A stretch of DNA of 64,000 nucleotides, taken from positions 61,992 to 125,991 of the forward strand of contig CAZKCV010000001.1 in NCBI GenBank assembly GCA_964551605.1, written 5' to 3'. How positions within the stretch are numbered: position 1 is the first letter of the stretch; every line of letters starts with the position of its first letter. The position numbers were made by a program, and so were the translations under genes. The DNA is from an uncultured Gammaproteobacteria bacterium (lineage in GTDB: Bacteria; Patescibacteriota; Microgenomatia; Daviesbacterales; UBA10151). Below are positions 1 to 64,000 of the stretch, one piece after another. The notes under the pieces were generated by a model that saw nothing but the letters and a program-made list of their open reading frames with translations, did not search any database and was not told the origin of the DNA.

Positions 1-52
1 ATAATTTTTAGCGTAAAGTGTTAAGGGAGAAGGGTTAAGTTGACTTTACCCT

Positions 53-811
53 TTACGCTTCCCCCTTTACCCTAGCTAATGCTTTTTTTAAGTCCTCCGG
101 CAGGGGGCTTTCAAATTCCACCCACTCTCCGCTTACCGGGTGCTTAAAACCAATTTTGGCCGCATGTAAAAATATCCTGGGACACCATCTTTTATCTAGC
201 CTGGAAACCTTGCGGCCGGCGTATTTTTCATCAGCGACAACCGGATGGTTGATGTATTTTAAGTGTACCCTGATTTGATGCGTTCGTCCAGTTTTTGGCA
301 AACACCTTAAAAGAGTAAAGAGTTCATAGTTCATAGTTCGTAGTTTCTTAAGCTGAATCTTGTTAAAGCTTTCGAATATCTTTTCTACCAACTCTGAACT
401 CATAACTAATAACTTAATTGGCTCATACTCAGTCACTGCTTCTTTGCCTTCCGGCAAAACTATAAATTTCTCCCGGTTGCCGGGGTTTCTGCCCACGTTA
501 CCCTCCACTACTCCGGCTTCTCCAATGCTGCCGTGAACCAGGGCTAAATATTCCTTCCTGACGACTCTCTCCTGAAACTGTTTCTGCAAGCTTTCCAAAG
601 CTACGGCAGTTTTAGCTGCCAGGATTACACCTGAGGTATCCTTATCCAACCGATGTACGATCCCCCCTCTGGGAAGATTAATCTTAAATTCTTTCTGTAA
701 AATGCCGGCTAAGGTTTCTCCCTTGACGGTCTCTGCCGGATCCACTACTAATCCGGGGGGTTTATCCAAAACCAGCAACTGGTCATCTTCGTAAATTATT
801 TGAGGAATCAT
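53..811 (-). CDS. RluA-family pseudouridine synthase (RluD-like) with an in-frame ~30-aa insertion
   Basis: HRLDKDTSGVILAAKT catalytic-Asp block and TGRTHQIRVH block are present. An extra segment MSSELVEKIFESFNKIQLKKLRTMNYELF lies between the conserved blocks and is encoded by DNA carrying inverted AGTTNNT heptad arrays at 321-345 and 390-414. Confidence 0.85.
   Translation of the reverse strand: MIPQIIYEDDQLLVLDKPPGLVVDPAETVKGETLAGILQKEFKINLPRGGIVHRLDKDTSGVILAAKTAVALESLQKQFQERVVRKEYLALVHGSIGEAGVVEGNVGRNPGNREKFIVLPEGKEAVTEYEPIKLLVMSSELVEKIFESFNKIQLKKLRTMNYELFTLLRCLPKTGRTHQIRVHLKYINHPVVADEKYAGRKVSRLDKRWCPRIFLHAAKIGFKHPVSGEWVEFESPLPEDLKKALARVKGEA
321..414. mobile_element. MITE-like insertion: two inverted AGTTNNT heptad arrays (321-345; 390-414) around a ~45-bp core, in-frame inside the rluA-family CDS
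   Basis: agttcatagttcatagttcgtagtt faces its near-reverse-complement aactctgaactcataactaataact. The same array family occurs intergenically at 1215-1247, 3570-3637 and 24681-24717. Confidence 0.5.
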
Positions 812-814
812 GAA

Positions 815-1198
815 TCAACCGGCCTTCTGCAGATAGCTTCTGACTTCCGTTAACACCTGGTCAGGATTTAAGGCAGACTTTATCAGGTAGCCGTTTGCCC
901 CCAGCTCAAAACATTCCCGGATAACTGTATCCTGCCCCAAGTTTGTTAAAACAACAATTGTCTGAGGTGATTTAGGCGGAGACGCCTTCAAATCCCTTAA
1001 TATCTGGACACCATCTTTTTTAGGCAGCATCAGGTCTAAAAGAACCAGATTATAGGCGTTGTTTTGAATCTTTGTTAAACCTGTTTCACCTTCAGCTGCC
1101 GTATCAATGGTATAACCTTCAGCTACGAGCAGCTCTTCGTAAAATTCCCGTAAGAACTGATCATCTTCAACTATCAAGATCTTCTTCTGTTGATCCAT
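815..1198 (-). CDS. single-domain response regulator (CheY-like receiver)
   Basis: KILIVEDDQFLREFYEELL...LVLLDLMLPKKDG receiver motifs. It lies 47 bp downstream of the histidine kinase gene on the same strand. Confidence 0.8.
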   Translation of the reverse strand: MDQQKKILIVEDDQFLREFYEELLVAEGYTIDTAAEGETGLTKIQNNAYNLVLLDLMLPKKDGVQILRDLKASPPKSPQTIVVLTNLGQDTVIRECFELGANGYLIKSALNPDQVLTEVRSYLQKAG

Positions 1199-1214
1199 AT
1201 AACCTTTATACCAT

Positions 1215-1247
1215 AAACTACCAACTACGAACTACTAACTCATAACT
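1215..1247. repeat. AGTTNNT heptad array (reverse orientation) in the HK-RR intergenic spacer
   Basis: aaactaccaactacgaactactaactcataact has 7-bp periodicity and is the reverse complement of AGTTATG AGTTAGT AGTTCGT AGTTGGT. Confidence 0.6.
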
Positions 1248-2217
1248 AAATAGCCACCGGTTCTAAACCCTTAACTTCACCTTTTGGTTTTACCCTAAAG
1301 CTATCAATATTTTGTAAATTCTCTGCTGTTGCCACCGGCAATGATACTACAAAAGTAGAACCTTTGTTTATGCCTGCCGAATAAGCTTTAATTCTGCCGT
1401 GCATAAGCTCAATTAAGCTTTTGGAAATAAACAGCCCGAGACCGGTTCCGCCGGAAGTAGCAGTAGCTGTATAAGAATTATCCAACCGGCTGAACTTATG
1501 GAACAGCTTACCTAAATCTTCTCTTGACATGCCGACACCGGTATCAGAAACCGCAATTTCCACTGTTTTACCGTCACAGAAGAAATCGAAGCTAATTTTT
1601 CCTCCATGAGGCGTAAACTTCAAAGAATTTCCTACTAAGTTTAAGAATACCTGCCTAAGCTTCTCCGGATCGGCAAATATCTTGGGACACCGTTTTTCTA
1701 AAACCTCAAATTGTATGGTTTTTTCCTGGGACTTTGAATAATAAACCTCATCAACAATATCCTTAATCAGCAGCAGCGGGTCAATTTGTTCAGGGTTGAT
1801 CTCAATCTTATTCGCCTCAATCCGGGACACGTTTAACATATCGTTAACCAGGTTAATCAAGCGCTCGGTTGACATCAATACCCTGACTAAATACCTTTCC
1901 AGAGTCTTTGATAGCGGCACATCGCTCCGATTAAGCGCCATCCAGGCATAAGAGCGAATAGCGGTCATGGGTGTCCGCAGTTCATGGGAAGCAATGGATA
2001 CAAAATCATCCTTTAACCGGTCAAGTTCTTTTAACCTGTCATTGGCCTGCGCTAAAAGAGCCAGGGTATTGCGCAACTCCTGGTTTACTCTTTCATTTTC
2101 CTGTGTCAAGAGCGTTAGTCTCTTATTTTGTTCTTCCAGATCTTTAGTTTTTTTATTGTAGAAAAAATTAATAATTAAGATAACAACCAGGAGGCCAACG
2201 CTGATAATGATGATCAT
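1246..2217 (-). CDS. sensor histidine kinase (membrane-anchored, HisKA + HATPase_c)
   Basis: N-terminal TM helix and coiled coil. H-box FVSIASHELRTPMTAIRSY. G2 box GTGLGLFISKSLIELMHG. Confidence 0.85.
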   Translation of the reverse strand: MIIIISVGLLVVILIINFFYNKKTKDLEEQNKRLTLLTQENERVNQELRNTLALLAQANDRLKELDRLKDDFVSIASHELRTPMTAIRSYAWMALNRSDVPLSKTLERYLVRVLMSTERLINLVNDMLNVSRIEANKIEINPEQIDPLLLIKDIVDEVYYSKSQEKTIQFEVLEKRCPKIFADPEKLRQVFLNLVGNSLKFTPHGGKISFDFFCDGKTVEIAVSDTGVGMSREDLGKLFHKFSRLDNSYTATATSGGTGLGLFISKSLIELMHGRIKAYSAGINKGSTFVVSLPVATAENLQNIDSFRVKPKGEVKGLEPVAI

Positions 2218-2253
2218 TAGATCAGATTACTACAATAATGAAGGCATTGGCAA

Positions 2254-2610
2254 TTACTTAAGCTTAGAGGAGCAGGCCAGGCAATATTGGGCTGTCGGCA
2301 TAGCCCAAATCCTGCCGATTTCTATTTGTTTGTTGCATTTCTCGCATTTGCCGTAAACCCCGTTTTTGAGCTTAAACAGGGCTGCTTTAATGCTGGTCTT
2401 GGCCTTTTTAAGTTGCTGCTCCAATACTACTGTTTTAGCGTGCGTATCGGCAATGTAAGAATCAGTTCCCGGCTCGGAAGATTCTGCCAGGGAGGGACTT
2501 AGCACCGGATCGCCGTCGCTGACATCTTTGAGATTCTTATCAATCTCTTTTTCTTTTCTACGCAGTGTGTCCTTAATAAATTTAAGGGTTTTCTTGGGTA
2601 AACTTAACAT
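2254..2610 (-). CDS. DksA/TraR-family C4 zinc-finger protein
   Basis: C-x2-C-x17-C-x2-C motif (CEKCNKQIEIGRIWAMPTAQYCLAC) at the C-terminus, preceded by a coiled-coil region. Confidence 0.7.
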   Translation of the reverse strand: MLSLPKKTLKFIKDTLRRKEKEIDKNLKDVSDGDPVLSPSLAESSEPGTDSYIADTHAKTVVLEQQLKKAKTSIKAALFKLKNGVYGKCEKCNKQIEIGRIWAMPTAQYCLACSSKLK

Positions 2611-3544
2611 TTATCCTCCTTAACAGTTTTTTTATACCGCCGGAATTCTTCTTTAAACTCCTGAGCTTCCAGCCGATTATAGTTTTTTGATTATACCAGC
2701 TTTTAGATAAATTTTGCAGTACCCTTTTTCTGGTCTCGGGATCAACCGTCAGTTGTACTAAAAACCTTCTGAGAAGTTTAAGGTGGATTAAAGGATTTTG
2801 TTTCGTGACTCTATAATAAATAGTTAAGCCCAAAAGAATAAAAACCGGGGAAAACATCCTGCCTGAATGATCCTGTCTTAGGGGATCAAGGATCAGGGTA
2901 ATGATGCCCACATACAAAAACCCCAAAGCGGCAATCTTGCCCCTCTGGTGGAAATGGGTAGCTTTTGACCAGATTTTCAGTAAACCCAGAGTCAGTAGCA
3001 CAGCTTCAATTAACTGGACCGGCCACCTTTTTCCCAAGGCTCCGACTATTGAAATGCCAAAAATTGAATTGGTAGGGGTGCCAATATTACAGCCTCCTAA
3101 AAAGCAACCGAAGTCGGATAATACCATTCCGCCCAATATGCCTACGAAGGCAATATCAGCCAGCTGCCAGAAATCCAGGCGCTTCCGCCGGGCAAAGTAA
3201 TACAAGGTCAGCCAACCTCCCAAAATCCCGCCCCAAAAAGATAATCCCGTAACTTTATTAATTAACAGCAGATTAAGCGGTGAAGTTATGAAAATAGGCA
3301 GGTTTTCAATGGCAAAATAAACCCTCGCACCAACTATGGCACCAAAAACGGTCAATAAAGTCAGATCCAAAATTTTTTCCTCGTCTAAATCCCAGGCTCT
3401 GGCTAACCTCCAAACCAAAAACATTCCCAGTAAAAATCCTAATATTAAAAATATCCCGAAAGATGATACAGGCCATCCCCCGATTGAAAAAAGTACCGGT
3501 AACATGTTGCCAAATAGCCTACCATAACAGTTGGTTTGAATCAA
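2582..3544 (-). CDS. lgt: prolipoprotein diacylglyceryl transferase
   Basis: N-terminal LFSIGGWPVSSFGIFLILGFLLGMFLVWRLA and WGGILGG / GCFLGGCNIGTPTNSIFG blocks resemble the Lgt signature. Multi-TM. The ORF starts at TTG; an ATG at 3505 is an alternative start. Confidence 0.75.
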   Translation of the reverse strand: MIQTNCYGRLFGNMLPVLFSIGGWPVSSFGIFLILGFLLGMFLVWRLARAWDLDEEKILDLTLLTVFGAIVGARVYFAIENLPIFITSPLNLLLINKVTGLSFWGGILGGWLTLYYFARRKRLDFWQLADIAFVGILGGMVLSDFGCFLGGCNIGTPTNSIFGISIVGALGKRWPVQLIEAVLLTLGLLKIWSKATHFHQRGKIAALGFLYVGIITLILDPLRQDHSGRMFSPVFILLGLTIYYRVTKQNPLIHLKLLRRFLVQLTVDPETRKRVLQNLSKSWYNQKTIIGWKLRSLKKNSGGIKKLLRRINVKFTQENP

Positions 3545-3569
3545 ATGGACAAACAGGGTATACTTAAAT

Positions 3570-3637
3570 AGTTAGTAGTTATGAGTTCATAGTTCGTAGA
3601 CAAAACACTACGAACTACCAACTCCGAACTCAATACT
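3570..3637. repeat. palindromic pair of AGTTNNT heptad arrays with an 8-bp spacer (hairpin-capable) in a divergent intergenic region
   Basis: agttagtagttatgagttcatagttcgtag + acaaaaca + ctacgaactaccaactccgaactcaatact. The arms are near-perfect reverse complements. Confidence 0.65.
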
Positions 3638-3642
3638 CAATT

Positions 3643-4089
3643 ATGACTGCAACCGCACATGCATTAATAGGAGGAGCTATTGCCGCTTCCACTCCGGGAA
3701 ATCCTGCTTTGGGTTTAACACTGTCCGCGCTTTCCCATCCTCTGGTTGATTTAATCCCTCACTGGGATTTCGGGATCGGCTGGCAAAAGAAAGGTAAAAC
3801 TGTGCTCCTGCTACAATCTCTGGCTGATTTGGCTATCGGAGTCGGTCTAGCTTTTTTGATTTTTGGAAATTCCACCAATTATCTCTATCTGGCTCTTTGT
3901 ATATTAATGGCTGAATCCTTTGACATCCTGCAAATGCCTTATTTATTATTTAATTGGAAATTTCTGCCTTTTTCAGCCTTTTATCATTTCGGACACAGTA
4001 CCAATGGCCGGGCCAAAATGCCCTGGGGAATTGTCACACAGGCAGCCACTGTTTCAGGCCTTATTTTAGCCTTGCGGGTTCTGCACTAA
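3643..4089 (+). CDS. small His-rich integral membrane protein, possibly YdjM/DUF457-like metal-dependent hydrolase
   Basis: MTATAHALIGGAIAAS N-terminus, several TM segments, conserved-looking His residues. The family assignment is from memory only. Confidence 0.4.
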   Translation: MTATAHALIGGAIAASTPGNPALGLTLSALSHPLVDLIPHWDFGIGWQKKGKTVLLLQSLADLAIGVGLAFLIFGNSTNYLYLALCILMAESFDILQMPYLLFNWKFLPFSAFYHFGHSTNGRAKMPWGIVTQAATVSGLILALRVLH

Positions 4090-4956
4090 CTCATTTAAAT
4101 ACTCGGTAAATTCTTCACCTATCTCCGGATGCTTCTTGGCTAAATCAACCACGGTTTTCATGTACTCCAATTTATTGCCGGTATCATAATATTTGGCATT
4201 TTTCACCTCCACCGTATAAAGAGGAATGCCTTCATCACGCAGTAAGTTTATGGCATCAACCAGCCAGATTTCCCCGCCTTGACCCGGTTGGACCCTTTTG
4301 AGGGCCGAAAAAATTTCCGGAGGCAGGATATAAGCACCATGGGTAGCCAGGTTAGAAGGAGCTTTATCAGGATCCGGTTTTTCTACTATTGACTTAATCT
4401 TGTAGACATTGCCTTCTACCGGCTCAAGGTCTGCTATGCCGTAGCTGCTTAGATCCTCTTTTTTCTCAATTCTAACCCCGGAAATAACCATCCCCCCGTA
4501 TTTTTCATAGACATCAATCATTTGTTTTAACCGGGGCGGCTCTGCCAAAATAAACTCATCCCCCCAAACCACCGCAAAAGGCTCATCTTCAATGACCGAT
4601 TCCCCGGAAAGAACAGGTGTACCGTTGCCATAGGAACCTTTTTGGCGGATGTATATAAAATTAGCCATCTCCGAGATGTTTTTTAACTGCTCCAGGATCT
4701 TCTCTTTATTGCCGTTTACCAGGTTTTGAACCAAATCCTCGCTTGGCATATCAAAATGATCTTCAATGGCCCGCTTGGTGGCACCGGTCACCATAATAAT
4801 ATTGTCTATCCCGGAGCCGACTATTTCTTCCACCACATATTGGATAACAGGTTTATCCACAATGGGCAACATCTCCTTGGGCATGGCCTTGGTTTGGGGG
4901 AGGAAACGGGTTCCAAACCCGGCGGCAGGTATTAAAGCCTTAGTTATTTTTTTCAT
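4066..4956 (-). CDS. galU: UTP--glucose-1-phosphate uridylyltransferase
   Basis: KALIPAAGFGTRFLPQTKAMPKEMLPIVDKPVIQYVVEE is the classic GalU N-terminus. Length 296 aa. Confidence 0.9.
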   Translation of the reverse strand: MKKITKALIPAAGFGTRFLPQTKAMPKEMLPIVDKPVIQYVVEEIVGSGIDNIIMVTGATKRAIEDHFDMPSEDLVQNLVNGNKEKILEQLKNISEMANFIYIRQKGSYGNGTPVLSGESVIEDEPFAVVWGDEFILAEPPRLKQMIDVYEKYGGMVISGVRIEKKEDLSSYGIADLEPVEGNVYKIKSIVEKPDPDKAPSNLATHGAYILPPEIFSALKRVQPGQGGEIWLVDAINLLRDEGIPLYTVEVKNAKYYDTGNKLEYMKTVVDLAKKHPEIGEEFTEYLNELVQNPQG

Positions 4957-5516
4957 TTGACTCTTTCGATATATTGTCCTGACCTTGTATCTACTTTAAC
5001 ACGTTCTCCAACTTTCATAAACATAGGGACTTTAACTACTAAACCATTATCTAAAATGGCTTCCTTAAACACATTGGATACCGTATTACCCTTCTCTCCC
5101 GGTCCGGTTTCCGTGATTGTGTAGTTTAAACTTAAGGGAAGTTCTAAGCCTAATGCTTCACCGTCTGAAACAATCAAAATTACTTCCAAACCGTCTTTTA
5201 AATATTTGGCTTGGGTTAATAAAACGCTTGCAGGAATGGTAAATTGTTCAAAGCTTACAGGATCCATAAAGTTAAAACTGTCTCCCTCCCGGTAAAGAAA
5301 CTGGGCTTTTTTCTTTTCTACACTAGCCTCATCTACCCTGGCTCCGGTAATAAAAGATTTCTCAACCACTGAGCCGGTCCGGATACTTCTGACTTTAACC
5401 TTGATATTGCCGGAACCCCGGCCGGTTTTAACATGTTCATATGTCAAAACCAAAAGGATATCTTTCCCTTCCTTAAAGAAAGTACCATTCTTAAGATCAG
5501 TTACATTCAATGCCAT
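4953..5516 (-). CDS. efp: elongation factor P (start moved to the internal MALNVTDLKNG; Arg at the modified-loop tip)
   Basis: Homology runs over the full length (KOW-like N-domain + two OB domains), 187 aa from the ATG at 5516. Loop reads HVKTGRGSG where E. coli has KPGKG. Confidence 0.9.
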   Translation of the reverse strand: MALNVTDLKNGTFFKEGKDILLVLTYEHVKTGRGSGNIKVKVRSIRTGSVVEKSFITGARVDEASVEKKKAQFLYREGDSFNFMDPVSFEQFTIPASVLLTQAKYLKDGLEVILIVSDGEALGLELPLSLNYTITETGPGEKGNTVSNVFKEAILDNGLVVKVPMFMKVGERVKVDTRSGQYIERVK

Positions 5517-5564
5517 AAGTAAAAATTCTACCAGAAACATTATATGAAATCCATCAGCCCATAG

Positions 5565-5987
5565 TTGACAAAGATAGATTTTTGCCGTATACTTACCAAA
5601 CAAATGAGAAAAGAACGTCTAATATTGAGTGGTTTGGCAATATCGGGTTTAGGATTGGCCGCTGCATGCGGAAGAACTCCTGACGCAGCTGACAGCCTCC
5701 TTGTACAATGCCAGGCCAAGAATCAAGAAACAGTAAGTAAAGACTTAGAACTGTCAAATGGTCAGCGTTTTAATGCTGGAGATAGACTGGTAGAAGTTTT
5801 AGCTCATGGAAGAATACGTATCACAACCAAATCAATAGACCTTCAAGATGGATCTGCAATTCTGGCAGGGGACGGTCTTGGTTTCGGATCTTTGTTTTAC
5901 AATAAAGACTTAGCTCTAGGAGTTAAATCAGCTCAAGATAAAACTATACTCACTCTCACACTTAACTGCTTAAGCCCACAAAAATAG
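5565..5987 (+). CDS. hypothetical lipoprotein/secreted protein
   Basis: Signal-peptide-like N-terminus ending LAAACG (lipobox-like). No recognisable domain. Confidence 0.35.
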   Translation: MTKIDFCRILTKQMRKERLILSGLAISGLGLAAACGRTPDAADSLLVQCQAKNQETVSKDLELSNGQRFNAGDRLVEVLAHGRIRITTKSIDLQDGSAILAGDGLGFGSLFYNKDLALGVKSAQDKTILTLTLNCLSPQK

Positions 5988-6070
5988 TACACCCTAAATA
6001 TCACTCTCTTCCATTTCCAACCCCCGGTGTTAAATAGCTTCCAACCTAAGGTTTTAATAATACCTAATAC

Positions 6071-6104
6071 CACCCTAGGGGTGAACATAGGTTGACACCC
6101 CAGG
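6071..6104. repeat. 34-bp CTAG-palindrome dispersed repeat, copy A
   Basis: caccctaggggtgaacataggttgacaccccagg. Copies B (14668-14701) and C (27205-27238) match it at about 90%. It is built from CCCTAGGG and AACCTAGGTT palindromes. Confidence 0.7.
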
Positions 6105-6214
6105 AAAGAATCTGTCCACCCTTACATACACCCTTGGGTGCGGGTTAATTCTGGTTCAAGAATAAACTCATAGTAGTTGCAATAACACATTGCCTGTGAT
6201 AAACTTGGCAACTT

Positions 6215-6595
6215 ATGCATGAATTAGTTGATAAAGCTCTCTATTGGACTGGATTTAGAGGCAAAGAATATGCAATTCGTACCCAACAAATAGGCAACGA
6301 GCAACAAGGCAACTCAATTTCTTTTTCAGTCTACGATGGTAAAAGGTTTAAAGAAACAATAGGACCATTCTCGGCCTTTAATATGGTATCAAGGATTGAC
6401 AGAAAAAGAATCATAGGAAGATTGGAGTGGACCAGCGGGATAAGCAGCGCACTAGGAGGCTCTGCTTTGGTAATCAGCAGTGGACAATTATTACCTGGTC
6501 TAGGTTTTGTTGTATTAGGGATTTTACTTACAAAAGACGGTAAGGAAAGAAGGGATCTCGCATCATCGATCATCAATAACTTCACTAGAAAATAG
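6215..6595 (+). CDS. hypothetical protein
   Basis: ORF only; hydrophobic C-terminal segment. No recognisable motif. Confidence 0.3.
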   Translation: MHELVDKALYWTGFRGKEYAIRTQQIGNEQQGNSISFSVYDGKRFKETIGPFSAFNMVSRIDRKRIIGRLEWTSGISSALGGSALVISSGQLLPGLGFVVLGILLTKDGKERRDLASSIINNFTRK

Positions 6596-6600
6596 CTCTT

Positions 6601-9165
6601 TTACAATTTCTGTAAAAAGTCAGCAATTTTCTTTCCGTCTCTTTTTAACCATTCGGCATTGGAATAAATCTGTTCCAGGGCTTGAGCGATAGTTCTTTTG
6701 GCTTCCGGAACCGGGTTTTTCTTTACAAAGCCTTCAATATCTTTGGCATCCTCTTTTTTGGTAAACTGCCCGGCTGGACCAAATACTTTAGTAAAATAAT
6801 GTCCTCCGGCATACCTTTCTTTAAGTAATCTCCAGTTCTTTTTTACAAATTCCCAAGCTAAATATCGCCCGACAGGATTGCTCCAAACAGCAGCGATGAT
6901 TTGCAAACTATTTTGGAATCTGACATGCTTGGAAATGGAAAAATCCAGGGTTTTAGAAAGTAACTGTTTACTATTAAACTTACCTAATGCCCTTCCAATT
7001 CTATCTTTTTCCTGTTGATTATCTTTCTCTTTATACATCTTCATTAAAGTCTCAAATTCTGCTTTGCTGCCATTTTCAGCCACTAAATTGTAAACTACAG
7101 CCTTTAGATCAGGGTCAATTTTCTTACCGAATAAACTTTGGGCGGTTTTTATAGTTTCCTGATCTCCGAATCCTCCCAGCATATTCAAGACCATGCCCCG
7201 AAGCAAGGAATCAGTATGTTTCTCGCCTTTTCTAGTTTTCCAGCCCAGCTTTCCGGCTATACCTTTATAAATACTTATGCCATATTTTTTGAAATCTTTG
7301 TAAAAAGACTTTTGTGCCAACAAAGAATCAAGTTGTAACAACTTTCCTGTCAACTCAGCCCAAACCGTGTAATCTTCTTCATCCCTATAACTTTTAGCCA
7401 GCTCCAAAGACAAAGTAGTCGGGCTTTGGCCTGATTCTGCCAAAGAAAAAGAGTCCCTGATAAGGCCTAATCTGTCCGGTGCCGGGAGTTTATTTTTCTT
7501 AACAGCCTGTTCCAGGTTTTTAAGATAGGAATGAGGATAATCAATTCTGACCATGGATACTTCTCCCATGTTAAGTTTTTCTCCTTTGTCAGGGATACTC
7601 ATTTGTTTTTTCTCCATCAGAAACTGTTCGCTACCTATTCTTAGAGGTATATTCCAAATAGTGTTATCTTTCGTTTCTTTTTTAGAAATTGGACTGGAGA
7701 AAAATCTGGATTGAATTAATTCCAGCTTCCCCCTTTCCCCTTTATGCTTTACCCTTATCAACGGATGTCCCGGCTTTGAAGTCCAGTTTTTCATTACTTT
7801 AGTAACCGGCTTACCGCTTTTTTCCTCCAGCGCTTTCCATAAATCTTCTGTTCTGGTATTGGAATAAGCATGTCTTTTCAGATAATGCTGCAGGCCTTTT
7901 TGGAAATCCTTATCCCCTAAATATTGCCAAAGCATCCGCAGCACCGAGGCCCCTTTGGCATAAGAAACACTGTCAAAGATTTCGGAAATTTCCGCCGGGT
8001 GGCCAACTTCCACTTCAATCGGGTGGGTATTTTTTAGAGCATCAAGAGAAAGAGCCTCGGCCAGCTCAGTTCCCACAAACTGAGTCCAAATATCCCATTC
8101 CGGAAAAATATTATTGATAGCCAAATACTCTATAAAACAAGCAAAACCTTCATTCAGCCAAAGGTGAGTCCACCACTCCATGGTAACTAAATTGCCAAAC
8201 CACTGGTGGGCCAGCTCATGGGCAATTACCAATGCCACCCGTTGCTTGTTTTCTGTAGATGAGACTTCTTCATGAACCAAAAGAGCTGACTCCCGGTAAG
8301 TCACTGCTCCCCAGTTTTCCATAGCCCCGGCTGCAAAATCAGGAATAGCAATCATATCTAAAACAGGTAATGGGTAAGGGGTACCAAAATAATTGTCATA
8401 AAAATCTAAACATTTGCCGGCCACCTCCAGGGCAAACCTGGCCTGCTCTTTTTTGCCGGGAGAAGTAAAAACCCTGACTAAAACCCCATTCTTGGTTTTG
8501 CCTTCAATATATTCAAAATCCCCTACAATAAAGGCTAAAAGATAGGTAGACATCTTGGGAGTAGGAACAAATTCCACTATTTTGTAACCGGATTCATGCT
8601 CGGAAATATTAGACGGCACCGTGTTTGAAATAGCTGCCATCCCGGCCGGAACCATCAAAGTCACATCAAAGATGGCTTTTTGGGCCGGTTCATCAAAAGA
8701 AGGAAATGCCCTCCTCGCATCAGTTGACTCAAACTGGGTAGTTGCCAGATGCTTTGATACTCCACTCACTTCATAGCGGGAACGGTAAAAACCCCGCATC
8801 TTATCATTCAAAATTCCCTGAAAGGTAAGTTTTAACTGTCCCTTGCCTTTTTGAATGTTTTTAGGAAAGCTAAAGGTGGCAGTTTCTGCCTTTTTGTCGT
8901 AGCTGATCTTCCCAGCCCAAATTTCTTTGTTTTTATGAACAAACTCAGCACTTTCTATTTCCAGCTCCACAGCATGAAGCGTGATTTGTTTGGAGGGTTT
9001 GTCTAAAGATAAAAAAATTGTCTCTTCTCCGGTAAAAGTAAACTCATTCAAATCCGGCTTGAGCATGATCTTGTAACGCTCCGGCTTAACATGAACCGGC
9101 AGTCTAATACTAATTTTATTTTTCATAATTTGTAACTTATATCTGAATCTCCATCGCTTGTCCAT
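6601..9165 (-). CDS. pepN: aminopeptidase N (M1 family)
   Basis: GAMEN motif (AAGAMENWGAV) and HEXXH-18-E zinc site (HELAHQWFGNLVTMEWWTHLWLNEGFA). An ATG at 9126 is an alternative start. Confidence 0.9.
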   Translation of the reverse strand: MDKRWRFRYKLQIMKNKISIRLPVHVKPERYKIMLKPDLNEFTFTGEETIFLSLDKPSKQITLHAVELEIESAEFVHKNKEIWAGKISYDKKAETATFSFPKNIQKGKGQLKLTFQGILNDKMRGFYRSRYEVSGVSKHLATTQFESTDARRAFPSFDEPAQKAIFDVTLMVPAGMAAISNTVPSNISEHESGYKIVEFVPTPKMSTYLLAFIVGDFEYIEGKTKNGVLVRVFTSPGKKEQARFALEVAGKCLDFYDNYFGTPYPLPVLDMIAIPDFAAGAMENWGAVTYRESALLVHEEVSSTENKQRVALVIAHELAHQWFGNLVTMEWWTHLWLNEGFACFIEYLAINNIFPEWDIWTQFVGTELAEALSLDALKNTHPIEVEVGHPAEISEIFDSVSYAKGASVLRMLWQYLGDKDFQKGLQHYLKRHAYSNTRTEDLWKALEEKSGKPVTKVMKNWTSKPGHPLIRVKHKGERGKLELIQSRFFSSPISKKETKDNTIWNIPLRIGSEQFLMEKKQMSIPDKGEKLNMGEVSMVRIDYPHSYLKNLEQAVKKNKLPAPDRLGLIRDSFSLAESGQSPTTLSLELAKSYRDEEDYTVWAELTGKLLQLDSLLAQKSFYKDFKKYGISIYKGIAGKLGWKTRKGEKHTDSLLRGMVLNMLGGFGDQETIKTAQSLFGKKIDPDLKAVVYNLVAENGSKAEFETLMKMYKEKDNQQEKDRIGRALGKFNSKQLLSKTLDFSISKHVRFQNSLQIIAAVWSNPVGRYLAWEFVKKNWRLLKERYAGGHYFTKVFGPAGQFTKKEDAKDIEGFVKKNPVPEAKRTIAQALEQIYSNAEWLKRDGKKIADFLQKL

Positions 9166-9188
9166 AGTCCACTCTGTAATCCCTCATT

Positions 9189-9217
9189 CATTTGTACCAC
9201 GGTCGGAGGACATTTGT
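9189..9217. promoter_or_regulatory. direct-repeat copy 1 (operator-like) between the PaaX-like gene and the pepN start
   Basis: catttgtaccacggtcggaggacatttgt. A near-identical copy at 9721-9749 sits 8 nt upstream of the PaaX-like start codon. Confidence 0.5.
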
Positions 9218-9218
9218 T

Positions 9219-9713
9219 TCAACCTCTAACATTATCGGATTCAATAACCATCACCCAGTCCTCTATCCCGACTTGCTTAATAAAATCTCTTAGTAATCTC
9301 GTGCAATTGATTTTTGAAGCCCAGATGCTTTGCTGCCACTGTTTAAAGCCTAACTGTTTAAGTTTAAACCTCAAAAGATCTCTAGCTTGTCTTCTCTTCT
9401 CTGGAATATCCCACACCACCAACCTCCATTTCCCATCCCATTTTTCATCTCCACTTCTCATTTTGGCCCACAATGCTCTATCTTTACCTGAATCTGTTAA
9501 TCGCAAAAATAACTCTTCATCGCTGACAAATTCAACAAAACCCTTTTCTCTTAAGCGTTTAACCACTTGAGAAAGAACTGACTTTTTAACAGGTCTTTCC
9601 AATAAAGGATTGTAAATAAAATCTTCAAATACTACATATCCATCGATTGATTTCTCTAAAGCTAGCAGAACTAAATCCGTCAAAAACTTACGCTTGCTGG
9701 GAGGCCTTGGCAT
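9219..9713 (-). CDS. PaaX-like transcriptional regulator (short form: wHTH + PaaX middle-domain motif)
   Basis: WDGKWRLVVWDIPEKRRQARDLLRFKLKQLGFKQWQQSIWAS resembles the PaaX WDGKW...PE...R segment. A paralogue lies at 51999-52499. Confidence 0.6.
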   Translation of the reverse strand: MPRPPSKRKFLTDLVLLALEKSIDGYVVFEDFIYNPLLERPVKKSVLSQVVKRLREKGFVEFVSDEELFLRLTDSGKDRALWAKMRSGDEKWDGKWRLVVWDIPEKRRQARDLLRFKLKQLGFKQWQQSIWASKINCTRLLRDFIKQVGIEDWVMVIESDNVRG

Positions 9714-9720
9714 CTTATCA

Positions 9721-9749
9721 CAAATGTACCACGGTCGGAGGATATTTGT
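9721..9749. promoter_or_regulatory. direct-repeat copy 2 (operator-like) immediately upstream of the PaaX-like start
   Basis: caaatgtaccacggtcggaggatatttgt matches 9189-9217 at about 27 of 29 positions. Confidence 0.5.
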
Positions 9750-9795
9750 ACAGAAACCAATTACTTGTACAATTCTTTCTTCGCCAACTTTAAAT

Positions 9796-9804
9796 TGGTA
9801 TAAT
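9796..9804 (+). promoter_or_regulatory. extended -10 promoter (TGgTATAAT) for tRNA-Leu
   Basis: tggtataat lies 18 nt upstream of the tRNA 5' end. No good -35 element. Confidence 0.55.
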
Positions 9805-9821
9805 ACCCCAAGTACTTAAAA

Positions 9822-9905
9822 GCCGGGGTGGCGGAATGGCAGACGCGAAGGTCTCAAAAACCTTTGGTCCTAAAGATCATGAGGGTTCGACTCCCTCCCC
9901 CGGCA
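9822..9905 (+). tRNA. tRNA-Leu(CAA), class II with long variable arm
   Basis: Acceptor GCCGGGG/CCCCGGC. Anticodon stem AAGGT/ACCTT with loop CTCAAAA (anticodon CAA). Long variable arm. T-arm GAGGG-TTCGACT-CCCTC. Discriminator A. No encoded CCA. Confidence 0.85.
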
Positions 9906-9907
9906 CA

Positions 9908-11266
9908 CTATGCAGCTGCAGCCAATTCTTTAGATTCTTCCTTAGGTTTACCCCTGGTTTTTTCCATACCATAGAATTTAGTCCTATCAGCCCTGAAAAC
10001 CAGGTTTATCTCCCCTGTTGGACCATTTCTGTGTTTTTGAATATCTAATATCACCTGTTCCGGGTGCTCCGGATCTTCCCGCCAGATAAACATCACTACA
10101 TCAGCATCCTGTTCAATTGCTCCCGACTCCCGAAGGTCGGCCAGCTGCGGCTTTTTTATCCCTCTTTGCTCTACTGCCCGGGATAGTTGTGAAATGGCCA
10201 GGACCGGAATTTTTAACTCCCTGGCCAAATTTTTTAAATTCTGGGAGATTTCCGAAACCTCCTGAACCCTGTTATCCAAGTTTCTCCCTTTTATAAGCTG
10301 CAGATAATCTACAATTAAGAATTTCAAACCATGTTCAATTTGTAACCTTCTGGCCTTTGTCCTCATCTCGGAAATGGTAATCCCCGGGGTATCATCTATA
10401 AAAATGGGGGCCTCTGCCAGCTCTCCCATGGCCAGGGACAGCTTATCAAAATCCTTTTCATCAAGCCTCCCGGTTTTTAACTTCCAGGCATCTATGTCAG
10501 CCTGCCCCACCAATAACCTGTCTACCAGTTCTTCCTGGCTCATTTCCAGAGAAAAAATCCCCACCGGCAGTCCGGCAGTAACCGCTACATATTGGGCAAT
10601 ATTTAATGCCATGGAAGTTTTACCCTGGCCGGGGCGGGAAGCCAGGATTATCAAATTGGAATTCTGCATGCCGGCTAATTTATTATCCAAATCCCTAAAA
10701 CCTGTCGGTACACCGCGCAATTTTCCGGAAGATTTTTGTAACTCATCCAGCCTGTCGAAGGATTCAGTCAAGGCATCTTTAATCGGCAAAAAATCCCGGC
10801 TGACATGTTCCTGTGAGATAGAAAAGATACCTGCTTCAGCAGATTCCAGCAGTTCTTCAACGGATTCTCCTTCATCATACGCCCGTTGTATCAAAGCAGT
10901 GGCCTGGGCAATTAAACTCCTCCTGACGGCATGGTCTTTAACAATCCTGGCATAATGTTCAATATGGGCCGAGGTAGGAACAATATTAATTAAGGAGGTT
11001 AAATATGCGGACCCGCCGACTTTGTCATAAACGCTTTTTCTCTTAAGCTCTTCTGTTACGGTAACCAAATCTATCGGTTCCCGCCTTTCAAACAAGCTCT
11101 GAATGGCTTCATAAATAAAACCATGCTGTTCTGAGCGGTAAAAGTAAGTCGGGTGCAGTATTTCCGAAATCCGGACTATTGCATCTTTGTCAATCAGAAG
11201 CGCCCCCAAAAGGGATTGCTCAGCATCAATGTTTTGTGGAGGAAGTTTTGTTATTGGCTGCGCCAT
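9908..11266 (-). CDS. dnaB: replicative DNA helicase DnaB
   Basis: Walker A in LIILASRPGQGKTSMALNIAQ. DnaB N-terminal domain present. 452 aa with no intein. Convergent with the tRNA-Leu gene, 2-bp gap. Confidence 0.9.
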   Translation of the reverse strand: MAQPITKLPPQNIDAEQSLLGALLIDKDAIVRISEILHPTYFYRSEQHGFIYEAIQSLFERREPIDLVTVTEELKRKSVYDKVGGSAYLTSLINIVPTSAHIEHYARIVKDHAVRRSLIAQATALIQRAYDEGESVEELLESAEAGIFSISQEHVSRDFLPIKDALTESFDRLDELQKSSGKLRGVPTGFRDLDNKLAGMQNSNLIILASRPGQGKTSMALNIAQYVAVTAGLPVGIFSLEMSQEELVDRLLVGQADIDAWKLKTGRLDEKDFDKLSLAMGELAEAPIFIDDTPGITISEMRTKARRLQIEHGLKFLIVDYLQLIKGRNLDNRVQEVSEISQNLKNLARELKIPVLAISQLSRAVEQRGIKKPQLADLRESGAIEQDADVVMFIWREDPEHPEQVILDIQKHRNGPTGEINLVFRADRTKFYGMEKTRGKPKEESKELAAAA

Positions 11267-11385
11267 AATTCGGTTATCGGTTTTCTGTTTTCAGTTTTCG
11301 GATGAAAGTTGGCCGGTTTTCAGTTAACCGGTTAACAGACAACTGAAAAACCTGAATCTGATAACCGACAACTGAGAACTGATAA
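11267..11385. repeat. complex nested palindromes upstream of dnaB
   Basis: GGTTTTCAGTT-AACCGGTTAAC-AGACAACTGAAAAACC inverted repeat. ATCGGTTATCGGTT is paired with GATAACCGACAAC. gttttcag occurs three times. Confidence 0.55.
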
Positions 11386-12042
11386 CTAACTCTTCCCTAA
11401 CACCACCACCTGTGGCTCTTCCGGCAGCTTCTCTTTTGTAATCGATAACTTCGGGACCGGAACCACCCCTTCAGCTCCCATCTCTTTTAAGAAATTCTCC
11501 ACCCCTTCCAGATCAAATTTTAATCCGTCTATTTTATAGTGCATGGGGATGATAATTTTCGGTTCCAGCTGGGCGACAATTTCCGAGGCCACTTTGGCAT
11601 CAATGGTATAAACCGAGCCCACCGGAATTAAAAGAATATCTGTCTGGCCGATCTGGGCCACCTGTTCTTCTGTTAATTTTGTCTGTCCTAAATCTCCTAA
11701 ATGCACAATGTCTAATCCGTCAAAAAGTATATGAAAAATAGTATTGGCTCCGCGCTCGCTTCCCTCTGAATTATCATGGAATGAGTTAATGCCGGTTACT
11801 ACCACTCCGGCTACTTCATACTCCCCGGGCCTTGAAAAAACCATCGGCCGGCTGCCTTGGGCGCTAACAACCGGAGAACTAAAATTATGATCTTCATGCT
11901 CATGGGAAGTCAACACCATATCGGCCTGCAGATCTTTAGGGAGTTTAAGTCCGGTAAATTCCGGGCTGAATGGATCTATAATGACAGCGGCATTTTTACC
12001 CTTTATCTTAAAGCATGCTTGTCCATACCAATAAATATCCAT
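11386..12042 (-). CDS. MBL-fold metal-dependent hydrolase (UPF0173-like)
   Basis: N-terminal MDIYWYGQACFKIKGK and HEHEDH metal-binding motif. Start moved to the internal ATG at 12042. Confidence 0.8.
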   Translation of the reverse strand: MDIYWYGQACFKIKGKNAAVIIDPFSPEFTGLKLPKDLQADMVLTSHEHEDHNFSSPVVSAQGSRPMVFSRPGEYEVAGVVVTGINSFHDNSEGSERGANTIFHILFDGLDIVHLGDLGQTKLTEEQVAQIGQTDILLIPVGSVYTIDAKVASEIVAQLEPKIIIPMHYKIDGLKFDLEGVENFLKEMGAEGVVPVPKLSITKEKLPEEPQVVVLGKS

Positions 12043-12093
12043 CGCGAAAGATATTAGCAAAAACTTCAAATCCAAACAACCCCTCAAATCAAT

Positions 12094-12546
12094 ATGCTAA
12101 AATGTTGTCAGATGAAGTTAACCAGGAAATTATCCAAAAAGGTCTTTTTTATTTCCCAGCTTTTAATTCTGATTTTCGGTTTAATATTCATAGGCGGGCT
12201 TTATTATATTCTAAATATCCAGTATGAAGAGCCAAACAGGCCTTTTTTAGCCGGGCCCGTAACTACCCCTCCCAAAAGCCTGCGCTTGGATCTGGACCAG
12301 CCTGAACCGGATATTCTATCTTACAGTCCGTCAATTATTGTTTCCGGCAAAACCGGACCCTCCCGGGAAGTTTTAATTTTTACCGATACCGATGATCTGG
12401 TAATAAAATCCAAAGCCGACGGCTCCTTTTCCACTGTCTTAAACTTGGATGAAGGAGTAAATAAAATTACTGCCGTGGTTTTTGATGCAACCGGCGATTT
12501 CCGGTCAGCCGAAAGGATAGTTTATTATTCTAAGGAGAAAATATGA
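12094..12546 (+). CDS. hypothetical membrane-anchored protein (possible leaderless start at the ATG at 12112)
   Basis: N-terminal TM helix plus a beta-rich extracytoplasmic region. A TGcTAAAAT extended -10 at 12095-12103 sits immediately before the ATG at 12112. Confidence 0.4.
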   Translation: MLKCCQMKLTRKLSKKVFFISQLLILIFGLIFIGGLYYILNIQYEEPNRPFLAGPVTTPPKSLRLDLDQPEPDILSYSPSIIVSGKTGPSREVLIFTDTDDLVIKSKADGSFSTVLNLDEGVNKITAVVFDATGDFRSAERIVYYSKEKI

Positions 12547-13319
12547 AAAGCGTCAAGGGGAAAGCGTCAAGGGGAAAGGTAATAATTTTAACTATACTAT
12601 TATTATTTTTAATTCTTCACCCTTCACCCTTCACCCTTCACCCTATTTTAGCTGCCGAAGGCAGCCCATCAGCCGAGATCAAATCCAAACTCGAGGAGCT
12701 AAAGAGAGATATTGCCTCAAAGGCCGCTAAATTAAAACAAGAGGTAAACCGCAAACTAAAAGATAAAGCTTATGTCGGAACTATTCAGGCCAAGTCAGAT
12801 ACTTCCTTAACCCTGGCAACTGCATCCGGCCCGAAAATGGTCAGTTTTAATGAGGATACAATTTTTGAAAACAAGAAAGGAGTCACCTCCAAAACTCAAA
12901 GATCCATAGTCACTGCCAAATCTCTAACCCAGGATGACTATATTGCCGCTTTAGGAGACAGCGATGAAACAGGGGTGCTGCTGACCAGAAAAATTATATT
13001 ACTGCCAACTCCGGACTCTGAACTCAAAACTTATTTATGGGGCCAGGTAGTCTCGCGTTCAGATAATTTGGTGAATATAAAAGATAAGGGTTCCGAAAAC
13101 ATTGCTGCCAGCTTGCCTGAACCCCCTAAGATCAGCTTAAATGACATTGTGATATTAACCGGCAGTAAAAATGAAGAGGAAATCTTTGAAGCAGAATTTG
13201 TTCATGTCATTCCCCAAAGCGGAATGATTAAGCCAAAAAAAATTGCTACTCCCTCTGCCAGAATCGCCAGTCCCTCTGCTGAGCAAAGCTCGCGGACTTC
13301 GCCCACTAAACCCCGTTAG
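12543..13319 (+). CDS. hypothetical secreted protein with tandem-repeat-encoded N-terminus
   Basis: Signal-peptide-like N-terminus. The DNA carries (aaagcgtcaagggg)x2 at 12547-12574 and (caccctt)x4 at 12618-12645 inside the 5' end of the CDS. Confidence 0.4.
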   Translation: MKSVKGKASRGKVIILTILLLFLILHPSPFTLHPILAAEGSPSAEIKSKLEELKRDIASKAAKLKQEVNRKLKDKAYVGTIQAKSDTSLTLATASGPKMVSFNEDTIFENKKGVTSKTQRSIVTAKSLTQDDYIAALGDSDETGVLLTRKIILLPTPDSELKTYLWGQVVSRSDNLVNIKDKGSENIAASLPEPPKISLNDIVILTGSKNEEEIFEAEFVHVIPQSGMIKPKKIATPSARIASPSAEQSSRTSPTKPR

Positions 13320-14023
13320 CTAAAATCTTCTTTGCCATTGGTTAAAAATTCCTCTGCCTCTGATTTATCTTTGACAACGTCAACAGCCCGCCAAAATCCT
13401 TCATCCTTAAACCCCAAAAATTTCTCCTTGGGGATTTTGGGAAAGGTTTCCTTTTCATGATCCCCCTTCTCAGGCAAAAGAGGCTCAACATCTTTGTTAA
13501 AAAGATAAATTCCCCCGTTTATCCAATAAGGCAGTTTGGGTTTTTCTTCAAAACCGGTAATATGGTCGTCTTCGTCAACCTTTACCACACCCCATCTGGA
13601 AATATAAGGCACCAGGAGCAGGCTGACTAAGGCTTGCTGATCCAGATGTTTTTTGATCATGTCAGATAGATTTAATTTGGTGATAATGTCACCGTTACAA
13701 ACCACCACATCTGTTTCACCGATAATAAGAGGGCTCTGAAAAGCTTTCTTGATTCCCCCACCCCTACCTAAAGGGGTTTCTTCAATGGAATAATCAACTT
13801 CTATTCCGAATTTTGAGCCGTCCCCGAAATATTCCTGAACAACGTGATACATATAACTGACTGTTAAAACAAATTTGGTAATTCCGTGGGATTTAAGCCA
13901 TTCTATCTGCCAGGCTAAAATGGGCTTGCCGTTAATTTCCACCATCACCTTGGGCCTGTCATTGGTGTAAGGCCGGAGCCTCTCCCCCTTCCCCCCTGCC
14001 AAAATTATTGCCGTCTTAACCAT
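13316..14023 (-). CDS. sugar-phosphate nucleotidyltransferase (NTP_transferase family)
   Basis: MVKTAIILAGGKGERLRPYTNDRPKVMVEINGKPIL has the G-x-G-x-R-L motif. Start moved to the ATG at 14023. Confidence 0.75.
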   Translation of the reverse strand: MVKTAIILAGGKGERLRPYTNDRPKVMVEINGKPILAWQIEWLKSHGITKFVLTVSYMYHVVQEYFGDGSKFGIEVDYSIEETPLGRGGGIKKAFQSPLIIGETDVVVCNGDIITKLNLSDMIKKHLDQQALVSLLLVPYISRWGVVKVDEDDHITGFEEKPKLPYWINGGIYLFNKDVEPLLPEKGDHEKETFPKIPKEKFLGFKDEGFWRAVDVVKDKSEAEEFLTNGKEDFS

Positions 14024-14109
14024 AAGTAGATATATACCATAAACAAAAATTCTGAAAAAGTCCAGCATTTTAGTTTGCAAATAGAAGGTCCTGAGACTAA
14101 AATTCCTAT

Positions 14110-14637
14110 ATGAGTGATAGAGATGTAGCTAATTCTCCAAATGCCGGCGTAATCAATATGGCAAATACGAACTCTCGTACCCGGGCCAGGTCATTTAACA
14201 TCAGGAAAGTGCCTACCCATAATTATGCTCAATATGTCCGAACCGTAAAAGCCTATGCCCTGGCCGGCATGACTTTTGAAGATATTGCCAATGCCGGAGA
14301 TTTTCTGGAAGATGAAGTGGAAAGATTAGAAATTGATGCTCCGCTTCAACAGGACTGGAAAAATATGGCCGGAGAAGTAGCAGAAGATGAAAGCAAGATA
14401 TTAGCCTGGCAAGCCAGGGGGGAAACAGTTTCCATTACTGACCAACTATCTTCTCCGGCCGGCAATACAGGTAAAGAAGTTATGATAATCTCCAAAGACC
14501 TGGTCACTGTTGAACAAAATACAGAACAAACTATAGAGGTTATAGAAGGAATAAAAGTGTCGCTGGAGGTGGATTCACAGTTAGAAAATAATCCCTACCT
14601 TCAATCAATTGTGGGAGATCTCAAAAAAGCAGCTTAA
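14110..14637 (+). CDS. hypothetical acidic protein
   Basis: ORF only. No recognisable motif. Confidence 0.35.
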   Translation: MSDRDVANSPNAGVINMANTNSRTRARSFNIRKVPTHNYAQYVRTVKAYALAGMTFEDIANAGDFLEDEVERLEIDAPLQQDWKNMAGEVAEDESKILAWQARGETVSITDQLSSPAGNTGKEVMIISKDLVTVEQNTEQTIEVIEGIKVSLEVDSQLENNPYLQSIVGDLKKAA

Positions 14638-14667
14638 TTATGTTGGACATGCCTTGGACACCCAGGA

Positions 14668-14701
14668 CACCCTAGGGGTGGGTGTAGGTTGCCACCCCAG
14701 G
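14668..14701. repeat. 34-bp CTAG-palindrome dispersed repeat, copy B
   Basis: caccctaggggtgggtgtaggttgccaccccagg, with a partial extra ggacacccagg immediately upstream. Confidence 0.7.
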
Positions 14702-14724
14702 TAATTTATTAACCGATAGTAAAT

Positions 14725-14752
14725 TTGACAACAGAAATTTTTGTGGTATACT
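14725..14752 (+). promoter_or_regulatory. sigma-70-type promoter TTGACA-16-TGgTATACT driving the leader RNA
   Basis: ttgaca at 14725-14730. Extended -10 tggtatact at 14744-14752. Confidence 0.6.
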
Positions 14753-14758
14753 GTATTT

Positions 14759-14940
14759 ACAACTTAATAACCAAAGACGTTTGTACCGAAGTCACGACTC
14801 GGGAGTCGAGAGCCAAATACTCTACGGAAGTTTAACCGTTAAATGAAACAGACGATGTTGGAAAACCAAAGTCGCCACTAAGAGTCATGAACCGTAATGG
14901 TTCGTGGAAACAGGATGGGACCGCGGGAGGTCCTTTTTTT
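14759..14940 (+). ncRNA. candidate T-box riboswitch leader (tRNA-His type) ending in an intrinsic terminator
   Basis: GGATGGGACCGCGG at 14913-14926 matches the T-box core GGGTGGNACCGCGG at 12 of 14. The variable N is G, complementary to discriminator C73 of tRNA-His. The motif overlaps the 5' arm of the terminator hairpin. hisS lies downstream. Confidence 0.4.
14917..14940 (+). terminator. intrinsic terminator (GGGACC-gcgggag-GGTCC + T7)
   Basis: A 5-6 bp GC stem followed by a run of 7 T. Confidence 0.55.
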
Positions 14941-15090
14941 GAGCTCATGAGTATGAGCGCAGTCGAATACCTTCCGTTCCTTGTTCACTATTTGTCATCC
15001 CGGACTTGATCACACGTGTCAAGAGCCAACGGGATCCATACAGATAATGGGCAAAGAACGGGAGGTTTTTTTGTGGTTAGAAAGGAAGAT

Positions 15091-15756
15091 ATGAAATTAA
15101 ATAAATATTTAATAGCAGATGGTAATTCTACCCTTCTAGTTAAGAGTTATAAGTCTTGTGAGAAAGAAACAATCATTAGAAAATACCTGGGAGAGGTTGA
15201 ACAAATAGGATTTATTTCCTATCCAAGGGGAATCCCCAAACTTTTGATGATGGGGAACGAATTAAGTATTAATGCAACTCTTGCTCTGGCTGCAATGCTA
15301 TCCAATAAATCCGGAAGACTACTATCAAGTGGTTATAAAGGATTTGTACAATATGAGAACCAGAAACAATACACGAAAATACGACTAAGCATTGCATACG
15401 AAAAATTCGACAATACCGCGCTCTTAAATGGCATTGGATATGTATTTCTAAAGAGAAATAAACAAATAAACAAAAATTATTTATCCGGCTTATGTTCCAA
15501 ATATAATCTTCCTGCTTTTGGGGCAATTTTCTATAAGAAAAATCGACTAATTCCCTATGTGTATGTCAAACAAACAAATTCCTTATTTAAAGAAACTGCT
15601 TGTGGTTCAGCTAGCATTGTCCTAAACATCTTGACTGGAAAAAAATTTATCACTCAACCAACTGGAGAAATCATTACTGTAGAAAAAAACGGAAATGATT
15701 TTACAATTTCAGCAGAAATAACCAAAAAAATAACGGGAGGTTTTTTAAAACTATGA
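15091..15756 (+). CDS. DapF/PhzF-fold protein (diaminopimelate-epimerase-like) lacking the first catalytic Cys
   Basis: YLIADGNSTLLVK resembles the DapF GNDFVVV start. ELSINATLALAAML occupies the EMCGNGxRCxA site but with Ser in place of Cys. KETACGSASIV matches the second-Cys block GETLACGTGA. SD aaaggaag precedes the ATG at 15091. Confidence 0.4.
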   Translation: MKLNKYLIADGNSTLLVKSYKSCEKETIIRKYLGEVEQIGFISYPRGIPKLLMMGNELSINATLALAAMLSNKSGRLLSSGYKGFVQYENQKQYTKIRLSIAYEKFDNTALLNGIGYVFLKRNKQINKNYLSGLCSKYNLPAFGAIFYKKNRLIPYVYVKQTNSLFKETACGSASIVLNILTGKKFITQPTGEIITVEKNGNDFTISAEITKKITGGFLKL

Positions 15757-16124
15757 CAGAAAGACAGTTTGATATTGCAAAAGTAAATTTCGAATCATTC
15801 AGAAACCTGACTGAAGATATCGTCACAGCCATTATCTTTGATGATGACACCAAAGAGCATTTAATGGTGGGATTTATGAATAGAACAGCTTTAGAAATGA
15901 CTTTGGAACGGAGAAAAGTTGTATTCTACTCGCGTAGTCGCAAAGCATTATGGTTCAAAGGTGATACTTCTGGGAACCGATTCTTATTAAGAAGAATTGT
16001 ACCAGATTGTGACGGGGATGCTTTAGATATATACGTAGAACCATTAGGCCCAGCCTGTCATACAGGTATGAGAACATGCTTTATTGAACCACCTTCTATT
16101 GAAGAAGGTAAAGAAAGGATATAA
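15753..16124 (+). CDS. hisI: phosphoribosyl-AMP cyclohydrolase (HisI, PRA-CH domain only)
   Basis: LMVGFMNRTALEMTLERRKVVFYSRSRKALWFKGDTSGN, DCDGDALD and GPACHTG..TCF align closely with E. coli HisI. ATGA overlap with the upstream gene. SD gggagg. Confidence 0.85.
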   Translation: MTERQFDIAKVNFESFRNLTEDIVTAIIFDDDTKEHLMVGFMNRTALEMTLERRKVVFYSRSRKALWFKGDTSGNRFLLRRIVPDCDGDALDIYVEPLGPACHTGMRTCFIEPPSIEEGKERI

Positions 16125-16131
16125 TAAATAA

Positions 16132-17376
16132 ATGATTAAAGCACAAACATTAAAAGGATTTCGGGATTTTTTACCGGGTGAAGCCCGCAAGCGTCAGTAT
16201 GTCATAAATAAGTTAAAAGGAGTTTTTGAGTCCTTTGGGTTTGAACCTCTGGAAACTCCGGCTCTGGAATATGAAGAAGTGCTTCTCGGAAAATACGGAG
16301 AAGAAGGCGATAAACTAATGTACCGTTTTACAGATAACGGTGGTCGTAAAGTGGCTTTAAGATACGACCAAACTGTACCTTTAGCCAGAGTGGCAGCCCA
16401 GTATCAAAACGAGTTGCCAATGCCTTTTAAAAGATATCAAATCCAGCCTGTCTGGAGGGCTGAGAATACCCAAAAAGGCCGATTTAGGGAATTTTTGCAG
16501 TGTGATATTGATACAGTTGGCACCACTTCTCCCCTTGCAGATGCAGAAATAATTGCTGCTGCCGCAAAATCTCTACAGGAATTGGGATTTAAGAATTTTA
16601 AGATTATTATTAATGACCGTAATATCTTTGCTCTTCTTTTAAAACGTAAGGCTTTCAGTGAAAAGTCCTTACAAATTATCATAAAAACCATGGATAAATT
16701 GAAAAAGATTGGCCGGGAAGCGGTTTTAGATGAAATGATTGAGAAAGGCATCCCTTCTGAGCAGGCCACTTATGCTATCCAAACTATTGAACAAATGCAG
16801 CCGACTGATAATTTACGGCAGATTTTTGATTTACTGGTAAACCTGGGTGTTGATAAATCCAGATTCGAATTTTCCCCCACTTTAGCCAGAGGCCTGGACT
16901 ATTACACCGGCATGATTTTTGAACTGGAAGTTGAAGGTTATACAGCCGGTTCAGTAGCAGGTGGCGGGAGATTTGATAATCTGATTGGTTTATTTACCGG
17001 CAAGAGTCTTCCGGCAGTAGGTGTAGCTTTTGGATTTGATCGCTTAATCGAGGCCATGGACCAACTTAATCTGTTCCCAAATGATTTAGCCACATCCAAG
17101 GTTCTAATAACGATATTTTCTTCTGAGTTAGAAGAAAAATCTATAGAAATTAGTTCTCGCTTGCGCTCGAACAATATAAACTCTGAACTCTGGCTGGATC
17201 CGGAAACTAAACTGGAAAAACAATTAAAATATGCCGACCAAAAAGGCATCCCTTATGTAATTATCATTGGCCCGGAGGAGGCTGAAGCAAACAAAGTAAC
17301 ATTAAAAAATCTGGAAAGCCAAACCCAGGATAAACTGATTACACTTGACGAAGCTATCCGAAAACTGACATCATAA
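16132..17376 (+). CDS. hisS: histidine--tRNA ligase
   Basis: Class II aaRS motifs in FRDFLPGEARKRQYVINKL, RYDQTVPLARV and GGGRFDNLIG. C-terminal anticodon-binding domain present. Confidence 0.9.
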   Translation: MIKAQTLKGFRDFLPGEARKRQYVINKLKGVFESFGFEPLETPALEYEEVLLGKYGEEGDKLMYRFTDNGGRKVALRYDQTVPLARVAAQYQNELPMPFKRYQIQPVWRAENTQKGRFREFLQCDIDTVGTTSPLADAEIIAAAAKSLQELGFKNFKIIINDRNIFALLLKRKAFSEKSLQIIIKTMDKLKKIGREAVLDEMIEKGIPSEQATYAIQTIEQMQPTDNLRQIFDLLVNLGVDKSRFEFSPTLARGLDYYTGMIFELEVEGYTAGSVAGGGRFDNLIGLFTGKSLPAVGVAFGFDRLIEAMDQLNLFPNDLATSKVLITIFSSELEEKSIEISSRLRSNNINSELWLDPETKLEKQLKYADQKGIPYVIIIGPEEAEANKVTLKNLESQTQDKLITLDEAIRKLTS

Positions 17377-17380
17377 TAGT

Positions 17381-18319
17381 GTGAGTTCACAAATTCTTAA
17401 AAGTCCCCTTCCGTATATTGCCCTGATTGTTGCGCATCTCATCTGGGGAGGTAATGTGGTAGTAGCAAAAATTACCTTACAGGAATTTCCGCCGATGACA
17501 CTGGCACTTCTCCGCTTTGCCTTTGCTTCCCTGCTGTTAGCTCCTTTTTTCCTGGCAGAAACGAAAAAAGTAAAAATTGACAAAAAAGATCTGCCTAAGC
17601 TGATTGCCATTGGGGTTTTTATCATCACCTTAAACATAACTTTCTTTTTTGAAGGCATCAAAAGAACTACCGCTATAGATGCCTCTATTTTGGGCCTAAT
17701 CGTCCCCATACTTTCAGTACTCCTGGGCTGGTGGTTTTTGAAGGAGAAAATTTACCTGATCAATCTTGGCGGCATTAGCTTAGGTTTAATCGGAGCTCTG
17801 ATCATCTTAGGTTTGCCTAATTTATTTTCCGGGAGTGCTTCACTGGAAAAAGTCACCGGCAATATACTGATTATTATGGCCTCAATCAGTTGGGTAATTG
17901 GGGCAGTTATATCCCGGAAAATTTTATCTAAATACTCCTCTTTGGTAGTGACCGCTGTAGCCTTCTTAGTTGGGACAATAACCTTTTTTATCCCGGCAGC
18001 TCTGGAATATATTCAAAATCCGGGCTGGATTAGCCAGATTACTACCCTGGGAATTTTGGGCTTAATCTATATGACACTGCTTTCTTCCATTTCTGCATTC
18101 TTCCTGTTAGAGTGGGGCTTGTCTAAAACATCCGTAATTACTGCTGACCTGTTTAAATATATAGAGCCTTTTGTGACTACAACATTAGCTGTCCTTATTT
18201 TAGCTGAGAAGCTATCCAGCCAATTCTGGATAGGAGCTTTGCTGATCGCCATCGGAGCCTACTTGGGAACCCTAGCTAAAGAAGCCCACCATAGACACCA
18301 TAAGGCTCACAGGGTGTGA
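17381..18319 (+). CDS. DMT-superfamily (EamA) transporter, 10 TM
   Basis: Two EamA-like halves with multiple TM helices. 4-bp gap after hisS. Confidence 0.75.
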   Translation: MSSQILKSPLPYIALIVAHLIWGGNVVVAKITLQEFPPMTLALLRFAFASLLLAPFFLAETKKVKIDKKDLPKLIAIGVFIITLNITFFFEGIKRTTAIDASILGLIVPILSVLLGWWFLKEKIYLINLGGISLGLIGALIILGLPNLFSGSASLEKVTGNILIIMASISWVIGAVISRKILSKYSSLVVTAVAFLVGTITFFIPAALEYIQNPGWISQITTLGILGLIYMTLLSSISAFFLLEWGLSKTSVITADLFKYIEPFVTTTLAVLILAEKLSSQFWIGALLIAIGAYLGTLAKEAHHRHHKAHRV

Positions 18320-18402
18320 GCCTTGCGATAGTTCCACCACCTTCGGTGGTGTAATAACTATCTAAAGGCCCACAGAGTCTAGGTATTTTAAGCCTAGACT
18401 CT
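18304..18402. repeat. cluster of three perfect stem-loops after the transporter gene
   Basis: ggctcacagggtgtgagcc; ccaccaccttcggtggtg; agagtctagg-tattttaag-cctagactct (10-bp stem with CTAG cores). No trailing U-run. Confidence 0.5.
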
Positions 18403-18428
18403 TGACTCTCGACTCTAGCCACTATTTT

Positions 18429-18437
18429 TGCTATACT
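18429..18437 (+). promoter_or_regulatory. extended -10 promoter (TGcTATACT) placing the TSS at or next to the rpmE ATG (leaderless candidate)
   Basis: -10 ends at 18437 and the ATG is at 18445. No SD sequence. Confidence 0.45.
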
Positions 18438-18444
18438 ACTCTCC

Positions 18445-18771
18445 ATGAAAGCTAATATTCACCCGCAATGGCATCCGGAGGCTACAGTTACTTGTGCCTG
18501 CGGCAATACTTTTGTAACCGGCTCGACAGTGCCGGCAATTCGCGTGGAAATTTGCAGCGCCTGCCATCCGTTTTTTACCGGCCAGCAAAAATTTGTAGAT
18601 ACCCTAGGCCAGGTTGACAGATTCATCAAGAAAACAGAAACCTCTAAAGTAAAACAGATCGAGCGAAAGAAAATTTTAGAAGCCAGAAAGTCCAAAGTAG
18701 AAGAGAAGAAGAAAGACCGGCCGACATTAAAAGACCTGCTCCTGCAAGCCAGAAAACAAGTCTCTTCTTAG
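18445..18771 (+). CDS. rpmE: 50S ribosomal protein L31 (Zn-ribbon type) with Lys-rich C-terminal extension
   Basis: [23 protein letters not shown]...[14 protein letters not shown]. Confidence 0.85.
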
Positions 18772-18882
18772 ATACCTCCCACTGTCATTCCAGACTTGAT
18801 CTGGAATCTATATAGATTCCTGCTTTCGCAGGAATGACAAGGTATAATAATCCTAAGAGCGATTAGCTCGCAAGATTTTCTT

Positions 18883-19818
18883 ATGAATCAAGATTACCTA
18901 AAAGAACAAATTGATCAGATAAACAGACGCATCCAGGACATCAAGTCTTTGCTGGAAGATCCGGAAATGGCTGAACTGGCAGCAGAGGAAATTACCGAGC
19001 TGGAAAGACAAAAAGAGGAATTGCAGTCATCAGTCGTCAGTCATCAGTCGTCAGATGATTCAAACAGTCTGACAGCTGACAGCGAAGCGATACTGAAATC
19101 TGACAGCTGTATATTAGAAATCCGCTCAGCAGCCGGCGGAGATGAAGCCGGGCTTTTTGCCGGAGATTTGCTGCGGATGTATACCAAGTTTGCTCTAAAT
19201 AAAAAGTGGAAGATTGAGGAACTGGACAGATCAGAGGGAAAATTAGGGCAAATTAAGGAAATTGTACTCAAAATAGTCGGAAAAGGCTGTTTTGACTTAT
19301 TAAAATATGAATCCGGTGTACACCGGGTACAAAGGGTACCCACCACTGAATCTTCCGGCCGGATTCACACTTCAACTTCCACCGTAGCAGTACTCCCCCA
19401 TGTCACGGAAGCACAGGTTGCTATTAATCCGGGAGATATAGAATTTGAGGCTTTCAGAAGCGGAGGCGCAGGAGGACAAAATGTTAATAAAGTCTCCACA
19501 GCCGTCAGACTAAAACACATCCCCACAGGAATCACAGTCACTGCCCAAACCGAGCGTTCACAGTTACAAAACAGGGGAAATGCCCTTTCGCTCCTTAGAG
19601 CCAAGCTCTGGGAAATGGAGCAGCAAAAAACTGTCGGAGATATTGAAACACAAAGATCTACTCAAGTGGGAACCGGTGAAAGATCGGAAAAAATCAGGAC
19701 ATATAATTTTCCCCAAAACCGGGTGACTGACCACCGGATCAACAAATCCTGGCATAATTTAGACAGGATCTTAGAAGGAGACCTGGATGATATCATCCAA
19801 ACCCTCTCAGTACATTAA
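18883..19818 (+). CDS. prfA: peptide chain release factor 1
   Basis: GGQ motif ([18 protein letters not shown]). Codon-recognition tripeptide region [17 protein letters not shown] is PxT-type. Contains the 7-bp tandem (cagtcrt)x4 at 19024-19054. Confidence 0.85.
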
Positions 19819-20500
19819 GGGCTGGGTAGAATTTTACAAGTTAAAGTTTAAAGTTACCCCTGATGTTTTAATCCCCCGCCCGGAAACAGAATTATTAGTA
19901 GATGAGGTTTTACGGTACTGTAACCTGTACCCTGAAACCTGTAACCTGATTCTGGACCTTGGTACCGGCTCCGGAAATATTGCCATTTCCATTGCCAAAA
20001 ACTTACGTTTACACCCTTGGGGTGTAAACGTAACAATTGTTGCTACCGATATTTCCCAAAAAGCCCTTAAAGTAGCCAAACAAAATGCGAAGGTGTATGG
20101 AGTCTCCGACCGGATTATCTTTCTCCAGTCTGATCTGCTTAATTATTCAAAAAGTCGACGATCGTCAGATTTTTGTCAACTTGTTCCTGATATTATTGTT
20201 ACGAATCTGCCTTATATCCCGTCCGCCCGGATTCCCTACCTGGACTCTTCAGTCAAGGATTTTGAACCGCATGTCGCGTTGGATGGTGGTGAAAACGGCT
20301 TTAAGCTTTATAGAAAGCTTTTTCAACAGCTTAAATATAGGAACTGGACACCCAAATTACTCATTGGCGAAATCGACTACACTCATGGGGAACTGGCAGC
20401 AAATGAGGCACAAAAGTATTTTCCTGAAGCCTTAATTGAAGTTAAAAAAGACCTGGCTCACTTACAAAGGATCTTAACAATCGAGCATTTCACTGATTAG
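19787..20500 (+). CDS. prmC: release-factor glutamine N5-methyltransferase PrmC/HemK (short N-terminus)
   Basis: NPPY-type motif [12 protein letters not shown]-binding [12 protein letters not shown]. Overlaps the prfA 3' end by 32 bp. Confidence 0.75.
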
Positions 20501-21614
20501 GTAACTCCTGCAGTGCAGCGGTTAGTTCCCTTTCCCGACCATCATTCCAAACAGTCAAACTTAACCTGTCACCAATTTTCTTGCTGGCTATCGTATCCGA
20601 GATTTTTTTCTCTGAATCCACCGCCTGGCCATCGATTTTGGTAATAATGTCGCCTTCCCGTAAACCAGCCTCATCTGCCGATGAATCTGCCACCACTTCC
20701 TGAATAAATGCTCCCTGGGGCACTTCATTTAAGATTGCTACGTCTTTGGAGATAAACCTGTATCTTATCCCTAAGAAGGGCCGGGACACCGAACCTGTTT
20801 GAATGAATTCTTCCGTGATTTTCTTGACAGCATTAATCGGAATGGCAAAGCCGATATTTTGGGCCCCTTCAGTAGTAGCCACACTTACTCCGATAACCTG
20901 CCCGGCGGAATTCAAAAGCGGCCCGCCTGAATTGCCCGGATTAATGGCTGCATCTGTTTGAACCAAATCATCCAGACTTTCTGCTGTCCCTGAAAACGGG
21001 TCGCCTGCCACTACCCTCCTGCCCATCCCTGATACCACGCCGGTGGTCACTGTATTGGTAAACCGGCCCAAGGCATTACCGATGGCAATGACTGTCTGAC
21101 CAACCTTAAGCTTTGAAGAATCTCCCAGCTCTACTGCCTTTAAGCCACTGGCATCTATTTGAACAATGGCTAAATCCAAAATCGGATCCCGGTAAACCTT
21201 CCTGATCTCATACTTCGTACCCTCTTTTGTAACCACGTTATATTTAATATTCTGATCATCTATTACATGTTTATTGGTCACAATGATTCCCTTATCGGAA
21301 ACCACAAAACCCGTGCCGATGGTGCTGCTTTGGCTGCGGGGGACAGAAAAGGGGTCAAAGGGATTAAAAGTCCTGGTGGTAGCGCCAATAGCCACTACTG
21401 AAGGTGAAACTTTGTCAGCTGCGGAGATAACCGCATTTTCTTCGGAAACAACCCTCCTGGTTTCCTGGGTTTGCAGGTTGGGTAGCTTCACACCCGTAAA
21501 AGGCAGCCACCCCCTGACTTGTGCCTGATAGACTAAAGCGGCTGCCAATACACCTAAGCCGATGGCTATGGCAATCCCGCTTAAATTTGGCCTTGGTAGT
21601 TTTGAATAATCCAT
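20490..21614 (-). CDS. HtrA/DegP-family serine protease (trypsin-like + PDZ)
   Basis: GNSGGPLLNSAGQVIGV catalytic-Ser block, His/Asp blocks, C-terminal PDZ. N-terminal TM anchor. Confidence 0.85.
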   Translation of the reverse strand: MDYSKLPRPNLSGIAIAIGLGVLAAALVYQAQVRGWLPFTGVKLPNLQTQETRRVVSEENAVISAADKVSPSVVAIGATTRTFNPFDPFSVPRSQSSTIGTGFVVSDKGIIVTNKHVIDDQNIKYNVVTKEGTKYEIRKVYRDPILDLAIVQIDASGLKAVELGDSSKLKVGQTVIAIGNALGRFTNTVTTGVVSGMGRRVVAGDPFSGTAESLDDLVQTDAAINPGNSGGPLLNSAGQVIGVSVATTEGAQNIGFAIPINAVKKITEEFIQTGSVSRPFLGIRYRFISKDVAILNEVPQGAFIQEVVADSSADEAGLREGDIITKIDGQAVDSEKKISDTIASKKIGDRLSLTVWNDGRERELTAALQELPNQ

Positions 21615-21616
21615 TA

Positions 21617-22861
21617 TTACAACAGTTCCAGCGCTTTTTCCAGCTGCAAATCCTTGGCCGGCTCTGCTGTCTCTTCTGCCGGTACTAAACTTTGTTTCTC
21701 ATTTTCTATTTTAACATCAGGTTCAAGGCCCTGGGTATCATTCACCCACCTGCCATCAGGGGTTAACCATTTGGCTACCGTAATATGAATCCCTGTCCCC
21801 TCAGCCAATTCCTGGGCCTCCTGGATAGTGCCTTTGCCAAAAGATTTTTCTCCCACTAACTGAGCCCTTTTCCGATCCTGCAAGGCACCGGCAACGATCT
21901 CCGAAGCAGAAGCAGAACCTTTGTTAATCAGCGCGATTAGCGGAAGCTTTGTCAATCTGCCTGTTCTGTTAACCTTAAATGACGTCCTGACTTTATCTTT
22001 GTTCTCCTGCAAAACCACATCCCCTCCTTCTAAAAACTCCGAGCCGATAAAGACTGCGCCTTCCAAAAACCCGCCGGGATTATTCCTGAGGTCAAGGATA
22101 ATTGCCTCTGCATTAGCTGTTAGCAACCCTGAAACCCCTTCATTCCATTCCTCTTCCGTCCTCTCTCCAAACCGGGACAGCTTAACAATTGCCACCTTCT
22201 TACCTGAGCTTGTTTCCTTAAATGAAACCTCAACGCTTTTGACGATGATGGTATCCCTGGTCAAATTAAATTCCCTGGTATCAGAATCCCCCTCCCTAAA
22301 AATGGTCAGCTTAACTTCGCTGCCTTTAGGACCACGGATCAGGTTTACTGCTTCCGGAAGCGTCATATTGGCAGTATCTTTGTCATCAATTTTGACAATT
22401 TGGTCCTGGGGCAAGAGGCCGGCCTTTTGGGCGGGAGTACCGGAAAGCGGTGCCATTACCACTAATCTTTTGTCCTTATCAAACCCCAGCTGAATCCCCA
22501 CCCCTTCGAAACTTCCGTTTAATTCATCCTTGGAGAACTTTTGTTGCTCCGGCGGTAAAAAGACGGTATAGGGATCACCCAAAGCAGCCACCATCCCGGA
22601 AATCGCTCCGTAAAATAATTTTTTGGCATCGATGGCCTGCTTATCATAGTAGGAACGTGATAATAAATCCCAGGTGTCCCAGAAAAGTTGAAAATCCAAA
22701 TCAATTTTCTCAGGAGGAACTTTATTTTTTATGGTAACAGTCGGCCGGTAAGCTGCCCATTTAATCTCTACATCCCGATGGCCTGCCTGCCAACCTAATA
22801 AAAAGGCCAGTACCACTATTAAAACCAACTTGGTATTGATATTACGGAAGAAAGATTTCAC
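21617..22861 (-). CDS. C-terminal processing peptidase (S41, Ctp/Prc-like) with PDZ
   Basis: KGSASASEIVAGALQDRKRAQLVGEKSFGKGTIQ is the S41 catalytic Ser/Lys region. N-terminal TM anchor. Confidence 0.85.
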   Translation of the reverse strand: MKSFFRNINTKLVLIVVLAFLLGWQAGHRDVEIKWAAYRPTVTIKNKVPPEKIDLDFQLFWDTWDLLSRSYYDKQAIDAKKLFYGAISGMVAALGDPYTVFLPPEQQKFSKDELNGSFEGVGIQLGFDKDKRLVVMAPLSGTPAQKAGLLPQDQIVKIDDKDTANMTLPEAVNLIRGPKGSEVKLTIFREGDSDTREFNLTRDTIIVKSVEVSFKETSSGKKVAIVKLSRFGERTEEEWNEGVSGLLTANAEAIILDLRNNPGGFLEGAVFIGSEFLEGGDVVLQENKDKVRTSFKVNRTGRLTKLPLIALINKGSASASEIVAGALQDRKRAQLVGEKSFGKGTIQEAQELAEGTGIHITVAKWLTPDGRWVNDTQGLEPDVKIENEKQSLVPAEETAEPAKDLQLEKALELL

Positions 22862-22872
22862 AAATACAAACT

Positions 22873-23997
22873 CTACCCTATTACCTCAAGATTCGCAACT
22901 GGTACCTGCAGTTTTCGCCTCTTGGTTTCCACTGTGGCCAGGGAAATTCGCAGTCCGGAAGGCAAAAGGGTCGGCGACTGGTCAATGGCAACAAGTTTCC
23001 CCTGCTCTCCGGGATAAGAATTGCCAATAATCCTAACCTTTAAGCCAATCCTTAATTCCGTTTTATCCGCAGGCAGAGATTCTTCTGAATTGGATAATTT
23101 AGTCCCCTTTACTTTTTCCAAGCTGGAAGAATAGGGTGAAGGAAGGCTGATCATACCCTTATTCCCGTCAATGAAAACAAATTTCCCCTCATATTCGGAT
23201 AAAACTTCAAATATATCCTCACCCAAAGGGATTGAACCAAATCCTTCGCAAACCACCACTGAAATACCGATGTCGTTATCTAATTTTTTGGGAAACATTA
23301 AGTGGCCGCCTGCCATTGACCGGTAATCTTTTGCCTCTATGCCTCCGGTAATAATGCCGCTAACCCCGTTGGAGATAGCGGCAGCAATAGTCTCCTTAAA
23401 AAATAAACTGCCGCCCACCAGTATATAGCCGTCATAATCTTTTTGTACCTCACTTTTAGCAATCAAATTATCCTGCTTGCTTAAGATATGCAGGGTACCG
23501 TCGCGGAAGTGTCCGGACCCGAACATGCCATATATGCGGCTGACCAGGGTCTTAATCTTTACCTGCCCTTTTTCTTTATCCACCTCTTCCACTAAGCCGT
23601 GGACGCCGGCCGGCAGTTTTGATTTTTTCGGCAGAAAAGCAATCCGGACTTCGCCGGTTTCCTGATTAAAAAAGTCCAACACTCCGTCAGTAGGAGAGGT
23701 AATTACCTTTTTACCAAACAGCCAATCCTTTTTATAGGCCAACAGTTCGCCCTTAAATATCCTTTTGTTTAATTTACCAACCAGGTATTTTTCCACCTGA
23801 TGCGGCGTGACTGCCAATAAGTGAGCCAAATTGATGATCCGAAACCCGGAAGAAATACTGGCTTCACCAATAATTTCATCAGGTGAAACCTGTTGCCCCT
23901 CCTTAACAAAGAGCACGCCTTTTCCTTTTAATACCCTGGTAACTAAAGTGACCGCGTCTTTCTCCACCCTTTTCCTGAGACTAACCAAATTATTCAC
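22873..23997 (-). CDS. hypothetical protein (barrel-sandwich-hybrid-like N-region, KOW/SH3-like C-terminus)
   Basis: VKEGQQVSPDEIIGE lipoyl/hybrid-like motif; LKVRIIGNSYPGEQGKLVAI KOW-like. No family call possible. 11-bp gap to ctp. Confidence 0.35.
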   Translation of the reverse strand: MNNLVSLRKRVEKDAVTLVTRVLKGKGVLFVKEGQQVSPDEIIGEASISSGFRIINLAHLLAVTPHQVEKYLVGKLNKRIFKGELLAYKKDWLFGKKVITSPTDGVLDFFNQETGEVRIAFLPKKSKLPAGVHGLVEEVDKEKGQVKIKTLVSRIYGMFGSGHFRDGTLHILSKQDNLIAKSEVQKDYDGYILVGGSLFFKETIAAAISNGVSGIITGGIEAKDYRSMAGGHLMFPKKLDNDIGISVVVCEGFGSIPLGEDIFEVLSEYEGKFVFIDGNKGMISLPSPYSSSLEKVKGTKLSNSEESLPADKTELRIGLKVRIIGNSYPGEQGKLVAIDQSPTLLPSGLRISLATVETKRRKLQVPVANLEVIG

Positions 23998-24659
23998 AAA
24001 GACCTCCCGTCAATGATCAGGCCCAGTTTTCCGCCGTATACTTCAACCGCACTTTCTTGTTTGCCCAAAAACTTGCCGTTTCGCAAAGAATATTCTATCT
24101 CACACCGCTCTTTCGGACAGCGGATTACCCGGAAACTACCCTGTTTAACCTCGTATTTTTCACTCTTAAACTTTAGCCTGATCTTACCGCTGCTGTCTTC
24201 AAACTGCGGCAGTAAAACAGAGCCGACTATTTCATCAACATCATTGGTTAGCACAATTGTCCAGACATCCTCAAAAAAATCCTGCCTGGCCCGGCCCAAC
24301 AGCAAGCCGTCAATAAAGCTCAGGGTCAAACTTTCCAAATCAGGCACAAATTCCAAAAATCGCTTCGGTATTAAGATTTTCCGCAGGGTGATGTTTAAGA
24401 AAGGGTTGCTACCAAGCAAAGTATTGTTGTTCTTGCCTGTATCTTCTGGCCCGTTAAGTTTAAGAGCCTCACGGAGTATAGCCAGGTCAATCTGCATATC
24501 ATATTCTGTAAGAGGCAAGGCAGCCGGGTATAAGATTTTATTTGCCAAATAATTTTCCAACCTGTTGGCAGCCGGGATTGGCTTAAGCCAGAGGGCTATA
24601 GCTTCAGGGGAGATTTGATCTAAATTATCAAAGCTGTCAAAAAGTCCGGCAGTGGGCAT
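23994..24659 (-). CDS. hypothetical protein
   Basis: ORF with 4-bp overlap (ATGA) to the downstream gene. No motif recognised. Confidence 0.35.
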   Translation of the reverse strand: MPTAGLFDSFDNLDQISPEAIALWLKPIPAANRLENYLANKILYPAALPLTEYDMQIDLAILREALKLNGPEDTGKNNNTLLGSNPFLNITLRKILIPKRFLEFVPDLESLTLSFIDGLLLGRARQDFFEDVWTIVLTNDVDEIVGSVLLPQFEDSSGKIRLKFKSEKYEVKQGSFRVIRCPKERCEIEYSLRNGKFLGKQESAVEVYGGKLGLIIDGRSL

Positions 24660-24662
24660 GAA

Positions 24663-24717
24663 TCTAGTGTACCACTAGATAGTTATGAGTTGGTAGTTAT
24701 TAGTTCGTAGTAATTTC
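24663..24717. repeat. perfect CTAG hairpin (tctagtg-tac-cactaga) plus AGTTNNT heptad array directly upstream of the 24659 start
   Basis: agttatg agttggt agttatt agttcgt agtaatt at 24681-24717. Confidence 0.6.
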
Positions 24718-24718
24718 T

Positions 24719-25048
24719 CTACAACTTAGGAACAAAGGGAAGCAGGGCTAAATGACGGGCGTATTTTATGTTCCTGGCCACTGCCCGCTGGTGTTTGCTG
24801 CAGAGACTGCTCTTGGCGCGGGCCACGATCTTAACCCGGTCTGTAGTGAAACGGCGAAGAACCGCCATATCAGTATAGGAAGGCTCTGTTTTACCTTTGC
24901 AAAATAAACAAACCCTTTTTGTTCTGCCTGTATCCTTAGAGTCTGTTTCCTCAACTTCTGATACTTTTGATACCTCTTCTTCCTTTGATACTTTTTCCTT
25001 CACAGCAATCTTGGATATAACTTTTCTGGTAATTTTCTTTTCTGCCAT
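24719..25048 (-). CDS. rpsR: 30S ribosomal protein S18 (N-terminally extended)
   Basis: RVCLFCKGKTEPSYTDMAVLRRFTTDRVKIVARAKSSLCSKHQRAVARNIKYARHLALLPF. Confidence 0.85.
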   Translation of the reverse strand: MAEKKITRKVISKIAVKEKVSKEEEVSKVSEVEETDSKDTGRTKRVCLFCKGKTEPSYTDMAVLRRFTTDRVKIVARAKSSLCSKHQRAVARNIKYARHLALLPFVPKL

Positions 25049-25072
25049 TGGGGAATTATATATTAAATCTTA

Positions 25073-25564
25073 CTAGAATGGAAGATCGTCTTCTACTTCT
25101 TCTTTAGGGGCTGTTTTTTCTTTCTTTTCTTTCTCCGGCTCTTCCTCTACTGCTGAAACATCTTCTTTTGGCTCATCTTTTTTAACCGGCTCTACATCCA
25201 AATCACCAGGAGCCGCATAATCACTATTTCCCTTCGGAGTAAGCAAAATCATGTCTTCTATGACTATTTCCGTTACCTGCCTGGTCTGGCCATCCTGTCC
25301 TTCCCAGGACCTGGTCTGCAATCTTCCGGATACAAAAACGCGGTTTCCTTTTTTAAGAAGTTGGTTACAAAGTTCAGCCAGTTTATTCCAGGCCACTAAA
25401 CGGTGAAAATCTGCTTCTTCTTTTCTCTCGCCCTCTGTGACGTAAGTCCGGTTGGTAGCCATGCCAAAAGTACAAACAGCAGCGCCATTAGGGGTATATC
25501 GAAGTTCTGGGTCCCGGGTCAGATTACCTATTAGTTCAACTCTATTCCAAGATCTCGATGCCAT
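25073..25564 (-). CDS. ssb: single-stranded DNA-binding protein
   Basis: OB-fold N-domain RVELIGNLTRDPELRYTPNGAAVCTFGMATNRTY. Acidic C-terminal tail ending DDLPF. Confidence 0.9.
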   Translation of the reverse strand: MASRSWNRVELIGNLTRDPELRYTPNGAAVCTFGMATNRTYVTEGERKEEADFHRLVAWNKLAELCNQLLKKGNRVFVSGRLQTRSWEGQDGQTRQVTEIVIEDMILLTPKGNSDYAAPGDLDVEPVKKDEPKEDVSAVEEEPEKEKKEKTAPKEEVEDDLPF

Positions 25565-25570
25565 TTTTGT

Positions 25571-25598
25571 TTAGAAATTAGAAATTAAAAATTAAAAA
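25571..25598. repeat. 7-bp tandem array (ttagaaa)2(ttaaaaa)2 in the ssb-rpsF spacer
   Basis: The same array type is found at 56010-56037. Confidence 0.6.
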
Positions 25599-25604
25599 TT
25601 TCCG

Positions 25605-25886
25605 TTATCTTCTGATTAAGAGATAACGGAGAATATCTTCTTCTACTTTCAAAGTTTTGTCAAGGCCTTTTACATCCTTAGGGTCAGCGGAAATTTCAAT
25701 ATGGGCATAGTAGCCGGAAGTGTTCCTTTTGATGGTATAAGCTAAAGAACGGACCCCCCAAAGGTCTTCTTTCACAATCTTCCCTTCACTGCCGACTATT
25801 TTCTTGGTCATAGAATCAAGAAGAGTTTTCCTTTCTTTCTCTTCCAGCTCTGGTTTTAAGACTAAAGTTAAATAATATGAATTCAT
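25605..25886 (-). CDS. rpsF: 30S ribosomal protein S6
   Basis: MNSYYLTLVLKPELEEKERKTLLDSMTKKIVGSEGKIVKEDLWGVRSLAY. Start moved to the internal ATG at 25886. Confidence 0.8.
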   Translation of the reverse strand: MNSYYLTLVLKPELEEKERKTLLDSMTKKIVGSEGKIVKEDLWGVRSLAYTIKRNTSGYYAHIEISADPKDVKGLDKTLKVEEDILRYLLIRR

Positions 25887-25953
25887 GCTGGAAGGTATTG
25901 TACTAGGAAGCGGAAGATAATTCAATAGCTTAAGAATGTCAACTCCTGATTAA

Positions 25954-27087
25954 TTACCATCTGCTGCGCTGAGAAGCAAATCTTTCCATAAGGTCACGGT
26001 AATAACGTCGCTCTCCCAGACGTACATATGATGGGTCAAGGTTGGCAATGTTTGCGATTACCCAATCCATCGGATTTATCTTAACTTTCTGCCCACATGC
26101 AGCTTCCTGAGCCTCTCTTGTTCTTACTTTCCAAACTTCCCAAACCTCAGAAGATGGGTAACATTCCCCGACTACCATACTAACTAAATGCCTAAATCCT
26201 GGTATTAATTCTTTCCTTAGAAGAGGAGGATCCTGACCGGGTGGATTGAATTCTTTTGTTCCATACATTCTGTATGGAACAACTATGTCATCCCCGTTGC
26301 GTGAAAAAAACCAGGAAAACTCTTTTTTGGGTTCACTCAAAAAACCATCAGAATCGTAAGTCCGGCCACCCTCCACGTAAACCACCAAATGTCTCCTACC
26401 TTCAGACGTAATTTCTAACACCTTCCTCTTAGACTCTTCCCGCATCTCATTAAATACCTTCTTGATGTGTTCTAATGTTTCTTTTTTCTCTTCATCAAGA
26501 TTGTATTTGTGATCCTTATCTTCCAACAATTCCTCTAAATGATTCATATCGCGAGGGGTAACATTATAGAGCAGGTCTTCTGCGCGCATGTACCTCTCAA
26601 TAGGGGGCCTCCTCAACATATTAACGCCTGCTACCCATACTAATTCATCTTCTATTCCCAAACCTCTTCCGTCTTGCTGCAGAAGATATACTGCTCCTGG
26701 GTGATCAGCATCTGCCAAATGGGCCGGGGTAAACTTTAGTCTTTTATTTCCCTCACGGGCGGTCATTATGGCACTTTGTAAATTACCCAGGCCCTCAATT
26801 CCTCCATCCGACAAAACGTTGCTAATATAAAATCGAAACCACCTCCGTATTTTATCAATATGAGGCTGTTCAACTAAACCATCATCAATCTGCCCGCGCA
26901 TAATGCCGGCCTTAATTTTAAGACTAGCAATGGTTGCTATTGGGTCAACAATCTCATCAGATTCTTTATCTAGCTGTTTGATTGGAACGGCCACATCTCT
27001 TCCAATGAAAGGTATAATTATTCCCTGACCTGCAAGTCTTTCTCCAATCTCTCTAATAGGTGCTAGTGGATCTCTTTCAATTGCCAT
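25954..27087 (-). CDS. conserved-looking hypothetical protein (377 aa)
   Basis: No confident family. A short stretch AVYLLQQDGRGLGIEDEL resembles the GTP cyclohydrolase II YLRQ-EGRGIGL block, but the flanks do not match. Confidence 0.35.
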   Translation of the reverse strand: MAIERDPLAPIREIGERLAGQGIIIPFIGRDVAVPIKQLDKESDEIVDPIATIASLKIKAGIMRGQIDDGLVEQPHIDKIRRWFRFYISNVLSDGGIEGLGNLQSAIMTAREGNKRLKFTPAHLADADHPGAVYLLQQDGRGLGIEDELVWVAGVNMLRRPPIERYMRAEDLLYNVTPRDMNHLEELLEDKDHKYNLDEEKKETLEHIKKVFNEMREESKRKVLEITSEGRRHLVVYVEGGRTYDSDGFLSEPKKEFSWFFSRNGDDIVVPYRMYGTKEFNPPGQDPPLLRKELIPGFRHLVSMVVGECYPSSEVWEVWKVRTREAQEAACGQKVKINPMDWVIANIANLDPSYVRLGERRYYRDLMERFASQRSRW

Positions 27088-27204
27088 ATGTAAAGTATTA
27101 TTCTACTATATACCCATAGTAATATCAACCTAACTGCTCCTTTTTGGGAAATATTTTTTGGGAAATATTATTATACAGCAAATTTCAATACCCTGAAAAC
27201 CCGC

Positions 27205-27238
27205 CACCCTAGGGGTGAACCTAGGTTGCCACCCCAGG
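27205..27238. repeat. 34-bp CTAG-palindrome dispersed repeat, copy C
   Basis: caccctaggggtgaacctaggttgccaccccagg. Preceded by the direct repeat (ttttgggaaatatt)x2 at 27142-27169. Confidence 0.7.
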
Positions 27239-27296
27239 AGTTTTGAAATTTGACAAATGTTGTGTGCAGGCATAAACTGCATGAGTAATGGAATGC

Positions 27297-28400
27297 TTAA
27301 GAACCCACCAAAAACTCAACTACATCTCCGTCCTTAACCTCATAATCCTTCCCCTCAGTCCTGATCCAACCTTTTTGCTTGGCTGCTCCGTATGACCCGG
27401 CTTCAAGTAATTTCTTATATTCAATTACTTCTGCCCTGATGAACTTTTTCTCAAAATCCGTATGGATTACCCCGGCAGCCTGAGGGGCCTTAGTACCCTT
27501 TTTGATAGTCCAGGCCCTGACTTCTTTCTTACCGGCAGTTAAAAATGAAATAAGTCCCAAAAGAGCATAGGCTTTGACAATTAATCTTTCTAACCCTGTC
27601 TGCTCTATTCCCAGCTCTTTCAAATATTCCAGTCGTTCAGCCTCTGATAAATCAACCAACTCTTCTTCCAGTTTTGCACAGATAGCCATCTCATTTTCGG
27701 TTACATTAAGTCGCGATAGCGACTGGTTGTAACCATTTTCAGAAACGTTATATATATACAAAACCGGCTTGATAGTAAGCAATGGTAGCGTCTCAAACCA
27801 TTTTTTAAGGTCTCGGTCTTCCAATTCAAGTTTACTGGTTATCTTCCCTTGCTCAAGATTTCGTTTAATCTCTTCCAAAACCAGTACCATTTTTTCGCTA
27901 TTGCGTAAATTTGGTACCGCCTTTGTTTCCTTCTTCAAATTATCAATCAGTTTGTCTATTACTTGTAAATCCGCCAACCCCAGCTCTGTTTCAGTGGTTA
28001 GCTTATCCGCATCCGGGTTTTCAGAACCTTCCCTGATAATATTGGCATCCTCAAAATCCCTTAAAACATGCACAATCGCATCGACTTCCCGGATATGGGA
28101 TAAAAACTGGTTGCCCAACCCGGCTCCTGTTGAAGCACCCTTAACCAACCCGGCAATATCCACAAATTCTACCACTGCCGGCACAAGCGGCGGCAGATTT
28201 GTCATTTTCTCCTCTTCGCTGACCAGCTGACTTAGCTGATTCAACCGATCATCCGGCACAGCCACCACCCCCACATTCGGTTCAACAGTGGCAAAAGGAT
28301 AATTAGCACTCAAAGCCACTCTCTTTTTCAAAAGGGCATTAAAAAGTGTACTCTTACCCACATTGGGAAGTCCTACTATTCCACATTTTATAGATGACAT
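27297..28400 (-). CDS. ychF: ribosome-binding ATPase YchF (Obg-like)
   Basis: GIVGLPNVGKSTLFNAL P-loop. TGS domain at the C-terminus. Start moved to the ATG at 28400 (the ORF track starts at an upstream TTG). Confidence 0.9.
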   Translation of the reverse strand: MSSIKCGIVGLPNVGKSTLFNALLKKRVALSANYPFATVEPNVGVVAVPDDRLNQLSQLVSEEEKMTNLPPLVPAVVEFVDIAGLVKGASTGAGLGNQFLSHIREVDAIVHVLRDFEDANIIREGSENPDADKLTTETELGLADLQVIDKLIDNLKKETKAVPNLRNSEKMVLVLEEIKRNLEQGKITSKLELEDRDLKKWFETLPLLTIKPVLYIYNVSENGYNQSLSRLNVTENEMAICAKLEEELVDLSEAERLEYLKELGIEQTGLERLIVKAYALLGLISFLTAGKKEVRAWTIKKGTKAPQAAGVIHTDFEKKFIRAEVIEYKKLLEAGSYGAAKQKGWIRTEGKDYEVKDGDVVEFLVGS

Positions 28401-28427
28401 GGAAAGATTATAGATCAATATCTGCTC

Positions 28428-28455
28428 TAATTCCTAATTCCTAATTCCTAATTCC
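28428..28455. repeat. (taattcc)x4 perfect 7-bp tandem repeat upstream of ychF
   Basis: ctaattcctaattcctaattcctaattcc. Confidence 0.7.
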
Positions 28456-28516
28456 AGTAAAACTTTAATATGCGGCATGGTTGTACAACAAGGGTTAGTC
28501 CCCAAATGGTCGATAT

Positions 28517-29044
28517 TCATACAAATTTCTTTTCTCCTGCATAAATTGCCACTGACAAAACATTTTCTTCCGGAGTTATTGGGCAATCCCACCTGTCGTT
28601 ATAAGAACTGTATGGATTATAGGCATAATTAAAGTCAACAATTAGCTTACCTCCTTTTTTAGGAATTTGCAGCATCCTGCCATTTTCATAAGTATCCTTT
28701 CCAGTTGTTTGGTCTCTGAATAATAAATAATATTGAAATTGCTCTTGCTCGGGATCTTCAAAAACTAATGCCTCTATTTCTTTCCCCTCGACTGTAAATG
28801 TAATTTTTCCAGCTCTTAAATAAATCTGTTCCTCTCCACCTGTAGTTTTAATTACCACTTTCTCACCGACACCAGAGATATTTTTATCAAGTTCTAATTC
28901 AAAACTTAAACTTGGATTAGGCGGAAAATAATTTAGACCTTTAAACTGTTTCCTTTGCTCTTTGGTTAAAGGAGACTGCTCATCATTTTTCCAAGCCTCA
29001 TCCTTTTGTTTTCTAAATTCTAAAAGTTTCTTTTCGTCGTACAT
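28517..29044 (-). CDS. DUF1684-family protein
   Basis: C-terminal FNYAYNPYSSYNDRWDCPITPEENVLSVAIYAGEKK matches the DUF1684 hallmark as recalled. Confidence 0.65.
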   Translation of the reverse strand: MYDEKKLLEFRKQKDEAWKNDEQSPLTKEQRKQFKGLNYFPPNPSLSFELELDKNISGVGEKVVIKTTGGEEQIYLRAGKITFTVEGKEIEALVFEDPEQEQFQYYLLFRDQTTGKDTYENGRMLQIPKKGGKLIVDFNYAYNPYSSYNDRWDCPITPEENVLSVAIYAGEKKFV

Positions 29045-29055
29045 AATTATTTTTG

Positions 29056-30402
29056 TTATCCAATATCAAAAAATGCTCTTTGTAGCCATTCTGGTAAAGC
29101 AGGGTGGATATAAACTGAATTTGTAATTGCCTCCACTTTTCCATTTGCCTTCATAGCAACTATGGCCTCATGGATTAAAATGGAAGCATTAGGCCCAATA
29201 ATATGAACGCCTAAAATATTATTCTGCTCCGAAACTAACACTTTCGCTAAACCATTTTCCTGCAAAGCTCCACCCATACCTGTATCTTTAAGTTCTGCTT
29301 TACCAACTTTATAAGATATACCTTCTCTCTTAAGCTCTTGTTCTGTTTTTCCAACCCCTCCAACTTGAGGGGAGGAAAAAACTGCATGGCCAATGGCAAA
29401 GGGGTCAAATGGTACTTTTTTATCGGTAAAAGCGTTTCTGATTGCAAAACCTACCTGATCATTGGCTGCATGTCTGAAAGGTAAAATACCAATTATGTCT
29501 CCAAATGCCCATATCCCATCTACATTTGTTTCTAAATACTCGTTTACTTTAATATATCCTTTATCATCTACTTCTACTCCTGTAGTTTTAACGTCCAGTA
29601 TATCTGTATTGGGTGTTCTTCCTGTAGCAACAAGCAGTTGATCTGCTTCTAATTTATCCCCCTCACCTTTAAGTTTTATTGTAAACTTACTATTTTGATA
29701 TGAAACAGCTTCTGCCTGCACATTAAATAAAATTTCGTACTTCTTAGCAAATCCTTTTGTAAACCAAGCCGCAATCTCCTCATCTTCATTAGAAAGCATG
29801 AGATTTCCCCGGACAAGAATTGTTACTTTAGTTCCTAGTGATCCAAAAAAATGAGCGAGCTCTGCAGCGATATAACCTCCACCTATAACTACTAAATGTT
29901 CAGGCTGTTTTTCTAACCTCAAAGCTTTGGTACTATCAAGATATGGTGTAGTACCTAAACCTGGAAGAGGTGGTATTGAGGGTCTAGTCCCACCCACTAT
30001 AAATACTTTACCTGCCTCAATAGTTTCATTACCAACCTGCATCTGTTTTTGACCGATAAATTTACCATGCACTTTGTAAAGAGTCGGATTGCCACTTTTT
30101 CTTACTGCTTGCTCAATTCCGTTTGAATCCGTATCCACTACTTCTGACACTCTTTTAACAATAGATGCAAAATCAATATTTTCAATCTTACTCTTAATGC
30201 CAAATTTCTCACTGTTTTTAATTGTTTCAGCAATATCCGCTGAGTGAATTAGCATCTTTGATGGAATACAACCACGATTTAGACATGTTCCACCCAGCGG
30301 ACCCTCTTCCACTATTGCCACAGACAAACCTTTTTCAGCGGCAAATGAAGCCACCTCTAAACCTGCTCCCGAACCTACAACAATTACATCAAACTTTTTC
30401 AT
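29056..30402 (-). CDS. class I pyridine-nucleotide-disulfide oxidoreductase (dihydrolipoyl dehydrogenase/glutathione-reductase-like)
   Basis: FAD site DVIVVGSGAGL. Redox-active CxxxxC in GGTCLNRGCIPSK. NAD(P) site VVIGGGYIAAE. C-terminal HP...E dyad (IHPALPE). No C-terminal Cys pair, so not MerA. Confidence 0.8.
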   Translation of the reverse strand: MKKFDVIVVGSGAGLEVASFAAEKGLSVAIVEEGPLGGTCLNRGCIPSKMLIHSADIAETIKNSEKFGIKSKIENIDFASIVKRVSEVVDTDSNGIEQAVRKSGNPTLYKVHGKFIGQKQMQVGNETIEAGKVFIVGGTRPSIPPLPGLGTTPYLDSTKALRLEKQPEHLVVIGGGYIAAELAHFFGSLGTKVTILVRGNLMLSNEDEEIAAWFTKGFAKKYEILFNVQAEAVSYQNSKFTIKLKGEGDKLEADQLLVATGRTPNTDILDVKTTGVEVDDKGYIKVNEYLETNVDGIWAFGDIIGILPFRHAANDQVGFAIRNAFTDKKVPFDPFAIGHAVFSSPQVGGVGKTEQELKREGISYKVGKAELKDTGMGGALQENGLAKVLVSEQNNILGVHIIGPNASILIHEAIVAMKANGKVEAITNSVYIHPALPEWLQRAFFDIG

Positions 30403-30418
30403 AGTAGATAACTAAATT

Positions 30419-30601
30419 TTAGCATATCTCACAGCTATGCTCCTGCATCTTATCAGCTGTTTTTGCTTTTAAGCCACACTTTGAGCAGATCATTGAATGT
30501 TCTTGTTGTTGAACCGCTTGTTGAGTTGGATGATTATGCTCTTTATGTATTTCACAAGGGCATGAACATGTCATACAAGTATTTGTATTTTGATCGTTCA
30601 T
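30419..30601 (-). CDS. small Cys/His-rich protein (8 Cys in 60 aa; putative metal- or redox-active)
   Basis: CMTCSCPC ... CSKCG ... CEIC. Strong SD aaaggagg 9 nt upstream. Confidence 0.45.
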   Translation of the reverse strand: MNDQNTNTCMTCSCPCEIHKEHNHPTQQAVQQQEHSMICSKCGLKAKTADKMQEHSCEIC

Positions 30602-30814
30602 TGTTTTAATATACCTCCTTTCTATTTATATAAATCTGTGTCTGGATGAAATGCGGCCCAGGCAAACCAGAATAATCTAATAGGTTTGTTGATTAAGCTG
30701 ATTATCAACTTTAAATCTACTCTCAAAGGTAGTTGCAATTACAATTAAAGATACAGCAATGAAAATATTAAATGGTTTCATAATTTTGCAAAAAATTTCA
30801 GGCTCTGCTTATGA

Positions 30815-31183
30815 TTACTTAAATCTTTCAAGAAAGCTTGAAAATTTGTTTTTCTTCTTACCGTTACTTAAGGAGTAACAAATTAATTGCCCACAGCGGT
30901 AACTTTCCACCAGTCCTAATTTTTTTAGATCAGCTAGCGCATGGGATACAGCAGATTGGGAAAGGCCTAAAATTTGAGTCATATCTGTTACAGGCATTGC
31001 TTTAACTTTTGCGAGCAGCAGGTAGATCTTAGATTTAGTAGGATCAGAAAGATTATGTATGATTCTTAAAAAGCCTTCTTCTTCAACAGAAAATTTTATT
31101 CTTTTTTGTAAGGATAAAATCTTGGAGTCTATTATATAATGAGGATGCCCCTTATGCGGTTGTACATATGAACGATTGAGCAT
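30815..31183 (-). CDS. ArsR/SmtB-family metalloregulatory transcriptional repressor
   Basis: wHTH region IYLLLAKVKAMPVTDMTQILGLSQSAVSHALADLKKLGLVESYRCGQLICYSL. Confidence 0.75.
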   Translation of the reverse strand: MLNRSYVQPHKGHPHYIIDSKILSLQKRIKFSVEEEGFLRIIHNLSDPTKSKIYLLLAKVKAMPVTDMTQILGLSQSAVSHALADLKKLGLVESYRCGQLICYSLSNGKKKNKFSSFLERFK

Positions 31184-31348
31184 ATATTAAAGTTTATCAT
31201 AGCCTGGTGTGCTGTCAAGATCTAAATGGTCTACAGGTTAAAATTTACTGATGGTAGTTTTGAGGTGTGTTGTGTTTCCCTACTCTCATGAATCATAGTG
31301 TACCAAAAACCTTCCTTTTTTGCCTGATCATGTTTATCCAAGGCAACC

Positions 31349-31678
31349 TTGTTTTCTCTTAAGGTTTTTGGTATACTTCATTGCACAAAGATGATCATTG
31401 GCCCCTCAAAAACAACAGATGACAGGAAGCTAGCTCTCTTAAAAGCTCAGGCAGCAAAAGATAAATTATTTAAGCTGGTGGTTAAAATTATCAGCTGGGA
31501 ATCAGGTTCTTTAGACAGTGCCGTAGTTAAATCATTAAATAAAATTACCGAGACAGAGTGGTTAAATTATCGAAAGTATACTTTAAATATTTCCACTTCT
31601 CAAAGCCTGGATAAGGTTAAGGAAAAATTATCCCAAACTTACAAAAACATCCAAGCCCACGGCGGCTTCGCTAAATAG
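31349..31678 (+). CDS. hypothetical protein
   Basis: ORF only. Confidence 0.25.
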   Translation: MFSLKVFGILHCTKMIIGPSKTTDDRKLALLKAQAAKDKLFKLVVKIISWESGSLDSAVVKSLNKITETEWLNYRKYTLNISTSQSLDKVKEKLSQTYKNIQAHGGFAK

Positions 31679-31687
31679 TTACTCCTG

Positions 31688-32155
31688 CTAATTTAGCATG
31701 ACAATTGCCAAGTTTAAAACAGCAGCAAAACTGACCCAAAGAAGATACGGTATTAATAAATTACCGGCTGATCTGTTTATCCTGTAGAAAGATTTTATTG
31801 TCAAAAAAATTGCCAGCCATAAAGCTACAATATCCACTAAAGCTAAGATGGGATTCTTCATCCCAAAAAAGAAGATGGACCATAAAACATTAAGTCCTAA
31901 CTGAACAAAGAATAAATTAAAAGCATTTTGTTTTAACTTAAATCTAGAAGTCCAAACTAAATATAAAGAAATTCCCATCAAGATATAAAGAATGGTCCAG
32001 GCTGGCCCGAAGACCCAATTCGGCGGAGAAAAGACAGGTTTATTTAAAGTAGCATACCAGGTAGGAATGGAGGAAACCGTAAAGAATGACCCTAAAACTC
32101 CTGCTCCTAAACAAAGGCCTATGGATAAAATTAACTGCGGAATCTTAATGGGCAT
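31688..32155 (-). CDS. tspO: TspO/MBR-family tryptophan-rich sensory protein
   Basis: TWYATLNKPVFSPPNWVFGPAWTILYILMGISLYLVW. Five TM helices. Confidence 0.8.
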   Translation of the reverse strand: MPIKIPQLILSIGLCLGAGVLGSFFTVSSIPTWYATLNKPVFSPPNWVFGPAWTILYILMGISLYLVWTSRFKLKQNAFNLFFVQLGLNVLWSIFFFGMKNPILALVDIVALWLAIFLTIKSFYRINRSAGNLLIPYLLWVSFAAVLNLAIVMLN

Positions 32156-32180
32156 TACAATCAGTATAGCAAATTCTAGA

Positions 32181-32942
32181 CTACTTTAGCTCTACCCAAT
32201 TGCCAGGAACTCCGCTGTTTTCAAAATATGGCCCATTATCTCTGTATGTACAGGGGTTTTTATCCCTCTCTTCTTTGCTTAAAATTATATTTTCTTTGGT
32301 AATACCTCTTTTCTCAAACTGGGCTAAAACCTCATCCGACATATGGTTAAAAATAGAATCCAAGTTTCCAAATGGAGAATTCCAGTTATCCAAAGTCTTC
32401 ATTGGCAACCCCATTGTCCCGTAAATTACATCAAAAGTAGGATCAGATCTTTCTGCTACCAGAAAAGAAGCATAACCAATCAACTCTCCGGCTTTCACTT
32501 TAGACCCCATCCTCAAATCCTTTCTTGGCTGCATATGTTCAAAACTAAACATCCAGAGGTTAAAAGGCGGAAGTATGGTCAGTATTCCTCTATCCGGCGC
32601 AATCCAAATCTCCCCCTCCAATTTCTCTGCCATATCCGCCCGGATAACCGATATGTATCCGTCATAAGGAGAATATAGCTCTACTGTATCTTCCTTTTTA
32701 TATTCAGGGTATACCTCAATATAGTGCTTCATGTTTCTTTTCATCTCCCGGCCGTCTTGCGGTACAACTGTGTGCCCGGCACAGGACCGGTATTTGGAAA
32801 GCTGTTTTATCTTACTTATATCCATAAAATTAGCCACCAGCTCTGGAGGAGGCTGGCTTTGATTTAATTTAAGAGAAAGAAAAAATGCTGATATCAAAAT
32901 CAAAATGAAAACTCCAATACCAATAAGAATTTTTCCTACCAT
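32181..32942 (-). CDS. hypothetical membrane-anchored exported protein
   Basis: N-terminal TM helix. No confident motif; M23-peptidase-like features are not convincing. Confidence 0.35.
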   Translation of the reverse strand: MVGKILIGIGVFILILISAFFLSLKLNQSQPPPELVANFMDISKIKQLSKYRSCAGHTVVPQDGREMKRNMKHYIEVYPEYKKEDTVELYSPYDGYISVIRADMAEKLEGEIWIAPDRGILTILPPFNLWMFSFEHMQPRKDLRMGSKVKAGELIGYASFLVAERSDPTFDVIYGTMGLPMKTLDNWNSPFGNLDSIFNHMSDEVLAQFEKRGITKENIILSKEERDKNPCTYRDNGPYFENSGVPGNWVELK

Positions 32943-33021
32943 ACTTTAAGTTAAACAGTTCTTATCGGTAGTTGTCAAATAATATAGGCGGACTTCAGGC
33001 CTTTTGGGAAATTTAAATTAT

Positions 33022-34341
33022 TTAAAAGCCGACTAAAGCTTCAGTAATGGGATGCTCTGAAGAATAGATTCCCGGAGCAGCTTGTTTTCTCTTTAGCAGT
33101 TTATCAAACAGTTTGAGGAATTTTAATGTAGCATGCGGCAGCAAAAATCTGTTTCTGACAGACTCATGAGCATTTTCACCCATATTTTCCCGAAGCTGAG
33201 GATTATTTAGTACATGAATAATTTTTTCAGCCGTTTCTTCAATAGAGTTAACCAGAAAACCGTTCTTACCATCCTGGATTTGAGCTTTTATGCCGCCCAC
33301 ATCCCCCCCTATTACTACTGTCCCTTTCCACATTGCCTCTGTCACAGTTAAACTAAACCCTTCCCTGATTGATTTTTGCAGGATAATGTCAGAGCCTGTC
33401 TGAAAAGCGTTAACTGCTCTGTCATTTTCCGGCAGATTAACCAGCAGGAAAATTCCTTTTTCTCCCTTGATATGTTTTTCTGCTTCAATGCGTAGTCTTT
33501 CTCCTTCCGGATCATCAGCAGCTGATTGGGCTACCATAGCTAATTGCAAATCCGATACTCTTAACTTTGCCGACCGGTAAGCATCAATAACACCCAGCGG
33601 ATCCTTCCAGGGATCCAGCCGGGAAACTTGGGTAATTAAAGGTTTATTAGTGTCTATCCCGAACCTACGAATATAACCTTTAGCCTCATCTTTACTTATT
33701 AAGGTATTTTTTGGAGAAAGCGGGTCAATCACCGGAGTAAAAATACTTAAATCCTCCTCCGAGAAGCCGCTATGCATATATTCGGGCATGGTAAAAATAT
33801 GATGATCATAGAAGTTAAGAAAAGGAGACAAAAATTCCCACATGGCCTGATTGGGAGAAGTAGTATCAATATGACAACGCCATAAAGCAAATTCCGGTCT
33901 GTTTAATCCCAAGAAACTAACTACCGGTGCTGACTGAGGATCATGCACTATTAATATATCCGACTGCGGTTTTAAGTCTAACAGAGAATGAGCTATGGAT
34001 CTGTTTACCTGCAGATAAATTTCTTTTTCTTCTGTTTCCAGCTCACCCGGCTGCCCTTGTAGCAGATTATGAATCTTCTTGGTAACTTCAAAAAAATCTT
34101 GGTTAGGAGAAATTACATACCAGCGGGAATCCAATCCGATATTATTCTGTAGAGATACTTCTGACCGAAGCATCTCGGCTACACCTCCACCCACTGCAGT
34201 AGCATTAAGGTGCACAACCCTTAGACCCTGCAGACTTAAAGGCATATCCTGGATCTCTTTTACCACATCCCGCGCAAACACCCGATAATCCTCGAGCGAT
34301 TTAGGAGAAGTCGCAACTTGTTGCAGATCCTTAGCACCCAT
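33022..34341 (-). CDS. GT4-family glycosyltransferase (TreT/trehalose-synthase-like)
   Basis: C-terminal EGFSLTVTEAMWKGTVVIGGDVGGI...GKNGFLV is a typical GT-B/GT4 E-x7-E region. Confidence 0.7.
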   Translation of the reverse strand: MGAKDLQQVATSPKSLEDYRVFARDVVKEIQDMPLSLQGLRVVHLNATAVGGGVAEMLRSEVSLQNNIGLDSRWYVISPNQDFFEVTKKIHNLLQGQPGELETEEKEIYLQVNRSIAHSLLDLKPQSDILIVHDPQSAPVVSFLGLNRPEFALWRCHIDTTSPNQAMWEFLSPFLNFYDHHIFTMPEYMHSGFSEEDLSIFTPVIDPLSPKNTLISKDEAKGYIRRFGIDTNKPLITQVSRLDPWKDPLGVIDAYRSAKLRVSDLQLAMVAQSAADDPEGERLRIEAEKHIKGEKGIFLLVNLPENDRAVNAFQTGSDIILQKSIREGFSLTVTEAMWKGTVVIGGDVGGIKAQIQDGKNGFLVNSIEETAEKIIHVLNNPQLRENMGENAHESVRNRFLLPHATLKFLKLFDKLLKRKQAAPGIYSSEHPITEALVGF

Positions 34342-34495
34342 TTGTTGTAGTATTTTATTAATTAAATCCTAGAACTATGTTAAGAAAAGGCAAGAAAACA
34401 TTAAGAGTCTCAGTTAAATTTTGAAGAGCAGTAATACCTGTACGTTTCCCGTTAAGATTCTTTATGATTAGAATAAATTATGATTAGAATAAATA

Positions 34496-34717
34496 ATGAA
34501 GCTTGAAGTGATCGTTCATCCTAATTCTAAAAAAGAAAAAGTAGAAAAAGATCTGTTGGGAACATTACATGTCTATGTTCACGAACCGCCTTTGGAAGGA
34601 AAGGCCAACCGGGCCACGATTTCTTCTTTAGCAGACTATTTTAATATCAGTAAATCAAATATTAATTTAATTTCCGGAGTTAAATCGAAATATAAGTCTT
34701 TTGAGATTTCTCAGTAA
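34496..34717 (+). CDS. DUF167 (YggU-like) family protein
   Basis: KLEVIVHPNSKKEKVE...LHVYVHEPPLEGKANRATISSLADYF. Preceded by the direct repeat (tatgattagaataaat)x2. Confidence 0.6.
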   Translation: MKLEVIVHPNSKKEKVEKDLLGTLHVYVHEPPLEGKANRATISSLADYFNISKSNINLISGVKSKYKSFEISQ

Positions 34718-34958
34718 TTTATTAGGAAAAAATAAATAAGGCCATATAATATTCCTCCTATTATCAAATAAATTAATACCCACTGCCAAAGCGGCCTTTT
34801 ACTATAACTTTTTTTATTATCTTCTTCCATAAACCTGGCATAATAATAAATCTTATTTGTAAAAGAAAAAAATGAAACCGGTAAGAAACTCAATAGAAAT
34901 TGCTGCTTGTTTTTAGCTTGACAAAGTTCTATTTTTACATTATTCTGACTGCTCTTAA

Positions 34959-36947
34959 ATGAAAACCTGCCTTAAATTTTTATCATTCATCCTTGTTTTC
35001 ATTACCCTACTGCCTTTTGGTCCTACTTTTGCACAATCTTCCCAAGCTTTACCACTCTCTTCTGAATATGTCCCCGGAGAATTAATTGTTAAGTTTAAGA
35101 CTACTACTCCGGCAGAAAATGAATTGGTCAGCAAATATCAGCTTCGTTCTGCCAGAAAAGTCTTGCGTGAGCTGGAACGGGCAGAGAAACACCAAGACAG
35201 AATCCAGGTTTTTAGGAATAAGGGGTTAGATAAGCTTTTTGTAGCTTCCACTGAACAAGAAAAGCTGCCCGAGCTTTTACAAAAGCTGAAAAACGACCCG
35301 GAAGTGGAATATGCCGAACCCAATTTTATTCTCCGTACCAGCCAGCTGCCCAATGACCCTCTTTTTGTTAATTTATGGGGACTTCATAATAGCGGACAGA
35401 CCGGTGGCACTACTGATGCGGATATTGACGCACCTGAGGCATGGGATACTCCATACGGCAGCAGTATGACAGTGGGAATAATTGATACCGGCATTGACTA
35501 TAACCACGAAGACTTAAGAGCCAATATGTGGACCAATAGCCCGGAAGCTGCCGGACAGCCGGGAGTTGATGACGACGGCAATGGTTTTATTGATGATGTT
35601 TATGGCTATGACTTTATTAATAATGATCCTGACCCGATGGATGACCACGGCCATGGTACTCATGTGGCAGGTACTATAGCTGCAGTGGGCGAAAACGGGG
35701 TAGGTGTAGCCGGTATAAATTACCACGGTAAAGTAGCGGCCCTGAAATTCCTAAGCGGCAGCGGCTCCGGCACTACTGACGGCGCTATTCGGGCAATTCA
35801 ATATGCCACCATGATGGGCTTTAAGATCACTAACAATAGTTGGGGCGGCGGAAGTTTTTCCCAATCTTTATACAATGCTATCTCTGCTGCAAATGATGCC
35901 GGGAATTTATTTGTAGCAGCAGCGGGTAATAACGGCAGAAATACGGATACTACTCCCTCCTATCCTGCCTCTTATAATCTGCCTAATATAATCTCCGTTG
36001 CCGCCACGGATAAATATGACAACCTGGCCTCTTTCTCAAACTTTGGCACCAGCTCTGTTGATTTAGGAGCACCCGGAGTCAGTATTTTCTCTACCGTACC
36101 AAAAGGCAGCTGCGGCAGCTGTGACCCCAGTGGTTACCGAGTCATGAGCGGCACTTCTATGGCCAGCCCGCATGCAGCCGGCGCGGCAGCCTACCTTTGG
36201 GGAGTGTCAAATTCCTTGTCTTACCTTCAGATCAAAGATAAACTGCTTACCTCATCCGATCCGACAGCAGCTTTATCAGGTAAAACCTTAAGTGGGAAAA
36301 GATTAAACTTAAAAAATACCATGCCAACTCCTGTCCCTACGCCAACCCCGGAACCGACGCCGGTGCCGATTCCTGAGCCTACCCCTACCCCGACTCCGAC
36401 ACCTGTCCCTGTCCCTGTCCCATCTCCTACCCCGGCCCCAACCCCGGTACCTGGTACACCTCTGACGGCTAATGCCGGAGCAGACAGGACGGAATTCTTA
36501 AATACTTCAGTTACTTTCCAGGGAATAGCCGGCGGAGGCCAAAGCCCTTACACCTATAACTGGAATTTTGGTGACGGCACCTCCGGAACCGGACAAACAA
36601 TAAATAAAACTTACAGCAAAACCGGCACTTTCACAGTCACTTTAACAGTCAAAGATGCAGGTTTAGCCAGTGTTCAGGATACAGCCGTAGTTAAGATAAT
36701 TAAAGATACTGTCAAAATCACTTCTGCCACCTACTCCACTTCCAAAAGACAACTAATAGTAAAGGCCACCAGTACCACCAACGGCAAAGCCACCTTAACT
36801 GTCAGAAATTACGGGACTATGACTTATAATTCTGGTTCTTTGTCTTATGAGCTGACTAAAGATGGGGTATTTACCAAACCAAGTTATGTAATAATTTCCT
36901 CTACTTCCGGGAGCCAAGTCCTCCGGACAGTCGCCCGTATCCCTTAA
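34959..36947 (+). CDS. secreted subtilisin-like serine protease (S8) with Pro/Thr linker and C-terminal PKD domain
   Basis: Signal peptide. Catalytic D (VGIIDTGID), H (HGTHVAGTIAA) and S (GTSMASPHAAGAAA). PTPVPTPTPEPTPVP linker. PKD-like YTYNWNFGDGTSG. Confidence 0.9.
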   Translation: MKTCLKFLSFILVFITLLPFGPTFAQSSQALPLSSEYVPGELIVKFKTTTPAENELVSKYQLRSARKVLRELERAEKHQDRIQVFRNKGLDKLFVASTEQEKLPELLQKLKNDPEVEYAEPNFILRTSQLPNDPLFVNLWGLHNSGQTGGTTDADIDAPEAWDTPYGSSMTVGIIDTGIDYNHEDLRANMWTNSPEAAGQPGVDDDGNGFIDDVYGYDFINNDPDPMDDHGHGTHVAGTIAAVGENGVGVAGINYHGKVAALKFLSGSGSGTTDGAIRAIQYATMMGFKITNNSWGGGSFSQSLYNAISAANDAGNLFVAAAGNNGRNTDTTPSYPASYNLPNIISVAATDKYDNLASFSNFGTSSVDLGAPGVSIFSTVPKGSCGSCDPSGYRVMSGTSMASPHAAGAAAYLWGVSNSLSYLQIKDKLLTSSDPTAALSGKTLSGKRLNLKNTMPTPVPTPTPEPTPVPIPEPTPTPTPTPVPVPVPSPTPAPTPVPGTPLTANAGADRTEFLNTSVTFQGIAGGGQSPYTYNWNFGDGTSGTGQTINKTYSKTGTFTVTLTVKDAGLASVQDTAVVKIIKDTVKITSATYSTSKRQLIVKATSTTNGKATLTVRNYGTMTYNSGSLSYELTKDGVFTKPSYVIISSTSGSQVLRTVARIP

Positions 36948-39550
36948 GTTAGGTGCGTTAAGAACTTTCCGGATTTTAGGCTGTAATCTTTCAAGATGTC
37001 ATAAATTAAGAGGATAAGTAACACCGGGCCCAATAATACCCCCCAGCTATAAATATCCAAAGGCGCTGTCTCAAAGATTAGTCGGGCACTGGTATAGAGA
37101 ATAATCAAGGTGGCAATTATAGAAATAAATGAGGCAAAAAATAAGTATTTATTAACAAATGGCGACCTGGATAAACTCTTTTTCCTAAAGGATCGGAAAT
37201 TAAAAGCACTGGCAATTTCCAAAAGTATTAACCCGACCAAAGCGGCTGTCCTTGAAATCTCCAAACTTTGACTTAAGATATTGAAGAAAACAAAGTAAAT
37301 AGACAAAGTAAATAAAGCCATTAAAGCTCCATTGAATAAAACGAGTAAAATCAGTTCTCTGCTTAAAATTCTGGTATCCTTCCGGGGTTTTTCCTGCATG
37401 ATATCTTTTGAAGCCGGATTAAATCCTAACGTGACAGCCGGCAGGTTATCCGTTATCAAATTCATAAATAAGATATGCAAGGCCAAAAGCAGCGGCACTG
37501 CCCAACCCAAAAGCGGTGACAGCAAAACGCCGAAAAACAGGATTGCCAGTTCTGCCAAGTTACAAGACAGTTGGTAACTGACAAATTTGCGGATATTGTT
37601 AAAAATGGTCCTGCCTTCCTTGACTGCTTCGACAATGGTAGCAAAATTGTCGTCCTTAAGCGTTAGATCAGCCACCGAGCGGGAAACATCCGTACCGCTT
37701 TTGCCCATGGCCACTCCGATATGGGCTTCCTTTAGCGCCGGGGCATCATTAACCCCGTCCCCTGTCATGGTCACTACCTCTCCCTTTTGCTTTAATAATT
37801 TAACTATCCTTAATTTGTGTTCCGGGTTAACACGCGCAAAGACAACAGTTTTATCTAAAGCTGCTGATAATTCCTGATCGCTTAGACCATTCAGCTCGGC
37901 ACCGTCCAGGACCTGTCCTTCCAGACCGATTTGGGATGCAATTGATTGAGCTGTCTGCTTGTTATCTCCTGTAATCATCACCACCTTAATATTGGCCTTT
38001 TTGCAAAGCCCGATAGCCTCCGGCACTTCCTCCCGAGGCGGATCTTCCATACCCGCTAACCCCAGGAAAATCAGATCATTTTCATCCAACTTCTCGCTGC
38101 TTACCTTCTTATAGGCAAAAGCTAAAGTACGTAAAGCTTCGGAATTCATTTGATGGTTTGTTTTCAGGATTATTTGTTTTTCTTCACCGGTCAGTTTACA
38201 TTTTTCTAAAATTACTTCCGGTGCCCCTTTGCTGAAAACGAAAAGGTCCTTGTCTTTAATCAACACAGACATCATTTTTCTTTCGGAATTAAACGGCATC
38301 TCCTCCAGTCTTTTTTCCTTTAAGTCTTCCTGAAAAAAATTTGCCTTTGCAGCCAGTATCAACAAGGCTCCCTCTGTCGGACTACCGCTGACCTTATATT
38401 CCATGTCCTCACCGGTCCGTTCAATCCTGCCGTCATTGCAGGATAATGCAGTTGTTAAAAGCAATTTTAAGTTTTCATCCAGCAAGGGGTCCACTTGTTT
38501 GCCACCCTTTAGAAAATCACCTTTTCCTTCAAACCCTGACCCGCTGACATCTAAGAAGCCTCCATTTACGAATACCCTTTTTACCGTCATTTCTCCTTTC
38601 GTTAAGGTACCTGTTTTATCGGAACAAATAATGGTAGTTTCTCCTAAAGTCTCAATAATAGACATCCGGTTTACAATCGCATTCTTTTTCGCCATATTGG
38701 CTACCCCGGCTGCCAGGGTGGCAACCAAAACTACCGGAAAGCCTTCCGGGAAAGCCGAGACGGAAAGTGCGATCACCAAGATTAGGATATTTGTAATTAC
38801 TTCAGGTGTTATAGCCTCCGCTTTGGTAAACATTAAAAACCCTGTCAGGACTGAAACAATTACGGCAATGGCGGCCATGTATTTTGAAATCTGGTTAACT
38901 TTATTTTGCAGTGGCAGTTCCTTTTCCGCAGTGGAAATCATGCCGGCAATCTGACCAAACTTCGTTCTCATTCCCGTCTGCATTATCTTTGCCACAGCCC
39001 GGCCATTAACAATAAATGTTCCCATAAAAAGCATATTCTCTTCATTTACATTTTTTTCTGATTTTGCCTCTTCCTTTTTTATTTCTTTTGACTCACCGGT
39101 TAGGACTGATTCATTTATTCTCAATTCACTTTCTTCTAAGATAAGGCAATCTGCCGGGATCTTTTCCCCATTTCCTAATATCACCACATCCCCTGGAACC
39201 AGCTCTTTTGAAAGAATTTCTTGCCTCTTTCCGTCCCGGATGACAATCGATACCGGCATGATCATCTTTTTTAAGGAACTAATAGCTTTTTCCGCCCGGT
39301 ATTCCTGAATAAAGCCAACCACGACAACCATAAAAATAACTGCGGAAATGGTATAACCGGTCACCGGTTTGCCTACAAAAAAAGAAATTAACGTTGCTAC
39401 AATCAGCAGATAGATAATAAAATTCTTCTTTACCTGCCGAAAAAGAATTGTTAAAAATGAAATACGATGAAGATCCCTAATCTCATTAGACCCATACTCT
39501 TTGAGTCTCTCGACAGCCTCCGTATCTGTAATACCGGTTAATTCAGTCAT
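36944..39550 (-). CDS. P-type cation-transporting ATPase (P2-type, Ca2+/Mg2+-like)
   Basis: DKTGTLT phosphorylation site, MITGDN, GDGVNDAPALKEAHIGVAMG. 10 TM helices. Confidence 0.9.
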   Translation of the reverse strand: MTELTGITDTEAVERLKEYGSNEIRDLHRISFLTILFRQVKKNFIIYLLIVATLISFFVGKPVTGYTISAVIFMVVVVGFIQEYRAEKAISSLKKMIMPVSIVIRDGKRQEILSKELVPGDVVILGNGEKIPADCLILEESELRINESVLTGESKEIKKEEAKSEKNVNEENMLFMGTFIVNGRAVAKIMQTGMRTKFGQIAGMISTAEKELPLQNKVNQISKYMAAIAVIVSVLTGFLMFTKAEAITPEVITNILILVIALSVSAFPEGFPVVLVATLAAGVANMAKKNAIVNRMSIIETLGETTIICSDKTGTLTKGEMTVKRVFVNGGFLDVSGSGFEGKGDFLKGGKQVDPLLDENLKLLLTTALSCNDGRIERTGEDMEYKVSGSPTEGALLILAAKANFFQEDLKEKRLEEMPFNSERKMMSVLIKDKDLFVFSKGAPEVILEKCKLTGEEKQIILKTNHQMNSEALRTLAFAYKKVSSEKLDENDLIFLGLAGMEDPPREEVPEAIGLCKKANIKVVMITGDNKQTAQSIASQIGLEGQVLDGAELNGLSDQELSAALDKTVVFARVNPEHKLRIVKLLKQKGEVVTMTGDGVNDAPALKEAHIGVAMGKSGTDVSRSVADLTLKDDNFATIVEAVKEGRTIFNNIRKFVSYQLSCNLAELAILFFGVLLSPLLGWAVPLLLALHILFMNLITDNLPAVTLGFNPASKDIMQEKPRKDTRILSRELILLVLFNGALMALFTLSIYFVFFNILSQSLEISRTAALVGLILLEIASAFNFRSFRKKSLSRSPFVNKYLFFASFISIIATLIILYTSARLIFETAPLDIYSWGVLLGPVLLILLIYDILKDYSLKSGKFLTHLT

Positions 39551-39608
39551 AATGCGGGTATTAACTTATGGTAGCATAATAGAGACAAACTATTGAGAGT
39601 ATCTTATC

Positions 39609-40520
39609 CTAAGGATACTTCATTCTAGCCTCCTCGGGGCTCAAAACTTCCCTTATAGAATGATCGTCATTAATTACTGCCACCTGCTGGGTATGGACAC
39701 TGTCATGGGCTAAATTTTTAATCTGGATGGCCGGGTGAACAGACCGCCAGAAATAATAGACAAATTCTTTAATTTGCCCTTTGCTCATCCCCTTTCCCTG
39801 TGCCCGCAAAACTTCCTCGGCCTGGTCTCTCCATTTCAAAGATATCCGGTAGTCAGGCACATATAATACATTCATAAAATCGATCATCTCCCACAGGGGT
39901 AAGTATTCATCTAATTTCCGATTAATATCCTGGGCAAACTGGATGTGTTCAGGTGTATCCAAAGCCGGCAAACCGCTTTCAAAAACAGACTCATCCTCCA
40001 CCCTTCTGGCACCCAGCATCCACCCGTCATAAAGAATAAAATCCGGTTTTTTTGAAATGGTTTTCCATCCTACCCGATCCCCATCTCCCTGCTGTGCTCC
40101 CTTATCATATATGGGAATTTTCACTTCCATGCCGTCTGTCATTGTCTGCAAATCTTCTAAGTTTTGTATAGCCAACGGGATATCGTGGGTAGCACCCCTT
40201 CGTATAAATCTGGGGTCTTTTTCCCTTAATCTATTGAGTTCCTGATGGGTAACATAGTGGTCATCAATAGACAAAGAAATTGAGGAGTAACCAAAATGCG
40301 AAAGCAGAATTTCCATAACCTCACCCTGCGTGGTTTTACCCGCCCCCTGAATGGCTGAAACCCCTACAATTAGACCATTTGAACTAACCCTTTGCCGTTT
40401 GATAGCGATTAATTTCTCAACATATGGATAGTAATATAGGTCCAAATCACGTTCTAAACCCTCCCGTGATATTTCCGGCCGTTTGGCAAAAAAAGCATCA
40501 AAATTAATACCTTCAATCAT
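39609..40520 (-). CDS. P-loop kinase of the uridine-kinase/PRK superfamily resembling D-glycerate 3-kinase (GLYK/TDA10-like)
   Basis: Walker A GVSAIQGAGKTTQ. RRGATHDIPL and IPIYDKGAQQGDGDR blocks recall the GLYK RG-PGTHD / YDKS...GDR motifs (from memory). Confidence 0.5.
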   Translation of the reverse strand: MIEGINFDAFFAKRPEISREGLERDLDLYYYPYVEKLIAIKRQRVSSNGLIVGVSAIQGAGKTTQGEVMEILLSHFGYSSISLSIDDHYVTHQELNRLREKDPRFIRRGATHDIPLAIQNLEDLQTMTDGMEVKIPIYDKGAQQGDGDRVGWKTISKKPDFILYDGWMLGARRVEDESVFESGLPALDTPEHIQFAQDINRKLDEYLPLWEMIDFMNVLYVPDYRISLKWRDQAEEVLRAQGKGMSKGQIKEFVYYFWRSVHPAIQIKNLAHDSVHTQQVAVINDDHSIREVLSPEEARMKYP

Positions 40521-41293
40521 AGTTTTTGATTAATTTGGCTGGCAACTTTTTTACTCAGCACTAATACCTTGTTTAAGGGAATATTCAATTCTGTTATAAA
40601 TTCTCCGGCCACCATTTTATTTAAAGGATAGGTTAAAACCAGTTTTATCTTTGGCAGCATTTCTTTGTGGCTACCGATAATAATAAAATGAATACCCTTC
40701 CCTTTTATAAATTCCTTTGTTTTTTCCACAATCAGCTTAAGATGACTTCGTAAATCATCTTCTATATGGCGGAAGATTTTGTCATCTCTGCCATAATCTA
40801 TTTTTTTTGCTTTTACCTTTTGGGGGACAAGACCTACAAAAATATCCTTGTGTTCTTCAATTTCCCCTAAATGAACCGTGAAAAACCTGGCTTTTGACCG
40901 GTCTGCCAAGAGTACCAGGTATTTGCGGTATGTGTTTAAGGCTTTCTCTATCGGTTGCAAATATGGTGAATGCGAAATCACAGCTTTAGGGGCAAGGAAA
41001 AATTCAAACCTTAACACTTCCCATAAATTCTTGCCTGCAGAAAAGAATGCGGTTGTCCGGATATTTGACCGGTCAAATGATTCATGTAAATACTTTTCAA
41101 TACGGGCAATATCTTTTTGCCAAAACCTTTGCTCCTCTTCTGATAAATTCTGGTGGATTAAAGAATGTAACTGGGAAAGACAAAAGGAAAGTTGCGGCGG
41201 CCTTTTTTCAGCACAACCTAAGGAAACTGTCAAAATGGGAAAGGTTGCGTTTCTATAAGCCTTAAGTCTTGCTACCACATTAACTTCTTCCAT
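40517..41293 (-). CDS. hypothetical protein, possibly eRF1/Pelota-like (baeRF-type) fold
   Basis: No GGQ motif. Weak architectural resemblance only. Start moved to the ATG at 41293, preceded by GAGGA. 4-bp overlap with the kinase gene and 1-bp gap to hpf. Confidence 0.3.
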   Translation of the reverse strand: MEEVNVVARLKAYRNATFPILTVSLGCAEKRPPQLSFCLSQLHSLIHQNLSEEEQRFWQKDIARIEKYLHESFDRSNIRTTAFFSAGKNLWEVLRFEFFLAPKAVISHSPYLQPIEKALNTYRKYLVLLADRSKARFFTVHLGEIEEHKDIFVGLVPQKVKAKKIDYGRDDKIFRHIEDDLRSHLKLIVEKTKEFIKGKGIHFIIIGSHKEMLPKIKLVLTYPLNKMVAGEFITELNIPLNKVLVLSKKVASQINQKL

Positions 41294-41294
41294 A

Positions 41295-41702
41295 TTACCA
41301 TCCTCTGACAGAACTGTGATCCGGATATTCGCTCTCATCGGGAAAATGCAAGTCTTTATATTTTTCCAGTTTCTCAAAAAGACGTTCAAAACCTAAATTA
41401 ATGCACTCATCAATGGTCATCCCTTTAAAATGTGCATAAAAACTGTTTTTATTAAGCCGGAAAGCCATTGAGCCTTCAAAAAAGGCAAGCTCGGGTTTCA
41501 GATCAGCATAACTTCTATGCGGGTGGGGGTGGACTCTCGGGGGGTGGTATTTGTCAATATTTTTTTTGATAGTTAACCTAAGTACAATCAAGTCGCTTGC
41601 TACATTAGGAAGTGCCTGCGTAATCTTTGTTAAATGCTTATTTATGTGGTTACTTAACTTATCTGAAACCCGGCAATTTTTAGCAGTCAGTTGAAAAATC
41701 AT
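41295..41702 (-). CDS. hpf: ribosome hibernation promoting factor (HPF/YfiA family) with His/Pro-rich insertion
   Basis: MIFQLTAKNCRVSDKLSNHINKHLTKI...VLRLTIKK and FEGSMAFRL...FYAHFKGMTIDECINLGFERLFEKLEKYKD match the HPF beta-alpha-beta-beta-beta-alpha fold. Insertion YHPPRVHPHPH. Confidence 0.65.
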   Translation of the reverse strand: MIFQLTAKNCRVSDKLSNHINKHLTKITQALPNVASDLIVLRLTIKKNIDKYHPPRVHPHPHRSYADLKPELAFFEGSMAFRLNKNSFYAHFKGMTIDECINLGFERLFEKLEKYKDLHFPDESEYPDHSSVRGW

Positions 41703-41807
41703 AAATTCACTAATTTCATTCTAAAATCAGACAATCATAAATCCTTGAGAAAACAGTAAGAGGATGGCAAGGTTTTTACCTAAACCTTACATTTTTCATA
41801 TTTTATT

Positions 41808-42272
41808 TTGTTTCAATTGAGGCATACTAAACTTTTAACAGGAATGATGAGAAAAATTATTGTTGGGACTAATAAATTAAAACAAGTGGTAAATATCACT
41901 CCCCAGGTGGAAAATATGCTTAAAAGATATCCGGCCAGAGACGGTATGATCCACCTTTACCTAAGGCATGCTACAGCAGCATTAACCACGGCTTTTATAG
42001 AAGAGGGTTTGGATTTAGAGATGATCGGCGCATTTGAAGTTATGCTTCCCACCTTGGCCCTCCCGAGATCCGAAAGTGCACATACCCACCATATCGGACA
42101 CTTACCTGCTCACATTGTGGCATCGCTTCTGGGACCACATTTGGCAATTCCTGTTACGAAAAACAAACTAATGCTTGGGGTATTTCAAAGCGTAGTTTTA
42201 GTTGAATTAAATGGCCCCAGGAAAAGGGAGATACTGGTTGACTACAGAGAAAAACCAAGGTGGGAAAAATGA
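41808..42272 (+). CDS. YjbQ-family protein (UPF0047, secondary thiamine-phosphate synthase-like)
   Basis: HLYLRHATAALTTAFIEEGLD...HIGHLPAHIVASLLGPHLAIPVTKNKLMLGVFQSVVLVELNGPRKREI. Confidence 0.7.
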   Translation: MFQLRHTKLLTGMMRKIIVGTNKLKQVVNITPQVENMLKRYPARDGMIHLYLRHATAALTTAFIEEGLDLEMIGAFEVMLPTLALPRSESAHTHHIGHLPAHIVASLLGPHLAIPVTKNKLMLGVFQSVVLVELNGPRKREILVDYREKPRWEK

Positions 42273-42367
42273 CGTTTAAAGATCGAGTCGATGTTGAGGT
42301 GCCTACTATTCTAGCAACCAGGGAATTTTGTCGAAGATAAAGATGTGATTACAAAGGTAAACATAAG

Positions 42368-43063
42368 ATGAAAAACTTGGACGTCCCAAAGGATAACCGG
42401 GACAAGAAATTTACTGTCACTATACCCATGAACGGCATTTCTGTTGAAGGGCTGCTCCGGGTTCCCCATACTCCCAGGGGAATTGTCCTTTTTGCCCACG
42501 GCAGCGGCAGCGGCAGATACAGTCCCAGAAATAACTTCGTGGCAGGGGTTTTAAGAAAAGCCAGGATTGCCACCTTGCTTTTTGATTCATTAACTGAAGA
42601 GGAGGATTTGGTATATGAGAATAGGTTTGACATCAAACTTTTAACAAACAGGTTGATGGCTGCCACAAATTGGGTAAAAAAACAGGATCAGCTGAAAAAT
42701 TTGAAAATCGGCTATTTTGGAGCATCTACCGGTACCGCTTCAGCCCTAAAAGCAGCGGCTAAAATAGGTTCTGATGTCAGGGCAGTTGTCTCAAGAGGAG
42801 GCAGGCCGGATCTGGCAATGGATGAAATAAAGAAAGTTAAATCACCCGTACTTTTAATAGTCGGGGGAAATGATCCGGAAGTAATTGAACTCAACCGTCT
42901 GGCGTATGCGGCTTTAAATACCACAAAAAAGCTGGAAATTGTGGAAGATGCGAGCCATTTATTTGAAGAACCGGGCACTTTGGAAAAGGCAGCCGAACTG
43001 GCCTCAGATTGGTTTAAAAAATATTTAACCCACAATTTTAAGGAGGGATTCAGACACCCATGA
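42368..43063 (+). CDS. dienelactone-hydrolase-like alpha/beta hydrolase
   Basis: VLFAHGSGSGRYSPRNNFVAGVL and catalytic-Ser region GYFGASTGTASAL. Confidence 0.7.
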   Translation: MKNLDVPKDNRDKKFTVTIPMNGISVEGLLRVPHTPRGIVLFAHGSGSGRYSPRNNFVAGVLRKARIATLLFDSLTEEEDLVYENRFDIKLLTNRLMAATNWVKKQDQLKNLKIGYFGASTGTASALKAAAKIGSDVRAVVSRGGRPDLAMDEIKKVKSPVLLIVGGNDPEVIELNRLAYAALNTTKKLEIVEDASHLFEEPGTLEKAAELASDWFKKYLTHNFKEGFRHP

Positions 43064-44031
43064 AACTTATCTTTGTGGGAGACGTCATGATAGGCAGAGG
43101 AGTCAATGCTATTTTAAGACATAACCCGCCTTCCTATCCTTGGGGTAACACCTTAAGTTTTTTCCATGATGCTGATTTAAAGGTTTGCAACCTGGAGTGT
43201 GTTATCGCGGATACCGGAAAACCATGGCCCGGCAAAACTTTTCATTTTCAGACAGATCCAAAAAATGTTGAAGTTCTAAAAATTGCCCGCTTTTCTCCCA
43301 TATCCATAGCTAATAATCATACATTGGATTTTGATGCGGAAGCCTTGGAACAGATGACAAATATCCTCAAATCAAACTCGGTAAATTTTGCCGGTGCCGG
43401 AGAGAATATTGTTGAAGCTTCGATGCCGGTCTTAGAAGATGGTGAGAGAAATTACGTCGGGATGGTTGCTTTTACTGACAACGAACCTGATTGGGAAGCA
43501 GGCAACGAAACACCGGGAATTTTTTATGTACCCATTAATTTAGAAAACAGCAGAGCCAAAATGCTTTTTAATATCATCAAAAAAACCCGTGATGATGTCA
43601 AAGTTTTAATAGTTTCCGCTCACTGGGGCCCTAACTGGGGCTATGAAGTACCAAAAGAACATATCAGTTTCGCCCATGCTCTGGTTGATGCGGGAGTTGA
43701 TATTATCTACGGTCATTCACCCCATGTCTTCAGAGGTATTGAGATTTACCGGGGAAAACCAATACTTTATTCCGCCGGGAATTTTATTGACGATTATGCT
43801 ATAGATGAAAGGGAACGAAACGACCAGTCCTTTATTTTCATTGTAGAAATCGAACCGCCCAATTTTAAAAAGCTGACGCTCTTCCCCACAATCATTAGGG
43901 ATTATCAAGCAAGACTGGCAGAAGAATCTGAAGCGGAAGAGATCGCATCTAAGATGAAAAATCTTTGTGAGTCACTTCATACAAAATCAATCTGGAATCC
44001 GGACTTAAAATGTCTCGAGATTGGAGTCTAG
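43060..44031 (+). CDS. CapA/PgsA-like metallophosphatase (poly-gamma-glutamate/capsule synthesis family)
   Basis: MKLIFVGDVMIGRGVN N-terminus, GNHTLDF, SAHWGPNWGYE. Confidence 0.7.
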   Translation: MKLIFVGDVMIGRGVNAILRHNPPSYPWGNTLSFFHDADLKVCNLECVIADTGKPWPGKTFHFQTDPKNVEVLKIARFSPISIANNHTLDFDAEALEQMTNILKSNSVNFAGAGENIVEASMPVLEDGERNYVGMVAFTDNEPDWEAGNETPGIFYVPINLENSRAKMLFNIIKKTRDDVKVLIVSAHWGPNWGYEVPKEHISFAHALVDAGVDIIYGHSPHVFRGIEIYRGKPILYSAGNFIDDYAIDERERNDQSFIFIVEIEPPNFKKLTLFPTIIRDYQARLAEESEAEEIASKMKNLCESLHTKSIWNPDLKCLEIGV

Positions 44032-44644
44032 AATGGATGTTTGGACAATTATTACTATTTTAATTTTTGCTTCTTTTACCTGGCCACTAATAAAAAATCG
44101 GTTAGACCTTTATAAAAGGCTTTCCATTATTAAGCAAATTGAGTCAGAACGCAAATCCCGGGTCATCACTATGATTCACCGCCAAGAAACCTTAAGTTTG
44201 TTAGGCATACAAGATGCAGTCTTGGGTTCGCTGGATCCGATTATCACCAGTGCCGGAGGCAGTTTTTATCCGGCCGTCTCGATTTTAAGTGCCTTATCAA
44301 TACCAAACAGAAACAGGGATGATACTACTTTGATTTTAGGAGATGTTGCTCAAAAGGCCATGAAACAAATCAAAGAAATCGTCTATTCTCTCTTATTAAG
44401 ACACCAAAGCACAAAAAGGGCTTCCCGGATGGCCAGCTTTTTGGTCAGCGGAGAGCGCACTCATGATTTTCCTCTAACCTTTGAAAATATTAAAGGCCTG
44501 GGGCTATCTGTTTCCGATTATCTACCAAAAGCCGTCAGTCAATTAATGGCTCTTTATCCTCAACCTTCTATGAAACAACAGTCTGTGGAATTTATACCTA
44601 CGCCATACTTTCCGCAGATTCCAAAGAGGGGTAAACAGATGTGA
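44021..44644 (+). CDS. hypothetical membrane-anchored protein
   Basis: N-terminal TM helix. Weak resemblance to membrane-bound ClpP-fold (SDH-type) proteins; not confident. Confidence 0.35.
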   Translation: MESRMDVWTIITILIFASFTWPLIKNRLDLYKRLSIIKQIESERKSRVITMIHRQETLSLLGIQDAVLGSLDPIITSAGGSFYPAVSILSALSIPNRNRDDTTLILGDVAQKAMKQIKEIVYSLLLRHQSTKRASRMASFLVSGERTHDFPLTFENIKGLGLSVSDYLPKAVSQLMALYPQPSMKQQSVEFIPTPYFPQIPKRGKQM

Positions 44645-44762
44645 AACAAATTATTCTTACTCAAATTGGCAAGTCCGCGCCACATCACGAGCAGTTTCAA
44701 AAAGAAGTCACCAAAATCTGTCCTAAAACTGTAGTTGCTTATGATAAACTCAAATTATCCAT

Positions 44763-45791
44763 ATGAATTTAAGTGTAATATTATTTTTAGGTTACCTGAT
44801 AGGTTCCCTTTCACCAGGTTATTTTTTCGGACAACTTGTCAAACATATCGATATCCGCCGGTTTGGCAATAAGAATACCGGAGCCACCAATACTTATCAT
44901 GTAGTAGGCCCTGTCTTTGGCATCCTGACAGGAATTTTTGATTTTGCCAAAGCACCTTTGGCCTATTATCTGACAGCTTCCGGCAGCTTGCCCTTCCTGC
45001 CCAGGATTGAACCGGATCTGGCCATCTTGGCCGGCCTGGCAGTAGTAGTCGGGCATATTAAACCTTTCTATCTTAACTTCAAGGGTGGTATGGGAGTGGC
45101 ACCTCTTTGGGGGCTTTGTATGGTTACTATTCTCTATACCCGCTCCATTTTTGCTTTACTGCTTATTTCCGGAACCGTTATTTATACTATTCACGTTTCC
45201 AGAAGCTTAAAGTTTACCCATCCTCTTCGCCAAGTTCTAAAGCTTGGTATGTTGGTTATACCCCTCGCCGCAATCTGGGTTCCTAAAGACTTTATCCTCC
45301 TCATAATCCTGTTGCTTTTTTTGCTCTTTGCGCTCCTTGATGTTATTCGCGTTATTAACCCAAATATTAACAAGCGTTATCTTAACCTGAAAATCTTTGC
45401 CAAAGAGAAAGAAAGATTCCGGCCATCCGGTTCAACCCTACTTTTCTTAAGTGCCTTATTGGTATTTTGGTTATTCTCTGAAGATATAGCCGTTATCTCT
45501 TTGGCCTGTTTCCTGGTAGGAGACTCTCTTGCTCCGATGGGTCAACGGTTTCTTTCCGTTCAATTGCTTGGCAGCAAAACCCTGGGTGGTGCCCTGGTGG
45601 TCTTCTTCGCTTCCCTTCTTACAGGTTTATTCCTCCAATCACTAACTCCGCTTAGCTTGTCTTTTACCTTAATTATCACTGCTGCAGTATCAATAGCCAC
45701 ATTGGACCAATTTTCCTTTCTTATAGACGATAATTTGTTGGTGCCATTCGGCACTGCCGTGGCCTTAACAATTTTACGGATTCCGGCTTAA
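44763..45791 (+). CDS. membrane fusion protein: PlsY-like acyltransferase N-domain + CTP_transf_1-like (CdsA/dolichol-kinase-family) C-domain
   Basis: PlsY motif FGNKNTGATNTYHVVG near the N-terminus. C-terminal LVGDSLAPMGQRFLSVQLLGSKTLGGALVVF resembles the CdsA-family GD..A..iG..fG....KT.EG block. Confidence 0.5.
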   Translation: MNLSVILFLGYLIGSLSPGYFFGQLVKHIDIRRFGNKNTGATNTYHVVGPVFGILTGIFDFAKAPLAYYLTASGSLPFLPRIEPDLAILAGLAVVVGHIKPFYLNFKGGMGVAPLWGLCMVTILYTRSIFALLLISGTVIYTIHVSRSLKFTHPLRQVLKLGMLVIPLAAIWVPKDFILLIILLLFLLFALLDVIRVINPNINKRYLNLKIFAKEKERFRPSGSTLLFLSALLVFWLFSEDIAVISLACFLVGDSLAPMGQRFLSVQLLGSKTLGGALVVFFASLLTGLFLQSLTPLSLSFTLIITAAVSIATLDQFSFLIDDNLLVPFGTAVALTILRIPA

Positions 45792-45923
45792 ATTTTTCAC
45801 CTAATTCTTACAAGATTTTTACCCTTTTCTAATAAAATTTATCTAGAATAGATTTTCGTCTCCCTGTGGCTTGATCTTATGGGTTAAATTTGCTAAAATT
45901 CGCATTCAAGAAAAATTTTTACT

Positions 45924-46526
45924 ATGATAGCACAAAAAGAACGAAATACCCGTGAAGGGAATGTAATATTTTTAGTGCCTTCAGCAAAGATAGTAGTAAG
46001 GGAAATTTTCCCTGGTGAAACTACTGCCTTAGATCCGGGTAAGGATGTAGGCTATTGGCTTGGCCAGTGGCCGGCCGAGTCTGCGTTAAGTCAGTTCGAT
46101 CACCTCAGACTTAAAATGGGTCTTGAGCTTCCAAAATATCACCCCCGCAGGGTTGACCGACTACTCAATGGGTACAGTGCTACCCTGCTGCCCCAAACTG
46201 AAACTCAAGCCAGGAAAATCCTGGAGGAAGATCCACATGCGCTTATCCTGTTGGCCGGCGCCTCGTATACTTTCACACCCGAATTAAGGCAACTTCATAG
46301 AGGACTAATCAATATTCGTCCTTATCAACTCGATAAATATGGAGAAATTATGCTGGATGAAAATGGCAACCCGATAGAAACACCTAAGACAGAAGTTTGG
46401 TATATACCCGGCATCGACCGATCTAACATCTTATTAGGGCGATCATGTGAAGCTGGCGTAGTCAGTTTAATAACGAGAGCCAAGCAGGATCCACATTTCG
46501 ACCCTGGCCTCCCCCCAGCAGCTTAA
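45924..46526 (+). CDS. hypothetical protein
   Basis: ORF only. TGcTAAAAT extended -10-like element about 30 nt upstream. Confidence 0.35.
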   Translation: MIAQKERNTREGNVIFLVPSAKIVVREIFPGETTALDPGKDVGYWLGQWPAESALSQFDHLRLKMGLELPKYHPRRVDRLLNGYSATLLPQTETQARKILEEDPHALILLAGASYTFTPELRQLHRGLINIRPYQLDKYGEIMLDENGNPIETPKTEVWYIPGIDRSNILLGRSCEAGVVSLITRAKQDPHFDPGLPPAA

Positions 46527-46580
46527 GCCTTTGTAAACCCTTCCAGACGGTAGCTTAAGCAAGTATAATGGGAACACAAA

Positions 46581-48110
46581 GTGTATAAATACCTCATACT
46601 AACCTGTATTTTACTTTTCGGGCTTTTTTTAAGATTCGAAAATATTAAAGGGGCCAATATTGTTTTTGATTACGATCAAACAGAGGACCTTTTCTATACC
46701 TACAAAATAGCAGTGGACCTGGATTTCCCGATCATCGGCCGGGCCATCTACGGTGACCCCCGGCTTCACCATGGGGTATTTTATTATTACTACAATACCT
46801 TTCCTTTCTTAATTTCCGGCGGTAATCTTTTCACCAGTGCCTATTGGAACAGCCTCTTTAATGTAGCCACTTTATTTATCCTTTTTTTCTTAAGCCGGGC
46901 TATGTTTAAGAGTATCCGGCCCGGAATACTGACGGCAATTATTGTGGCTTCTTCTTTTGAATTTATTAAATTCTCCAATTGGTTAACTATTGATACGGTT
47001 ACAATTTTTACAGTCCCCCTATTTTACCTGGGGCTCTGGCTTCTTTTCCAAAAAAAGGGCTGGGGATTAATGCTTTCAGCCACTAGCTTAGGACTTTCCA
47101 TACAGGCAGACCTTACATTTTTATATCTTATCCCGGTCTTTATCATTTATTTACTTATATTCAAGCCGGGGTTTCCAAATTTGAAATTATTTTTATATTC
47201 TTTGATGGCGTTTATTGCCACAACCGCTACCCTAATCTTAACCGAAATCAAATTAAATTTTATCGGTGTTAAAACTTTATTAAATTTCTCAAATACATTC
47301 AGCGACACTAAGTTGCCGATTATGCAAAGACTGCAGCTTTTTTGGCAGGATTTTGGAATAAACTTTTCCCGCAATTTACTGCCTGACAGACCTGAGCTGG
47401 GTATCTATCTGGCCGCTATAGTAACTTTAGGGGCATTGTATTTTCTGCTTAAGCCTGATACTGCAAAACAGGAAAGATTTGCCATTTACTTTTTACTGTT
47501 ATATCTTTTCTCACCTGCTATTACCCTCTTGCTGGGATACCATCAAAAACCTTGGTTTTTAATCGGCTTGCCTCCTGCTATTGCGCTTATTTCCGGGTAT
47601 GTTATTTCCAAACTAAAATATTTACCTTTAATCCTATTGGTCATTTTAGTTATTATCTTCACTAATACCAATGTCGTCCTGAACAGGCCGCAGAAAGCCT
47701 ACCAGTTATTCGATTCAATATATGACTCTACTTCTTACCTTGACTACCAACTGGAGGTAATTGACTATACTTATAAAAACTCCGGCGGAAAGCCGTTTGA
47801 CATTAATGCCGTAACCTACCCGCTTTATTATAACGGGATGTGGGCATATCTTTATAACTGGTATGGCAGGAGTAAATTTGGTTATGTACCGGGTTGGCTG
47901 GGCGGAGACCAACTTCATCCTTATGATCTATTACCAAAGGCAAAACAAGAGTCTGAAATTTTCTATGTCCTGATTTCTGAAACCAGCAGGATACCGGAGG
48001 TTTTCAAAAATCAGGGTAAAAGCTGGGGAGACGACAAAGGTAGACTTATTGAAGAAAAAAATTTCCCTGGCTTTACTGTCAGAAAATATGCAAAATCACA
48101 GGCTATATAA
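46581..48110 (+). CDS. polytopic membrane glycosyltransferase (GT39/GT83, ArnT/PMT-like)
   Basis: More than 10 TM helices. N-terminal loop ...DYDQTEDLFYTYKIAVDLDFP... resembles the DE-motif loop of PMT/ArnT-family enzymes. Confidence 0.5.
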   Translation: MYKYLILTCILLFGLFLRFENIKGANIVFDYDQTEDLFYTYKIAVDLDFPIIGRAIYGDPRLHHGVFYYYYNTFPFLISGGNLFTSAYWNSLFNVATLFILFFLSRAMFKSIRPGILTAIIVASSFEFIKFSNWLTIDTVTIFTVPLFYLGLWLLFQKKGWGLMLSATSLGLSIQADLTFLYLIPVFIIYLLIFKPGFPNLKLFLYSLMAFIATTATLILTEIKLNFIGVKTLLNFSNTFSDTKLPIMQRLQLFWQDFGINFSRNLLPDRPELGIYLAAIVTLGALYFLLKPDTAKQERFAIYFLLLYLFSPAITLLLGYHQKPWFLIGLPPAIALISGYVISKLKYLPLILLVILVIIFTNTNVVLNRPQKAYQLFDSIYDSTSYLDYQLEVIDYTYKNSGGKPFDINAVTYPLYYNGMWAYLYNWYGRSKFGYVPGWLGGDQLHPYDLLPKAKQESEIFYVLISETSRIPEVFKNQGKSWGDDKGRLIEEKNFPGFTVRKYAKSQAI

Positions 48111-48726
48111 AACTTGGAGCAAAGTTCCGGTAAATTATTATCAAAGCGGGGTTAAAGATAATTTCTTCCAGTGGCTCTGGCATACCTCAAAACTTAAGCT
48201 GGCAAAAAGAATCATTAATGGCCTTAAGTTTACCAATTGTCTTGATGTAGGATGCGCTTCAGGCTTTATGATTTCGGAGATTGCTAAATCTTATCCCCAG
48301 GCAAGCTACTTCGGGATAGATGTTTACGATAAGGCAATAGCCTCCGCTAAAAAAAGTTATCCTAAAATAAAGTTTGAAGTTGCATCAGCTGATAAACTGC
48401 CTTACCGGAAAGACTTTTTTGACTTGATCACTTTCTATGAAACAATCGAACATGTAGAGGATCCTACCGGGTGCTTAAAGGAAGTTAAGAGGGTGCTTAA
48501 AAAAAATGGTACTTTAATTTTAACTATGGATTCAGGCAGTTTACTTTTTCGGATTGTCTGGTTTATCTGGGAAAATACCAAAGGTAAAGTCTGGCAAGAA
48601 GCTCATCTGCACCCTTTTAATCATAATCAATTAGAAGATCTTATTAAAGATTCCGGTTTTATTGTTAAGGATAAAATATTTTCTTTTCTCGGTATGGAAG
48701 TAACTTTCATACTGAGCAGGGCCTGA
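48088..48726 (+). CDS. class I SAM-dependent methyltransferase
   Basis: Motif I LDVGCASGFM, motif post-I FGIDVYD, motif II region. Start moved to an internal ATG; the ORF-track start overlaps the upstream gene. Confidence 0.7.
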   Translation: MQNHRLYKTWSKVPVNYYQSGVKDNFFQWLWHTSKLKLAKRIINGLKFTNCLDVGCASGFMISEIAKSYPQASYFGIDVYDKAIASAKKSYPKIKFEVASADKLPYRKDFFDLITFYETIEHVEDPTGCLKEVKRVLKKNGTLILTMDSGSLLFRIVWFIWENTKGKVWQEAHLHPFNHNQLEDLIKDSGFIVKDKIFSFLGMEVTFILSRA

Positions 48727-48729
48727 TTT

Positions 48730-49608
48730 CTAATATTTGGCCAGATTAGTTTGCTCCAATAATTCCAAAAGGTCAGGGCCCACTTTCCCACCCGGCCTAA
48801 GCCTGTAGAAGAAAAACCTGTTAATATCCTGGGCAAAGATACCGGGCACAATTGTAACAGCAGCAGTAAAACCGGATTTTTTAACTATATCTAGAGTAAC
48901 ATTATCAAAAGCTCCATATGGATAGGCAAAAGAGGTTACCCGGATGTTAAAAGTTTTTTCCAGGTATTTTTTACTTTGCTCTACTTCATATTGGACTTTT
49001 TCCAAAGGTAATCCGCTTAAATAAGTATGGTTCATGGTATGTGCACCTATTTCTACTAAACCGCTTTTGATAATTTCAGAAATCATCCAGCCGGTTAAAT
49101 TATCCGGCCTGTCTATAAAATTAGGAATTACAAAAACCACCGCCTTAGCCTGGTATTTTTTAAGAATGGGATAGACATCCGTATAAAAGTCCCTGTAGCC
49201 GTCATCAAAAGTTAAAATAACTGATTTGGGATTCAAGTTATTTTTGTTATCCAAAGCCTCTGCCAACTCAGATAAAGTAATAAAGCTGTAACCGGCTTCC
49301 TTTAAAGTCTTTATCTCCAATTCAAAAACATGAGGCTCCAGATTAAGGGATTTCCTGATAGTATCACCCTGATCTTTAACATATTCAACATAGTGATACA
49401 TCAGTATCGGTACCCTAAAAGTTTTCTGCGGTTTAACATTTTTAATTGATTCCTGCACTTCTTTAGGTATTTCGACAACATCAGGAATTGGTTTGTTAAA
49501 ACCTGATCCTTTAACGATCAGGAACACCGCACTAAATAACAAAATTACTATAACAAGCAAAGATACACCGGATTGCTTCAATGAACTGCGCTTTTTTCTT
49601 TTCTTCAT
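48730..49608 (-). CDS. polysaccharide deacetylase (NodB/CE4 domain), membrane-anchored
   Basis: ILTFDDGYRDFYTDVYPILKKYQAKAVVFVI, HTMNH, N-terminal TM helix. Confidence 0.8.
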   Translation of the reverse strand: MKKRKKRSSLKQSGVSLLVIVILLFSAVFLIVKGSGFNKPIPDVVEIPKEVQESIKNVKPQKTFRVPILMYHYVEYVKDQGDTIRKSLNLEPHVFELEIKTLKEAGYSFITLSELAEALDNKNNLNPKSVILTFDDGYRDFYTDVYPILKKYQAKAVVFVIPNFIDRPDNLTGWMISEIIKSGLVEIGAHTMNHTYLSGLPLEKVQYEVEQSKKYLEKTFNIRVTSFAYPYGAFDNVTLDIVKKSGFTAAVTIVPGIFAQDINRFFFYRLRPGGKVGPDLLELLEQTNLAKY

Positions 49609-49663
49609 TTCTTCTAGTTTAAGTTGATACTGTATAGTTTATAATGGTATATTAAACAAATCC

Positions 49664-50779
49664 ATGGCCGATAACAAACAATCTATTACTTATTCAGAGG
49701 TTGGAGATGATTATGACACTAAGGATCCGATTAAAAAATTAGCCCAAACTGCTGCTGCCCAGACTGCGAAAAATTTAGCAAAACTTAATTATAAAGAAAT
49801 ATCAGACAGTCGCGGAGAATCGGCATTTGTTTGGCAAATCACCGAGAATACATTTATGGCCTCAGTCATTGAAGGCTTAGGAACAAAAAACCTCATTGCT
49901 GATGAGATGAGAGCAGTTACCGGGAAGACTTATTATGACATTATCGCCCACGATACCGTGGCTTCCATCATAAATGATCTTTCCTCCTCAGGCGCCAAAC
50001 CATTTGCCCTGTATGCATACTGGGCGATTGAGGATAATAGTTGGCTGCAAGACGAGCAGCGCATGAAGGATTTGATCCGAGGTTGGAAAGCTGCTTGTGA
50101 TCTCTCAGGAGTAACTTGGGGTGGCGGTGAAACGCCTACGCTCAAAGGAATTATTGAACCGGGGACCGTAGACCTGGCCGGATCAGCAATAGGAATTATA
50201 AACCAGGATAAAAGAAGAATAAGGGCAGAGAGACTGAAAAAGGGAGATCGAATTATTTTCTTAAAAAGCAACGGCATTAATGCAAACGGTGTTTCACTTG
50301 CCAGAGCGGTTTCTAAAGAATTACCAGAAGGATATGCAACAAAACTATCCGACAACACAATGTTTGGAGATGCCCTTCTGACAAAAACCAATATCTATGC
50401 AAACTTAATTCAAGACTTATTAGATCAGGATGTAGATATCCACTATATCTCCAACATTACAGGTCACGGACTCCGCAAGTTGATGCGTGCGCCGCAAAAT
50501 TTTATTTACGCAGTAGAAAAAGTGTACCCTGTATCAGAACTATTTTTGTTTATTCAAAAACAGGCAAATTTATCAGATAGTGAAATGTATGGAACATATA
50601 ACATGGGACAAGATTATGCCCTATTTTTACCGGCAGAAGATGTAAGAAAAGCAGAGGAAATTATTAAAGAAAATGGCTTTGAAAGTTTAGATGCAGGATA
50701 TTTAGAAGAGGGTGAAAGGAAAGTGGTTATTGAACCAAAAAATATTACCTTCGGGGGCGAAACTCTTTCACTGCGTTAA
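49664..50779 (+). CDS. purM: AIR-synthase-family protein, PurM-like (phosphoribosylformylglycinamidine cyclo-ligase candidate)
   Basis: SVIEGLGTKNLIAD resembles DGVGTK. IAHDTVASIINDLSSSGAKPFALYAYWA resembles GiDLVAMcVNDl..GAePLfFLDY. GGGETPTLKG resembles GGETAEMPG. Confidence 0.6.
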   Translation: MADNKQSITYSEVGDDYDTKDPIKKLAQTAAAQTAKNLAKLNYKEISDSRGESAFVWQITENTFMASVIEGLGTKNLIADEMRAVTGKTYYDIIAHDTVASIINDLSSSGAKPFALYAYWAIEDNSWLQDEQRMKDLIRGWKAACDLSGVTWGGGETPTLKGIIEPGTVDLAGSAIGIINQDKRRIRAERLKKGDRIIFLKSNGINANGVSLARAVSKELPEGYATKLSDNTMFGDALLTKTNIYANLIQDLLDQDVDIHYISNITGHGLRKLMRAPQNFIYAVEKVYPVSELFLFIQKQANLSDSEMYGTYNMGQDYALFLPAEDVRKAEEIIKENGFESLDAGYLEEGERKVVIEPKNITFGGETLSLR

Positions 50780-50799
50780 TCCTGAGCGGAGCCGAAGGG

Positions 50800-51780
50800 T
50801 TAGTTTCTTTCTTCTTTGTGGGACTTAGGAATTAATTTCTCAGATATTGAATCACCTTTATAAATACAATTTATAGCTTCTGCTAAAAGTTTAGCAACAG
50901 AAATTACAACAAACTTAGGATTTTCCAAAACTTCTTTTCTAAGCGGCACTGTATCTGTAATAAAAATTTTTTCAAGAGGCGAATCATTAATCCTTTTTAA
51001 TGCCGGGTCAGAAAAAAGTCCATGTGTCGCAGCAGCCGAAACACTTTTGGCTCCCCTCTTCTTAATTAATCTGGCTGCTTCACAGATGGTTCCGGCAGTA
51101 TCAATCATATCATCTACCAATAATACATCTTTGCCTTTGACATCACCGATCATGTCCAAAACCTTGCTTTCATTTTTCTTCATCACATCCCTTTCCTTAA
51201 AAACAATGGCTACCCCTTCTGCATTTAGTAAATCTGCATAAAATGCAGCCTTTAATACACCGCCTTTATCTGGTGAGGCTATGACTAAATTTGAACTAAA
51301 GACTTTTTTAAGTTCCGGGAGAAAAGAATAACTACTGTAGAGATTATCCCAGGGGATTTCCACAAAGCCCGGTTCCTGTTCGCTGTGGATATCCACAGTC
51401 AAAATTCTATCAGCTCCGGAAAATTCAATTAGTCTGGCAATTAAAGAAGCTGAGATTGGCACCCGGGGCCTGTCTTTACGGTCCTGCCGGGAATAACCAA
51501 AATAAGGAATGATGGCTGAAACCTCCGAAGCGGAAGACCTTTTTGCTGCATCTATAATTAAAAGCAATTCCATTATATTAGCATCTACCGGCGGACAAGT
51601 TGGTTGGATAATAAAAACATCTCTTTTCCTTAAATTCTCGGGGATAACAATTCTTTTCTCGCCGTCTGCAAAAACAGTGACAGTTTCATCCGCATCTTTA
51701 CCTAAATTTTTGGCAATTTCTTTGGCTAATTTTAAGTTGGCAGTTCCTGTCAGTAGTACAAAACCGTTATCGTTAGCCAT
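50800..51780 (-). CDS. prs: ribose-phosphate pyrophosphokinase
   Basis: PRPP-binding loop VLLVDDMIDTAGTICEAARLI. N-terminal FVLLTGTANLKLAKEIAKNLG. Confidence 0.9.
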   Translation of the reverse strand: MANDNGFVLLTGTANLKLAKEIAKNLGKDADETVTVFADGEKRIVIPENLRKRDVFIIQPTCPPVDANIMELLLIIDAAKRSSASEVSAIIPYFGYSRQDRKDRPRVPISASLIARLIEFSGADRILTVDIHSEQEPGFVEIPWDNLYSSYSFLPELKKVFSSNLVIASPDKGGVLKAAFYADLLNAEGVAIVFKERDVMKKNESKVLDMIGDVKGKDVLLVDDMIDTAGTICEAARLIKKRGAKSVSAAATHGLFSDPALKRINDSPLEKIFITDTVPLRKEVLENPKFVVISVAKLLAEAINCIYKGDSISEKLIPKSHKEERN

Positions 51781-51961
51781 AGAGATTAGATTAAACCATT
51801 ATACCATGAGTTCAATACACACCCTCAAGCTTACTTAAAGTTTCTCTCCTTTATTGAAAAATTGATTTTCTCAACCATATAGCAAATAATACTATATCTT
51901 ATAGTTATCGTCAAGTACCGATACTCAGGTTTTATTATTCTGATAACACAACTTTACTCGT

Positions 51962-51999
51962 TTAGGCCGATCGGTCTATTTGTCTAAAGTTAGAGATTC
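51962..51999. promoter_or_regulatory. direct-repeat copy (operator-like) between the PaaX-like paralogue and the prs start
   Basis: ttaggccgatcggtctatttgtctaaagttagagattc. Partner at 52525-52562 (ttgggccgatcgtcaagtttgactaaagtcagatattc) contains palindromes GTCAAnnTTGAC and TGACTnnAGTCA. Confidence 0.5.
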
Positions 52000-52499
52000 T
52001 AAGCTACATCAGTACCAACCACTACCCTCACCCAATCAGACAAACCAACCTCTTTAATAAAATTCCGCAAGGGACTTGTTACATCCTTTTTACCGGCCCA
52101 GACACTTTTCTGCCAAGGCTCAAACTCCCACTCCCTAAATTTACTCCGCAAGATTTTTCTTAATTTCCGGTGCTTTTCCGGGATATCAAAAATGACAATC
52201 CTCCACTTCCCATCCCATTTATCCTCTGCTAAAAGCTTTTTTATTATTGCTTCCTCCCTACCTCTATCTGTTAATTTCAACATAATTTTCCCACCGTCTT
52301 TTTTGGTTTCAATAAAACCTTTTTCACGCAAATCCCTAACCGCTTGATAAAGAGCTCCGTAATTTATTTCTCTTGGATCTCGTCCCGGATAAACATACCA
52401 GTGGGAGTTGTAGGCAAAATCAATTAGCAAAACACCACTCTGAATCGATTTCTCCAAACCAAGAAGCAAAAAATAACTTAATGAATTTTTCTTAATCAT
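51999..52499 (-). CDS. PaaX-like transcriptional regulator (paralogue of 9219-9713)
   Basis: WDGKWRIVIFDIPEKHRKLRKILRSKFREWEFEPWQKSVWAG. N-terminal wHTH. Confidence 0.6.
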   Translation of the reverse strand: MIKKNSLSYFLLLGLEKSIQSGVLLIDFAYNSHWYVYPGRDPREINYGALYQAVRDLREKGFIETKKDGGKIMLKLTDRGREEAIIKKLLAEDKWDGKWRIVIFDIPEKHRKLRKILRSKFREWEFEPWQKSVWAGKKDVTSPLRNFIKEVGLSDWVRVVVGTDVA

Positions 52500-52524
52500 G
52501 AGTACATTCTCAAACTATACTTAT

Positions 52525-52562
52525 TTGGGCCGATCGTCAAGTTTGACTAAAGTCAGATATTC
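52525..52562. promoter_or_regulatory. direct-repeat copy (operator-like) in the divergent region between the PaaX-like paralogue and the GNAT gene
   Basis: Matches 51962-51999 at about 31 of 38 positions. Starts 26 nt upstream of the regulator start codon. Confidence 0.5.
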
Positions 52563-52588
52563 CTTATCTCCTATGGTAAAATGAACAT

Positions 52589-53143
52589 ATGAAACCAGGA
52601 ACAATTGTTTATACAGGTAAATCAAAGTCAAGAAAAGAGATAGTTTTCCGCTATCCTAATAAAAATGACCTAAGATCTTTATGGGAATACATTAATAAGA
52701 TCTCTAAAGAGAAAACCTTTATTACTTTTCAGGGGGAAGAAATGACTTTGGAAGGAGAAAATAAGTGGCTGGAAGGAGAACTTAAAAAAATTGCTGAGGG
52801 AAAAGCTGTTCAACTATTGGTTTTTTCTGATAATAAACTAATTGGTGTTTCCGGAATTACTATGAAAGAAAGAGCGGAAAAGCATGTTGGCATTTTTGGC
52901 ATTACTATAGCAAAGAGGTTCCGAGATGACGGCATTGGAGCGCTTCTAATGGAAACTGTTTTAAAAGAGGCAAAGAAAAATCTCAAAGACTTAAAGATTG
53001 TTACCTTAGGAGTTTTTGGCAACAACGCTGTTGCTCAGAAATTATATAAGAAAATGGGTTTTATTGAATATGGGAACTTACCAAAAGGAGCTATCCACAA
53101 TGGCGTCCCTGTTGATCATGTCTACATGTACAAAGAAGTTTAG
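52589..53143 (+). CDS. GNAT-family N-acetyltransferase
   Basis: Acetyl-CoA motif A region RFRDDGIGALLMETVLKEAKK ... LYKKMGF. Confidence 0.7.
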   Translation: MKPGTIVYTGKSKSRKEIVFRYPNKNDLRSLWEYINKISKEKTFITFQGEEMTLEGENKWLEGELKKIAEGKAVQLLVFSDNKLIGVSGITMKERAEKHVGIFGITIAKRFRDDGIGALLMETVLKEAKKNLKDLKIVTLGVFGNNAVAQKLYKKMGFIEYGNLPKGAIHNGVPVDHVYMYKEV

Positions 53144-54132
53144 ACTACCTCTTTCAGATTATTTTTAATTCTAAGATCTACATTTTTTAATAGATCCGGC
53201 ACAAATTTTTTGCCGGTGATTTTTTCGTAAATCCCCATATAAAGCATACTCATTTTAGCAATAAATTCAGGCGGCATTTTGGGAATCTTACCCTTTCCGG
53301 TGAATCCATGTTCTTTGAACCAAATTCTTAAAGGTTCTTTATCATAGCTTTCCGGTTCTTTGCCGGATAAGAATCTTTTATAGTAGGTTTTTTTAATCCA
53401 GTATCTGGAGGAGTCTGGAGTGTGAATTTCATCAACTAAAATTAGTTTTCCATTAAGACCGTTAGGTCGCAAGCTCTGCTTATCATCCAAACCAAATTCA
53501 TACTTGGTATCTACTAAAATAATTCCTGCTTTATCACAAATTTTTTGCCCTCTTTCAAAAAGAGCTAAAGCTGCTTTTTTCATCTGCTTCCAGATTAAGG
53601 GTGACGCAATCTTTTTTTTAATAATATCTTCTTCCGTTAATCTTTCATCATGTCCGGCTTCTGCCTTGGTGGTAGGCGTAATCACCGGCTTAGGCAGCTT
53701 TTGATTTTTCTTTAAACCTTCCGGAAATTTAATACCATAAATTATTCTCTCCCCTTTTTCATACGAACCCCAGATCGACGTATCCGTCACCCCAGTAATA
53801 TAACCCCTCACAACCATTTCAATCGGAATAACCTTACAGTTTTTAACCACCATCACATTGGGATCCGGGACAGACAGCAGATGATTTTGAATAATATCTG
53901 AAGTTTGCTTAAACCAAAACTCTGAAAGACGCGTCAATACCTGGCCTTTAAAGGGAATCAGTCCCAAAACTCTGTCAAAAGCAGACTGGCGATCTGTAGT
54001 AATTATTATCCGTTTTTCTTTTAAGGCATAACTGTCACGCACTTTACCCTGGTGCTTTTTTTCAAGATTGGGAAGGTTTACGGTTTTAAGGGCAAGGGGA
54101 ATATTTTCAATAACTTTTTGCTTACTGATCAT
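53140..54132 (-). CDS. purC: phosphoribosylaminoimidazole-succinocarboxamide synthase (long form)
   Basis: GKVRDSY, IPIEMVVRGYITGV, LVDTKYEFG blocks. Confidence 0.85.
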   Translation of the reverse strand: MISKQKVIENIPLALKTVNLPNLEKKHQGKVRDSYALKEKRIIITTDRQSAFDRVLGLIPFKGQVLTRLSEFWFKQTSDIIQNHLLSVPDPNVMVVKNCKVIPIEMVVRGYITGVTDTSIWGSYEKGERIIYGIKFPEGLKKNQKLPKPVITPTTKAEAGHDERLTEEDIIKKKIASPLIWKQMKKAALALFERGQKICDKAGIILVDTKYEFGLDDKQSLRPNGLNGKLILVDEIHTPDSSRYWIKKTYYKRFLSGKEPESYDKEPLRIWFKEHGFTGKGKIPKMPPEFIAKMSMLYMGIYEKITGKKFVPDLLKNVDLRIKNNLKEVV

Positions 54133-54610
54133 TTTCTATCTTTTGGGCTTTTTCTTCGACACCAGCTGCTAAATTATTTTTATATTCCGCTAACTTTTCT
54201 TCCAAACTTTTATCGGAAGTCGCCAAAATCTGCACTGCCAAAAGACCGGCGTTTTTAGCACCATTTATAGCAACTGTGGCTACCGGAATTCCCGGAGGCA
54301 TCTGCATAGTAGAAGCTAATGCATCTACTCCACTTAAGACCCCACTTTCCAACGGCACCCCGATAACCGGTAGCGGGAAACGGGCTGCAATTACACCGGC
54401 CAAATGGGCTGCCATTCCAGCTCCGGCAATTATTACTTTTATGCCACGGGTACTGGCATCTATTACTAACTCCTCTGTCCTATCAGGTGACCTATGGGCA
54501 GAAGAGATTGTCAGGTCATATTCCACACCGAAATCTTCCAGCACTTTTGCAGCTTCTTTCATTACCGGCAAATCAGAATCTGAACCAGTAATAATTAGAA
54601 CTTTTTTCAT
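54122..54610 (-). CDS. purE: AIR carboxylase catalytic subunit / N5-CAIR mutase (PurE)
   Basis: VLIITGSDSDLPVMKEAAKVLEDFGVEYDLTISSAHRSP ... IIAGAGMAAHLAG. No purK nearby, so the class is undetermined. Confidence 0.9.
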   Translation of the reverse strand: MKKVLIITGSDSDLPVMKEAAKVLEDFGVEYDLTISSAHRSPDRTEELVIDASTRGIKVIIAGAGMAAHLAGVIAARFPLPVIGVPLESGVLSGVDALASTMQMPPGIPVATVAINGAKNAGLLAVQILATSDKSLEEKLAEYKNNLAAGVEEKAQKIENDQ

Positions 54611-56001
54611 AATGTTATTTTCTTAATTTGTTCTGCTAATGTCAACGCTTTTTCGCTGGCACAACCAATATGATTTTTGGCATCCAGCAGCTGCACTATT
54701 TCAATTGGCTTTAAGTATTGCCCGATGACAGGATTTTCCGACATTAAATCTTCCATGGGATTTACATTACCTTCCTGAATGGATTCCCAGGCTTTCATGG
54801 AAATCTCCCTTAATTCCTCATGCATTTTTTGCCTGTCTGCTCCCCTTTTAACTGCTTCTAAAATCACACTTTCTGTAGCCGAAAAAGGCCAGTAAGTTTC
54901 CAGATTCTTCTTAATTTTTCTCTCATTAATAATGAGGCCATCCAGAATATTAATAGAAGAATTTAGTATCTCATCAACAGCCAGAAATATTTCCGGAAGC
55001 ATTACTCTTCTACTGGCTGAATCATCTAATGTTCTTTCCAGCAATATATAGGCGGCATTATCCCAACTAATCTTCGATAAATGAGCTACCAATCTGGCCA
55101 ATGAACAGATCTGTTCAGATTTTACGGGATTTTTCTTAAACGGCATAGCTGAGGAGCCGACTTGGGATTTTCCGAAAGGTTCCTGCCACTCACCAAATCC
55201 CGGTGATTGCATAATCCTTAGATCAAAAGCAAATTTATTTAAAGATTGGGCTATTCCTGCCAGCACATTACCAACTAACACTTCAATTTTCCGGGGAGCA
55301 GTTTGGTTGGTAATTTCAAATGCTTCTATGCTTAATTCCTTAAGTACCGAAGCCTCCATTTCGTTTGCCTTTTTATTATCCGATAACTTTACATAACTTG
55401 CTGCTGTTCCCACGGCCCCCTTTAAACCCTTACTTTTTAAGTTCTTTTTTACAAATCGCAGGAGTTCCAAATCCAGCAGTAAATCCTGGGCATAAAAGGC
55501 AAATCTATAGCCTAAAGTTGTAGGCTCTGCCGGCTGAAGGTGCGTATAACCCATACACACAAAATCTGCATATTGGTTAATCTTTTTCCCAAATATTTTT
55601 AGCAAGTTTATCAGTTGCTTCTCTATAATGGAAAGCGCTTCAGTAATCCTGATGGTTTCAGCATTGTCTGAAACATCCATACTGGTAGCACCTAAGTGAA
55701 TTTTCCCTCCGCCTACTTTAGCTTTTTCAGCAAACTCTTTTATAGCTGCTACCACATCATGTCGGGTATCTTTTTCAATCTCCCAAATTCTTTCAATGTC
55801 TATTTCATCCTGATGCTTTTTTAAATCTGCTAACTCTTCCTCTGAAACTAAGCCTTCTTTAGCCTGCGCTTCTGCTAAAGCTACCCAGACTTTTCTCCAT
55901 AATCTGTATTTGTTTTCTTCAGAAAAAATCTGCCGCATCTTTTCGGACCCGTAACGCCAGGAAAATGGTGATTGGTAGGTTGAAAAATTAATGTTTTTCA
56001 T
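54607..56001 (-). CDS. purB: adenylosuccinate lyase
   Basis: Fumarate-lyase signature GSSAMPFKKNPVKSE. Confidence 0.85.
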   Translation of the reverse strand: MKNINFSTYQSPFSWRYGSEKMRQIFSEENKYRLWRKVWVALAEAQAKEGLVSEEELADLKKHQDEIDIERIWEIEKDTRHDVVAAIKEFAEKAKVGGGKIHLGATSMDVSDNAETIRITEALSIIEKQLINLLKIFGKKINQYADFVCMGYTHLQPAEPTTLGYRFAFYAQDLLLDLELLRFVKKNLKSKGLKGAVGTAASYVKLSDNKKANEMEASVLKELSIEAFEITNQTAPRKIEVLVGNVLAGIAQSLNKFAFDLRIMQSPGFGEWQEPFGKSQVGSSAMPFKKNPVKSEQICSLARLVAHLSKISWDNAAYILLERTLDDSASRRVMLPEIFLAVDEILNSSINILDGLIINERKIKKNLETYWPFSATESVILEAVKRGADRQKMHEELREISMKAWESIQEGNVNPMEDLMSENPVIGQYLKPIEIVQLLDAKNHIGCASEKALTLAEQIKKITL

Positions 56002-56009
56002 TTTTTTGA

Positions 56010-56037
56010 TTAGAAATTAAAAATTAGAAATTAGAAA
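56010..56037. repeat. 7-bp tandem array ttagaaa-ttaaaaa-ttagaaa-ttagaaa between the purH stop and the purB start
   Basis: Same array type as 25571-25598. Confidence 0.6.
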
Positions 56038-56040
56038 TTT

Positions 56041-57576
56041 TTAATGTCTAAAAGCCCTCCTGCCGGTAAAGACCATTGGTATACCGGCTTTATCAGCTGC
56101 GTCAATTGAGGCCTGATCATTTACAGAACCCCCCTGCTCCAGTATATCTCCGATCCCGCATTTTGCCGACATCTCCACGGAATCTTCAAAAGGAAAGAAA
56201 CTATCACTTACTAATATACCACCCCTTGCTGATTTTCCTGCTTGTTCCAATGCGATTTTAGTAGCACCTACCCGGGATGTTTGACCGGAACCAATTCCCC
56301 GGGTCATCGGGATATCTTTATCAATTACAATGACAGCATTGGATCTGACTGCCTTAACTGCCTTAAAACCAAATTTCATCTGTTCCAGTTGTTTCGCAGT
56401 CGGTTTTTTCTTGGTTACAACTTTCCAATCCTTAAAACTCTTTTCTACATCGTCATCAAAATCCTGAAGCAGAACTGCTCCGGCAAAGTATTTCAAATCC
56501 CAGTTTTCGCTTCTTCTAATTTCTATCGGTCCGAAGGTGTAAACTCCCATGCTCTTTCTGACTTTCTTCAAAAGCTCTAAAGCATCTTCAGAAATTGAAG
56601 GTACTGCCACTATATCAGTATTTCCCTCCCGTTCATTTTTAAAAGTGGCAATATTTTTTGCAGCTTTTAAATCCATGTGTTTATTTAATACGACTACTCC
56701 GCCAAAGGCTGAAACCGGATCTGCTTCAGTAGCCCGGTACAATGCTTCATATGCATCTTTGCCGGTTGCAATCCCACAAGGGCTTAAATGTTTTATTACA
56801 GCAGCAGCCGGTTCCTTAAATTGCCTGACTGTTTCCAGTCCGGCATGAATATCACCAATGTTAGTGCCACTTAGCTCCCTGCCCCAGAGATGTTTTAATT
56901 TAGAAAAAGGAGAATTTGTTTTTGGCATCAGGTATAAAGCTCCCTCCTGATGTGGATTTTCACCGTAACGGAGGACATTAGTCTTCCGAAGAGGAACTGT
57001 TAACTCTTTCGGAAACTTCTCTTCCGAGAAAAAGTTACCGATTTGGGAATCATAAAATGACAGATGATAAAACGCTTTAGCTGCCATCTTTTGTCTTAAT
57101 TCCTTTGATACTTTTGATACCTTAACTGCCTTTGATACTTCTTCATAATCTTTGGGGGTTACTACCACTAAGACATTCTCATAATTTTTAGCCGCTGCCC
57201 TAATCATGGTTGGCCCCCCGACATCTATTGTTTCGATACCGGGTTTTTCTTCAAAAGGGTAAAGATTACAAACCACGATATCAATTTGCGGCATCCCCAA
57301 TTTCCGGGCCTCTTTTACATGCTTGGGGTTTTTTCTGTCAAACAAAATTCCTGACTCAATCTGGAAACTGATGGTTTTCATCCGGCCGTCAAATGCGTCC
57401 CGGGGGTTTCCGGTGATTTCATCAATGGGAATAACTTTTATGCCTTCTTTTTTTAATAACTCGAAAGTCCCGCCGGTAGAAATAATTGCATAACCTGCTT
57501 TTTCCAAAACTTTTGCAAAATCAGCTATTCCGCTTTTATCATAAACGCTAACTAATGCAAATTTTTGAGAGCTCAT
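56041..57576 (-). CDS. purH: bifunctional AICAR transformylase / IMP cyclohydrolase
   Basis: MGS-like N-domain ALVSVYDKSGIADFAKVLEKAGYAIISTGGT and AICARFT C-domain, 511 aa. Confidence 0.9.
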   Translation of the reverse strand: MSSQKFALVSVYDKSGIADFAKVLEKAGYAIISTGGTFELLKKEGIKVIPIDEITGNPRDAFDGRMKTISFQIESGILFDRKNPKHVKEARKLGMPQIDIVVCNLYPFEEKPGIETIDVGGPTMIRAAAKNYENVLVVVTPKDYEEVSKAVKVSKVSKELRQKMAAKAFYHLSFYDSQIGNFFSEEKFPKELTVPLRKTNVLRYGENPHQEGALYLMPKTNSPFSKLKHLWGRELSGTNIGDIHAGLETVRQFKEPAAAVIKHLSPCGIATGKDAYEALYRATEADPVSAFGGVVVLNKHMDLKAAKNIATFKNEREGNTDIVAVPSISEDALELLKKVRKSMGVYTFGPIEIRRSENWDLKYFAGAVLLQDFDDDVEKSFKDWKVVTKKKPTAKQLEQMKFGFKAVKAVRSNAVIVIDKDIPMTRGIGSGQTSRVGATKIALEQAGKSARGGILVSDSFFPFEDSVEMSAKCGIGDILEQGGSVNDQASIDAADKAGIPMVFTGRRAFRH

Positions 57577-58664
57577 GTTAGTATTTTATTTAATTTCCCC
57601 TTTTCTATTGCTTCTTTTATTTCCAAAGCTACCCGTTTTCCCATTGAGATATTTTCTCCATATAAATACATACCATAAGGGGTGGCAAAAATACCAGGGG
57701 ATCCGGGCATCCGGGGAGATACATCAAAAACAATGATCTCCTTTTTAGGTGGGCCGGCAGTAATCATAGTTTGCAGACCAAAGGGGCCAATCACACCAGG
57801 AGCAACCATTTTCTGAGAAGCCTGTACAAATCTTTCTCCCATTGCAAATGCATCTTCAAGTAAAGATTCCAGAACAGTCACTGCAATATGTCCGGCTTCT
57901 TCATACTTTATTCTTCCACCCATGTCCCGGAATTGCTGCTGGTATTCTGGAGATAATTTCGAAAGTCCTTCATGGTTAGTCTGGCGCCGTGTATCGGTAC
58001 CAATTAATTCCAGTCGCTGATTAATTGGATCATAAAAGAAATTAAAGTTAACTTGCACTCCAACGATAAACTCTTCAATAACAGCGTGTTTTAAATGTTC
58101 CTCTGTAATTTCCCCTTTTCCAATTCTTTCCTCTATTTTTTTCTCATATTCCTTAAAATTATTAACTAAGAAAAATGCCCTTTCAAAACCTCTTTCTTTT
58201 TCCAGAACTTTTACAATACAAAGCCTGTCTATATCTTTAGGATCTTTAAATTGTTTGGGGTAGCGGATTTTGGCAGCATCCAATAAATCATATTGATTTG
58301 GTTTTACACCCCGCTCTTCAGCTTTAAGCAAAAACCTGTTTCCAAACATCGGCACTTTAAATTTTTTCTCAATGGCGTTGTAATCATTAATGTAAACTTC
58401 AAATGACCTGTGGGGAATAAAAATAGAATTTCTCTTCAATAATTCTTGTTGGACTTTTTCACTGAGTATCTCTTTGAATTCATCCAATATAATTACTTCA
58501 TCTACACAACCTAATTGGCCTTCAGACGCGTAATATTTTTTGTATGTTTTCTCTCTGCCCTTTTTACAAATAACTAATGTCTTAAATCCTAAATCCTTTG
58601 CGCCGCGGCACACATCTAAGGCAGAATGACTTCCTAAAACGGCAATTGTATACTGTTTGCCCAT
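57573..58664 (-). CDS. purP: PurP-family ATP-grasp protein (archaeal-type FAICAR synthetase paralogue)
   Basis: YTIAVLGSHSALDVCRGAKDLGF, PHRSFEVY, NFFYDPI. Paralogue of the adjacent gene. Confidence 0.75.
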   Translation of the reverse strand: MGKQYTIAVLGSHSALDVCRGAKDLGFKTLVICKKGREKTYKKYYASEGQLGCVDEVIILDEFKEILSEKVQQELLKRNSIFIPHRSFEVYINDYNAIEKKFKVPMFGNRFLLKAEERGVKPNQYDLLDAAKIRYPKQFKDPKDIDRLCIVKVLEKERGFERAFFLVNNFKEYEKKIEERIGKGEITEEHLKHAVIEEFIVGVQVNFNFFYDPINQRLELIGTDTRRQTNHEGLSKLSPEYQQQFRDMGGRIKYEEAGHIAVTVLESLLEDAFAMGERFVQASQKMVAPGVIGPFGLQTMITAGPPKKEIIVFDVSPRMPGSPGIFATPYGMYLYGENISMGKRVALEIKEAIEKGKLNKILT

Positions 58665-59683
58665 TAGTCCAGCACCTCTTTTAGTTTATTCATTTTTATC
58701 GCATCCTTAATCTCTTTTGCAATACGTCTTCCGGTTGACATTGGTTCATCATAATTTAAATAAGTATAAGGCGAGCCATTAATAAAACAATTAGTTCCTG
58801 CTACAATTCTGGCAGAAATTTCTATCACATAAATTTCTTCAGTTGAGGTAATAATGGCTTCTAAACAAAAAGGGCCAAAAAGACCCTTAGTTGATATAAG
58901 CTTTTGGGAACTCTTAACTACCCGTTCAGCCATAGCCACAGCTTCTGCTAAAAGGGATTCCCTGATAGCCATTGGGATATTAGCTACCACTTCAAAAGAA
59001 GGCTCTATATTTAAACCTCTCTGGTTTTTGGCAGGAATCCTGCCAAGGGAATCAACATTTGTTTCATAGCGTTTATCAATACTCATGATCTCCACTCTTT
59101 TGGTTAAAGGAGAATAGAAGAAATGAAAATATACCGGCACTCCGATGACATATTCCTGGACGATAAATCTTTCTTCACTGTAGTTTTTTAACTTCTCATC
59201 AAACTCTTTTTGGTTTCTGGCAGTAAAATAACCCTTACCCCCGGAAGCACCATAAGACTTTACAATTACCGGGCGGTCAATCTTATCGCCTCTTTTAAAG
59301 CGATGCGGCACTTTAATCCCTGATTCCTCCATCCAGGTCCTCTGCATCTTGCGGTTTTCCTCCCAATCCAAAACTTTCTTGTTGCCAAAATACAAAGCAT
59401 TCATATTTTTATTTTGGTCCAGCCCTAAGTAAGCTACAAATGAGCCATGAGGAATAATAATTGCATTTTTCTTGATAAGTTGTTTTTCAAGAGATGGAAA
59501 ATTTTTCCAGGAGTCGATTTCTAAAACTTCATCAATAAAATTACTGTAGGAATTGTAAAGAGTGAATCGATCCGGTGTGGCTACTACTGCAGTTTTAAAA
59601 CCCTCGTCTTTTGCCCCTTTAAGAATTTGCAGGGCGGAGTGAGAACCTAAAGTGACAATGGTATAGTCTTTTATAATTCCCAT
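58664..59683 (-). CDS. purP: 5-formaminoimidazole-4-carboxamide ribonucleotide synthetase PurP (archaeal-type, formate/ATP-dependent)
   Basis: YTIVTLGSHSALQILKGAKDEGF, PHGSFVAYLG, FHFFYSPL, MSIDKRYETNVDSLGRIPAKNQ and GPFCLEAI align along the full length with the M. jannaschii PurP sequence as recalled. Confidence 0.85.
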   Translation of the reverse strand: MGIIKDYTIVTLGSHSALQILKGAKDEGFKTAVVATPDRFTLYNSYSNFIDEVLEIDSWKNFPSLEKQLIKKNAIIIPHGSFVAYLGLDQNKNMNALYFGNKKVLDWEENRKMQRTWMEESGIKVPHRFKRGDKIDRPVIVKSYGASGGKGYFTARNQKEFDEKLKNYSEERFIVQEYVIGVPVYFHFFYSPLTKRVEIMSIDKRYETNVDSLGRIPAKNQRGLNIEPSFEVVANIPMAIRESLLAEAVAMAERVVKSSQKLISTKGLFGPFCLEAIITSTEEIYVIEISARIVAGTNCFINGSPYTYLNYDEPMSTGRRIAKEIKDAIKMNKLKEVLD

Positions 59684-59685
59684 AA

Positions 59686-61014
<1,329 letters not shown>

Positions 61015-61016
61015 GC

Positions 61017-62549
61017 TTATTCCCACTCCATAGTGGCTGGGGGTTTGTTGGTAATGTCGTAAACTACCCTGTTAACTTCTTTTACCTCATTTACAATTCT
61101 GGTTGATATTTTTTCCAAAACATCATATGGCAACTTGGCAAAATTGGCAGACATGGCATCAGTTGCTTCAATAGCCCTAATTGCAATGGTCTCTCCATAA
61201 AACCGCTGGTCACCTCTTACTCCGGTGGTTTTAATGCCGGTAAAGACTGCAAAGAATTGCCAGAGTTTTTTATCTAATCCGGCTTTTTCAATTTCTTCCA
61301 GGACAATTTTATCCGCTCTTCTTAAGATGCTTAATTTTTCTTCCGTTACCTCACCTATAATTCTAACTGCAAGGGCCGGGCCGGGAAAAGGCTGCCGGGC
61401 TATAATCTCATCAGGCAATCCTAAGATGCTGCCAATTTTCCTGACTTCATCTTTATAGAAATTTCGCAGTGGTTCAACCAGCACTAAATTCATATCTTCC
61501 GGGAGTCCTCCGACATTATGATGTGATTTTATCTTCTGTGAATGTTTGCTGCCGGCAGACTCTATCACATCCGGATAAATGGTTCCCTGCACCAAAAATT
61601 TGGCATTAATTTTTTTTGCTTCTTTCTCAAACACTTCTATAAAAGTTTTACCGATTACTTTTCTCTTTTCCTCCGGGTCCACAACTCCTTTTAAGGCTTT
61701 CAAAAAATCTTGTCTGGCATCGACAATATCCACATTCATTTTGTATTTGTTTCGGAAAACTTCCCGCAAAGTTTCTGTCTCACCTTCACGCATTAACCCG
61801 GAGTCAACATAAACAGAAGTTAAATTTTTGCCAATAGCTTTGTGTACCAACAATGCGGCCACTGAGGAATCTACTCCGCCGGACAGGGCACATACAGCTT
61901 TTTCATTCCCTACAGAATCCTTGATATCTTTGATAAGATTTTCTACAAACGCGTTGTTAATTTCCTGTTTCGTAATTTCAATACCACAAATCTCTAAAAA
62001 GTTTTTTAAAAGCTGCTCACCAAACTCGGTATGTACCACTTCCGGATGAAATTGAATACCAAAAAGTTTTTTATTTTTATTTTCAATAATGGCATGTGGG
62101 ATTGTTTCAGTTTTACCTAAAGTTTCAAATCCTTCCGGAATTTTTATTACCTGATCTCCATGACTCATCCATGCAGTAAATTTTTCTGGAATATCTTTCA
62201 ACAACTGTACCCTGTACCCTGTACCCTGTACCCTAACTTCTGCTGGTCCGTATTCTCTTTTTCGTCCGGCTACCACTTCTCCTTCTAACAAATGACACAT
62301 CAATTGTTGTCCGTAACAAATTCCTAAAACCGGAATTCCTAACTTAAATATTTCCGGATCTATTGTAGGTGACTCTTTTTCAAAAACAGCCGCCGGCCCG
62401 CCTGATAAAATTATTCCCTGTGGTTTTACTTCGCTAACCTTCTGCATGGCAGATTCCGGAATGGTAATTACCACATCGGATCCCAATTCTCGGAGTCTCC
62501 TGAATATCAGATGTGTTGTTTGTGACCCAAAATCAATTAATAAAATCAT
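61017..62549 (-). CDS. guaA: GMP synthase (glutamine-hydrolysing)
   Basis: GATase domain GICYGQQLM. PP-loop SGGVDSSV. Contains (gtaccct)x4 at 62207-62234 encoding VRVQGTGYRVQ. Convergent with purA, 2-bp gap. Confidence 0.9.
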   Translation of the reverse strand: MILLIDFGSQTTHLIFRRLRELGSDVVITIPESAMQKVSEVKPQGIILSGGPAAVFEKESPTIDPEIFKLGIPVLGICYGQQLMCHLLEGEVVAGRKREYGPAEVRVQGTGYRVQLLKDIPEKFTAWMSHGDQVIKIPEGFETLGKTETIPHAIIENKNKKLFGIQFHPEVVHTEFGEQLLKNFLEICGIEITKQEINNAFVENLIKDIKDSVGNEKAVCALSGGVDSSVAALLVHKAIGKNLTSVYVDSGLMREGETETLREVFRNKYKMNVDIVDARQDFLKALKGVVDPEEKRKVIGKTFIEVFEKEAKKINAKFLVQGTIYPDVIESAGSKHSQKIKSHHNVGGLPEDMNLVLVEPLRNFYKDEVRKIGSILGLPDEIIARQPFPGPALAVRIIGEVTEEKLSILRRADKIVLEEIEKAGLDKKLWQFFAVFTGIKTTGVRGDQRFYGETIAIRAIEATDAMSANFAKLPYDVLEKISTRIVNEVKEVNRVVYDITNKPPATMEWE

Positions 62550-63328
62550 CTACTATTCTCCTTCGCGAATTTCACTATGTTTTCAAATAACGGCAAACCA
62601 TCCACTTTCACTGTACCACGTCTCCAGTTAGGATGCTGCTGTTTTCTGATAAAACATTCCGGATGCGGCATCATCCCTAAAATCCTGCCGGTAGTATCAG
62701 TAATTCCGACTATGGCATTTGAGGAACCGTTCGGATTATCCGGATAACTTTGAGTGGAATTTCCCTTTTCATCAACATACCTAAAAGCAACCAGATTTTG
62801 ATCTTCAACTTCTTTTAATGTCTTCTCATCCGTCAGGAATTTTCCTTCACCATGTGCTATAGGCAACCACATTAAACTATCCATACCATTTAGGAATTTG
62901 CTGTTGTTTTTTTTGTTAACTTTAACTTTTATCCACCGACATTCAAAATGTCCGGAATCATTATTGGTTAAAGTGACATCCATTTCGCCGATCTTCCTAA
63001 AAGGCAAAAGCCCAGTTCTGACTAAAACCTGAAACCCATTACAAACCCCGATAATGGCCGTATCTTTTCTTTCAATAAACTTTCTCATTTCCTGACCCAG
63101 GAAGGAGGTTAATTCTATGGCCAGGATCTTTCCGGAAACAATGTCATCTCCGTAAGCAAATCCGCCCGGTAATGCCAGAATCTGATAATCACTCATTTTT
63201 TCTGATCCATTTCTAAGTTCGTTTACATGAACTATCTTCGGATCAGCCCCGGCAACCTTAAAAGCATAAGCCATCTCGGCATCCCGGTTTGTCCCATCAG
63301 CTTTTAATACCAACACCTTAGGCTTCAT
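62546..63328 (-). CDS. purQ: phosphoribosylformylglycinamidine synthase, glutaminase subunit PurQ
   Basis: ILALPGGFAYGDD, GVCNGFQVL, MPHPE class-I GATase motifs. Confidence 0.8.
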   Translation of the reverse strand: MKPKVLVLKADGTNRDAEMAYAFKVAGADPKIVHVNELRNGSEKMSDYQILALPGGFAYGDDIVSGKILAIELTSFLGQEMRKFIERKDTAIIGVCNGFQVLVRTGLLPFRKIGEMDVTLTNNDSGHFECRWIKVKVNKKNNSKFLNGMDSLMWLPIAHGEGKFLTDEKTLKEVEDQNLVAFRYVDEKGNSTQSYPDNPNGSSNAIVGITDTTGRILGMMPHPECFIRKQQHPNWRRGTVKVDGLPLFENIVKFAKENSR

Positions 63329-64000
63329 GAAAATAACCTCCTCATTGGCTCCTGCCAGGCTTTCTTTAAATTACTTATATCTGCACTAAATATTTTCTTT
63401 ACTTCAATAATTTGATTTATTTGAGTATTTCCTAAAATCTTAAACGGAATATTCTTGAAAAGTTGTTTTGCCGTACTTTCATTTTCTACTTCCGCAATAA
63501 AGCAGCCGGCTGTTTCATTAAACAAGAATAAATCCGGACGTTCCACCTCGAAGGAGTCAAAGCCCACCTTCGAGGTGTCTAAGACTACCCCCATTCCCCC
63601 GCCTACACACATCTCAAAAATAGCCCCGATTACTCCGCCTTCTGAAACATCATGACATGACATAATTTTTCCACTCTGAATCCCTTTGTAGATTACATCA
63701 AAAGTTTTCGGCAAAATTTTCAAATCAACTTTCGGAACACTGGATCCCAAAATTCCGTTAATATCATAATAAGTTGACCCACCTAAACTTTTATCCATTT
63801 TTCCGACCAAAACAATTGTTGAACTATTACTTTTAAAATCTGCGGTAACTGTTTTTGTAGCATCCGGAATTCTTCCTAAAACCGATATACAAAGTACCGG
63901 CGGGATTTTAATTACTTGTCCGCTTTTACTCCTGTAAGTGGAAGACAGACTGTCTTTACCGGAAATCACCGGAAGTTTAAAAACTCTCATGAAATCCACC
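63325..64000 (-). CDS. purL: phosphoribosylformylglycinamidine synthase PurL, 3' portion (gene runs past the window end)
   Basis: C-terminal PurM-like half with HDVSEGGVIGAIFEM. The ORF is open at the window edge. Confidence 0.7.
   Translation of the reverse strand, partial: VDFMRVFKLPVISGKDSLSSTYRSKSGQVIKIPPVLCISVLGRIPDATKTVTADFKSNSSTIVLVGKMDKSLGGSTYYDINGILGSSVPKVDLKILPKTFDVIYKGIQSGKIMSCHDVSEGGVIGAIFEMCVGGGMGVVLDTSKVGFDSFEVERPDLFLFNETAGCFIAEVENESTAKQLFKNIPFKILGNTQINQIIEVKKIFSADISNLKKAWQEPMRRLFS

What the first reader, a model, noticed from the sequence alone, without database searches (positions are those of the whole stretch)
14725..18319. Candidate tRNA-His T-box leader upstream of a DapF-fold / HisI / HisS / DMT-transporter operon
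Seen in sequence: a strong promoter (TTGACA-16-TGgTATACT) at 14725-14752 starts an untranslated RNA of about 180 nt that ends in a hairpin plus T7 terminator (14917-14940). The 14-mer GGATGGGACCGCGG (14913-14926) matches the T-box core (GGGTGGNACCGCGG) at 12 of 14 positions and overlaps the 5' arm of the terminator, as in genuine T-boxes. The variable base is G, which would pair with discriminator C73, a hallmark of tRNA-His. The downstream genes are tightly packed (ATGA overlap at 15753-15756, 8-bp and 4-bp gaps) and include hisS. T-box regulation of an aminoacyl-tRNA synthetase is classical in Firmicutes. It would be unusual in a small-genome CPR-like bacterium, and here it appears to drive a histidine-starvation operon that also contains a transporter. 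About 150 nt with a second G-rich/U-run element (15059-15072) separate the terminator from the first start codon, which is atypical and lowers confidence.
Basis: partly seen in the sequence, partly recalled or inferred. Interest (0 to 1): 0.75.

Follow-up and report, generated by a model that had tools for sequence, protein, structure and literature searches.

The report
Histidine tRNA-sensing T-box leader, unusual form

Summary
Window 14772-14941 is one member of a family of about 78 leaders, found mostly in CPR (Microgenomates-type) contigs, with strong covariation.

The parts, in order:
- an ultrashort Stem I with an invariant CAC (His) codon in its apical loop
- a mini Stem II
- a Stem IIA/B pseudoknot with an F-box
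- an extra linker stem
- an AAGAG-Stem III-AA motif
- the T-box sequence AGGAUGGGACCGCG, with bulge UGGGACC

The canonical antiterminator pairs 14912-14915 and 14923-14930 with 14970-14981. The canonical terminator is 14969-15066 plus U7. Its 3' arm, GGGAGG, is also a Shine-Dalgarno sequence.

The first hairpin sequesters the tRNA-binding bulge and is conserved together with its U-run. I read it as an anti-antiterminator, early terminator or pause; this is inferred, not shown.

Rfam RF00230 scores the window at only 17.9 bits (cut-off 93). Long-Stem-I relatives with the same 3' domain score 72-84 bits.

Across the family the leader controls hisS, his biosynthesis genes, a histidine-racemase-like gene, an EamA transporter and, in 17 of 73 leaders, the tRNA-His gene itself. 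I rate it a new variant of a known kind. All evidence is computational.

The parts
14725..14752 (+). Sigma-70-type promoter: -35 TTGACA (14725-14730), extended -10 TGgTATACT (14744-14752). The inferred transcription start is near 14759.
   Evidence: 11 of 12 matches plus the TG extension. A TTGACA box and a TG-extended -10 recur at the same distance upstream of the related leaders.
14776..14807 (+). Stem I domain. Basal helix GAC 14776-14778 / GUC 14805-14807, with an asymmetric K-turn-like internal loop (3' strand GA 14803-14804). A 4-bp stem CCGA 14786-14789 / UCGG 14799-14802. A 9-nt apical loop AGUCACGAC.
   Evidence: Stem I is paired in 99.6-100% of cells, and all 4 pairs show compensatory changes. 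The basal helix switches AGC/GCU to UCC/GGA between clades.
14793..14795 (+). Specifier codon CAC (His), followed by the purine G14796.
   Evidence: CACG is invariant in the 34-sequence alignment and is seen in every family leader printed. It is complementary to the GUG anticodon of the neighbouring tRNA-His genes.
14809..14823 (+). Mini Stem II hairpin: AGAG/CUCU with the conserved loop CCAAAUA.
   Evidence: all 4 pairs covary and 99.7-100% of cells are paired. No canonical S-turn is recognisable.
14824..14849 (+). Stem IIA (ACGG 14824-14827 / CCGU 14836-14839) with F-box CCGUUA 14836-14841. Pseudoknot IIB pairs GUUU 14830-14833 with AAAC 14846-14849.
   Evidence: Rfam aligns CCGUUA to the F-box; in IIB, 4 of 4 pairs have changes on both sides and 77% of cells are paired.
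14853..14874 (+). Lineage-specific linker stem: CGAUGUUGG / CCAAAGUCG, with a conserved internal G.A flanked by U.G pairs.
   Evidence: 83-87% of cells are paired, and 6-7 of 8 pairs have changes on both sides.
14880..14911 (+). Discriminator 5' part: purine string AAGAG (14880-14884), Stem III (14885-14907), then AAAC.
   Evidence: A-G-x-G is invariant. Stem III covaries. This matches the published RRRxG-Stem III-AA motif (PMC7583486).
14912..14930 (+). T-box sequence AGGAUGGGACCGCG plus the rest of the A2 5' strand. A1 5' strand is 14912-14915. The 7-nt bulge UGGGACC is 14916-14922, with UGGG as the tRNA CCCA-3' binding site. A2 5' strand GCGGGAGG is 14923-14930.
   Evidence: The sequence is nearly invariant in 34 aligned leaders.
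14917..14940 (+). Hairpin 1 (GGGACC / GGUCCU, loop GCGGGA) plus U7. It sequesters the tRNA-binding bulge and part of the A2 5' strand. It is a candidate anti-antiterminator, early terminator or pause site.
   Evidence: terminator-like.: -10.2 kcal/mol; 98.5-100% paired in 51 leaders. An inserted GC extends the stem to 8 bp in 7 of them. A U-run always follows.
14970..14982 (+). Shared strand CCUUCCGUUCCUU. It is the 3' strand of antiterminator A2 (14970-14977; the closing pair is the wobble G14923.U14977) and of A1 (14978-14981). It is also the 5' arm of the terminator.
   Evidence: A1 is 98% paired and A2 is 96.5% paired in 53 leaders. The G.U closing pair is present in 53 of 53.
14969..15072 (+). 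Canonical terminator T2: a long imperfect hairpin 14969-15066 plus U7 at 15066-15072. Its 3' arm AAAGAACGGGAGG is 15053-15065.
   Evidence: -52.8 kcal/mol, z = -4.08; core 91.7% paired, extension 88.5% paired, against 37-57% when the partners are slid.
15060..15093 (+). Translation start region. SD GGGAGG (15060-15065) lies inside the terminator 3' arm, 7 nt before GTG 15073. An alternative start is ATG 15091, with its own SD-like GAAAGGAAG.
   Evidence: P0001 (100% identical, 227 aa) starts at GTG 15073. The family N-terminus MKxxKFLIA fits ATG 15091 better.
15073..18319 (+). Regulated operon: CntK_N/histidine-racemase-like gene (15073 or 15091 to 15756), hisI (15753-16124), hisS (16132-17376), EamA transporter (17381-18319).

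Best explanation
This is a tRNA-His-responsive T-box riboswitch of a compact architecture.

**Transcription and tRNA capture.** Transcription starts near 14759. The decoding module is an ultrashort Stem I presenting CAC in its apical loop, a mini Stem II and the IIA/B pseudoknot. It captures the GUG anticodon of tRNA-His.

**ON state.** The discriminator is AAGAG-Stem III-AA plus the bulge UGGGACC. It pairs UGGG with the free CCCA-3' end of uncharged tRNA-His. That stabilises the antiterminator:
- A1: AGGA 14912-14915 with UCCU 14978-14981
- A2: GCGGGAGG 14923-30 with CCUUCCGU 14970-77, closed by a G.U wobble

The antiterminator uses up the 5' arm of the terminator. RNA polymerase then reads into the racemase-like gene, hisI, hisS and the EamA gene.

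**OFF state.** With charged tRNA or no tRNA, the far more stable terminator forms (14969-15066 plus U7). It also buries the GGGAGG Shine-Dalgarno sequence.

**The extra hairpin.** A family-specific hairpin (14917-34 plus U7) forms earlier. It locks up the bulge and the A2 strand, so it acts as an anti-antiterminator and probably as an early terminator or pause that tRNA binding has to beat.

**Shown and inferred.** Shown: the structures and their mutual exclusivity, the covariation, the codon and discriminator match, and the gene associations. Inferred: tRNA binding, antitermination, and the function of hairpin 1.
For: **Family and covariation**
- An Rfam T-box full-length alignment recovers the F-box, Stem III and the T-box sequence.
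- About 78 homologous leaders were found.
- Covariation: 90.7% of cells paired against 64.7% in shuffles, and 292 double-change cells against 84.5. On 74 distinct sequences the figure is 92.2% against 67.3%.

**His specificity**
- CAC is invariant and UGGG is near-invariant.
- 17 co-located tRNA-His genes have anticodon GUG, an encoded G-1 and C73.
- The regulated genes are hisS, hisG, hisD, hisE, hisI and others.

**Antiterminator and terminator**
- A1 is 98% paired and A2 96.5%. The G.U closing pair is present in 53 of 53. The terminator core is 91.7% paired and its extension 88.5%.
- L094 and L121 have the same pairing with only a 6-7-nt A2 loop, which is the canonical layout. L135 has it with a 4-nt loop.
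- L121 and L135 are long-Stem-I relatives with the same 3' domain. They score 83.7 and 71.6 bits with RF00230 (E = 1e-16 and 1e-13).

**Energies**
- The OFF state is -65.6 kcal/mol and the forced antiterminator -51.0 kcal/mol, so the terminator is the default.
Against: - There is no experimental or transcript evidence.
- RF00230 is far below its gathering score (17.9 against 93).
- No canonical Stem II S-turn is recognisable. No canonical G.A/A.G K-turn is recognisable in the window copy.
- tRNA-His C73 is normally paired with G-1, so UGGG-C73 pairing requires opening that pair (TBDB paper).
- The 5' strands of A1 and A2 are almost invariant. Support for the antiterminator therefore rests mainly on conserved complementarity, the compact variants and a few compensations, not on rich covariation.
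- Published work holds that transcriptional T-boxes generally need the long Stem I (PMC7583486).
Confidence: 0.85

Rival explanations
1. Hairpin 14917-34 plus U7 is the only regulated terminator. Uncharged tRNA blocks it directly by pairing with UGGG. The next 130-150 nt are an unrelated spacer or a second element.
For: The hairpin plus U-run is conserved in 51 of 53 leaders. It passes a terminator scan. It is physically exclusive with tRNA 3'-end pairing.
Against: - The downstream strand CCUCUCGUUCCUU is nearly invariant. It is complementary both to the T-box sequence and to the terminator 3' arm.
- It reproduces the canonical 7-nt bulge, the G.U-closed A2 and the terminator layout.
- L094, L039, L121 and L135 lack hairpin 1 but keep the downstream switch.
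Confidence: 0.06
2. A purely translational T-box, as in Actinobacteria. The long hairpin only sequesters the GGGAGG Shine-Dalgarno sequence. Both U-runs are incidental: one is the SD-start spacer and one is an A2-loop filler.
For: - Ultrashort Stem I has so far been tied to translational T-boxes.
- GGGAGG lies 7 nt before GTG 15073.
- A related group (L093 and others) has an SD sequestrator without a U-run.
Against: - In this alignment, whose selection step required a T-rich tail (at least 5 T in the 8 nt after the hairpin), 50 of 53 leaders have at least five consecutive T.
- The same hairpin plus U-run directly precedes tRNA-His genes, which are not translated.
- In the window, ATG 15091 has its own unsequestered SD-like site.
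Confidence: 0.08
3. An independent small RNA of about 180 nt, or a chance T-box look-alike, with no role in the downstream operon.
For: The 14-mer alone is not significant. The leader fold is not unusually stable (z = -0.83). Rfam is sub-threshold.
Against: - The element is conserved at a fixed position upstream of histidine genes across proteins only 30-50% identical.
- It shows multi-helix covariation.
- The codon, the discriminator and the gene function agree with each other.
Confidence: 0.01
4. Ribosome-mediated attenuation by a His-rich leader peptide, as in the enterobacterial his operon.
For: The four-segment alternative pairing logic resembles classical attenuators.
Against: No leader ORF has a run of His codons.
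Confidence: 0.005

Closest known systems
Actinobacterial ileS T-boxes (class II, 'ultrashort' Stem I; M. tuberculosis / N. farcinica, PDB 6UFG, 6UFM)
   Same: The specifier sits in the apical loop of a short Stem I with no elbow-binding platform. It relies on Stem II plus the IIA/B pseudoknot. Insertions occur in helix A2. The discriminator core is the same.
   Different: The known ones sense tRNA-Ile, occur in Actinobacteria and act on translation through an SD sequestrator. This one senses tRNA-His, occurs in CPR bacteria and ends in hairpins with U-runs (two of them). Its Stem II is a 4-bp hairpin without a recognisable S-turn. It has an extra linker stem.
Canonical transcriptional T-box leaders (Rfam RF00230), including His-specific ones upstream of hisS or his operons in Firmicutes (the latter from my own knowledge)
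   Same: F-box, RRRxG-Stem III-AA motif, T-box sequence, 7-nt bulge UGGNACC, G.U-closed A2, mutually exclusive terminator plus U-run, and a regulon of a synthetase, biosynthesis genes and a transporter.
   Different: There is no distal Stem I (AG bulge, distal loop, interdigitated T-loops). RF00230 gives 17.9 bits against a cut-off of 93. The fourth base of the T-box sequence is A rather than G. A terminator-like hairpin sits inside the A2 loop.
Stem Sa of staphylococcal glyS T-boxes
   Same: A lineage-specific insertion in helix A2 of the antiterminator that modulates the switch (PMC9177973).
   Different: As described in the passages read, Stem Sa is a 25-50-nt appended stem. Here the inserted strand pairs back onto the T-box bulge itself and is followed by U6-8.
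Four-segment attenuators (trp/his leader type)
   Same: Relay logic. Segment 1 is the bulge, 2 the A2 strand, 3 the shared strand and 4 the terminator arm. They form 1:2, 2:3 or 3:4 pairings.
   Different: Here the occupant of segment 1 would be the tRNA acceptor end, not a stalled ribosome. This is an analogy only.

Membership tests
T-box riboswitch (RF00230 sensu lato) | Specifier codon in Stem I that matches the amino acid of the regulated genes | tested here: met
   CAC at 14793-14795. CACG is invariant in 34 aligned leaders. The downstream genes are hisS, hisI, hisG, hisD and hisE.
T-box riboswitch (RF00230 sensu lato) | T-box sequence AGGGUGGNACCGCG forming A1, a 7-nt bulge and A2 | tested here: met
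   AGGAUGGGACCGCG at 14912-14925, with 1 mismatch. A1 is 98% paired and A2 96.5% in 53 leaders.
T-box riboswitch (RF00230 sensu lato) | The bulge N is complementary to the tRNA discriminator base | tested here: met
   UGGG pairs with C73, which is present in all 17 co-located tRNA-His genes. Caveat: C73 normally pairs with G-1. One relative, L135, has UGGA.
T-box riboswitch (RF00230 sensu lato) | G.U wobble closing helix A2, the aminoacyl sensor | tested here: met
   G14923.U14977. Present in 53 of 53 leaders. The feature is described in PMC7583486.
T-box riboswitch (RF00230 sensu lato) | A terminator (hairpin plus U-run) that shares a strand with the antiterminator | tested here: met
   14969-15066 plus U7.
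T-box riboswitch (RF00230 sensu lato) | Stem IIA/B pseudoknot with an F-box | tested here: met
   CCGUUA at 14836-41. Both IIA and IIB covary.
T-box riboswitch (RF00230 sensu lato) | Purine string RRRxG - Stem III - AA | tested here: met
   AAGAG at 14880-84, Stem III at 14885-14907, then AAA.
T-box riboswitch (RF00230 sensu lato) | K-turn at the base of Stem I | tested here: inconclusive
   The basal helix covaries and the 3' strand carries GA. The 5' strand is GUA in the window, not a canonical G.A/A.G arrangement.
T-box riboswitch (RF00230 sensu lato) | Stem II S-turn / 5-purine string | tested here: inconclusive
   Stem II is a 4-bp hairpin with the conserved A-rich loop CCAAAUA. No S-turn motif is seen.
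T-box riboswitch (RF00230 sensu lato) | Score at or above the Rfam gathering threshold | tested here: not met
   17.9 bits against 93. Relatives with a long Stem I score 83.7 and 71.6 bits.
T-box riboswitch (RF00230 sensu lato) | Read-through that depends on uncharged tRNA | not testable with these tools
   This needs in vitro transcription or reporter assays.
Class I (transcriptional, long Stem I) T-box | Distal Stem I platform (AG bulge plus distal loop) that stacks on the tRNA elbow | tested here: not met
   Stem I is 4 bp plus a 9-nt loop. Rfam collapses 78 model positions to 9.
Class II (translational, ultrashort Stem I) T-box of Actinobacteria | Specifier in the apical loop of a short Stem I | tested here: met
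   The definition is from PMC7583486.
Class II (translational, ultrashort Stem I) T-box of Actinobacteria | Expression platform is an SD sequestrator without an intrinsic terminator | tested here: not met
   U7 follows the hairpin in the window, and 50 of 53 aligned relatives (pre-selected for a T-rich tail) have at least five consecutive T. The same platform precedes tRNA genes. Only the L093 subgroup fits the sequestrator type.

The most novel reading that the evidence does not exclude
CPR bacteria carry a His-only T-box lineage that regulates transcription without the elbow-binding Stem I platform. It compensates with a built-in hairpin plus U-tract that occupies the tRNA-binding bulge. That hairpin acts as a pause or early terminator and anti-antiterminator, so the tRNA acceptor end gates a three-hairpin relay with two sequential checkpoints. 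In about a quarter of cases the switch also controls the gene of its own ligand, tRNA-His, which gives a feedback loop on the sensor molecule.
Probability: 0.4. Interest if true: 0.8.

Novelty: new variant of a known kind. Interest (0 to 1): 0.68.

Why it matters
- It would extend T-box regulation to candidate-phyla-radiation bacteria. No paper in the searchable library mentions T-boxes there, and Rfam 15 has no model that catches this form.
- It challenges the rule that transcription-terminating T-boxes need the long, elbow-binding Stem I. That makes the kinetic argument behind the rule directly testable with a small natural RNA.
- The leader up to the first U-run is about 180 nt. The conserved hairpin on the tRNA-binding bulge would add a new layer to the T-box switch.
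- T-box control of a tRNA gene would be a new kind of target for this riboswitch class.
- It outlines a histidine-starvation regulon in organisms thought to be largely auxotrophic: a racemase-like enzyme, a transporter, peptidases, hisS and tRNA-His.

Tried and rejected
- **Rfam at gathering threshold on the whole window.** Only a tRNA-Leu was found. At a permissive E-value, T-box was the top hit at 17.9 bits. GlsR5, sroE and NPPA-AS1 hits were chance matches.
- **Single-sequence folding of the leader.** It was not informative (z = -0.83).
- **Exact look-up of the window HisS.** Not on record. The P0001 look-up returned only a 1.6-kb contig.
- **Pairing of the T-box region only with the adjacent UCCUU of hairpin 1 (a 'slipped' antiterminator).** Rejected as the main switch. 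UCCAA and UCUC variants break it, and the downstream strand gives the canonical geometry.
- **Leader-peptide attenuation.** Rejected.
- **Other T-boxes of this class in the window.** None.
- **Other amino-acid specificities.** None among the metagenome hits to AGGATGGNACCGCGNGAG. Non-G bulges were coding-sequence chance hits, ordinary Firmicute-type T-boxes (L113, upstream of an alanyl-tRNA-synthetase-like ORF, my reading) or L135 (His).
- **PF26317 homologue loci titled Saccharibacteria, Peregrinibacteria or Desulfovibrio.** They lack the leader.
- **Literature searches** for T-box plus CPR, Patescibacteria or Saccharibacteria found nothing. Sherwood 2015 and Vitreschak 2008 are not held.
- **A crude scan for hairpin plus U-run sites in the window** did not settle whether hairpin 1 terminates.

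Full report
**1. The observation**

- A near-consensus promoter: TTGACA 14725-14730, a 16-nt spacer, TGgTATACT 14744-14752. It matches 11 of 12 positions and is the best site in 14000-19000.
- A compact hairpin, GGGACC/GGUCCU at 14917-14934, followed by seven T. Its energy is -10.2 kcal/mol.
- GGATGGGACCGCGG at 14913-14926. This has one mismatch to the T-box core, not two.
- A second GGGAGG plus U7 at 15060-15072.
- A tight operon: a 221/227-aa protein, HisI (PRA-CH), HisS and an EamA transporter. The first protein belongs to CntK_N (PF26317). It weakly matches solved histidine racemases (9cr1, E = 1e-5) and diaminopimelate epimerases. "DapF-fold" is therefore fair.

The hisI-hisS gap is 7 nt, not 8.

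On its own the evidence is weak.
- The 14-mer is not significant in 64 kb.
- The leader does not fold unusually well (z = -0.83).
- Rfam's T-box model reaches only 17.9 bits against a cut-off of 93 (E = 0.092 in a 551-nt search).

That alignment is nevertheless full length. It places CCGUUA on the F-box, a hairpin on Stem III and the 14-mer on the T-box sequence. It collapses 78 positions of Stem I to 9.

**2. Relatives**

Homologues of the first protein were aligned. That alignment was used to fetch 80 genome loci. Ten of them carry AAGGATGGGACCGCGGGAGGTCC plus a T-run upstream of the homologous gene. The proteins in those loci are only 30-50% identical to the window's.

One metagenome scan with AGGATGGNACCGCGNGAG gave 120 more loci. 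About 70 of them hold the full leader.

A covariance model built from 34 diverse copies (R1) gave these results:
- the window copy scores 162 bits, and it is the only hit in the window;
- 78 strong matches elsewhere.

Record titles that carry a taxon name point to Woesebacteria, Levyibacteriota, Shapirobacteria, Daviesbacteria and "Patescibacteria group". These are Microgenomates-type CPR bacteria.

**3. Anatomy of the 5' two-thirds (window 14776-14911)**

Covariation is strong on 34 sequences: 90.7% of cells paired against 64.7% in shuffles, 292 double-change cells against 84.5, and 32-44% paired when partners are slid. On 74 distinct model-aligned sequences the figure is 92.2% against 67.3%.

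The helices are:
- **Basal helix.** 14776-78 with 14805-07. It switches AGC/GCU to UCC/GGA between clades. It has a K-turn-like asymmetric loop.
- **Stem I.** A 4-bp stem, 14786-89 with 14799-802, paired in 100% of cells. All four pairs covary. It closes the loop AGUCACGAC.
- **Stem II.** A 4-bp stem, 14809-12 with 14820-23, with the loop CCAAAUA.
- **Stem IIA.** 14824-27 with 14836-39, carrying the F-box.
- **Pseudoknot IIB.** 14830-33 with 14846-49.
- **Linker stem.** A lineage-specific stem at 14853-74 with a conserved G.A.
- **Stem III.** AAGAG, then Stem III (14885-14907), then AA.

The last item is the published RRRxG-Stem III-AA purine string. CACG is invariant in the alignment.

Stem I is therefore "ultrashort", with the specifier in the apical loop. 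That form is described so far for actinobacterial translational ileS T-boxes.

**4.

Downstream of the first U-run, almost every leader has CCUCUCGUUCCUU. In the window this is CCUUCCGUUCCUU at 14970-14982. The strand has two possible partners.

*Partner 1: the T-box sequence.* This pairing gives the textbook antiterminator.
- A1: AGGA 14912-15 with UCCU 14978-81.
- A 7-nt bulge, UGGGACC, at 14916-22.
- A2: GCGGGAGG 14923-30 with CCUUCCGU 14970-77, closed by the G.U wobble that the literature names as the aminoacyl sensor.
- In 53 leaders A1 is 98% paired and A2 is 96.5% paired. The G.U pair is present in 53 of 53.
- The few changes that occur are compatible or compensatory: G-to-A at 14926 always meets U, and an A-U to G-C change occurs in L121.

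*Partner 2: AAAGAACGGGAGG (15053-65).* This pairing forms a long hairpin followed by U7.
- Energy -52.8 kcal/mol, z = -4.08.
- Its core is 91.7% paired and its variable extension is 88.5% paired, against 37-57% when slid. The extension shows abundant covariation.

The OFF fold is 14.6 kcal/mol more stable than the forced antiterminator, as expected for a T-box. Three leaders keep this switch with only a 4-7-nt A2 loop, which is the canonical compact layout: L094 and L121 and L135. L121 and L135 have a long Stem I and score 83.7 and 71.6 bits with RF00230 (E = 1e-16 and 1e-13). They tie the whole lineage to the T-box family by homology.

Its GGGAGG is also a Shine-Dalgarno sequence 7 nt before GTG 15073. 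ATG 15091, with its own SD-like site, fits the family N-terminus better.

**5. The first hairpin**

The hairpin at 14917-34 lies inside the A2 loop. Its 5' arm is the tRNA-binding bulge. Its loop and 3' arm include the A2 5' strand. It therefore excludes both tRNA 3'-end pairing and the antiterminator.
- It is present in 51 of 53 aligned leaders, 98.5-100% paired.
- In seven of them an inserted GC lengthens the stem to 8 bp. In those the following U-run is complementary to a downstream A-run that would extend A2 in the ON state.
- A T-rich run follows in every case (at least 6 T in the 10-nt stretch counted).
- It is absent from both long-Stem-I relatives and from two ultrashort ones, L094 and L039.

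I infer that it is an anti-antiterminator, and that it probably also acts as an early terminator or pause. A pause would suit a T-box that lacks the fast elbow contact. The review argues that transcriptional T-boxes need that contact for kinetic reasons. This step is inference. A crude terminator survey of the window did not settle it. Insertions in helix A2 are known, for example stem Sa. None of the T-box papers I read describes an inserted strand that pairs back onto the bulge and is followed by a U-run.

**6. Specificity and regulon**

- All family members found have CAC. All have UGGG, except L135, which has UGGA.
- tRNA-His (GUG) is the first gene after the leader in 17 of 73 unique leaders, and also in L039. 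No other tRNA type occurs there.
- These tRNAs encode G-1 and C73. C73 matches the bulge G. The caveat is that C73 normally pairs with G-1.
- Other regulated genes: hisS (most common), full his operons (HisG and HisD confirmed by Pfam; the following ORFs read by eye as HisC/B/H/F, then HisI by BLAST), HisE, the racemase-like gene, EamA, and M20 and M15 peptidases.
- No His-rich leader peptide exists.

**7. A translational subgroup**

One subgroup (L093, L106, L188 and others) often occurs as two convergent copies. It has no U-run after the switch. Instead UUCCUU pairs with the SD GAGGAGG. The lineage therefore contains terminator-type, dual and sequestrator-type platforms.

**8. Verdict**

This is very probably a genuine tRNA-His T-box. 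I rate it a new variant of a known kind, for four reasons:
- it has an ultrashort Stem I coupled to intrinsic-terminator-type platforms;
- it occurs in CPR bacteria;
- it has an extra bulge-sequestering hairpin;
- it is frequently linked to the tRNA-His gene.

No paper in the searchable library links T-boxes to CPR or Patescibacteria. Rfam 15 has no family that captures this form. All functional steps remain to be tested.

Noticed in passing
L005:3913-3987, L087:3735-3809, L108:4528-4600, L181:2686-2758, L196:4173-4244 and 12 more loci: The tRNA-His (GUG, encoded G-1, C73) gene is the first gene after the T-box leader in 17 of 73 leaders. It often starts 0-1 nt after the terminator U-run. So the riboswitch controls the gene of its own ligand.
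   Followed up: partly
L121:2822-3062 (-), L135:1589-1800 (-): Relatives with a long Stem I share the same T-box and terminator sequences. They lack hairpin 1 and also precede tRNA-His. RF00230 scores them 83.7 and 71.6 bits, still below the Rfam 15 cut-off of 93. L135 has UGGA in the bulge.
   Followed up: partly
L093:978-1154 (+) and 4638-4814 (-); likewise L106, L109, L110, L188: Two convergent copies of the leader lie about 3.5 kb apart. Their platform has no U-run: UUCCUU pairs with the SD GAGGAGG, which makes a translational variant. The targets are hisG, an M15 (VanX-like) dipeptidase and a SLOG/LDcluster4 protein. The source organism was not identified.
   Followed up: partly
window 14853-14874: A conserved extra stem lies between the IIA/B pseudoknot and Stem III. 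It has an invariant internal G.A flanked by U.G pairs and carries large insertions in some relatives. Its role is unknown.
   Followed up: partly
window 14980 / 15055 (terminator): A conserved mismatch (C opposite A, U or C in 43 of 53 leaders) sits in the terminator, at the C that pairs with G14913 in antiterminator A1.
   Followed up: no
L018:3797-3951: A decayed copy. The decoding module is intact (R1 86.6 bits), but the T-box sequence is replaced by a different hairpin plus U5 (AGCUCA...UGAGCUUUUU).
   Followed up: no
L039:3448-3660: A Shapirobacteria copy has a shortened bulge (UGGG directly followed by CGGG) and no hairpin 1. The canonical terminator is intact, and tRNA-His lies about 200 nt further downstream.
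   Followed up: no
window 15073-15756: The first regulated gene is CntK_N/histidine-racemase-like. Together with the EamA exporter/importer it suggests scavenging of D-histidine or a related compound under histidine starvation. The start codon is ambiguous (GTG 15073 or ATG 15091).
   Followed up: partly
window 14640-14724: A GC-rich inverted repeat (GGGGTGG...CCACCCC) and the motif CCCCAGGTAA...ATAG.AAATTTGACA lie upstream of the -35 box. They recur in the closest relatives (L011, L030, L078). This may be the upstream gene's terminator or simply shared ancestry.
   Followed up: no
window 9822-9906: tRNA-Leu (CAA) lies about 5 kb upstream of the leader. The same tRNA lies at a similar distance in L127, L138, L139 and L160, which indicates conserved synteny.
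   Followed up: no

What the first reader, a model, noticed from the sequence alone, without database searches (positions are those of the whole stretch)
15091..16124. Stand-alone HisI (PRA-CH) coupled to a DapF-fold protein that lacks the first catalytic cysteine
The 123-aa protein aligns over its full length with the phosphoribosyl-AMP cyclohydrolase domain (DCDGDALD, GPACHTG). The rest of a histidine pathway is not present nearby, and CPR-like genomes normally lack amino-acid biosynthesis. The upstream 221-aa protein, translationally coupled through an ATGA overlap, has the two-lobed DapF/PhzF pattern. It keeps only the second-lobe Cys (KETACGSASIV); the first-lobe position reads ELSINATLA instead of EMCGNG. 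PLP-independent histidine racemases belong to this fold. A one-Cys member next to hisI/hisS under a putative His T-box could be a histidine-related isomerase or a binding protein. Either protein may have been recruited to a non-canonical pathway.
Basis: partly seen in the sequence, partly recalled or inferred. Interest (0 to 1): 0.65.

Follow-up and report, generated by a model that had tools for sequence, protein, structure and literature searches.

The report
Histidine racemase-like gene tied to HisRS
A tiny-genome (CPR/Microgenomates) bacterium keeps, under one histidine-sensing RNA switch, a serine-for-cysteine variant of a histidine racemase, a lone histidine-pathway enzyme (HisI), its histidyl-tRNA synthetase and a transporter; this looks like a previously undescribed histidine supply module for translation.

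Summary
Window 15091-15756 encodes a 221-aa protein (X) whose TGA overlaps the ATG of a 123-aa stand-alone HisI (15753-16124). hisS and an EamA transporter follow, all behind a tRNA-His T-box.

- **X identity:** X is not a generic DapF. Its nearest relatives by profile and by fold are the cofactor-independent histidine racemases HisR and CntK. Every predicted histidine-contacting residue is kept. Catalytic Cys1 is Ser59 and Cys2 is Cys171.
- **Ser/Cys is a common family state:** about a third of family clusters are Ser/Cys. The change arose at least twice (AGY and TCN codons), is under purifying selection, and is enriched where X is linked or fused to HisRS.
- **Conserved unit:** the conserved pairing is X-HisRS, not X-HisI. 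It often carries the T-box, a tRNA-His gene and EamA.
- **HisI:** it is catalytically canonical and constrained, but occurs only in a narrow clade. Close relatives lack it. One relative carries HisG and a HisE::X fusion instead.
- **Other his genes:** no other his gene lies in the 64 kb.

Best reading: a histidine-starvation-induced module in which X supplies or hands L-histidine (probably from D-histidine) to HisRS. HisI is an accessory early-pathway gene whose pathway context cannot be settled from the window. I rate it a new variant of a known kind, of moderate to high interest.

The parts
14725..14752 (+). Sigma-70-type promoter TTGACA-16-TATACT with TG extension
   Evidence: 11 of 12 consensus matches; lies just upstream of the leader.
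14768..14942 (+). tRNA-His T-box leader. It has an ultrashort stem I hairpin (14786-14802) with the specifier CAC (14793-14795) in a 7-nt loop, the T-box core GGAUGGGACCGCG (14913-14925) with UGGG (14916-14919), and a terminator (14917-14934) followed by a U-run.
   Evidence: Rfam scores it at only 17.9 bits. The leader is conserved in 16 related loci by the model R1, with the window at 175.6 bits. 15 of 37 pairs show compensatory changes, and the loop GUCACGA is invariant. UGGG fits the C73 discriminator seen in the tRNA-His gene of L003. The terminator was found.
14969..15072 (+). Second conserved hairpin (CCUUCCGUUCCUUG...CAAAGAACGGGAGG) plus U7. It buries the GGGAGG Shine-Dalgarno-like sequence just before GTG 15073.
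   Evidence: The fold is -44 kcal/mol, z -4.8. The same stem base is conserved by sequence in L021, L028, L034, L040, L063 and L064, directly before the first start codon. Its function is inferred.
15091..15756 (+). X: a HisR/CntK-family, DapF-fold, cofactor-independent histidine racemase homologue of the Ser59/Cys171 type (alternative start GTG 15073).
   Evidence: Histidine-contact residues N12, E37, E57, N61, E168 and S173 are conserved. dN/dS is 0.17-0.19.
15753..16124 (+). Stand-alone HisI (phosphoribosyl-AMP cyclohydrolase); its start codon overlaps the stop codon of X.
   Evidence: Matches PF01502 at 1.6e-28 and 1zps at 1.6e-23. All invariant residues are kept. dN/dS is 0.13 against L095. 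Only 3 close relatives exist among 5.8 billion proteins.
16132..17376 (+). hisS, histidyl-tRNA synthetase
   Evidence: TIGR00442 at 404.9 bits against a cutoff of 286.75; the HisZ models score below their cutoffs; Pfam tRNA-synt_His plus HGTP_anticodon.
17381..18319 (+). EamA-family (DMT) transporter, 5 nt after hisS. It is a candidate histidine or D-histidine carrier (inferred).
   Evidence: PF00892 at 1.6e-46. It lies downstream of X-hisS in 14 related loci and in L005-L008, L090 and L092.

Best explanation
The region is one histidine-starvation-induced operon of a Microgenomates (Patescibacteria/CPR) bacterium: promoter, tRNA-His T-box leader, X, HisI, HisRS, EamA.

**Induction (shown by sequence, mechanism inferred).** Uncharged tRNA-His would pair with the CAC specifier and the UGGG bulge and allow read-through.

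**X (shown).** X is a compact member of the HisR/CntK cofactor-independent histidine racemase family. It retains the complete predicted histidine-binding set and the second catalytic cysteine. The first catalytic cysteine is replaced by serine.

**Function of X (inferred).**
- X binds free histidine and works for HisRS. Most likely it is a still-competent Ser/Cys racemase that converts scavenged D-histidine, possibly imported by EamA, into L-histidine for tRNA charging.
- Cys171 would be the base that removes the alpha-proton of the D-isomer, by analogy with DapF Cys217. Ser59, perhaps helped by Tyr117, would be the opposite-face proton donor.
- Consumption of L-His by HisRS would pull the flux.

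**HisI.** It is a catalytically canonical PR-AMP cyclohydrolase that was inserted into the variable slot between X and hisS in a narrow clade. It is an accessory 'histidine supply' gene placed under the same switch, as HisG and HisE are in a related lineage. It is not a mechanistic partner of X.
For: **Identity of X.**
- NCBIfam HisR and CntK hits.
- Family profile against PDB: HisR 1.6e-17, CntK 2.4e-14, and no canonical DapF below 0.01.
- AlphaFold2 model at pLDDT 95.3, with HisR and CntK as the top Foldseek hits.
- Ser59 and Cys171 sit at the N-termini of the two central helices.
- The HisR residues proposed to bind histidine (Asn18, Glu49, Glu65, Gly68/Asn69, Glu206, Ala210/Ser211; PMC11602996) correspond to N12, E37, E57, I60/N61, E168 and G172/S173. 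Five of these (N12, E57, N61, E168, S173) are invariant and E37 is nearly invariant in the family.

**Link to HisRS and to tRNA-His.**
- hisS is the commonest neighbour of X (33 loci; 28 of them directly downstream).
- L039, L041 and P0351 are single-ORF X::HisRS fusions.
- tRNA-His(GUG) genes lie between the T-box and X in L003, L005 and L049.
- The His T-box precedes the operon in 16 loci.

**Ser/Cys is functional rather than decay.**
- Only Ser replaces Cys1 in the 87 database homologues and the 80 genome loci, and in 48 of 134 family representatives, where one Asn/Cys exception was also seen.
- Both AGY and TCN codons occur.
- dN/dS is 0.17-0.19.
- Ser is enriched among hisS-linked genes: 11/13 against 21/62, p=0.0013.
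- Ser59 co-varies with Tyr117 (p=4e-7).
- An active natural Ser/Cys 4-hydroxyproline epimerase exists in the same fold (PMC4113996).

**D-amino-acid theme.** Family members are fused to a VanX-like D,D-dipeptidase (Peptidase_M15) and to a GNAT acetyltransferase.

**HisI.**
- It is canonical and constrained.
- It is sporadic: absent in L096, altered in L090, and replaced by T-box-HisG-HisE::X-HisS in the same synteny in L092.
Against: - No activity was measured.
- The engineered C67S mutant of HisR has greatly reduced turnover (PMC11602996), so Ser59 may make X a very poor racemase.
- D-histidine is not known to be abundant in the environment, which weakens the salvage rationale.
- The direction of flux and the EamA substrate are inferred.
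- X scores far below the NCBIfam equivalog cutoffs (36 against 400 bits), so substrate identity rests on conserved residues and context.
- The HisE::X fusion and HisI adjacency could mean a closer tie to the biosynthetic pathway than proposed.
- The enrichment and co-variation statistics are not corrected for phylogeny.
Confidence: 0.5

Rival explanations
1. X(Ser59) is a catalytically dead pseudo-racemase. It only binds histidine and serves HisRS as a capture, hand-off or regulatory subunit, in the way HisZ (a HisRS paralogue) serves HisG.
For: - The C67S mutation strongly reduces HisR turnover.
- Ser variants are enriched where X is linked to HisRS, and all three X::HisRS fusions are of the Ser type.
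- The binding residues are intact.
Against: - Cys171 is retained in every homologue and genome locus aligned at that position and in all but 2 of 134 family representatives, which is unexpected if chemistry were irrelevant.
- Cys1 is replaced almost only by Ser (one Asn/Cys exception).
- A natural Ser/Cys epimerase is active in the sister superfamily.
- Family fusions to a D,D-dipeptidase argue for real D-amino-acid chemistry.
Confidence: 0.2
2. This is the first reader's idea: X and HisI act together in a non-canonical histidine-related pathway. A truncated HisG-HisE-HisI module would make a PR-AMP- or ProFAR-derived product, with X as the isomerase.
For: - X and HisI are translationally coupled.
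- Relatives carry a HisE::X fusion with HisG.
- L090 has a diverged HisI next to an IU nucleoside hydrolase.
- No late his genes lie in the window or within 10 kb either side of these relatives.
Against: - HisI is missing from L096, whose X is 85% identical.
- Most X genes have no his gene nearby.
- X keeps the full free-histidine binding set.
- The Peregrinibacteria locus L062 has hisS-X next to a complete conventional his operon.
- An otherwise identical contig of the HisG/HisE::X lineage (L094) carries an 8-bp frameshift in HisE.
Confidence: 0.1
3. HisI is simply a relocated member of a complete canonical histidine pathway encoded elsewhere in this genome, placed under the His T-box for regulation. 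This is compatible with the best explanation for X.
For: - All catalytic residues are kept and dN/dS is 0.13.
- A related lineage puts the committed-step enzyme HisG behind the same T-box.
- Some CPR genomes (L062) hold a full his operon beside hisS-X.
Against: - No other his gene lies in 64 kb.
- HisI is absent from close relatives.
- Its Asp triad is degenerate in L090.
- It has only 3 close homologues.
- From general knowledge, CPR genomes usually lack amino-acid biosynthesis.
Confidence: 0.35
4. HisI, and HisG/HisE in relatives, are leftovers of an ancestral T-box-controlled his operon that is being lost piecemeal during genome reduction. On this view HisI has no pathway left to serve.
For: - Different lineages keep different early genes in the same syntenic slot.
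- There is an 8-bp frameshift in HisE in L094.
- The L090 HisI has degenerate metal-binding motifs.
- L096 has lost HisI.
Against: The window HisI and its 70%-identical relative keep every invariant residue, and dN/dS is 0.13, which indicates ongoing selection.
Confidence: 0.2

Closest known systems
HisR, cofactor-independent histidine racemase of Fusobacterium nucleatum (PDB 9CR1/9CR6; NCBIfam NF052224; PMC11602996)
   Same: - DapF-like two-lobe fold.
- Best sequence-profile and Foldseek match.
- Same motifs: GN..., EQ(V/I)GF, MMGxE(F/L)xxN, E(T/N)xC(G/A)S.
- All residues proposed to bind histidine are conserved.
   Different: - X is about 45 residues shorter (221 aa against about 265).
- Identity is only about 22%.
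- Cys67 is naturally Ser, the same change as the engineered low-activity C67S mutant.
- The genomic context is hisS, a T-box and tRNA-His rather than folate-type genes.
- X would have been excluded from the paper's similarity network by its 250-residue minimum length.
CntK, histidine racemase of staphylopine biosynthesis (Staphylococcus aureus; PDB 6JIS/6JIW; NF033599; Pfam PF26317 CntK_N)
   Same: Same fold and the same family-level hits. The glutamates proposed to bind the imidazole are conserved.
   Different: No cntL, cntM or metallophore genes are present. The expected flux is D to L, to supply translation, rather than L to D for a metallophore. X has a Ser/Cys dyad.
Natural Ser/Cys 4-hydroxyproline 2-epimerase (B9JQV3, proline racemase superfamily; PMC4113996)
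   Same: Related two-lobe racemase fold. [quoted passage not shown]
   Different: It belongs to a different superfamily branch and acts on a different substrate. It is a precedent only, not a homologue at the family level.
Canonical HisI / PRA-CH (e.g. Methanothermobacter 1ZPS; E. coli HisIE)
   Same: Full-length PF01502 domain. The DCDGD motif, the three Cys, His103 and the W-KG-TSGN motif are all present.
   Different: - It is monofunctional and has no neighbouring his genes.
- It is inserted between a racemase homologue and hisS under a T-box.
- A Gln conserved in all other aligned HisI sequences (AVxQD) is Phe in this clade.
- It scores just under the NCBIfam equivalog cutoff (123.2 against 126).
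T-box riboswitch (Rfam RF00230), especially the ultrashort-stem-I ileS T-boxes of Actinobacteria (recalled from the literature, not checked here)
   Same: It has a specifier codon, the T-box core with a UGGN bulge matching the tRNA discriminator, and a terminator. It controls an aminoacyl-tRNA synthetase operon.
   Different: - Stem I is reduced to a 4-5 bp hairpin with the codon in a 7-nt terminal loop, so it scores 17.9 bits against the gathering score of 93.
- A second, sequence-conserved hairpin that sequesters the Shine-Dalgarno sequence follows it.
- The host is a CPR bacterium.

Membership tests
HisR/CntK cofactor-independent histidine racemases | DapF-like pseudo-symmetric two-domain fold, with catalytic residues at the N-termini of the two central helices | tested here: met
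   AlphaFold2 pLDDT 95.3. Helices 60-69 and 172-182 start right after Ser59 and Cys171. Foldseek gives HisR and CntK at E about 1e-15.
HisR/CntK cofactor-independent histidine racemases | Two catalytic cysteines (HisR Cys67 and Cys209) | tested here: not met
   Position 1 is Ser59 (AGT). Position 2 is Cys171. The wider X family is mostly Cys/Cys.
HisR/CntK cofactor-independent histidine racemases | Residues proposed to bind histidine (Asn18, Glu49, Glu65, Asn69, Glu206, Ser211 in HisR) | tested here: met
   N12, E37, E57, N61, E168 and S173 are present in X and are invariant or nearly invariant in the family.
HisR/CntK cofactor-independent histidine racemases | Score above the curated equivalog cutoffs (NF052224 400 bits; NF033599 300 bits) | tested here: not met
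   36.3 and 33.2 bits. The precomputed Pfam PF26317 CntK_N hit is 'weak' for P0001, and the local Pfam copy gave no hit.
HisR/CntK cofactor-independent histidine racemases | Racemisation of L-/D-histidine | not testable with these tools
   This needs an enzyme assay.
DapF (diaminopimelate epimerase) proper | Sequence-level membership | tested here: not met
   The family profile finds no canonical DapF in the PDB at E<0.01. DapF appears only as a weaker fold match (1bwz, 4e-9).
HisI / PRA-CH | PF01502 domain above the gathering score | tested here: met
   98.8 bits against a cutoff of 27.
HisI / PRA-CH | Metal and catalytic residues (Asp85/87/89, Cys86/102/109, His103) | tested here: met
   All fall within the 21 invariant columns of alignment A2. 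The roles of these residues are recalled from the 1ZPS literature.
HisI / PRA-CH | Participation in a histidine biosynthesis pathway (other his genes in the genome) | tested here: inconclusive
   No other his gene was found in the 64-kb window.
T-box riboswitch | Rfam RF00230 gathering score | tested here: not met
   17.9 bits against 93.
T-box riboswitch | T-box core with a UGGN bulge complementary to the tRNA discriminator plus CCA, a specifier codon, and a terminator | tested here: met
   - GGAUGGGACCGCG is invariant.
- UGGG fits C73 of the tRNA-His encoded in L003.
- CAC is invariant in a hairpin loop whose stem co-varies.
- The terminator was found.
T-box riboswitch | Alternative antiterminator structure and a tRNA-dependent response | not tested
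   The antiterminator was not modelled. The response needs an in vitro read-through assay.

The most novel reading that the evidence does not exclude
A widespread but undescribed CPR module in which a histidine racemase is physically and genetically coupled to HisRS. It occurs as an operon or a fusion, with the tRNA-His gene and a minimal His T-box. The module would let amino-acid-auxotrophic ultra-small bacteria charge tRNA-His from D-histidine, or control the chirality of the histidine pool at the synthetase. A recurrently evolved Ser59/Cys171 (plus Tyr117) catalytic set would replace the classical two-thiol mechanism. In addition, the early his enzymes scattered in the same operon (HisG, HisE, HisI, and a degenerate HisI with a nucleoside hydrolase) could form a truncated module with a role other than de novo histidine synthesis.
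Probability: 0.3. Interest if true: 0.75.

Novelty: new variant of a known kind. Interest (0 to 1): 0.55.

Why it matters
- **Histidine racemases.** Only two cofactor-independent histidine racemases have been characterised, and the physiological role of one of them (HisR) is unknown. This family gives histidine racemase homologues a clear and testable physiological context: supply of histidine to HisRS under tRNA-His control. The organisms concerned are thought to live by scavenging.
- **Racemase mechanism.** The family offers dozens of natural Ser/Cys and Cys/Cys pairs, plus a co-varying Tyr, for dissecting how PLP-independent racemases can work without the second thiol.
- **T-box biology.** It documents a minimal T-box architecture in Patescibacteria that current Rfam thresholds miss.
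- **The lone HisI.** The gene flags a patchy distribution of early histidine-pathway genes in CPR genomes. This bears on how auxotrophy evolves.

Tried and rejected
- **Local Pfam scan of X** gave no DapF or CntK hit. Family assignment had to come from NCBIfam, PDB profile searches and the predicted structure.
- **Exact look-up of the 221-aa protein** failed because the database gene call starts at GTG 15073. P0001 was used instead. Only short Logan contigs were returned, not the 222,933-bp NCBI contig.
- **Cluster look-up** gave no names or accessions. The organism is therefore inferred only from homologues labelled Woesebacteria, Microgenomates or Patescibacteria.
- **The Rfam T-box hit** was far below threshold. 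It was not accepted until a custom alignment and covariance model were built.
- **'X replaces HisA or HisI'** was rejected. X keeps the binding set for free histidine, occurs mostly without his genes, and co-occurs with a full his operon in L062.
- **'HisI is a decaying pseudogene'** was rejected for the window clade. It may apply to L090.
- **The 70-aa ORF in L090** was tested as a HisE remnant and showed no similarity.
- **Literature searches** for Woesebacteria plus histidine, and for T-box plus CPR, found nothing relevant.
- **Other his genes in the genome** could not be sought.
Full report
**1. What is in the sequence**

On the + strand the window carries the following:
- X, from ATG 15091 to TGA 15756 (221 aa).
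- A 123-aa ORF at 15753-16124, whose ATG overlaps X's TGA (ATGA).
- hisS at 16132-17376.
- A 312-aa ORF at 17381-18319, starting five bases after hisS.

The 123-aa protein is a full-length PRA-CH domain (PF01502, 1.6e-28). It scores 123.2 bits against NCBIfam PRK00051, whose cutoff is 126, and matches solved HisI 1zps at 1.6e-23. In a 27-sequence HisI alignment it keeps all 21 invariant columns, including D85-C86-D87-x-D89, G99-P100-x-C102-H103 and C109-F110. hisS is a genuine histidine-tRNA ligase (TIGR00442 at 405 bits against 287). The last ORF is an EamA-family transporter. A phmmer search of all window ORFs with E. coli HisG, D, C, B, H, A, F and IE found only this HisI.

**2. What X is**

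The local Pfam copy gave nothing useful for X. Other evidence was consistent:
- NCBIfam matched the two histidine racemase models, HisR at 4.7e-9 and CntK at 3.8e-8, both far below their equivalog cutoffs.
- phmmer against the PDB found HisR 9cr1 and CntK.
- A profile of 32 homologues (A1) hit HisR at 1.6e-17 and CntK at 2.4e-14. No canonical DapF scored below 0.01.
- An AlphaFold2 model built on A1 is very confident (pLDDT 95.3, pTM 0.92). Its best Foldseek matches are HisR and CntK (about 1e-15), followed by PhzF and DapF.

The residues that the HisR paper proposes to bind histidine map onto X as follows (PMC11602996):

| Contact in HisR | HisR residue(s) | X residue(s) |
|---|---|---|
| alpha-amino group | Asn18, Glu206 | N12, E168 |
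| alpha-carboxylate | Gly68/Asn69, Ala210/Ser211 | I60/N61, G172/S173 |
| imidazole | Glu65, Glu206 (Glu49 in the CntK model) | E57, E168 (E37) |

N12, E57, N61, E168 and S173 are invariant and E37 is nearly invariant in the family.

The catalytic pair Cys67/Cys209 of HisR corresponds to Ser59/Cys171 in X. X is therefore the natural equivalent of the engineered C67S mutant, whose turnover is 'greatly reduced'.

**3. Ser/Cys is a recurrent family state, not a peculiarity of this gene**

| Set examined | Cys/Cys | Ser/Cys | Other |
|---|---|---|---|
| 87 database homologues | 64 | 21 | none |
| 80 GTDB loci | 63 | 14-15 | none |
| 150 best 50%-identity representatives (exhaustive profile search) | 83 | 48 | 2 Cys/Ser, 1 Asn/Cys |

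Further points:
- Ser is encoded by both AGY and TCN codons, so the change arose at least twice. A Cys/Cys sequence (P0012) sits inside the window's otherwise Ser clade.
- X is under purifying selection: dN/dS is 0.19 against L095 and 0.17 against L096.
- Ser59 co-varies with Tyr at position 117 (GIGY; HisR has GINH): 42/48 against 36/83, Fisher 4e-7, not phylogeny-corrected.
- A natural Ser/Cys dyad in the structurally related proline racemase superfamily is an active 4-hydroxyproline 2-epimerase (PMC4113996).

Together these argue that the Ser form is functional. It may still be a racemase.

**4. The conserved partner is HisRS**

Genomic context was read through the look-up of encoding contigs and in 80 GTDB loci.
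- hisS is by far the commonest neighbour of X: 33 of about 76 non-redundant loci, with 28 immediately downstream and often overlapping.
- L039, L041 and representative P0351 are single-ORF X::HisRS fusions, and all three are of the Ser type.
- Ser forms are enriched among hisS-linked genes: 11/13 against 21/62, p=0.0013.
- EamA follows hisS in 14 loci.
- Other fusions in the family are HisE::X, GNAT::X, HAD::X and X::Peptidase_M15 (a VanX-like D,D-dipeptidase). All of them retain the glutamate set. The dipeptidase fusion, and less directly the acetyltransferase fusion, point to D-amino-acid handling.

**5. Regulation**

Rfam's T-box model scores only 17.9 bits on 14771-14937. The leader is nevertheless strongly conserved in relatives. 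An alignment of nine leaders shows the following:
- A 4-5 bp hairpin whose stem co-varies and whose loop GUCACGA is invariant. It contains CAC, a His codon, at 14793-14795.
- Further co-varying helices, with 15 of 37 pairs showing compensatory changes.
- The invariant core AGGAUGGGACCGCG.
- A terminator with a U-run.

The UGGG bulge fits a C73 discriminator, which the tRNA-His gene in L003 shows. A covariance model built from this alignment finds 16 leaders in 76 loci. All are on the operon strand and upstream of the first gene, including upstream of HisG in L002 and L092. tRNA-His(GUG) genes lie between leader and X in L003, L005 and L049. A near-consensus promoter precedes the window leader (14725-14752).

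After the T-box terminator comes a second, very stable hairpin. Its base is conserved by sequence, it buries the GGGAGG Shine-Dalgarno-like motif, and it ends in a U-run just before the first start codon (window 14969-15072). Its trigger is unknown.

**6. HisI is an accessory insertion in a variable slot**

The window HisI has only three close relatives among 5.8 billion proteins (87%, 70% and 73% identity). Similarity then drops to about 50-59% with generic HisI and HisIE. Gene orders among relatives are:

| Locus or loci | Identity of X to the window's X | Gene order |
|---|---|---|
| window, L001, L091, L095 | 100% (L001), about 80% (L095) | X-HisI-HisS |
| L096 | 85% | X-unrelated 75-aa ORF-HisS (no HisI) |
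| L090 | 70% | X-orf70-HisI*-IU nucleoside hydrolase-HisS-GIY-YIG-EamA |
| L092, L093, L002 | 48% | T-box-HisG(short form)-HisE::X-HisS, then EamA a little further downstream |

In L090 the HisI* copy has DCDGD changed to GCEND and HTG changed to HRN. The L092 group shows the same flanking synteny as the window. L094, an otherwise identical contig of that group, has an 8-bp deletion that frameshifts HisE. The window HisI is under purifying selection (dN/dS 0.13). One position differs from every other HisI aligned: the Gln of AVxQD is Phe in this clade.

No late his gene appears in any of these neighbourhoods. A Peregrinibacteria locus (L062), in contrast, has hisS-X about 2 kb from a complete his operon. 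Whether the window genome has the rest of the pathway could not be determined.

**7. Most likely mechanism**

Shown:
- A promoter, a His-specific T-box and four co-oriented, tightly spaced genes.
- X is a histidine-racemase homologue with an intact histidine pocket and one thiol.
- The X-HisRS association is conserved, up to and including fusion.

Inferred:
- Under histidine limitation, uncharged tRNA-His stabilises read-through and the operon is expressed.
- EamA may import histidine or D-histidine.
- X binds histidine and, as a Ser/Cys racemase, converts D-His to L-His. Cys171 would act as the base on the D-isomer, by analogy with DapF Cys217 (recalled from the DapF literature). Ser59, perhaps with Tyr117, would donate the proton.
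- HisRS consumes the L-His.
- HisI performs its canonical reaction if the rest of the pathway exists. Its presence here reflects recruitment of histidine-supply genes to the T-box operon, not a joint reaction with X.

The main rival for X is a non-catalytic histidine-binding partner of HisRS. For HisI the rivals are a relocated canonical gene, a truncated early-pathway module, or a remnant of an operon being lost.

**8. Comparison with what is known, and novelty**

X works like HisR and CntK, but it fails two membership tests: the two-cysteine dyad and the equivalog score. It is best called a new, compact, HisRS-linked subfamily of histidine racemase homologues. HisI is an ordinary family member in an unusual place. 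The T-box is a minimal-stem-I variant that is invisible to Rfam thresholds. Full-text searches found no description of a racemase-HisRS module or of T-boxes in CPR. The HisR paper's similarity network excluded proteins under 250 residues. Overall this is a new variant of a known kind, with testable consequences.

Noticed in passing
window 14969-15072; also L021 9938-9992, L028 5161-5212, L064 9436-9496: A second, very stable hairpin lies between the T-box terminator and the first start codon. Its base is conserved by sequence (CCUCUCGUUCCUU...AAAGAACGGGAGG). It buries the Shine-Dalgarno-like GGGAGG and ends in a U-run. It may be a second terminator or a translational sequestrator; what opens it is unknown.
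   Followed up: partly
L003 9490-9564; L005 9441-9514; L049 9877-9949: A tRNA-His(GUG) gene is embedded between the His T-box leader and X in three related lineages. There the tRNA sensed by the switch is itself encoded downstream of the switch.
   Followed up: partly
L039 1816-3753; L041 2058-3989; protein P0351: Natural single-ORF fusions of the racemase homologue to the N-terminus of HisRS (about 645 aa). All are of the Ser type at catalytic position 1.
   Followed up: yes
L090 768-2324 and 3591-3881: In a relative whose X is 70% identical, the slot holds a 70-aa ORF and a HisI with degenerate metal motifs (GCEND, HRN). An inosine-uridine nucleoside hydrolase follows that HisI. A small GIY-YIG (homing-endonuclease-like) gene follows hisS, which hints at mobile-element activity at this locus.
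   Followed up: partly
L092 2849-5902 (also L093, L002); L094 about 2500: A related lineage with the same flanking synteny has T-box-HisG(short, 202 aa)-HisE::X-HisS. Short-form HisG normally needs HisZ, a HisRS paralogue (from general knowledge), and here only HisRS is adjacent. The otherwise identical contig L094 carries an 8-bp deletion that frameshifts the HisE part.
   Followed up: partly
15 GTDB loci, e.g. L073 6940-7356: Where X is not next to hisS, a Trp-repressor-family (PF01371) gene is a recurrent upstream neighbour. This suggests protein-based rather than T-box regulation in those lineages.
   Followed up: no
proteins P0437, P0438, P0331, P0334: Other fusions occur in the family: X::Peptidase_M15 (VanX-like D,D-dipeptidase), GNAT::X and HAD::X. 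All keep the glutamate triad and Cys/Cys.
   Followed up: partly
window 15433-15435 (Tyr117 of X): Tyr at the GIGY motif (HisR has GINH) co-varies with the Ser59 state across the family: 42/48 against 36/83, p=4e-7, uncorrected for phylogeny. It is a candidate compensating active-site residue.
   Followed up: partly
window 15834-15836 (Phe28 of HisI): The Gln conserved in all other aligned HisI sequences (AVxQD motif) is Phe in the window clade (IIFDD). The consequence is unknown.
   Followed up: no
window 9822-11266 and 11386-12087: The tRNA-Leu(CAA), dnaB and metallo-beta-lactamase-fold genes upstream are syntenic with several related Microgenomates loci (L005, L007; partly L092). This confirms the lineage and the stable chromosomal setting of the operon.
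   Followed up: no

What the first reader, a model, noticed from the sequence alone, without database searches (positions are those of the whole stretch)
20490..24659. Two unknown proteins co-operonic with a Ctp (S41) and an HtrA protease
Four minus-strand genes lie in order: a 221-aa unknown, a 4-bp overlap, a 374-aa unknown, an 11-bp gap, the S41 C-terminal processing protease, a 2-bp gap, then the HtrA-family protease. The 374-aa protein has a barrel-sandwich-hybrid-like N-region and a KOW/SH3-like C-terminus. The 221-aa protein's start is preceded by a perfect CTAG hairpin plus an AGTTNNT array. Ctp proteases often need dedicated adaptors or substrates (for example LbcA, SpoIVFA/BofA), so these unknowns are candidates for a novel protease-adaptor or substrate pair in envelope quality control.
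Basis: inference. Interest (0 to 1): 0.5.

Follow-up and report, generated by a model that had tools for sequence, protein, structure and literature searches.

The report
ATPase-less relic pair beside CPR proteases
The two "unknown" genes are predicted cytoplasmic proteins: a fragment of a GlmL-type ATPase that has lost its ATPase half, and its partner from a large uncharacterised protein family; in CPR bacteria they always sit next to the Ctp protease, but nothing suggests they are its adaptors or substrates.

Summary
In detail: four tightly packed minus-strand genes (221 aa, 374 aa, S41 Ctp, HtrA) lie in a Candidatus Daviesbacteria (CPR) window. The adaptor/substrate reading is poorly supported.

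- **Topology.** Neither unknown has a signal peptide or TM segment. Both proteases are N-terminally membrane-anchored, with almost no cytoplasmic tail.
- **U374.** It belongs to a very large uncharacterised family (1887 clusters at 50% identity). Its fold is barrel-sandwich domains, a swivelling domain like the PEP-utilizer mobile domain (no phospho-His), and a KOW/SH3 end.
- **Context outside CPR.** Homologues occur in at least 549 species of many phyla. There U374 homologues follow, or are fused to, a ~600-aa GlmL/"MutL" (PF13941) ASKHA ATPase, often with a four-gene membrane cassette. No S41 or HtrA gene lies within 10 kb in 0 of 80 loci.
- **U221.** It is homologous only to the C-terminal half of that ATPase. 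The nucleotide-binding half is gone in every CPR partner examined.
- **Context within CPR.** The order rpsF-ssb-rpsR-(partner)-U374-Ctp is kept down to 27% identity, so the Ctp linkage is real but CPR-specific.
- **Upstream DNA.** The hairpin and AACT array are not conserved. A -10-like box 6 nt before the ATG is, implying a leaderless mRNA.

Biochemical function remains unknown.

The parts
24666..24674 (-). TGG + TACACT: extended -10-like promoter box ending 6 nt before the U221 ATG. It is the predicted promoter of a leaderless U221-U374-Ctp-HtrA transcript.
   Evidence: A TAnnnT hexamer ends exactly 6 nt before the partner-gene ATG in 15 of 22 distinct upstream regions, and 5-8 nt before it in 20 of 22. 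Other offsets score 0-3. No SD-like core occurs in any of the 22. Function is inferred; no TSS data.
24662..24680 (-).
   Evidence: Present in the window. The 3' arm is the -10 box plus AGAT and is conserved. The 5' arm is not conserved (L094 CTTGTGG, L109 TAAGTGG, L110 AAGCGTT).
24681..24705 (-). Four AACT copies at a 7-nt period (AGTT on the + strand), in the rpsR-U221 spacer.
   Evidence: Present in L117/L001 and partly in L100 and L115. Absent in the closest relative L094 and in most other loci, where the rpsR stop lies 20-30 nt from the ATG.
23994..24659 (-). U221: an ATPase-less homologue of the C-terminal half of GlmL/'MutL'-type (PF13941) ASKHA proteins. Predicted cytoplasmic partner of U374.
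   Evidence: hhalign of A2 against 21 MutL-like C-termini: probability 95.2%, E 2.6e-8, 205 columns. It is the only one of 359 window ORFs hit by MutL-like HMMs. It matches only profile positions of about 325 and above out of 603. No TM or signal peptide. No PDB fold match.
22873..23997 (-). U374: a member of a large uncharacterised 'KOW domain-containing protein' family. GTG start with a GGGAGG SD inside the U221 3' end.
23482..23997 (-). U374 residues about 1-172: beta-rich N-terminal region with barrel-sandwich-hybrid domains and the Gly-rich loop G157-x2-G160-x-G162-x4-G167.
23098..23460 (-). U374 residues about 180-300: swivelling beta/beta/alpha domain with GG (218-219) and the (T/C)EGFG motif (250-254). 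No His at the phospho-carrier position.
22876..23070 (-). U374 residues about 310-374: KOW/SH3-like C-terminal domain ending in the family-wide motif VP.AN.E.I.
21617..22861 (-). Ctp: S41 C-terminal processing protease (CtpB_N, PDZ, S41) with one N-terminal TM anchor.
20490..21614 (-). HtrA/DegP-family serine protease with one PDZ domain and one N-terminal TM anchor. Its 3' end overlaps convergent prmC by 11 nt.
24719..25925 (-). rpsF-ssb-rpsR, the conserved upstream neighbours. The pair plus Ctp sits where rplI follows rpsR in the canonical operon.

Best explanation
U221 and U374 are two cytoplasmic proteins that most likely form a stoichiometric complex. The complex is a reduced, ATPase-less derivative of a widespread but undescribed module.

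The ancestral module. A ~600-aa GlmL/'MutL'-type ASKHA ATPase is encoded immediately before, or fused to, a protein built of barrel-sandwich domains, a swivelling domain and a KOW/SH3 domain. It is commonly followed by a cassette of four membrane proteins (DUF6754 plus three unnamed families). The soluble pair probably serves that cassette from the cytoplasmic face.

The CPR form. The ATPase half of the first protein has been lost. Partners range from 392 or 371 aa with unrecognisable N-termini, to 187-255 aa, to none at all. The C-terminal module and the U374 protein are kept under strong purifying selection. U221 is therefore best read as the U374-docking domain left over from the ATPase. 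U374 looks like a non-enzymatic scaffold or adaptor: its family-wide invariant residues are mostly Gly and Pro plus R21, R322 and E371, and the phospho-His of PEP-utilizer swivel domains is absent.

Expression. In Microgenomates the pair starts its own leaderless transcript from a -10 box 6 nt upstream of the ATG. U374 is translationally coupled to U221 (GGGAGG SD, GTGA overlap). Ctp, and usually HtrA, are co-transcribed.

What is shown: gene layout, homologies, fold classes, phyletic and synteny patterns, and conservation of the -10 box.
What is inferred: complex formation (fusion plus overlap), cytoplasmic location, leaderless transcription, loss of ATP dependence, and a scaffold role. The link to Ctp is most simply co-expression of envelope-related functions, not direct protease binding.
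For: Family size and distribution.

Rosetta-stone fusion (995 aa, PF13941 at 12-485, U374-like at 629-993).

Adjacency to the MutL-like gene: 41 of 66 loci with at least 2 kb upstream. Membrane cassette: 19 of 43 loci with at least 6 kb on both sides, in 1-3 tandem copies. S41/HtrA within 10 kb: 0 of 80..

U221 equals the C-terminal half of the ATPase:
- hhalign 95.8% and 95.2%.
- Only window ORF hit by MutL-like HMMs.
- All CPR partners map to profile positions of about 325 and above; L008 (91 bits) and L009 (90 bits) act as bridges.
- The L009 partner hits PF13941 positions 308-433.

No TM or signal peptide in the pair, but an anchor in each protease.

Fold classes.

Strong conservation (57-88% identity across about 500 homologues each).

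CPR synteny.

-10 box and absence of SD.

SD and overlap before U374.
Against: - No experiment or co-fold supports the U221-U374 complex. AF-multimer could not be run.
- Some non-CPR genomes (Poribacteria L018, WOR-3 L019) carry a stand-alone U374 homologue, so the family can work without an adjacent ATPase gene.
- An ATPase half encoded elsewhere in the Daviesbacteria genome cannot be excluded from a 64-kb window.
- Conserved U374-Ctp adjacency across deep CPR divergences is more than expected for unrelated genes. It leaves room for a functional tie that the topology argument does not capture.
- Subcellular location rests on hydropathy alone.
- The U374 model has low-confidence stretches (residues 175-185, 225-243, 304-309).
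Confidence: 0.6

Rival explanations
1. One reading: U221 and/or U374 are dedicated adaptors, regulators or substrates of the co-transcribed Ctp (and HtrA) in envelope quality control.
For: U374 homologue and Ctp are adjacent in 32 of 32 Daviesbacteria-level loci and 7 of 7 distant CPR loci. Spacing is tight, there is no internal terminator, and there is a single conserved promoter box.
Against: Both proteins lack export signals, while the protease domains are extracytoplasmic with cytoplasmic tails of about 10 residues. Homologues in 80 non-CPR loci never neighbour S41 or HtrA. U221 derives from an ATPase, not from TPR or membrane adaptor families. L012 keeps U374 and Ctp without any U221 equivalent. 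HtrA linkage is variable.
Confidence: 0.12
2. The pair is still part of an ATP-driven machine. The ASKHA ATPase half, and possibly the membrane partners, are encoded elsewhere in the genome as a split gene.
For: The ancestral system is ATPase-coupled. Stand-alone U374 homologues exist in genomes where partners may be unlinked.
Against: No ORF in the 64-kb window other than U221 matches the full-length MutL-like profile or the cassette profiles. Longer CPR partners (371 and 392 aa) have N-termini that no longer match the ATPase region. L012 has no partner at all.
Confidence: 0.1
3. U374 (KOW domain) is a ribosome- or translation-associated factor. It occupies the rplI slot of the rpsF-ssb-rpsR operon in CPR lineages that have lost bL9.
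For: Its position is directly after rpsR. KOW/SH3 fold. bL9 is reported absent in most Microgenomates and WWE3 (PMC9297842), the lineages where the CPR-type locus was found. No L9-like ORF in the window.
Against: It has its own promoter box. L008 has the pair and rplI together. Non-CPR homologues have no ribosomal context and pair with an ATPase and membrane proteins. The window is only 64 kb, so absence of L9 here proves nothing.
Confidence: 0.07
4. U221 is a decaying gene fragment with no function of its own.
For: Partner length is progressively reduced across CPR, and the partner is entirely lost in L012.
Against: About 500 homologues at 60-88% identity with 41 invariant columns. The start context is conserved. 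The overlap with U374 is conserved.
Confidence: 0.03

Closest known systems
GlmL/MutL accessory proteins of B12-dependent mutases (PF13941, TIGR01319, NF040745)
   Same: The non-CPR partner of the U374 family matches PF13941 end to end (E 1e-121 to 1e-128). U221 is homologous to the C-terminal part of these partners.
   Different: The partners score below all NCBIfam GlmL cut-offs (219 against 475; 152 against 204). They carry a ~130-aa C-terminal extension and have no mutase genes nearby. U221 lacks the whole ATPase half and gets no Pfam hit.
Diol dehydratase reactivase DdrA (ASKHA ATPase plus swivelling domain)
   Different: No B12 enzyme context. U374 has extra barrel-sandwich and KOW domains. 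The CPR form has no ATPase.
PEP-utilizing enzyme mobile (phospho-histidine) domain of Enzyme I, PPDK and rifampin phosphotransferase
   Different: The phospho-carrier His of the GG-x-T-S-H motif is absent: U374 has GGIEAKDY and the family has GGI-x-x-x-D. There are no PEP- or nucleotide-binding partner domains.
NqrA / RnfC N-terminal region (peripheral cytoplasmic subunit of a membrane complex)
   Different: No SLBB or Fe-S domains. The membrane partners show no Rnf/Nqr similarity. In CPR there is no membrane cassette.
Ctp/Prc adaptor systems (LbcA-CtpA, NlpI-Prc, SpoIVFA/BofA with SpoIVFB/CtpB)
   Same: Gene linkage with an S41 protease.
   Different: The known adaptors are exported TPR lipoproteins or membrane proteins. 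U221 and U374 have no signal peptide, lipobox, TM segment or TPR repeats.

Membership tests
GlmL/MutL family (PF13941 / TIGR01319) | Full ASKHA fold with the N-terminal phosphate-binding motifs (DxGSTxTK, DxGGxTTD) | tested here: not met
   U221 aligns only to profile positions of about 325 and above out of 603. The motifs lie upstream of that point.
GlmL/MutL family (PF13941 / TIGR01319) | Score at or above the Pfam or NCBIfam gathering threshold | tested here: not met
   No Pfam or NCBIfam hit for U221 at E<=1.
GlmL/MutL family (PF13941 / TIGR01319) | Detectable homology to the family's C-terminal region | tested here: met
   hhalign probabilities 95.8% and 95.2%. The L009 partner hits PF13941 positions 308-433 at E 2.4e-4.
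GlmL/MutL family (PF13941 / TIGR01319) | Genomic association with B12-dependent mutase genes | tested here: not met
   None in the window or in any fetched locus.
Ctp adaptors of LbcA/NlpI type | Sec/lipoprotein signal and extracytoplasmic location | tested here: not met
   Maximum 19-residue hydropathy is 1.26 (U221) and 1.31 (U374), with no N-terminal hydrophobic segment. This is hydropathy only; no dedicated predictor was available.
Ctp adaptors of LbcA/NlpI type | TPR repeats | tested here: not met
   No TPR family at E<=1. The AF2 secondary structure is not all-helical repeat.
SpoIVFA/BofA-type membrane regulators | Transmembrane segments | tested here: not met
PEP-utilizer mobile domain (PF00391) | Swivelling beta/beta/alpha fold | tested here: met
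PEP-utilizer mobile domain (PF00391) | Phospho-carrier His in the GG-x-T-S-H motif | tested here: not met
   The sequence after G218-G219 is IEAKDY, and no His is conserved in the family.
Biotinyl/lipoyl carrier domains | Barrel-sandwich hybrid fold | tested here: met
Biotinyl/lipoyl carrier domains | Modified Lys in the hairpin (M-K-M or D-K-A) | tested here: not met
   No such conserved Lys among the invariant columns of A1, A3 or A4. This is by inspection.
NusG/Spt5 | KOW domain | tested here: met
NusG/Spt5 | NGN domain | tested here: not met
   No NGN hit. NF033644 scores 12.6 bits against a cut-off of 100.
RnfC/NqrA | N-terminal barrel-sandwich domain | tested here: met
   RnfC_N scores 37 and 34 bits against a 25.6 cut-off in P0360 and P0346.
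RnfC/NqrA | SLBB plus 4Fe-4S domains, or Rnf/Nqr membrane subunits nearby | tested here: not met
   TIGR01945 scores 15 bits against a cut-off of 246. The neighbours have no Rnf/Nqr hits.
Known anti-phage defence systems (PADLOC) | Match to any PADLOC model | tested here: not met

The most novel reading that the evidence does not exclude
The GlmL-like ATPase, the barrel-sandwich/swivel/KOW protein, a small ~110-aa protein and the DUF6754-memA-memB-memC cassette (1-3 tandem copies) together form an undescribed membrane-associated machine. It is present in hundreds of species of mostly uncultivated phyla and is powered by an ASKHA ATPase rather than a P-loop ATPase. CPR bacteria keep only its ATPase-less soluble core and have wired it into one leaderless operon with the membrane-anchored Ctp and HtrA. 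On this reading the core acts from the cytoplasmic face in the same envelope-protein maturation or quality-control pathway that the proteases serve outside.
Probability: 0.25. Interest if true: 0.75.

Novelty: categorically new. Interest (0 to 1): 0.55.

Why it matters
The finding turns two CPR hypothetical proteins into a defined evolutionary object. One is the docking remnant of a lost ATPase. The other is its partner from a family with thousands of members and no described function.

It also exposes a conserved multi-gene system: an ASKHA ATPase, the KOW/barrel-sandwich protein and four membrane proteins. The system spans many candidate phyla and some Bacillota and Synergistota. Full-text searches for DUF6754 and PF13941 returned nothing.

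Because Bacillota and Synergistia MAGs carry it, a cultivable carrier may exist in which the system could be studied, but none was identified here. The CPR form shows which parts survive extreme genome reduction.

The strict CPR-wide coupling to Ctp is a concrete hypothesis for what the core does. The fixed -10-to-ATG distance adds a clear candidate case of leaderless expression in Microgenomates.

"Categorically new" here means only that no described system matched and every membership test failed. The function is still unknown.

Tried and rejected
- Pfam, NCBIfam and PADLOC scans of U221 and U374: nothing.
- PDB sequence searches with both profiles: only noise, and a weak uL24 KOW hit at E 0.52.
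- The afdb50 library was unavailable.
The CPR survey therefore rests on Daviesbacteria-level loci plus single look-ups.
- U377 (25954-27087) as the missing ATPase half: rejected, no match to MutL-like profiles.
- The hairpin as a terminator: rejected, no T-tract and not called.
- The hairpin as a conserved RNA structure: rejected, the 5' arm varies.
- The AACT array as a conserved operator: rejected, absent in the closest relative.
- The sigma-70 consensus scan did not call the -10 box, because no -35 match exists.
- PDB searches with profiles of the four membrane-cassette proteins: only an FN3-like ectodomain in DUF6754 proteins.
- Literature searches for DUF6754, PF13941, GlmL, and CPR plus Ctp: nothing relevant.
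Full report
**1. What is in the window**

The best hits of both unknowns are Candidatus Daviesbacteria or Patescibacteria hypothetical proteins, so the window comes from a CPR (Microgenomates) genome. On the minus strand the order is rpsF (25925-25605), ssb (25564-25073), rpsR (25048-24719), U221 (24659-23994), U374 (23997-22873), Ctp (22861-21617) and HtrA (21614-20490).

Ctp is a complete S41 protease (CtpB_N, PDZ, S41; TIGR00225 339 bits). HtrA is a one-PDZ Do-family protease. Both keep their catalytic signatures. No terminator-like site separates the four genes, and convergent prmC closes the unit.

**2. Location of the four proteins**

A 19-residue hydropathy scan gives maxima of 1.26 for U221 and 1.31 for U374, with no N-terminal hydrophobic segment. 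Ctp (1.83, residues 4-22) and HtrA (2.25, residues 11-29) each have one N-terminal anchor, preceded by about 10 residues that carry the positive charges.

The protease domains are therefore predicted outside the membrane and the two unknowns inside. Almost no cytoplasmic protease surface is left to contact. This is an inference from sequence; no dedicated signal-peptide tool was available.

**3. U374**

It has about 500 close homologues (57-85% identity), all unnamed. A profile search of 1.8 billion cluster representatives found 1887 clusters at E<=1e-3 and 955 at E<=1e-10.

Longer homologues pass the Pfam thresholds for RnfC_N, Biotin_lipoyl and KOW. The phospho-carrier His of the GG-x-T-S-H motif is absent (GGIEAKDY). 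Across the whole family the invariant columns are glycines plus E371, and the near-invariant columns add R21, R322 and P366. That pattern fits a scaffold or adaptor better than an enzyme.

**4. The family outside CPR**

One representative (P0348, 995 aa) is a fusion. PF13941 'MutL' covers residues 12-485 (E 2.8e-128) and the U374-like part covers 629-993. PF13941 is the GlmL-type ASKHA (hydantoinase-like) family, not mismatch-repair MutL.

In separate-gene loci a ~600-aa PF13941 protein ends at or overlaps the start of the U374 homologue (L005, L006, L010).

A scan of one genome per GTDB species found at least 549 species with a relative. The 80 best come from Poribacteria, WOR-3, Hydrothermota, Stahl-, Eisen-, Zixi-, Fermenti- and Coatesbacteria, Cloacimonadota, Muiribacteriota, Eremio- and Dormibacterota, Sumerlaeota, Ignavibacteria, Synergistia, Bacillota and two archaeal bins.

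Profiles built from fetched loci gave these counts:

| Feature | Count |
|---|---|
| MutL-like gene directly upstream | 41 of 66 loci with at least 2 kb upstream |
| ~110-aa protein upstream of the MutL-like gene | 24 of 43 loci with at least 6 kb on both sides |
| Membrane cassette DUF6754-memA-memB-memC | 19 of 43 loci with at least 6 kb on both sides |
| S41 or HtrA gene within 10 kb | 0 of 80 loci |

The cassette occurs in two or three tandem copies in L062, L080, L087 and L093.

The cassette proteins are membrane proteins. The ATPase partners score below all NCBIfam GlmL cut-offs. No PADLOC model matches. Some genomes carry a stand-alone U374 homologue with unrelated neighbours (L018, L019).

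**5. U221**

- The U221 profile aligns to residues 316-560 of the L005 ATPase (hhalign 95.8%, E 7.6e-9).
- It aligns to a profile of 21 MutL-like C-termini over 205 columns (95.2%, E 2.6e-8).
- MutL-like HMMs hit only the U221 ORF among the 359 window ORFs (E 1.7e-9 and 3.7e-6).
- Shared motifs are W-x-P...L-x-N-x-x-x-N-K-x-x-x-P...P-x-T...A-I-x-R-E-A-L and the terminal G-G-x-x-G-L-I-x-D-G-R.

With a 39-sequence full-length profile (603 positions), every CPR partner matches only positions of about 325 and above:

| Partner | Bits |
|---|---|
| L008 | 91 |
| L009 | 90 |
| L013 | 51 |
| L007 | 45 |
| L011 | 29.5 |
| U221 | 20 |

The L009 partner also hits PF13941 positions 308-433 directly. The nucleotide-binding motifs lie upstream of that point.

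Partner length forms a series: about 600 aa outside CPR; 392 and 371 aa in L013 and Katanobacteria L011, with N-termini that no longer match the ATPase; 255, 221, 212 and 187 aa in Microgenomate-type loci; and none in L012, where rpsR is followed directly by the U374 homologue.

The retained part abuts the U374-like part in the fusion protein. With the 4-bp overlap and the GGGAGG SD inside the U221 3' end, this argues that U221 is the U374-docking module of a lost ATPase and that the two proteins form a complex. That step is inferred.

**6. Synteny in CPR**

All 32 Daviesbacteria-level metagenome loci with sequence downstream of the U374 homologue have S41 next. Where the contig reaches upstream, rpsF-ssb-rpsR-partner precedes it. 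HtrA follows Ctp in 15 of 18 loci with room, and is missing in L105, L110 and L128.

Seven distant CPR-type loci (U374 identity 27-34%) all keep Ctp immediately downstream:
- L007, L011 (Katanobacteria), L012 and L013: Ctp followed by HtrA.
- L008: Ctp-rplI-HtrA.
- L129: Ctp then prmC.
- L009: cut off by the contig end.

Flanking genes differ between these lineages, so the rpsR-to-Ctp block is kept as a unit. The Ctp linkage is therefore real but confined to CPR.

**7. The upstream DNA**

The palindrome (24680-24662) and four AACT repeats (24705-24681) exist. Aligning 22 distinct upstream regions at the ATG gives a different picture:
- The repeats are missing in the closest relative (L094) and in most other loci.
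- The 5' arm of the palindrome varies.
- A TA[CAT]A[CA]T hexamer, often preceded by TG, ends exactly 6 nt before the ATG in 15 of 22 regions, and 5-8 nt before it in 20 of 22. Any other offset scores 0-3.
- No region has an SD-like core.

A -10 box at that distance puts the transcription start on the A of the ATG. The first gene of the unit is therefore most likely translated from a leaderless mRNA. U374 has a strong SD. This is inferred from conservation only.

**8. Interpretation and comparison**

The pair is best explained as the ATPase-less soluble core of an undescribed system built from an ASKHA ATPase, a KOW/barrel-sandwich protein and a membrane cassette. It is not a member of the GlmL family, because the ATPase half and the thresholds are not met. 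It is not a PEP-utilizer carrier (no His), a biotinyl carrier (no modified Lys), NusG (no NGN), RnfC/NqrA (no SLBB or Fe-S) or a known Ctp adaptor (no export signal, TPR or TM).

Architecturally it recalls two known things. One is DdrA-type reactivases (ASKHA plus swivel domain). The other is NqrA/RnfC-type peripheral subunits docked on small membrane proteins. These are resemblances, not memberships.

The adaptor/substrate idea remains possible only if topology predictions are wrong or if the tie is indirect (confidence about 0.12). Lesser rivals are a split ATPase encoded elsewhere, and a ribosome-related role in the rplI slot of bL9-less lineages (PMC9297842).

**9. Verdict**

The identity of the parts, their evolutionary origin and their distribution are well supported. 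Full-text searches for DUF6754 and PF13941 returned nothing, and no other search found a description of the system. Interest is moderate, at 0.55.

Noticed in passing
window 24660-24674 (-); L094-L124 upstream of the partner gene: A conserved -10-like box sits at a fixed 6-nt distance from the ATG, with no Shine-Dalgarno. This suggests the first gene of the unit is leaderless across Daviesbacteria and in L007.
   Followed up: yes
L003, L006, L010, L015, L017, L035, L044, L060, L062, L080, L087, L093 (around 7-19 kb): A conserved non-CPR gene set: ~110-aa protein, GlmL-like ATPase, U374 homologue, DUF6754, and three further membrane-protein families. The four-gene membrane cassette occurs in 1-3 tandem copies. 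No literature was found.
   Followed up: partly
L038 4207-11119; L053 3322-11119; L065 4194-11119; L090 555-7145: Bacillota-type loci carry two tandem paralogous ATPase + U374-homologue pairs. In the loci where ORF lengths can be read, one of the two U374 homologues is longer (about 470-485 codons stop-to-stop), consistent with the long 450-475-aa form that carries an extra N-terminal barrel-sandwich domain.
   Followed up: no
L014 6016-10005: A 1330-aa GlmL-like protein has a ~720-aa N-terminal extension of unknown nature ahead of the PF13941 domain.
   Followed up: no
window 24659-21617 versus L008 3793-7139: The pair plus Ctp occupies the position after rpsR where rplI sits in the canonical rpsF operon. 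L008 has rplI right after Ctp. bL9 is reported missing in most Microgenomates and WWE3 (PMC9297842). No L9-like ORF is in this window.
   Followed up: partly
window 25954-27087 (-): A 377-aa ORF between ychF and rpsF has no Pfam, NCBIfam or PADLOC hit and no similarity to the MutL-like profiles. A 309-aa unannotated ORF (no Pfam hit; homology to U377 not tested) occupies the same position in L001.
   Followed up: partly
window 27297-28418 (-): ychF lies just upstream of the rpsF block here and in L001, L007, L008 and L012. YchF has been linked to leaderless-mRNA translation (cited in PMC12641178). This may be coincidence.
   Followed up: no
window 20490-20500: The HtrA 3' end overlaps the 3' end of convergent prmC (19787-20500, +) by 11 nt. 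No terminator-like site was called between them.
   Followed up: no
L018 10001-11134; L019 10001-11125: In Poribacteria and some WOR-3 genomes the U374 homologue is a stand-alone gene among unrelated neighbours (ABC-2 permeases, transketolase, FtsEX). The family is therefore not always linked to the ATPase.
   Followed up: partly
P0455: A protein labelled 'candidate division CPR3' belongs to the non-CPR subfamily (GYDLGVAITG motif). This is either a mis-binned contig or a CPR lineage that keeps the ancestral type.
   Followed up: no
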